This document shows, in pieces, positions 1-10,153 of a DNA stretch of 10,153 bases. Origin of the DNA: Leptospirales bacterium (lineage in GTDB: Bacteria; Spirochaetota; Leptospiria; Turneriellales; JAOUFE01); assembly GCA_040326155.1 (NCBI GenBank), contig JBEQLE010000106.1:1-10153 (forward strand). The letters are read 5' to 3'. The translations under genes and the position numbers were made by a program. The notes below the pieces were generated by a model that saw nothing but the letters and a program-made list of their open reading frames with translations, made no database searches and was not told where the DNA came from. Numbering within the stretch: the stretch's first letter is position 1; every line of letters starts with the position of its first letter.

Positions 1-255
1 GTAGCGAGCCTCCTGGTATTGTTCTCTTGTTGGAAGCTTGTGGCTGCGCGTTTATTAGTGTTTGTCTGGTGATTTTAATTTGATGATGTTTGTTGTCAAA
101 GTTTTTTCAATATTAATAAAATGGCAAAAAATGCGATAATGTGACGAGTTTTTATTTGCCATTATGAATGTTAAGGCAGGCCTGGAATGTACGAAATAAG
201 CTTCTAATTTTGGTGCAAGTCCGGGTCGCTTAGGAGGATCACTCAAAAGGTGGTT

Positions 256-368
256 GAATAACTCTATACTGCAAAGCTAAGGAAAATATTTTACAGTTAA
301 ATATTTGTTGAACTTACGAAATCCGAACAGCCCGAAGGGCACGTCGCATCAACTCTATATAGTTATCG
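256..368 (+). mobile_element. Integron recombination site at the start of the visible array (attI or divergent attC); crossover G|TT at 362/363
   Basis: GTTATCGGCA (362-371) is the exact reverse complement of TGCCGATAAC (1820-1829), which opens the next attC. AACTCTATATAGTT (351-364) is a near-palindrome. AACTCTATA occurs at 260-268 and 351-359. Hairpin GCCC-GAA-GGGC at 330-340. Confidence 0.6.
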
Positions 369-452
369 GCAATAAACGCAGATTGATTCTCAAACTCGCC
401 CGTCCTGGGCTCGCAAAATAAAGAATTGACATCTTGAACGTATTAATGCGAT

Positions 453-481
453 TTCATAATAATATGGTTTACTCTTATAAT
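453..481 (+). promoter_or_regulatory. Putative sigma70 promoter of cassette 1
   Basis: TTCATA (453-458), 17-bp spacer, TATAAT (476-481). SD-like GGGAG at 519-523 before ATG 530. Confidence 0.5.
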
Positions 482-529
482 ACTTGGAAAACTATATATT
501 AAATAAAAACTAAATAGTGGGAGTTAATC

Positions 530-1582
530 ATGAGCGACAACAAGAGTTATGTAATTTGGAACAATAAAGGGGGCGTTGGGAAAAGCACAATAACATTCCA
601 TGTTGCTTCCGTTTATGCTGAGAACCATTTGGATAGAGATGTCGTTGTTGTAGACATGTGTCCTCAAGCAAATTCTTCATCTATGCTAATGGGCGGAGGA
701 AAAGAAAGCGAATCCAAACTTCAAGAATTAATTTCAAAAAATGAACCACAAAGTATTGTAGGTTATATAACTGAAGCAACATTAAAAGGTGATGCGGAAT
801 TAAGTAAATACGTGACTAAATTGAATAGTATAAACTCAAACTTATCTGATAATCTGTATTTGATTTCTGGTGACGGGAATTTAGAGCTTATCGCTCCTTT
901 GCTGTCAGAACGGGCAGAAGCTACACCTCTTTCGGCCACAGATAATCCATGGATCAAAATCCATTCAATTATCAAAGAAATGACTGACAAAAGATTGAAT
1001 TCTGACAGACCTTGCACATATTTTATAGATACAAATCCAAGTTTTGCTATTTATACGCAATTGGCTATTGTCGGCGGTGATAAACTATTGGTCCCAATTA
1101 ATGCTGATGATTCATCAATTTTTGCAATTACTGGTCTCTTTCATTTAATTTGGGGGACATCTGAAAGTCATCCCGTTTATGGAAAATATACTTTTGCTTC
1201 GAAGGCTAAAAAACATGACCTCAAATTGCCTAAGATTTCATTCTTACTTGGTAACAGATTTACACAAAAAAAAGGTGCAGCTCATGCATTTAAAGCATTA
1301 TCTGATGAAGCACTCAAGAAAATGTTCTCAGAGTTTAAAAGTAATCCAGATAAATTTGAACATTTAGAGGGTGAATTCAATGATATAACAGCTTTTGAAA
1401 AAGCTTACAGTATTGAGTTAAGAGATTTTAATAGTGCAGGTGTGGTTGCTGCCAATCAAGGACTTCCGTTAAGTAAAATGGACCAGCATACTTATGAAGT
1501 TTATGGTGAAAAAATACAGGTTGCCAAAGAACAACGCGTATTATGCAAAAAAACTATTGAAGATTTGGTTTCTAAATTATGA
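530..1582 (+). CDS. ParA/Soj-family (deviant Walker A) ATPase, orphan
   Basis: 350 aa. NNKGGVGKST (deviant Walker A), VDMCPQAN (A'), FIDTNP (Walker B), LGNR motif. No parB in the window. Confidence 0.9.
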   Translation: MSDNKSYVIWNNKGGVGKSTITFHVASVYAENHLDRDVVVVDMCPQANSSSMLMGGGKESESKLQELISKNEPQSIVGYITEATLKGDAELSKYVTKLNSINSNLSDNLYLISGDGNLELIAPLLSERAEATPLSATDNPWIKIHSIIKEMTDKRLNSDRPCTYFIDTNPSFAIYTQLAIVGGDKLLVPINADDSSIFAITGLFHLIWGTSESHPVYGKYTFASKAKKHDLKLPKISFLLGNRFTQKKGAAHAFKALSDEALKKMFSEFKSNPDKFEHLEGEFNDITAFEKAYSIELRDFNSAGVVAANQGLPLSKMDQHTYEVYGEKIQVAKEQRVLCKKTIEDLVSKL

Positions 1583-1770
1583 TAATTATTTATAATCTTA
1601 AATATACAAATCCAGCGCCATTACTGAGATATTAAAGATATTGAAGATTGAATAAATTGAACTTGAAAGAAAATTAAAACGACAATAGTATAAAGCTAAC
1701 CCATATCACGATGCAAGTTGACTACAAGGCTTTTCTATTCTATGCTTTTAAAAAATGACACAATAAGTAA

Positions 1771-1801
1771 TAAATTTGGCGTCCGTGCCAAATTTACTTT
1801 T
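1771..1801 (+). terminator. Putative intrinsic terminator hairpin after the ParA gene
   Basis: Perfect 10-bp stem TAAATTTGGC (1771-1780) / GCCAAATTTA (1787-1796) with a 6-nt loop, followed by CTTTT. Confidence 0.5.
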
Positions 1802-1822
1802 GAGTTTAGAAGCGTTGACTGC

Positions 1823-2006
1823 CGATAACAAATTTTAATCTGCTGCGCCCCGACTTCGCGGGTGCTCGGGTTTCGCTAGCGCTCAACCACATTTTGAGAC
1901 TACCTGAGCTTAACCGCCAAGCTCGCACGAAACTTGAGGTTAGTTTGGTGCTCGCTTGGCTGACTCCGGCAGTCTCAAAACATCAGATAAAATTGAAACG
2001 TCAAAT
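1823..2006 (+). mobile_element. attC-like site 1 (184 bp, branched; R' reads GTC instead of GTT)
   Basis: CGATAAC-AAATTTTAATCTG ... CAGATAAAATT-GAAAC-GTCAAAT. The arms pair with one extra base. Internal stems TTTTGAGACT (1892-1901)/AGTCTCAAAA (1971-1980) and GCCAAGC (1916-1922)/GCTTGGC (1954-1960). Confidence 0.8.
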
Positions 2007-2055
2007 GAAATAAGCGCGAATAACACCTGTAAAGTATATCATTATTAATAAATAT

Positions 2056-2084
2056 TTGTCACCATGTTTAAAGATATATACATT
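2056..2084 (+). promoter_or_regulatory. Putative sigma70 promoter of cassette 2
   Basis: TTGTCA (2056-2061), 17-bp spacer, TACATT (2079-2084). Confidence 0.45.
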
Positions 2085-2100
2085 ACCTCCTATCTGTAAT

Positions 2101-3054
2101 ATGAAAAGTTTAGAATGTATTATTTTCAATGTCGATCATGGTTTTTGTGCCTTCATCAAATCCCCAAACGATTATGGTCTTTTAATAGATGCTGGATCTA
2201 AAAATTTATTTTCCCCAGTAAAATACGTGAAAAATGCGTATCCAGGGGGTATATCATTTTTTGAAAAACGCCGTATTGCTGAGTTAATAATTACACATCT
2301 TCATGCAGACCATTTTTCCGATGTGGGAAATCTCAAAGATGCGCAAAAACCTAAACACCTATCTAGGGATAAATCTACATTGGCTCAAATGCGCAGTAAA
2401 ATCAAAAACGCAAAAAATGACGATAGTGGTATTAAGCTTCTGAAGGAATTTGATACTTTTCAAAAAGCATATGATAAGGATTCCGGTGATGAGCCTAATT
2501 GGGGTTTTGATTATTTTGATAAACGTCAAATTACGTACACTACAGCAAATAAAATCTCAGAAAGTGATGACAAGTTAATAAATAATAGAAGTTATATTAC
2601 AGTCATTGAATTTGCTGGTAAGCGAATTCTATTTCCCGGAGATATTGAAGTGGCGGGCTGGGATAAATTTCTTGGAAATGCAACCAATCAAAAGCATATC
2701 AATAATATTAACTTCTTTATTGCGTCGCACCATGGCCATAAATCTGGTTTTACGAAAAGTATTTTAGACTATACAGGTAAGCCAGATTTGTTTATTGTTT
2801 CGGCCAAAAGTGGCGATGAACATATAGATTCATCTTATTCAAATATCGAATATAGTAAAGGTTATCTTATCACAGATGATTCTAAAAAATCAAAAATGGT
2901 ATCAACAAGAGAAAAACAAAGTTCTATTAAAATCATTATTAATGAAGACGGTACGACATCTGTCAGTTACCTTGAAACAAAAAATAATTTAAATGAAAAC
3001 CAGGCTTTCAAGCGTGACCGTGCATTAAAACGCTACAAAAAAATATATCAGTGA
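2101..3054 (+). CDS. Metallo-beta-lactamase-fold hydrolase, ComEC/Rec2-like (probable nuclease or phosphodiesterase)
   Basis: 317 aa from ATG 2101. Motifs FNVDHG, LLIDAG, THLHADH (HxHxDH), ILFPGD and ASHHG. No signal peptide and no ComEC membrane domain. Confidence 0.88.
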   Translation: MKSLECIIFNVDHGFCAFIKSPNDYGLLIDAGSKNLFSPVKYVKNAYPGGISFFEKRRIAELIITHLHADHFSDVGNLKDAQKPKHLSRDKSTLAQMRSKIKNAKNDDSGIKLLKEFDTFQKAYDKDSGDEPNWGFDYFDKRQITYTTANKISESDDKLINNRSYITVIEFAGKRILFPGDIEVAGWDKFLGNATNQKHINNINFFIASHHGHKSGFTKSILDYTGKPDLFIVSAKSGDEHIDSSYSNIEYSKGYLITDDSKKSKMVSTREKQSSIKIIINEDGTTSVSYLETKNNLNENQAFKRDRALKRYKKIYQ

Positions 3055-3057
3055 ATT

Positions 3058-3510
3058 ATGAAAAAAATTATATTATATTTAGTGATTATCATAATCTCAT
3101 TATTAGCGGCTATCAAGTTTCGTGTTAACATTGGTACATTTTTCCATTATGAATTTAATGGTATTTTTAAATCTTTATTTTTTACTATATGGTCTGCTAC
3201 ACTAGGCTCAGTGTTTTATTGCCTACGCGCTGTTTATGAAAATAAATCTGTAAGAAAAAATTGGGATCCCGATTGGGAAGTATGGTATTATATTCGTCCT
3301 ATCACCGGTAGCATTATAGGTTTTGCTGTATGGTTGGCTATTAAATCAGGTTTGCTAATTTTATCTACCGACAGCAGTAATATCAATATTTGGGCTAGTT
3401 CCTTTTTGGGGTTTATCGCTGGTTTAAATGTTAAAAATATACAGTTATTGCTGGAAGAGATTATGCATAAAAAAGTGGGTTTATCAAAAAGCAACCAGTC
3501 AAAAAATTAG
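3058..3510 (+). CDS. Small integral membrane protein (~4 TM), hypothetical
   Basis: 150 aa, starting 3 nt after the MBL stop. Hydrophobic segments at about aa 4-20, 36-56, 77-102 and 110-124. LGS...WYYIRP..G..G..F.AG pattern. Confidence 0.85.
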   Translation: MKKIILYLVIIIISLLAAIKFRVNIGTFFHYEFNGIFKSLFFTIWSATLGSVFYCLRAVYENKSVRKNWDPDWEVWYYIRPITGSIIGFAVWLAIKSGLLILSTDSSNINIWASSFLGFIAGLNVKNIQLLLEEIMHKKVGLSKSNQSKN

Positions 3511-3520
3511 CACTTACTTC

Positions 3521-3757
3521 ATTTAACAAATTTTGGTCTGCTCAGGCGCGCCTTCGGGTCTCGCATCATATTTTACTTTAAATTGATATTCAAGTTTTAA
3601 GAGATAATAGATCTATTATTTTTTCGTAAATGCTCACCCGCAATTTGGGGTGTCTCGACTAATCCGCCAGAGCTCGCACCAAACTTGAGGTTTGTTTTGC
3701 GCTCGTCTAGTGGGTCGAGTCACCCCAAAACGTCAAGATAAAATTGCAACGTTATCT
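3521..3757 (+). mobile_element. attC-like site 2 (237 bp, branched)
   Basis: ATTTAAC (perfect RYYYAAC)-AAATTTTGGTCTG ... AAGATAAAATT-GCAAC-GTTATCT. Homologous to site 1. Stems TTTGGGGTG (3644-3652)/CACCCCAAA (3721-3729) and CTCGAC (3654-3659)/GTCGAG (3714-3719). Confidence 0.82.
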
Positions 3758-3835
3758 GAAAGATTGGGTGTAAATTCCTGTCTAATTTTCTGGTAACATG
3801 CGATTTTAATTTAATTTATTCTTTACGTGCAATTC

Positions 3836-3857
3836 TTAACATAGTATATGTTAAATT
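3836..3857 (+). promoter_or_regulatory. Operator-like palindrome overlapping a putative extended -10 element
   Basis: TTAACATA-GTA-TATGTTAA (3836-3854). TGnTAAATT at 3849-3857, about 20 nt before ATG 3877. Confidence 0.4.
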
Positions 3858-3876
3858 ATAAGTTTCATACTTCAAT

Positions 3877-4950
3877 ATGTCTCCCGATTTTAAAAAAGCT
3901 ACAATAGACGTTCTCTCCAAAAGAGCTGCATTTAAATGTTCAAATCCAGATTGTAGAGTTTCAACCGTTGGCCCCAATTCCGATAATAACAAATCTACTT
4001 CTATTGGTGAAGCAGCACATATTTATGGTGCTCGCGAAACTTCTAAAAGATACATTCCGGACCAAACTAATGTACTTAGATCAGACATAACAAATGCTAT
4101 TTGGTTATGTCGAAATTGCCATAAACTTATCGACACCGATGAAAATAGGTTTTCAGTTTCAACACTATTTGCCTGGCGGGAACATCACGAAAATTATATC
4201 CTCTCGGAGTTGGGTACGGCGACAGATAAAATCCATTTAGAAGAACAAACTGCATTATTATTACAATTTAAAGACCACTCGCCATTGATCCGAAGAATAG
4301 TGCTAGATCAGCCAGATGGTTGGGAGTGGCGTTTAACAGCAGAATTGATGCGCTACCTCAATAATCCACTTTTCCGTAAACTCGACGATTTGAATCAAGG
4401 TCTTTACATAAAAGCTCAAACACACCTTAACGATGAACATGTATTAGACTGGATTTTCAAACGATTGAATGAAGCTTCAAAAATGATTGAACCGTTTCAT
4501 GGCTTACTTGGTAAGTTAACAGAAAGTTTTGGCCCGCCTGGAAAGTCTGGTAGTGTGGAAGAAATATTCCACATTACTAATCTAATACGAGATCAAATCG
4601 AATATATGCTAAAATTCGAAGAGGTAATCCATTTTACAATTGTATCCTCAAAGTATGAAAATCTTTTAAGATTACTAAAAAACATGATTGGTTCTCAAGC
4701 TAAGAAACTTGCAAATATTCCAAAACAGCTTGATGAAGTGGTCGAAATTAGTCACCAGCGTATTGATGAAAAATTAGCAAAACCATTGCGCATAGAAAAT
4801 ATTATCGAATTTAGTGTACCCGAAAACTGGGAAGAGAATTTTGATCAGGAAATGAGGAAGGTACAGGGACGCCCAAGCAAGAAAGCTGAAAAATATAGTA
4901 AAATTTTTGCAATTATAATATTTATTCTGTTTCTTGTGTATGTATGTTAA
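3877..4950 (+). CDS. HNH endonuclease with an uncharacterised helical domain and a C-terminal TM anchor
   Basis: 357 aa. CSNPDC ... GEAAHI ... NAIWLCRNCHKLID in the N-terminal ~105 aa. C-terminus IFAIIIFILFLVYVC preceded by a basic stretch. Confidence 0.88.
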   Translation: MSPDFKKATIDVLSKRAAFKCSNPDCRVSTVGPNSDNNKSTSIGEAAHIYGARETSKRYIPDQTNVLRSDITNAIWLCRNCHKLIDTDENRFSVSTLFAWREHHENYILSELGTATDKIHLEEQTALLLQFKDHSPLIRRIVLDQPDGWEWRLTAELMRYLNNPLFRKLDDLNQGLYIKAQTHLNDEHVLDWIFKRLNEASKMIEPFHGLLGKLTESFGPPGKSGSVEEIFHITNLIRDQIEYMLKFEEVIHFTIVSSKYENLLRLLKNMIGSQAKKLANIPKQLDEVVEISHQRIDEKLAKPLRIENIIEFSVPENWEENFDQEMRKVQGRPSKKAEKYSKIFAIIIFILFLVYVC

Positions 4951-4974
4951 TAAATTCATAATTCGGGCAACAGC

Positions 4975-5074
4975 ATATAACTAATTTTATCTATTCACAC
5001 CCGACTATCTTGCCGATTGCTTGACGTCTCAGTCAATTAATTTTGCAATACGATAGAAAAAGATGCAGCTATTT
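4975..5074 (+). mobile_element. Degenerate attC-like site 3
   Basis: ATATAAC-TAATTTTATCT...CCCGACT resembles the left arm of site 1. Possible right arm ATAGAAAAA...TGCA-GCTATTT (GCT in place of GTT). Internal TTGAC/GTCAA and ATTGC/GCAAT stems. Confidence 0.5.
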
Positions 5075-5101
5075 CCGACTTGATTGTAAAACAATTATTA
5101 G

Positions 5102-5599
5102 GTGCTTTTATTAAAAGTAATAAAATGGAAATTTACTCGCATCCTGAGGAAATGCGCTATTGTGCTAATTAAAACAATTCTTACTAATACGACTAAAAGC
5201 AAATTACGAAAAAACTTAATCAAAGCGGTGAAAAAGAATAAGAAACAAACTCTTTTTGGCTTTATCAAAGGTGATTATTTTGTTTTGCGAAAAAAGAAGT
5301 CAGAGAGCAATTTTCTATTTGTTCCATTTTTCATTGGAAAAATTGAACAAAATAAAAAGCTATATAAAGGCTGTGCATATATGAAAGGCTTCTTTTTTCT
5401 GAAACCAAAACCAGCCCTGCTTTATTATACTGCTATTCTTTATGCTATTGATATATACATCTTGACAAATCACATTTTATCCATTATCATGTTCTTCTTC
5501 CTGGCACTCTATATTATGTTTTCGTTTACCGGAAAATTACAAAAGCATGCTTTGATTCAAACTCTAATGGTTACAGGCATGGAATCTCATTCACGCTAA
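5102..5599 (+). CDS. Hypothetical Lys-rich protein with two C-terminal TM segments (start uncertain, possibly GTG 5162)
   Basis: 165-aa ORF in cassette orientation. Hydrophobic segments PALLYYTAILYAIDIYIL and ILSIIMFFFLALYIMFSF. Confidence 0.6.
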   Translation: MLLLKVIKWKFTRILRKCAIVLIKTILTNTTKSKLRKNLIKAVKKNKKQTLFGFIKGDYFVLRKKKSESNFLFVPFFIGKIEQNKKLYKGCAYMKGFFFLKPKPALLYYTAILYAIDIYILTNHILSIIMFFFLALYIMFSFTGKLQKHALIQTLMVTGMESHSR

Positions 5600-5766
5600 A
5601 AATCCGGTAGAATTTCAAAACTACAATACAGCTTCTGTTTGGCCAATAGTATTATTTTTTTCATCAACTTCTTCGAGAACACTCATAACACTCGCAATAC
5701 AGTCAGACTCAGCTGAAAAACTGCTAAATATACTGGATAGGTCATTAAAAGAACCAGGAAAGTAAC

Positions 5767-5795
5767 AAACAAAAAGCGGCCCATCTCTGGACCGC
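5767..5795 (-). terminator. Intrinsic terminator on the minus strand
   Basis: Minus strand reads GCGGTCCA-GAGA-TGGGCCGC-TTTTTGTTT. Confidence 0.7.
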
Positions 5796-6086
5796 ATGGA
5801 TAAACATAAAAAATATGTTCAATGCCATTTTGTACGTATATTCCGTATGTCAAGCGGTTATCCTGTCACTTAGGACGTTATTCTATGTCCGTAAGGGAAT
5901 GATTGCGTTTAATTATTTTAGCAGATTCAAAATCTTAGCAAATATTCACGAAGATAGTATATTTTATTGAATAAAATTACATTATCTGCTACTTGCGAGA
6001 CCTTTTTAACACGGATCAGGAATTATTGAGAATTTACTAATTTACGTTGTTTTAATCTGCAAAATCACGTTACGTCAGCAATTTAA

Positions 6087-6638
6087 CTATTCTTTCAAGT
6101 AAATATTTAAACCATGCTCAGCATGACATCTGAACTTTTTATTAATTATTTTATTATCAATTGCAACACTACTGATAATAAACTCAGTACAGCCTACAAT
6201 GTTTTCTATTTCTTTATAAAAACTTTTTAAATTTTTTACGTCACTAAATAAATCAATTTCACTGCCAGTAAGCATTAATTGTATTCCATTATCTTGCATT
6301 GCGGTAAATAGATTTTTCAACTGTTTTTCTATACTAACTTGAGTTATATAAATGTGCCTAGGTAAACTAACAGTAACAATATAATAAAACTTTCCTTTAT
6401 GGCAAGAAAGACTACAATCATTAGCCATATAAGAAAATAAAATCTCTTGTCCATTGATTTTACTAAAATCAATATGGTTTAGTTGCACAACTTTACTCTG
6501 CTCAAATTTAGTATCAATTAATATACTCTCCCATATATCACTTAAACAAACAATATGATTTCTAATTAATTTTGCTAATCCTGAATAATTATCTGGTTTT
6601 CTATTTAAAACCATTACTGTGTTTATTTTCTCTGCCAT
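6087..6638 (-). CDS. Putative immunity protein for the RHS toxin
   Basis: 183 aa, very AT-rich, starts 5 nt after the toxin stop. This is the canonical immunity-gene position; no family recognised. Confidence 0.7.
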   Translation of the reverse strand: MAEKINTVMVLNRKPDNYSGLAKLIRNHIVCLSDIWESILIDTKFEQSKVVQLNHIDFSKINGQEILFSYMANDCSLSCHKGKFYYIVTVSLPRHIYITQVSIEKQLKNLFTAMQDNGIQLMLTGSEIDLFSDVKNLKSFYKEIENIVGCTEFIISSVAIDNKIINKKFRCHAEHGLNIYLKE

Positions 6639-6643
6639 ACGTA

Positions 6644-9600
6644 TTATTCTTTAGGGATATCCTTTATTTTATATAAACTTCTAAATTTTCCTTCAGCATC
6701 TAATCTTAGTAATGTGTCGCCAAGTCTGTAATGCGTTTCACCAGCGAATTCCTTTGCATCTTTCGCAAATCTAGTAATGATTGTTTTAGAATTTCGCATT
6801 ACATTTTTAGCAATCTGCATATATTTTTCAACTTCATGGGGTTTTAATCCAAATTCAGCCCAATGGCGACCAAGTTTAGTACCGACCTGCTTAGTTACAT
6901 TTGCAAATTTAAAAATATTATTGGCCTTAAACATTCCAGTTAAGCTTTGAACCCAACGTGGCATACCCGAAAAAATTCCACGCAAACTGCCTGTATTTTT
7001 TAGATTTTTGGCAACGACAACAACAGAGACTGCTACTACTGCAACGGTAGTTACACCTACCAAAATCTTTTGTGTTGTTGTAAGCTTTGTTGTTTCTTCC
7101 GGGCGGGGTTCATTAGCCCAAGACGGCCTTGCTTGCCTTCCATCTGGATCAATTAATTTTACTGGATTTACCCCAGCATAATGATACAGGTTTGCATTGA
7201 CGCTATTGAAAACCCCACCAGATCCTTTCAGACTTTTTGCATTAAAAGCTTTCTCAGGAAAATAAACCTGCTCTCCCTTCGGTAGATACTCCGATAGGGC
7301 AGGATCAGTTGACAACCAAACACCAACCTTCGGATCATAATACCTCGCGCCAAAGTAATAGTACCCGGTCTCCTCATCGAGTTCTTTTCCGGTAAATTTA
7401 TAACCCAGCACATCAAAGTTACTATTATCCTTCGCATCCTCAAACCAGATTTCACCAAACGGATAGTACAACGTGCGTTCATATTTCGCGCCATCTGCAT
7501 CCGTAATTAGACTTGTAGAACCGAGGTGGTCCGCATGGTAAAAATATATTACTTCGGCTTTCCCTTTGGTTGCACCAGAGCCACGCCCGCCGCCACCTTT
7601 GGTTGTGGTCTGGTTATTATTTTTGTTATTATTTCCATCACTCACTCGGCGATCTTCCACCGGTACGTCGTAATATCCATTAGCGACGGCTTTGCCTTGC
7701 GCTTTGGACGGACCTCTAACACCCTTATTATCTGTGTTTGCGTTGGTATTATATCGTCCATTGGCCGCATTCGTGTTGTTGCCGCCTTTGCCCTGGTTGC
7801 CTTTGGCTGTCCCTTGCGCTTCTTCGCAGTCTCGCTTTGCAAATCCTTTTAAATCTTGACATGGGTCTGTGGTGGATGTGGTATTTTTGCCTTTTCCTTT
7901 TCCCTTGTCAGCGTTTTTATCTTTGCCTTGACCTTTTCCCTTGCCTGCACTTTTTCCACGTTGTTTTCCTGTTGTTGTGGTTTGCGTGGTGTCGGCTTGG
8001 GTAGTTGTCTGGGAACTGTTTTGCGAGGTAGTTAAATCTTTACCTTTGCCGGTAATTGTTACGCCATCCATCCCAATATAATCATTTAAGGTTTGCGGCT
8101 GGTCGGCGACAGGTTCTGCTATAACTTTCATACGTTTTCCGACGGCTGTCACTCTGGTTGCTATTCTTATGCTTCCCGCATAGATATGGCTGGAACCAAC
8201 GTAGTCATCTGTTACGGTGTAGAACTGGTTTATGTATAAGGTCTCTCCGTTTGGTCCTTGTTTTCTGACTCTTTCGCCGCCTGCGTCATAGGTGAACTTT
8301 GTTATTCTGTTTTTCTGATCATTTACGGCTTGCAGTCTGTTTTCACTCGACCACGTCATGTCGCGCAGCTCTCCGGTTTGACCATTTTCTCTGTTTATCT
8401 GGTTTCCGTTTTCGTCGAATGTATAATACAAGGGCTCTTTTGCTTGTCGTGAATCAGTGTAAGTTATATCTACCTGGCTTATGGCATGTGGTTTTTCACC
8501 ATTGTAAGAGTATGCCATGTCGTAGTTTTGCATCGGGTCGTTCACGGCTTTTCCACTGGTCGAGGTTACGCTGAACCTTGCCATTTTGCGTGTCATGTTA
8601 TGAATTTTATCGTAGCCATATTCTCTGTTGTAAGTATACGATTTATATCCATTATTTACGTGGTATTTAAAGCTTCCGGTCGCTTTGGTTAGTCGATAAA
8701 GGTCGTCATACTCAAAGTCTTGTACTAAAGAGTCTTTTATATTATCTTTTATCGATAAGATGTTTCCTACTTTGTCGTATGTATAATTGATATCTTGTAT
8801 TTTCTCGCTGCCCGAAATGGTTTTTAAATTTGAGAGTCTTCTATTTAATGGATTGTACGCATAGGTTGTTTTTGCACCGTTTCCGAGTTCTAAATAATTG
8901 CGTTGCCCGTATTCATCGTAGCCGAGTTGTTCTAAATAGACTACGTTTTTATTGTCGCGCACAGATTCTACGTGTTGCAGTAATCCACCTTCGTCGTAAG
9001 TATAATCGAGTACCTCTCCGTCGGGGTATGTTATCTGTTTCATTCTTGCGAAGCTGTCGAATCTCATATGCGTTGAAAATCGCCCGGTCGTTCCGTCAAA
9101 AAGCGGTAGAATTTTATCGGTTCTTGTTGTCTCACCAAGTTTTCCGTAAAATAACTCTGTGGCTCCCGATTCGTCAACTATTTTTGTTATTCTACCAGCC
9201 CGATTGTCTTTTGTATCGTTCGGCGTTCCGTAGAAATATTCTACGTCGACTTCTCCTGCCGGGTAGTCGATTTTATTTAGTCTACTGTACTCATATACAT
9301 ATTGTATAGACTTCTTTTGCACCTTTAATTTTGCATCGACTTTTTCGATCAGATTACCCACAAGATCATATGTGAACTCTGTTCTACCCGCGTCGGGGTT
9401 GTCAATTGCCGTTCTTCTTCCCAGGGTGTCGTAATCGACTGTGGTTTTGTTTCCTTTTGCGTCTGTTACGGTGAGTATTTCCCCAATGGCGTTGTAGTCA
9501 TAATGTGTTTCTATTGCATTTGCGCCGTTGTATTCTCGTATCTTTTGTATTTTTCCATATATATCTGAATAGCTCTCTTTTTTATTCCCGTTTTGGTCGA

Positions 9601-10153
9601 CGACGATTGTTTTCATGGAACCGTTTTGTATGGAATATCCTGTTTGTGTTATGGACCCGTCCGGTGTTTGCACTTTGATCGTTCTTCCCATGTCGTCATA
9701 GGTCATTATCGCTGGATTTTTCATCGGGATTGTTGCCAGATAATTTACGGCTACGCCTGGTTCAAAGACAGGCTGACCTTGTCGGGTAACTCTTCCCATT
9801 TCGTCGAACTCTACTCTTCCCGTTGTCGTATAACCTAATACGGCTTGTCCGTTTTGATTTACTTCTGACTCTTTTTTTGTCTGGATGACTCTTCTTAATG
9901 AGTCTATAAATATTACTGTGTCTAAGGTCCTGGTTGTTTCGTAGTCTTCTCTATTTTTGGTTACGGCCCTTGCTGGTTTTTCTTCGGGGTAGTATTCCAT
10001 CGAGAGCGTTCCCAGGTTATCTGTTGCGGGGTCTAAATACGGGCCCCAGACTTTTTTCGTTCTTCCGAAGCTGTCGTATTTATAGTTTATAAAATTTCCG
10101 TTTAAATCTGTAACCCTGATCACTGTGCCTAGTTTATAGTCATACTCTGAAAG
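6644..10153 (-). CDS. RHS/YD-repeat polymorphic toxin, 5'-truncated by the window edge
   Basis: Many YDxxGR repeats. Core motifs YFYHADHLGS, YYPFGE, FTGKELDEETGYYYFGARYYDP and NPVKLIDPDGR. The frame stays open from 10123 to the window end (LSEYDYKLGT). Confidence 0.95.
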   Translation of the reverse strand, partial: LSEYDYKLGTVIRVTDLNGNFINYKYDSFGRTKKVWGPYLDPATDNLGTLSMEYYPEEKPARAVTKNREDYETTRTLDTVIFIDSLRRVIQTKKESEVNQNGQAVLGYTTTGRVEFDEMGRVTRQGQPVFEPGVAVNYLATIPMKNPAIMTYDDMGRTIKVQTPDGSITQTGYSIQNGSMKTIVVDQNGNKKESYSDIYGKIQKIREYNGANAIETHYDYNAIGEILTVTDAKGNKTTVDYDTLGRRTAIDNPDAGRTEFTYDLVGNLIEKVDAKLKVQKKSIQYVYEYSRLNKIDYPAGEVDVEYFYGTPNDTKDNRAGRITKIVDESGATELFYGKLGETTRTDKILPLFDGTTGRFSTHMRFDSFARMKQITYPDGEVLDYTYDEGGLLQHVESVRDNKNVVYLEQLGYDEYGQRNYLELGNGAKTTYAYNPLNRRLSNLKTISGSEKIQDINYTYDKVGNILSIKDNIKDSLVQDFEYDDLYRLTKATGSFKYHVNNGYKSYTYNREYGYDKIHNMTRKMARFSVTSTSGKAVNDPMQNYDMAYSYNGEKPHAISQVDITYTDSRQAKEPLYYTFDENGNQINRENGQTGELRDMTWSSENRLQAVNDQKNRITKFTYDAGGERVRKQGPNGETLYINQFYTVTDDYVGSSHIYAGSIRIATRVTAVGKRMKVIAEPVADQPQTLNDYIGMDGVTITGKGKDLTTSQNSSQTTTQADTTQTTTTGKQRGKSAGKGKGQGKDKNADKGKGKGKNTTSTTDPCQDLKGFAKRDCEEAQGTAKGNQGKGGNNTNAANGRYNTNANTDNKGVRGPSKAQGKAVANGYYDVPVEDRRVSDGNNNKNNNQTTTKGGGGRGSGATKGKAEVIYFYHADHLGSTSLITDADGAKYERTLYYPFGEIWFEDAKDNSNFDVLGYKFTGKELDEETGYYYFGARYYDPKVGVWLSTDPALSEYLPKGEQVYFPEKAFNAKSLKGSGGVFNSVNANLYHYAGVNPVKLIDPDGRQARPSWANEPRPEETTKLTTTQKILVGVTTVAVVAVSVVVVAKNLKNTGSLRGIFSGMPRWVQSLTGMFKANNIFKFANVTKQVGTKLGRHWAEFGLKPHEVEKYMQIAKNVMRNSKTIITRFAKDAKEFAGETHYRLGDTLLRLDAEGKFRSLYKIKDIPKE
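6647..7135 (-). other. C-terminal toxin region (163 aa) after DPDGR: hydrophobic helix plus colicin D/BECR-like RNase candidate
   Basis: ILVGVTTVAVVAVSVVVVA, then KLGRHWAEFG ... YMQIAKNV ... LLRLDAEGKFRSLY. Confidence 0.55.
7556..8149 (-). repeat. 198-aa low-complexity G/K/N/T/Q insert inside the RHS protein
   Basis: GKGKG, TTQ and NNN runs between IYAGSIRIATRV and EVIYFYHADHLGS. Confidence 0.8.

Follow-up and report, generated by a model that had tools for sequence, protein, structure and literature searches.

A short array of probable integron-type gene cassettes with long folded sites in an uncultured Leptospira-like spirochaete

Three consecutive gene units on one 10,153-nt contig (the whole of which is called the window here) are each bracketed by short complementary cores, and a preliminary description took them for integron cassettes with promoters of their own and defence-like cargo. 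The question is whether these genes are units of a gene-capture system and, if they are, which enzyme moves them and what they encode. We read the stretch, with a probability of about 0.7, as a few integron-type gene cassettes in a short array of an uncultured Leptospira-like spirochaete. The long folded DNA repeats between the units behave like integron recombination sites, and the units therefore appear to form a gene-capture array with an unusual recombinase. The assignment of the units to integron-type cassettes is upheld by structured AAC...GTT sites, by a footprint of exchanged flanks and by a recombinase that has, elsewhere in this genome and also in relatives, an attI-like junction.

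Cores, sites and units in the window

The core pairs were found again as proposed: GTTATCGGCA at 362–371 matches the reverse complement of 1820–1829 at 10/10 positions (unit 1), GTCAAATGAA at 2000–2009 that of 3518–3527 at 9/10 (unit 2) and GTTATCTG at 3751–3758 that of 4974–4981 at 7/8 (unit 3). The leaders run from the base that follows the G up to the ATGs at 530, 2101 and 3877; their lengths of 167, 100 and 125 nt are also in agreement. We compared each core with 2000 shuffled cores, asking how many reach the same score in the region 3' of the gene. The core of unit 1, run at 9/10 with its register off by one base, is equalled by 15 of them and that of unit 2 by 27; for unit 3 it is 101, and it is because of these 101 that the 7/8 match of unit 3 is weak.

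The cores are parts of far larger structured repeats of 184–237 nt, which the preliminary description did not include. Attachment-like (attC-like) site A (1823–2006, plus strand, within element A at 1804–2019) is an intact 184-nt hairpin, laid out as R'' CGATAAC, L'' AAATTTTAATCTG, a modular hairpin core, L' CAGATAAAATT, the spacer GAAAC and R' GTCAAAT. Site B (3521–3757, plus strand, within element B at 3505–3764) is an intact 237-nt hairpin of the same architecture, with an additional AT-rich insert module of ∼53 nt. As single-stranded DNA both elements fold better than any of 200 shuffles (z = −5.0 for A and −3.8 for B). Two further sites are decayed. One, on the minus strand at 135–364 (also delimited as 135–386), is an inverted copy matched by nhmmer with E = 1e-17 over profile positions 5–205; it aligns with 25 other copies, its fold is not better than that of shuffles (z = −0.1), and its AAC boundary is the GTT at 362–364 on the other strand, so that the left core of unit 1 doubles as the end of this repeat. 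The other (4957–5075, plus strand) is a degenerate left half, with R'' ATATAAC followed by TAATTTTATCT and its AAC at 4979–4981; it has two mismatches to the left motif, 40 nt that are 82% like a site on another contig (C99), no right half and no hairpin (z = +1.0). The loss of folding in two of the window's four sites weighs against a cassette array.

Between these sites, unit 1 (363–2000, plus strand; a ParA-like ATPase gene) is atypical because attC-like sites bound it on either side in inverted orientation, their R'' sides toward the gene. It starts with a 21-nt junction box, GTTATCGGCAATAAACGCAGA, at 362–382 (plus strand), an identical copy of which lies ∼150 nt upstream of a recombinase gene on contig C12 (see below), and the first ∼65 nt of its leader recur at eight other places in the genome. 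Cassette 2 (2001–3751, plus strand; a metallo-β-lactamase (MBL)-fold gene and a gene for a small membrane protein) lies between the two intact sites, and is the only clean cassette among the three units: the 22 nt at its start and the 22 nt 5' of the AAC of site B are complementary at 18/22 positions (16/19 outside the triplet). Unit 3 (3752–4981, plus strand; an HNH gene) runs from the G|TT of site B to the degenerate site. In classical integrons most cassettes lack a promoter, share the orientation of the array and are read from Pc; the four cargo ORFs of the window run the same way as sites A and B, and no Pc was recognized. A group of at least two neighbouring attC sites that has no integrase close by is called a CALIN, a term that goes with IntegronFinder; with two intact sites 1.7 kb apart and two decayed ones, on a contig without a recombinase, the window is one by this definition.

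A genome-wide repeat family and its exchanged flanks

The sites belong to a family with 92 nhmmer matches in the genome; these come down to 84 elements, found on 51 of the 171 contigs. Both boundaries of conservation are sharp, with ..TAAC on the left side and GTTA.. on the right side (26 full copies). When 56 pairs are scored in 19 copies, 81.5% of the cells pair (34–48% with slid partners) and compensatory changes are seen in 24 pairs (12–17 in the slid controls), values that none of 500 shuffles attain. The features by which attC sites are recognized are found: R''-L''/L'-R' inverted repeats, AAC...GTT, an unpaired spacer, extrahelical bases and single-strand folding. The spacer is asymmetric (∼1 nt versus 5 nt). 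Classical attC sites are roughly 57–141 nt long; the sites here are different, with 184–237 nt in the window and up to ∼310 nt elsewhere in the genome (range 184–309 nt), with pairing that reaches 19–58 nt past the crossover, and with an extra L-box base that some copies have and others lack.

Strong conservation of hairpins with compensatory changes is also what RNA would show, and the hairpins lie 3' of genes. Their main action could thus be on RNA or transcription: they might terminate transcripts, stabilise mRNA or insulate accessory genes from one another, and be conserved for that and not for recombination. One terminator-like hairpin does adjoin site A: at 1771–1796 (given on the plus strand), just upstream of the site, a hairpin followed by a T-run is terminator-like on both strands, and two further members of this site subfamily have it too. 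We consider such a role as the main one highly improbable: the repeats have no match to an Rfam family, their orientation on other contigs is independent of the neighbouring genes, and the AAC/GTT boundaries, the exchange of flanks and the linkage to a recombinase would be left unexplained. RNA-level and recombination roles of the hairpins can coexist.

If the crossover is at G|TT, the bases that open a cassette should correspond to the R'' side of the attC that the cassette itself carries. We compared 19 flank bases outside the conserved core for the 13 right ends that have a same-strand left end downstream. In six of these 13 neighbouring pairs, 11–16 of the 19 bases are complementary to the next left flank, exceeding all 63–64 non-partner flanks; unit 2 has 16/19, above all 63 non-partner left ends. 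The footprint expected of the integron crossover at G|TT is thus seen genome-wide in these six pairs. The other seven pairs have no such footprint, unit 3 among them (6/19, at background), and an element's own left flank scores 3–9/19, which is background.

These statistics bear on another explanation, in which the repeats are a MITE- or REP-like palindromic intergenic family that moves as whole units between unrelated genes, making the cassettes only apparent. Such a family would fit the 84 copies on 51 contigs, which lie on both strands (46 plus, 38 minus), are in many cases solo, truncated or partial, and are often at contig ends (26 lie <1 kb from one); it would also fit the missing footprint in seven of 13 pairs, the failure to find a canonical integron integrase in the genome and the mixed orientation of genes relative to repeats (e.g. 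on contig C16 five out of seven ORFs oppose the sites). It predicts, however, that the two flanks of one element match each other, as terminal inverted repeats or a target duplication, and it is these flanks that stay at background, whereas the flank of the next element matches above every non-partner in six of the 13 pairs. The same kind of footprint connects the recombinase-proximal GTT with the first site in five other genomes, and arrays adjoin one recombinase family. We therefore regard the MITE- or REP-like alternative as unlikely, and the flank statistics favour recombination of cassette type at G|TT over transposition of MITE type. The dispersal of the elements is nevertheless unlike a single sedentary array, and this also weighs against our reading of a cassette array.

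The recombinase and its attI-like junction

Nothing in the genome (94.7% complete) scores over the TIGR02249 cut-off, and no canonical IntI was found by this search. A candidate XerA/IntI-like recombinase of 352 a.a. is encoded at 8247–9305 of contig C12, with the catalytic R, K, HxxR, H and Y readable. It scores 206 bits with NF040815 and 182 bits with TIGR02249 (cut-off 265), and in the alignment residues 190–245 of IntI4 (2a3v) face only ∼14 of its residues. Integron integrases are defined by an IntI-specific additional domain around patch III (PMC9668308). With 182 bits against 265 and this segment missing, we rejected a classical integron integrase for the C12 protein; the acting enzyme is probably this single XerA/IntI-like recombinase rather than a classical integrase.

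The copy of the junction box on C12 precedes the recombinase start by ∼150 nt and the contig ends 80 nt later; CGCAAT motifs are found 5' of the GTT junction. That the recombinase and the window are on different contigs weighs against the cassette-array reading. Homologues of the recombinase were found in 23 of 40 related genomes, and direct-repeat arrays or matches to the site profile lie divergently beside such a homologue in G012/L045 (11–12 sites), a Turneriella MAG, G018, G028, G009 and G013. The full attI layout (divergent recombinase, junction and array) is seen in the relatives G012, G018, G019, G013 and the Turneriella MAG. In five out of seven genomes, complementarity joins the 20 nt that follow the recombinase-proximal GTT to the 20 nt preceding the AAC of the first site, 0.5–1.2 kb downstream (19/20, 19/20, 17/20, 16/20 and 16/20); the remaining two loci end too early for this comparison.

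These features resemble sedentary chromosomal integrons and CALINs (e.g. the Vibrio superintegron) in the R''-L''...L'-R' palindromes, AAC/GTT, the G|TT footprint, a divergent tyrosine recombinase with an attI-like junction (here in relatives) and accessory, partly defence-like cargo. Unlike in integrons, the recombinase has no IntI-specific domain, and unlike in sedentary integrons, the sites are scattered as short arrays and solo copies, on both strands and with mixed gene orientation. Another likeness is to rAID-1 of Bacteroidales, in which a XerD-family recombinase is reported together with arrays of low-GC accessory genes and intergenic repeats that are 'reminiscent of integrons' (Ross et al., 10.1101/471110): in both, a non-IntI tyrosine recombinase is associated with low-GC accessory arrays separated by repeats. 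The published rAID-1 criteria are a 5' co-directional XerD-like recombinase, >44% identity to BF9343_RS08045 and low-GC co-directional genes (10.1101/471110). Compared by description, the rAID-1 recombinase is 5' and co-directional and its cargo consists of orphan immunity genes, whereas the present system has a recombinase that runs divergently in relatives and a cargo of nuclease or ATPase type; the phylum differs too.

In the mechanism that we propose, a long imperfect palindrome closes each cassette, with R'' (..TAAC) and L'' on one side of a modular, variable hairpin and with L', 5 spacer nt and R' (GTTA..) on the other. The conserved G|TT is most likely where a tyrosine recombinase cleaves and rejoins the folded single strands, and thus cassettes would leave as circles. 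Their points of re-entry may be attI, next to the recombinase gene, another site of the family or a secondary site, and the cassettes may still be mobile today.

Cargo genes and what the array may be for

The cargo, presumably acquired horizontally, consists of an orphan ParA-like ATPase, an MBL hydrolase with a small membrane protein, and an HNH nuclease with a helical domain and a membrane tail. Its genes have 31–36% GC (39.6% for the genome) and are sporadic among 189 genomes of the class: the ATPase is found full-length in one, the MBL protein has no homologue at E ≤ 1e-5 in any of the 189 others, and the HNH protein has matches in six, through its N-terminal domain only. They are thus accessory rather than syntenic core genes.

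The first gene (530–1582, plus strand) encodes an orphan ATPase of the ParA/MinD superfamily (350 a.a.; Pfam AAA_31 5.6e-15, CbiA 6.1e-9), with homologues 80–85% identical across phyla and no conserved neighbour in 19 metagenome loci. A ParABS partition system was rejected: unit 1 contains no partner gene, and NF041546 gives 40 bits (cut-off 180). On a Nostoc plasmid, a homologue sits apart from the plasmid's own ParA–ParB pair; a phage homologue adjoins a cI repressor gene. The MBL-fold metallo-hydrolase (2101–3054, plus strand; 317 a.a.; Pfam Lactamase_B 1.6e-8) matches the PADLOC model PDC-M48B over residues 2–265 (5.8e-31), and also the RTasMBL, LmuA and Avs1a MBL models. Starting 4 nt after it, a gene at 3058–3510 (plus strand) encodes a protein of 150 a.a. 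with about four hydrophobic segments and no Pfam, NCBIfam or PADLOC match; its look-alikes in the ESM Atlas are unnamed membrane proteins of ∼150 a.a. The HNH protein (3877–4950, plus strand) has an HNH nuclease domain at residues 1–123 (Pfam HNH_2 5e-4), a helical domain at 125–332 and a C-terminal hydrophobic tail. Its N-terminus (1–123) matches PADLOC PDC-M68A (3.9e-24), the protein also matches HNH effectors of CBASS type, and structural look-alikes of residues 125–332 are fused to REase, DUF4062 or TIR domains. Directly downstream of the array, at 6087–10153, there is an RHS toxin gene with a putative immunity gene.

The label defence-like given to this cargo therefore has partial support, from the PDC-M48B, PDC-M68A and CBASS effector matches of the MBL and HNH proteins, and none from the ATPase, which has no significant PADLOC match. 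Complete PDC-M48 or PDC-M68 systems were rejected: the window resembles them in the MBL and HNH components, of which the M48B and M68A models alone match, whereas no PDC-M48A or PDC-M68B partner was matched in the window and the neighbouring 150-a.a. protein matches neither. This membrane protein is the partner of the MBL protein here, whereas plasmid homologues of the MBL gene have another neighbour, encoding a protein of ∼240 a.a. upstream. The PDC families, with two genes each in these cases, are candidates inferred from their embedding in known systems and are not validated (Payne et al., 10.1101/2024.01.29.577857). At E ≤ 1e-5, PADLOC matches are not enriched near the sites (11 of 92 ORFs in site-bearing stretches, 12 of 135 control ORFs); at E ≤ 1e-25, a threshold chosen post hoc, there are six of 92 against none of 135.

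The array may be real and its cargo serve other ends than defence against phages, with the ParA-like protein positioning or partitioning DNA of mobile elements and the MBL and HNH proteins being other accessory enzymes or toxins of interbacterial competition (cf. arrays of the rAID type and the adjacent RHS locus). We find this doubtful. The ATPase without a significant defence match, the unvalidated PDC families with one component each and the RHS toxin with its putative immunity gene next door are in its favour, as are the published Xer-associated arrays, which are reported to carry immunity genes and not anti-phage genes. Against it, the MBL domain matches MBL effectors of the DRT, Lamassu and AVAST models and the HNH domain matches CBASS effector models, the C-terminal domain of the HNH protein recurs in the fusions given above, the phage homologue of the ATPase is beside a repressor gene, and no cargo of the window resembles an immunity protein in Pfam, NCBIfam or PADLOC. 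For cassettes 2 and 3, the most likely products are anti-phage effectors of nuclease type that have a partner or an anchor in the membrane. Cassettes of sedentary chromosomal integrons are reported to encode anti-phage systems, one of them with its own promoter (10.1101/2024.07.02.601686).

As for promoters in the leaders, motifs resembling them are present as the preliminary description stated, but near chance level (40 in positions 1–6200, 29.2 ± 5.6 in shuffles), and the same scan gives none on the plus strand of leader 3. The exception to this chance level is a leader module common to four cassettes. Expression of the cassettes from promoters of their own may occur.

Integron-like arrays with Xer-type recombinases are already published (rAID-1); we found no description of the spirochaete lineage, the giant sites or their dispersal. 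It is tempting, though we hold it with somewhat less than even confidence, to see in the class containing Leptospira a lineage-wide analogue of the integron, with a XerA-like integrase lacking the IntI domain, giant modular sites and more than 80 scattered cassettes, some solo at non-attC sites, in either orientation and with their own promoters. If so, the giant sites, pairing 20–58 nt past the crossover, would fold fully only in the excised circle, and cassettes inserted in either orientation must carry their own promoters. The genome would then hold a library of genes for defence and other accessory functions, distributed and self-expressed, and not one silent array.

Core pairs and extended sites in the window

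The three pairs of complementary cores reported in the preliminary description were recovered at 10/10 for unit 1 (363-2000), 9/10 for unit 2 (2001-3751) and 7/8 for unit 3 (3752-4981), and the re-measured leaders agree with the claimed lengths of 167, 100 and 125 nt. In 2000 trials with shuffled cores, the observed score was equalled 15 times for unit 1, 27 times for unit 2 and 101 times for unit 3, which makes the third pair a weak one when taken alone. All cores form the outer ends of far larger repeats: element A (1804-2019) and element B (3505-3764) have three conserved blocks in common, with an extra insert of ∼53 nt in B, and both fold as single-stranded DNA into long hairpins (z = -5.0 for A and -3.8 for B; 0 of 200 shuffles were as good). 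The minus strand holds an inverted third copy (135-386; E = 1e-17), and a left half-site only, with its AAC at 4979-4981, is found 3' of the HNH gene; since these two copies fold no better than shuffles (z = -0.1 and +1.0), they are decayed. Because the inverted copy occupies 135-386, the left core of unit 1 doubles as the end of an inverted site, and unit 1 has a site at each end with the R'' sides pointing toward the gene. The only clean cassette in the window is unit 2. The sites of the subfamily found at unit 1 show complementarity between cassette start and site flank that reaches ∼58 nt (1771-1829 versus 362-420); both sides also contain a small GC hairpin. The palindrome thus extends far past the conserved core and encloses the crossover.

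The cargo genes are all on the plus strand: a ParA-like ATPase gene in unit 1 (530-1582), the gene of an MBL-fold hydrolase (2101-3054) together with that of a 150-aa membrane protein (3058-3510) in unit 2, and an HNH gene in unit 3 (3877-4950). After the degenerate site there is a 165-aa hydrophobic ORF (5102-5599; 30.5% GC; a weak match to the PADLOC candidate defence family PDC-M04B, E = 0.002). The rest of the window (6087-10153, minus strand) holds the last 1,169 residues of an RHS-repeat protein (RHS_repeat, 4e-26), whose gene runs off the contig end, and directly downstream of it a 183-aa ORF with 26% GC. An RHS C-terminus followed by a small ORF is the usual layout of a polymorphic toxin with its immunity protein; no family was matched for either the toxin tip or the 183-aa ORF. 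The window is a whole contig (10,153 nt) of a genome of 4.26 Mb in 171 contigs (94.7% complete, 39.6% GC). One recombinase of this genome has its nearest relatives in Spirochaetia and Leptospiraceae MAGs (37-40% identity), which places the organism among uncultured Leptospira-like spirochaetes.

A dispersed site family with cassette footprints

Iterated nhmmer searches of the genome gave 92 hits, which correspond to 84 elements on 51 contigs (46 on the plus and 38 on the minus strand), 26 of them <1 kb from a contig end. Short same-strand arrays are present, e.g. five elements on contig C16, three on C106 and three on C83. In 26 full copies the conserved part has a sharp left edge at ..TAAC, with AAATTTT(N)ATCTG next, and ends with CAGATAAAATT, then GAAAC, then GTTA.., with variable flanks. 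The order of parts, R''-L''-variable-L'-spacer-R', is that of an integron attC, and classical-looking boxes (GCCTAAC, GTTAGGC) are present among the copies. The hairpin is conserved through compensation: over 19 copies and 56 pairs, 81.5% of the cells are paired as opposed to 34-48% in slid controls, and 24 pairs have both sides changed as opposed to 12-17, values reached by none of 500 shuffles (since the pairing scheme is that of the folded element A, the percentage of paired cells is biased upward; the compensatory counts are unbiased). The RNAalifold consensus has 20 pairs only, and no Rfam family was found at E<=1.

Since integron crossover takes place at G|TT, the bases directly after a site's GTT are part of the following cassette, and therefore it is the following site whose R'' flank they match, not their own site. 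We compared 31 right ends with 65 left ends in this respect. A same-strand left end lies downstream of 13 right ends, and in six of these 13 pairs 11-16 of 19 flank bases are complementary to the flank of that left end, a score exceeding those of all 63-64 non-partner flanks in each of the six cases. The left flank of the same element gives 3-9/19, which is background (mean about 6). The best footprint belongs to unit 2 of the window (16/19, and 18/22 overall), and unit 3 is at background (6/19). Seven of the 13 pairs show no footprint; in at least three of them the 'next' left end is not the adjacent element (a missed motif or a 15-kb gap). Were the repeats transposing palindromes of the MITE or REP kind rather than cassette sites, a flank footprint of this sort would not be predicted. 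The reading of the window as integron-like cassettes, as originally proposed, is largely right.

Two solo cassettes were also observed (C112:4957-7317 and C138:45258-46864): each begins with a start box, GTTATCGGCA..., with no site upstream, and 1.4-2.2 kb further on there is a site whose R'' flank is complementary to the start box. They look like cassette insertions at non-attC positions.

A candidate recombinase and attI-like junctions

A whole-genome search for a canonical integron integrase gave nothing above threshold. Contig C12 encodes a 352-aa tyrosine recombinase (8247-9305), distinct from the XerC- and XerD-like genes and with readable catalytic residues, which scores 206 bits against NF040815 (XerA/'integron integrase'; cut-off 220) and 182 bits against TIGR02249 (integron integrase; cut-off 265). 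It aligns with residues 11-190 and 245-317 of Vibrio IntI4 (2a3v) and has ∼14 residues where IntI4 has 55; therefore it is without the IntI-specific segment, and its closest solved relative is the archaeal XerA (4a8e). PMC9668308 defines integron integrases by the IntI-specific domain, which the C12 recombinase does not have. The opposite strand carries a box, GTTATCGGCAATAAACGCAGA, ∼150 nt upstream of the recombinase start; window 362-382 has the identical sequence, and C12 continues for 80 nt past the box before it ends. No contig-end overlap of at least 15 nt links C12 or the window contig to other contigs; because the two are not joined, we infer the assignment of this enzyme to the cassettes of the source genome. 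After the junction box (C12:9493-9522) there are ∼30 nt (GTCCAGCGACAATTAGAAATGCCGGTTGAC) in common with contig C99 near 41,700, downstream of a site; this may be a further repeat and is possibly the cause of the C12 contig break.

Of 40 related genomes, 23 have a homologue of the C12 recombinase, with 36-46% identity in the catalytic part and often located ∼500 nt from a contig end. In one of them (G012, locus L045) 11-12 sites with a spacing of 0.8-1.2 kb and small ORFs between them form an array divergent from the adjoining recombinase gene, which is below the IntI cut-off too (192 bits versus 265). Repeat arrays or weak site-profile hits divergently adjoin the recombinase gene in a Turneriella MAG and in genomes G018, G028, G009 and G013 as well; no arrays or site hits were found within 17 kb of it in G021, G039 and G035. 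The site profile of the source genome gave only two weak hits on 80 recombinase loci of other genomes, and self-comparison of the same loci found at least three direct-repeat clusters in 15 of the 80. Common to the regions upstream of the recombinase genes are CGCAAT motifs followed by an ..A|GTT junction. In five of seven genomes the 20 nt following the junction GTT show complementarity to the 20 nt that precede the AAC of the first site, which lies 0.5-1.2 kb downstream (19/20, 19/20, 17/20, 16/20 and 16/20; the remaining two loci stop too early), a pattern that reads as the footprint of attI x attC insertion.

Mechanistically the system appears to be an integron variant whose sites are giant, modular and dispersed and whose recombinase is probably not of the IntI type. 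For Bacteroidales the general idea has been published before: the rAID-1 elements of 10.1101/471110 are low-GC gene arrays with integron-like intergenic repeats adjoining an XerD-family recombinase. What is gained here is breadth and detail, with no new principle.

Distribution, defence likeness and possible promoters of the cargo

All cargo genes have a GC content of 31-36%. The possibility that they are syntenic core genes across relatives was checked in 189 other genomes of the class, where the cargo is sporadic and not core: the MBL hydrolase has no homologue at E<=1e-5 (0/189), the HNH protein has homologues in six genomes through its first ∼110 residues only, and the ParA-like ATPase has one full-length relative. 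A DNA search of 40 relatives with window 1-6100 matched the repeat parts alone and none of the genes.

Full-length homologues of the ParA-like ATPase with 80-85% amino acid identity occur in Vibrio, Shewanella, Chitinimonas, Nitrosococcus and many Bacteroidota, so that the gene is spread over Gammaproteobacteria, Betaproteobacteria, Bacteroidota and the source spirochaete (P0002-P0120) with a DNA identity of ∼75% and unrelated flanks. There is no conserved neighbour across 19 loci. In 51 metagenome loci the DNA similarity is restricted to the coding region and therefore does not delimit a mobile unit. The ATPase gene stands alone, is unusually conserved and has been transferred widely; such identity across phyla suggests strong selection and frequent transfer. 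A crude scan for classical attC palindromes beside homologues gave one clear case in nine loci: an 87-nt GTCTAAC...GTTAGAC palindrome (L206:1858-1944) lies 60 nt past the stop codon of a 66%-identical homologue, which may be an ordinary integron cassette in its organism. In phage phi297 (L247, 3456-4508) a 34%-identical full-length homologue directly follows the cI repressor gene in the same orientation, a usual location for genes that a prophage expresses.

The three units had been proposed to be defence modules; this label is partly supported for the MBL and HNH units, whereas the ParA-like ATPase has no significant defence match in PADLOC. The MBL protein matches PDC-M48B (5.8e-31) and, more weakly, the MBL effectors of the DRT, Lamassu and AVAST models; the HNH N-terminus matches PDC-M68A (3.9e-24) and also CBASS HNH effectors. 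PDC families are described as predictions from embedding in known systems and not as validated ones, and the window matches one component apiece of PDC-M48 and PDC-M68. Plasmid homologues of the MBL gene are preceded by a ∼240-aa protein instead, and a literature search for 'PDC-M48' gave no match. The helical domain of the HNH protein (residues 125-332) has structural look-alikes (TM 0.72-0.79) in proteins that carry a restriction endonuclease, DUF4062 or TIR domain as their second half; such apparent domain swapping, a pattern typical of defence proteins, provides a lead only. A defence function is plausible for these two of the three units.

At E<=1e-5 no enrichment of PADLOC matches was seen beside the sites (11 of 92 ORFs in 16 site-bearing stretches versus 12 of 135 in eight control stretches picked at random); with a cut-off of E<=1e-25, set after seeing the data, the counts are six of 92 and none of 135. 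The strong matches in site-bearing stretches include PDC-S28, OLD/Gabija-type ATPases, Ppl, PD-T4-6 kinase and mad3. Site-adjacent examples (L149:1709-4297, L147:7547-9148, L157:1203-2963, L161:1067-6181 and L163:4191-7190) include PDC-S28 (1e-100), OLD/GajA/AriA-type ATPases (2e-38 and 6.5e-20), a 1,704-aa PD-T4-6-type kinase (3e-54) and Ppl (3e-35). In another locus (L152, C83:1-9500), three minus-strand genes lie between sites at 451-715 and 4626-4758; two of them match PADLOC CARF (3e-28) and PRTase_III-A (2e-19), and a PycC-like cyclase ORF (6267-7559) is next.

A consensus scan of window 1-6200 gave 40 promoter-like sites versus 29.2 +/- 5.6 in shuffles. Of the promoter-like motifs ascribed to the leaders, candidates are found in leaders 1 and 2, and none on the plus strand of leader 3. 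The first ∼65 nt of leader 1 have eight further occurrences in the genome and are part of the extended recombination site. Beyond this stretch, four different cassettes share aligned TTGACA and TATAAT-like boxes, but with ∼26 nt between the two. Many genes elsewhere are opposite to their sites, an indirect argument for cassettes requiring promoters of their own; the self-promotion originally proposed is a possibility. According to 10.1101/2024.07.02.601686, anti-phage systems have a reservoir in integron cassettes, one of which carries its own promoter.

A 2013 abstract (PMC3607928) gives Treponema as the only spirochaete clade with integrons, and literature searches found no integron paper for Leptospira (titles and abstract starts) or Turneriella. 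Giant sites are probably under-detected by tools tuned to classical attC sizes. The window cargo offers three compact, separately bounded test objects: the MBL and membrane protein pair, the HNH fusion assembled from swappable modules and the orphan ATPase. If a recombinase of the C12 type moves the cassettes, integron-style capture needs no IntI-specific domain; it would then take place in a bacterial class for which the literature search found no integron description, would help to explain attC clusters without an integrase, and would enlarge the range of places in which to look for cassette-borne defence genes.

Follow-up and report, generated by a model that had tools for sequence, protein, structure and literature searches.

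A conserved and mobile gene pair encoding a ComEC-like MBL-fold hydrolase and a four-helix membrane protein, read as a minimal form of the 6A-MBL kind

A stretch of 10,153 nucleotides from a Leptospirales bacterium (hereafter the window) carries two neighbouring genes, one for a standalone ComEC-like hydrolase of the MBL fold and one for a small membrane protein with four predicted helices. The comparison of related loci supports a conserved functional link between the two genes, which are associated beyond chance, and the pair is most likely a self-contained, horizontally moving conflict module with an anti-phage role. We read it as a minimal, 'type I-like' form of the 6A-MBL kind; the expanded form, in which the pair is joined by an E2-E1-JAB conjugation enzyme and often by a WYL regulator, is 6A-MBL, or the 'type II MBL pathway'.

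The hydrolase gene occupies positions 2101..3054 of the forward strand and encodes an MBL-fold metallo-hydrolase of 317 amino acids that matches Lactamase_B (E = 1.6e-8) and has neither a signal peptide nor a transmembrane (TM) segment; a hydrophobicity scan found no hydrophobic segment in it. The gene lies within an open reading frame at 2056..3054 (+), and the in-frame ATG at 2101, which yields the 317-residue protein, aligns with the start residue of homologues from many phyla. A protein search returned 103 proteins at E <= 0.001, with a top non-self match of 60% identity (E = 7.5e-120). The metal-binding fold is intact, as the original prediction had stated. In the first metal-binding motif, H66-L-H68-A-D70-H71 (2296..2313, forward strand), D70 and H71 are invariant in an alignment of 51 sequences, where the conservation of H66 and H68 is 90% or higher; in the wider set of 68 relatives the motif takes the form H/N-x-H/D/E-x-D-H. 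It is followed on the same strand by G180-D181 (2638..2643), invariant in the alignment and in the wider set, with D181 as the bridging aspartate, and by H210-H211-G212-H213 within SHHGH (2728..2739), where H210, H211 and G212 are invariant among the 51 sequences and H210 and H211 are found in 68/68. Five columns of this complete metal site (D70, H71, D181, H210 and H211) are kept in 51/51 and 68/68 sequences.

The predicted structure of the hydrolase (pLDDT 92.5) carries an inserted helical segment, approximately residues 89-135, and its top Foldseek match is the beta-lactamase-like domain of ComEC (9ic4; E = 8.4e-13, TM 0.62/0.73). A profile search of the PDB also placed ComEC/Rec2 on top (E = 4.6e-9), and the pneumococcal phosphorylcholine esterase Pce/CbpE was the next fold and profile match. 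The NNxS, GD and HHG motifs are common to the window protein and the C-terminal MBL nuclease domain of ComEC/Rec2, and source databases name some of its homologues 'competence protein ComEC'. Unlike ComEC, the window hydrolase stands alone, with neither an OB domain nor the Competence channel domain (PF03772), and the membrane protein beside it has no match to Pfam Competence. Family scans of the window found no competence genes, and a canonical ComEC is encoded elsewhere in the same genome (PF03772 match on contig C104); the earlier description of a standalone ComEC-like hydrolase without competence genes around it is therefore accurate.

The second gene (3058..3510, forward strand) encodes a membrane protein of 150 amino acids, defined by its open reading frame, its homologues, an AlphaFold2 model and hydropathy. 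The model (pLDDT 84.5) has four helices, at residues 2-24, 35-65, 71-96 and 107-123, and a C-terminal amphipathic helix at 125-140. Four hydropathy maxima, near residues 3, 41, 84 and 114, agree with the four membrane segments originally predicted, and two of the four pass a strict Kyte-Doolittle threshold of 1.6. The best-conserved stretch is Y54...P81 (YCLRAVY-N--VRK-WD--W--WYYIRP; 3217..3300, forward strand), within which Y54, R57, Y60, W69, W73, W76, Y77, R80 and P81 are invariant in 71 sequences. Positive charges are concentrated in this stretch and in the C-terminal tail, and by the positive-inside rule the stretch is predicted to face the cytoplasm. The protein has no match to any Pfam, NCBIfam or PADLOC model and none at E <= 0.001 in a Foldseek search of the PDB; the highest Z in a wide VIA-align search, 8.0 to GPCR helices, is helical-bundle background, and the ESM Atlas matches were unnamed clusters only. 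A protein search returned 173 proteins at E <= 0.001 (top non-self match 43% identity, E = 3.8e-27), and an exhaustive HMMER search sets the family size at 225 representatives (E <= 1e-10) among 1.84 billion searched. A word-index search for longer or fused relatives found none at E <= 0.001; the exhaustive search found a few longer forms. Three family members are tandem-duplicated, eight-helix proteins (P0306, P0334 and P0352), another (P0246) is fused to a GDSG-motif domain that weakly resembles a membrane-associated serine protease (E = 0.035), and one weakly matches the Pycsar PycTM model (E = 0.0039).

The hydrolase gene ends in TGA at 3052-3054 and the membrane-protein gene begins with ATG at 3058, leaving the spacer of 3 nucleotides that had been described. 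The membrane family is strictly linked to MBL genes. A callable membrane-protein open reading frame was present in 75 of 80 metagenome loci fetched for this family, and dereplication at 90% identity gave 57 loci. An MBL gene is adjacent or in the same operon at 46 of the 57, and each of the 11 partnerless loci has one flank shorter than 1200 nt; the two genes do co-occur across genomes, as the original prediction required of a real system. Among the 46 informative loci the two-gene form is the commonest architecture (an adjacent MBL gene in 35), ten have an MBL, E2-E1(-JAB) and a membrane protein of the window type, and in one the MBL gene lies 575 nt off. The membrane-protein gene is beside an MBL or E2-E1 gene at 5/5 loci from the viral collection, and on E. 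coli plasmid pSE11-2 and a Vibrio parahaemolyticus plasmid the MBL and E2-E1-JAB genes are divergent from those of the WYL regulator and the membrane protein. Viewed from the MBL side, an adjacent same-strand multi-TM open reading frame is present at 15/17 of the best-scoring genome loci. The closest relative, locus L012, has both genes, arranged as in the window, with 57% and 55% identity. Close relatives of the hydrolase have a different membrane partner instead, a protein of 210-260 amino acids that is unrelated to the one in the window; homology of the two partner types (A3 vs A4) was rejected at an hhalign probability of 0.5%. Conservation is much stronger in the membrane protein than in the hydrolase: between the window and three loci with E2-E1 operons its identity is 39-41%, that of the MBLs 15-17%. 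The Mantel correlation between the two proteins was only 0.19, and a complex prediction with both supplied as alignments scored 0.00, a result that counts neither way. The ParA-like and HNH proteins of the window and those encoded at 5102-5599 and 6087-6638 had no tblastn match in the related loci (L011-L133, and viral and plasmid loci from L153 on) and are therefore left out of the system.

The distribution of the pair is patchy and mobile. The hydrolase was not found in 60 relatives searched, and its nearest counterparts come from five other phyla. Of the 180 plasmid records on which the membrane family occurs, 113 are conjugative. Conjugative plasmids of Klebsiella and E. coli carry copies. 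Neighbourhoods elsewhere include E2-E1-JAB genes, WYL regulators, conjugative plasmids and prophage-like contigs, and some related loci directly adjoin pAgo, type I restriction-modification, retron or TIR genes; these surroundings support a context that is that of conflict systems. An enrichment of defence genes was not seen: at E <= 1e-10, PADLOC models matched 18 of the 143 neighbours at related loci and 16 of the 119 open reading frames taken as controls from ten regions that were picked arbitrarily in the genome of the window, so that the two sets do not differ in defence-model matches, and a post-hoc cut at E <= 1e-90 alone separates them (six related-locus neighbours vs no controls).

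Within the window, a dispersed intergenic repeat that forms hairpins flanks the pair on both sides, with one copy on each. The upstream copy (1811..2010) was delimited from direct-repeat families D3, D4 and D11 and from its alignment with the downstream copy (3509..3761; repeat match 3664-3761); the predicted folds reach -60.9 kcal/mol (z -5.15) at 1841-1985 and -46.3 kcal/mol (z -4.98) at 3615-3740. The repeat has 47 matches in its own genome, on many contigs and both strands, and the best match to the integron integrase model TIGR02249 scores 102.7 bits against a cut-off of 265, a level as in control genomes. An integron gene cassette is therefore rejected, and what remains of the 'cassette' in the original prediction is the bracketing by two copies of the repeat. 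An Rfam scan of the window found no family at gathering scores. The promoter that had been claimed corresponds to one weak promoter-like match, TTGTCA-17-TACATT at 2056..2084 (+), with 9/12 consensus positions; since the AT-rich region upstream of the hydrolase gene holds 19 such matches, compared with 11.4 +/- 3.7 in shuffles, the match is no evidence of function.

Both families are parts of the 6A-MBL or 'type II MBL' operon, known since 2006 (PMC1779556), and the idea of an unnamed new system has to be given up. Those passages describe operon type 6a of Iyer, Burroughs & Aravind 2006 as two genes, for a triple-module protein and an MBL, and include no membrane protein (PMC1779556); the four-helix protein seen with 6A-MBL here stands outside that definition. 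6A-MBL, or type II MBL, is cited as an anti-phage system in parts of PMC13276650 and PMC11601596. The specialised kind of MBL and the four-helix membrane family are common to 6A-MBL and the window, and both forms are sparse and mobile. Van den Berg reportedly put 6A-MBL to the test in 2024. A profile built from the window MBL clade picks up, at E < 1e-3, the E2-E1-linked MBLs of most loci, and the catalytic columns are shared; in a quick tree the window hydrolase falls in the other of two major MBL clades than the E2-E1-linked enzymes. Unlike 6A-MBL, the open reading frames of the window contain no E2-E1-JAB (Cap2/Cap3-like) domain. The window's own genome (94.7% complete) had no match to Prok-E2_A in a search whose control matched nowhere either, and none to one E2-E1-JAB protein in a search without a positive control; its one Prok-JAB match is on another contig. 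The window hydrolase ends in ...KRYKKIYQ, not in Gly/Ala as do most MBLs of E2-E1 operons (...WG, ...GHG, ...SYA, ...DYA and ...RYA; in locus L087 the called open reading frame continues beyond WG). A terminal Gly/Ala is the mark of a conjugated 'signalling enzyme' in CBASS-like systems.

Among PADLOC models, the hydrolase matches component B of PDC-M48, an untested candidate system (PDLC04675; E = 5.8e-31, 105.8 bits, residues 2-265 of 317), and a second PDC-M48B model (PDLC04674; E = 4.4e-23); other PDC-M48B models match MBLs beside the window-type membrane family at up to E = 1.9e-171. PDC-M48A matched neither the window membrane protein (E limit 0.1) nor its family (0/71 members; 0/17 further locus members at E limit 1), and weakly matched one of 16 alternative 210-260-aa partners (E = 7.1e-5). 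With regard to a known PADLOC model, then, the hydrolase half of the pair has a match and the membrane half has none. A literature search found neither the name PDC-M48 nor a paper joining Cap2, Cap3, lactamase and CD-NTase.

MBLs are also members of nuclease-protease pairs, and passages of PMC12799240 list AVAST type 1, Hachiman (HamMAB), Lamassu, DRT and Canu, in which the MBLs are DNases that resemble the competence nuclease and are released by the partner, the protease being located on the sensor protein. In the gated Avs1a/HamM type, insertions keep the active site closed until they are cut. The nearest structures and the nearest characterised defence MBLs are DNases (PMC12799240), and the cyclic-nucleotide phosphodiesterase of the Apyc1 type that had been suggested finds no backing. 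Like the MBLs of these pairs, the window hydrolase matches PADLOC RTasMBL (E = 1.3e-9), LmuA (E = 2.7e-9) and Avs1a (E = 5.7e-6); NCBIfam Avs1a gives 34.2 bits against a cut-off of 420, over residues 147-243 only. The published pairs have a trypsin-like protease, whereas no protease family was found in any window open reading frame and the partner of the hydrolase is a membrane protein. In Kiwa (KwaA/KwaB) and in CBASS and Pycsar with TM effectors, a small multi-pass membrane protein is encoded beside a cytoplasmic enzyme. The window pair has this same layout, as does Csx27 of type VI-B CRISPR, but its membrane protein has no sequence or fold relation to any of them; of 30 neighbours scanned, three from the alternative 210-260-aa partner family match the Csx27 model (best E = 2.2e-13).

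We tentatively favour, at rather less than even confidence, a membrane-coupled ComEC-type DNase over a membrane effector triggered by the MBL. The cytoplasmic MBL would be a metal-dependent DNase and the four-helix protein its dedicated membrane partner, with the conserved cytoplasm-facing loop and the C-terminal helix holding or licensing the nuclease at the inner membrane, so that DNA cutting would be timed and placed by an infection-linked membrane event. The arrangement would resemble ComEC, in which an MBL domain processes DNA at the membrane. We infer DNA as the substrate from the fold nearest to ComEC, the ComEC/Rec2 profiles, the matches to DRT, Lamassu and Avs1 MBLs and the catalytic columns kept in 68/68 sequences. 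The membrane protein may be the controlling or sensing part, as the weakly matching protease-like fusion in P0246 and the swap of partners among close MBL relatives suggest; physical contact between the two proteins, the direction of control and the role in defence are likewise putative. The earlier idea of a membrane sensor or effector coupled to a hydrolase in defence is supported in part, namely in the conserved pair, the ComEC-type MBL and the conflict context, but not in the unnamed system or the cyclic nucleotides. The absence of an activating protease, the Avs1a score (34 vs 420 bits) and the null enrichment count against this reading.

The wiring may, with a lower probability, run in the opposite direction within the same defence role. 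The MBL would then be the upstream sensing or signal-producing enzyme, comparable to the cyclase of CBASS and Pycsar, and the four-helix protein would be the terminal effector that oligomerises, damages the inner membrane and aborts infection, making the window a 'type I' form without E2-E1-JAB priming. The Gly/Ala ends of MBLs in E2-E1(-JAB) operons fit a Cap2-type substrate, and according to part of PMC11601596 the proteins conjugated in the type II CBASS, Pycsar and MBL pathways are 'their respective signaling enzymes'; both place the MBL upstream rather than as the end effector, and so argue against the DNase reading. The membrane protein is also the conserved and shuffled part of the system, with about 40% identity where the MBLs have 15-17%. 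Stronger conservation than the partner is usual for effectors, not sensors, and this effector-like behaviour is a further point against a membrane-coupled DNase. The exchange of the membrane protein for an unrelated multi-TM protein in close MBL relatives is likewise effector-like, the eight-helix duplicates suggest an oligomeric membrane assembly, one family member has its weak PycTM match, and on plasmids the membrane protein is co-transcribed with the WYL regulator, apart from the MBL and E2-E1-JAB. A terminal effector role sits less well with a protein that, as modelled, exposes no more than some 40 residues to the cytoplasm and lacks a recognisable ligand-binding domain, and with a family that, unlike CBASS and Pycsar effectors, is seen only with MBL systems; to our knowledge, moreover, no MBL-fold enzyme makes a second messenger. 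The nearest characterised defence MBLs are DNase effectors in the passages of PMC12799240. Less probable again is an autonomous immune pathway of MBL and four-helix protein without E2-E1-JAB, in which the hydrolase would sense infection and make a signal whose output opens a membrane effector of novel fold, either by release of a nucleic-acid-derived product or by direct docking.

A non-immune role is improbable. The pair would in that case be a membrane-associated phosphoesterase module for housekeeping or uptake, such as a nuclease accessory to DNA uptake or a phosphodiesterase of the head-group or teichoic-acid type that works with a membrane anchor. In its favour one can cite Pce/CbpE as the next match after ComEC, the 'competence protein ComEC' labels and a neighbour test without an excess of defence models. 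A housekeeping module is hard to reconcile with the failure to find the pair in the 60 relatives searched, a canonical ComEC already in the genome, an MBL without signal peptide or TM segment, the recurrence of both families with E2-E1-JAB, WYL, conjugative plasmids and viral contigs, and the pAgo, type I restriction-modification, retron and TIR genes that adjoin some loci. It is very improbable that the pair is a decayed remnant of a 6A-MBL locus that has lost E2-E1-JAB and WYL and no longer works. Such decay is seen on Klebsiella plasmids: on one, WYL and the membrane protein remain next to copies of IS5 and neither MBL nor E2-E1 could be detected within 12 kb, and another has only small ORF fragments at the expected MBL site. 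The window pair itself lies among repeats on a short contig. Both window genes are nevertheless full length with all conserved residues present, the window MBL clade has a C-terminus of its own and not a truncated Gly/Ala tail, the two-gene form predominates (35/46), and L012 keeps both genes in the same order.

MBL operons with E2-E1-JAB stand, together with type II CBASS and Pycsar, among the listed bacterial kin of ubiquitin-type signalling. Added here are a small membrane protein without a family name in Pfam, NCBIfam or PADLOC that is the constant companion of such MBLs, the two genes alone as the commonest form, and a membrane partner that is exchangeable for an unrelated one. Were the autonomous-pathway reading true, CD-NTases and Pycsar cyclases would be joined by MBL hydrolases as a third kind of 'signalling enzyme', the window being its type I and 6A-MBL its type II form. 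Should the pair work by itself, a widespread system, the Klebsiella and E. coli plasmid copies included, would be overlooked or wrongly described by defence-finding tools whose models cover the MBL alone (PADLOC PDC-M48B) or the E2-E1-JAB form alone. The two-gene system would also be the simplest handle for deciding between an MBL that is a DNase effector and one that acts upstream, and between a membrane protein that senses and one that kills.

The MBL gene runs from the ATG at 2101 to a stop at 3054 on the forward strand, and the membrane-protein gene (3058-3510, same strand) starts 3 nt past that stop. Both genes are real: at E ≤ 0.001 the MBL has 103 relatives (top non-self match 60% identical, E 7.5e-120) and the membrane protein 173 (43% identical, E 3.8e-27), and an exhaustive profile search with the latter gave 225 cluster representatives at E ≤ 1e-10. 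The promoter proposed for the cassette comes down to one 9-of-12 match.

Residues D30, D70, H71, N161, N162, S164, G180, D181, H210, H211 and G212 are invariant in an alignment of 51 MBL sequences, and conservation reaches 90% or more at H13, H66 and H68. In a broader set of 68 MBLs, which covers all architectures, the motif is H/N-x-H/D/E-x-D-H, and D70, H71, D181, H210 and H211 are kept in every one. The AlphaFold2 model of the enzyme is confident (pLDDT 92.5, pTM 0.91) and among solved structures it comes closest to ComEC's beta-lactamase-like domain (9ic4, E 8.4e-13), followed by the phosphorylcholine esterase Pce and, after it, by RNase Z, RNase J and CPSF73. ComEC/Rec2 likewise comes out on top when a profile is run against PDB sequences (E 4.6e-9). 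Because its sequence has no hydrophobic segment, the enzyme is taken to be cytoplasmic. The conserved residues, the ComEC-type fold and profile matches and the lack of a hydrophobic segment thus make the description as a standalone ComEC-like MBL with an intact site correct; the canonical ComEC of the genome is a separate gene on contig C104. The C-terminal tails of these MBLs are clade-specific and conserved (loci L054-L133). One two-gene clade carries an acidic tail, P-L-x-F/Y-x-E-E-x-E, and a second has one that resembles G-Y-Y-Y-I/L-G-T-L; in the window's clade the tail is a basic helix. Such tails may serve as docking or regulatory peptides.

The membrane protein is modelled (pLDDT 84.5) with four helices (2-24, 35-65, 71-96, 107-123) and, at 125-140, an amphipathic one; its hydropathy peaks, two strong and two moderate, lie near residues 3, 41, 84 and 114. 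Positive charges cluster at the N-terminus, the turn between helices 2 and 3 and the C-terminal tail, which by the positive-inside rule predicts an N-in, C-in topology; in that orientation both the invariant motif Y54...P81 and the conserved helix at the C-terminus would face the cytoplasm. Searches of Pfam, NCBIfam and PADLOC returned no fitting family, and structure searches no solved fold above the rest. Longer forms of the family are rare (members P0246, P0306, P0334, P0352, P0364, P0368 and P0293). In P0246 the four helices are fused to a GDSG-containing domain, a putative trypsin-like protease that weakly matches a membrane-associated serine protease (E 0.035), and three others are tandem duplications with eight helices. 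Two forms have beta-rich C-terminal extensions, and in one a truncated copy is attached to part of a phage integrase.

Upstream of the pair lies an orphan ParA/AAA_31-type ATPase gene (530-1582, forward strand, 350 aa) that is without a ParB-like neighbour and is followed at its 3′ side by a terminator-like hairpin (1771-1796). Downstream, a 357-aa protein (3877-4950, forward strand) carries an HNH domain at its N-terminus, with matches to PADLOC PDC-M68A (E 3.9e-24) and to the HNH portion of effectors of the CBASS and SAVED-HNH kinds, and a hydrophobic helix at its C-terminus (residues 339-357). It has the look of an independent defence candidate made up of one gene. On the reverse strand, a YD/Rhs-repeat gene (6644-10153) leaves the contig at its end. 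Its protein has a long low-complexity insert rich in Lys, Gly, Thr and Asn, a short hydrophobic segment and, at the C-terminus, a domain of no assigned family, and GC content over part of the gene (about 7000-8500) is 43-48% against about 30% around it. The next gene, a 183-aa ORF without a family (6087-6638, reverse strand), may be an immunity gene.

Two copies of a structured repeat (1811-2010 and 3509-3761) flank the pair, with a further site at 300-420. The repeat is modular, hairpin-forming, intergenic and about 200-250 nt long, and has 47 matches genome-wide, on many contigs and both strands and often near contig ends. It also occurs on contigs C106, C41 and C161 of the same genome (G000; loci L139-L141). 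On C106 three copies stand about 1.8 kb apart with single genes between them, downstream of a tyrosine recombinase that scores under the integron-integrase cut-off; no integron integrase reaches that cut-off. Candidate identities for the repeat are a MITE/REP-type element and the border of a cassette-like unit of some kind.

A metagenome scan with the membrane protein gave 80 loci, with the membrane ORF callable in 75, and 59 ORFs in those 75 match the profile of the window's MBL clade. After dereplication at 90% identity (n = 57), an MBL is directly adjacent, in either gene order, in 35 loci, accompanies the membrane protein together with an E2-E1(-JAB) gene in 10, and lies 575 nt away in one; the 11 loci with no partner seen each have at least one flank shorter than 1200 nt. 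Every dereplicated locus with two long flanks has an MBL, which bears out the co-occurrence that the original prediction had proposed to check. In the three-gene form, the gene in the middle encodes Prok-E2_A or Prok-E2_B, ThiF and Prok-JAB domains, and PADLOC's CBASS E1-E2 and JAB models match it. An E2-E1 gene or an MBL adjoins the membrane gene in all five loci of a viral collection. In a plasmid collection the family is found on 180 records (125 from Klebsiella, 27 from Escherichia), of which 113 are conjugative. On E. coli pSE11-2 (L160) and a V. parahaemolyticus plasmid (L162), the MBL and E2-E1-JAB genes face a WYL regulator and the membrane protein on the opposite strand. Such four-gene loci lie next to umuD and tyrosine recombinases on conjugative plasmids. 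One Klebsiella plasmid retains only the WYL and membrane-protein genes beside IS5 copies, with no MBL or E2-E1 gene in 12 kb, and is read as decay. In Klebsiella plasmids L158 and L161 the MBL/E2-E1-JAB half consists of IS5 copies or small ORF fragments, with the WYL and membrane genes intact. Metagenome locus L094 holds two MBL systems consecutively. The first has a divergent MBL of 429 aa together with E2-E1-JAB and a patatin-like phospholipase, and directly after it come the membrane protein and a second MBL.

Seen from the MBL, the association is with a kind of partner. In a scan of one genome per species (43 loci), the window's membrane family adjoins the MBL in only three (L012, L018 and L020), and L012 has the whole pair, at 57% and 55% identity to the window's. 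Among the 17 best-scoring loci, an adjacent same-strand ORF, picked by hand, has at least two hydrophobic segments in 15, the exceptions being L016, where the contig stops at the MBL, and L023. These ORFs are mostly 210-260 aa long with two helices at each end, and a multi-TM same-strand partner is present in 22 of the 35 loci examined out of the 43. No homology to the window's membrane family was detected for this other partner type (hhalign probability 0.5%); of 30 neighbours scanned, three match the Csx27 model and one weakly PDC-M48A. In a quick maximum-likelihood tree with SH-aLRT support only, the window's MBL falls in a well-supported clade of eight, of which five have the other partner type, two the window's family (the window and L012) and one is cut off. 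Since close MBLs have unrelated partner types, the rule is an MBL with a small multi-pass membrane protein, and the membrane module is exchangeable.

The original prediction had presented the pair as a candidate new system. That claim falls, because the MBL matches the PADLOC candidate PDC-M48B (E 5.8e-31) and the same families occur in 6A-MBL-type operons; PADLOC also gives weaker matches to MBLs from DRT, Lamassu and AVAST type 1 systems. In the operon type 6a described by Iyer et al. (2006), a triple-module E2-E1-JAB protein stands beside a specialised MBL (PMC1779556). According to a review, van den Berg et al. (2024) showed that 6A-MBL has anti-phage activity (PMC13276650), and a preprint counts it as a defence against jumbo phages (10.1101/2025.09.30.679545). 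6A-MBL has an E2-E1-JAB gene, whereas the window has none, and the last residue of MBLs from such E2-E1 operons is mostly Gly or Ala (...WG, ...GHG, ...SYA, ...DYA, ...RYA), whereas the window's MBL ends in ...KKIYQ. Two queries, run without a positive control, found no E2-E1-JAB in the assembly (4.26 Mb in 171 contigs, 94.7% complete, with the window as the entire contig C7 of 10,153 bases). The pair is therefore best filed as a minimal variant of the MBL-operon kind and not as a member of 6A-MBL proper.

With regard to mechanism, two arrangements fit. The membrane protein may be a sensor or anchor and the MBL a DNase effector, a reading to which we give somewhat less than an even chance. The fold of the MBL, which is that of ComEC, is consistent with it, and characterised defence MBLs of the ComEC-like type are described as DNases set free by a partner (PMC12799240). 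The fusion of the four helices to a GDSG-motif domain in P0246 points the same way; in published nuclease-protease pairs the protease is on the sensor protein (PMC12799240). Alternatively, the MBL would act upstream and the membrane protein would be the killing effector, which we consider somewhat less likely still. The Gly and Ala tails in E2-E1 operons, the wording 'signalling enzyme' used for such MBLs in the literature (PMC11601596) and the tandem eight-helix forms argue for this arrangement, as does exchange of the membrane protein for an unrelated one in the manner of effectors. The membrane protein is also the conserved member of the pair: the window's copy is about 40% identical to those in loci whose MBLs share only 15-17% with the window's MBL, and in the same comparison the Mantel r is 0.19 (0 of 2000 permutations as high).

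Several observations speak for a role in defence. The pair's families keep company with Cap2/Cap3-like genes and, in related loci, with WYL regulators, described as controlling immune operons in the manner of CapW/BrxR (PMC11601596); an HTH-M78 peptidase lies upstream of one two-gene locus; the families occur on conjugative plasmids and viral contigs; and the MBL was not found in the 60 relatives searched. Genes directly beside some of the related loci encode pAgo proteins of both the short and the long kind, a complete type I restriction-modification system, a type XI retron RT and a TIR protein. A test for enrichment was null, with PADLOC matches at E ≤ 1e-10 in 18 of 143 neighbours and 16 of 119 control ORFs, drawn from ten regions picked arbitrarily in the window's genome; near-full-length matches number 6 against 0 at E ≤ 1e-90, a threshold picked post hoc. 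Because of this null result, and because the window's ParA-like and HNH neighbours are not conserved beside the pair in any related locus searched, we only infer the defence role.

The observation behind the original prediction is thus confirmed and its interpretation upheld in part, the kind of system being already known and the defence role inferred. What is new here is the two-gene form with its unmodelled membrane partner, and the simplicity of the pair makes it convenient for addressing the mechanism.
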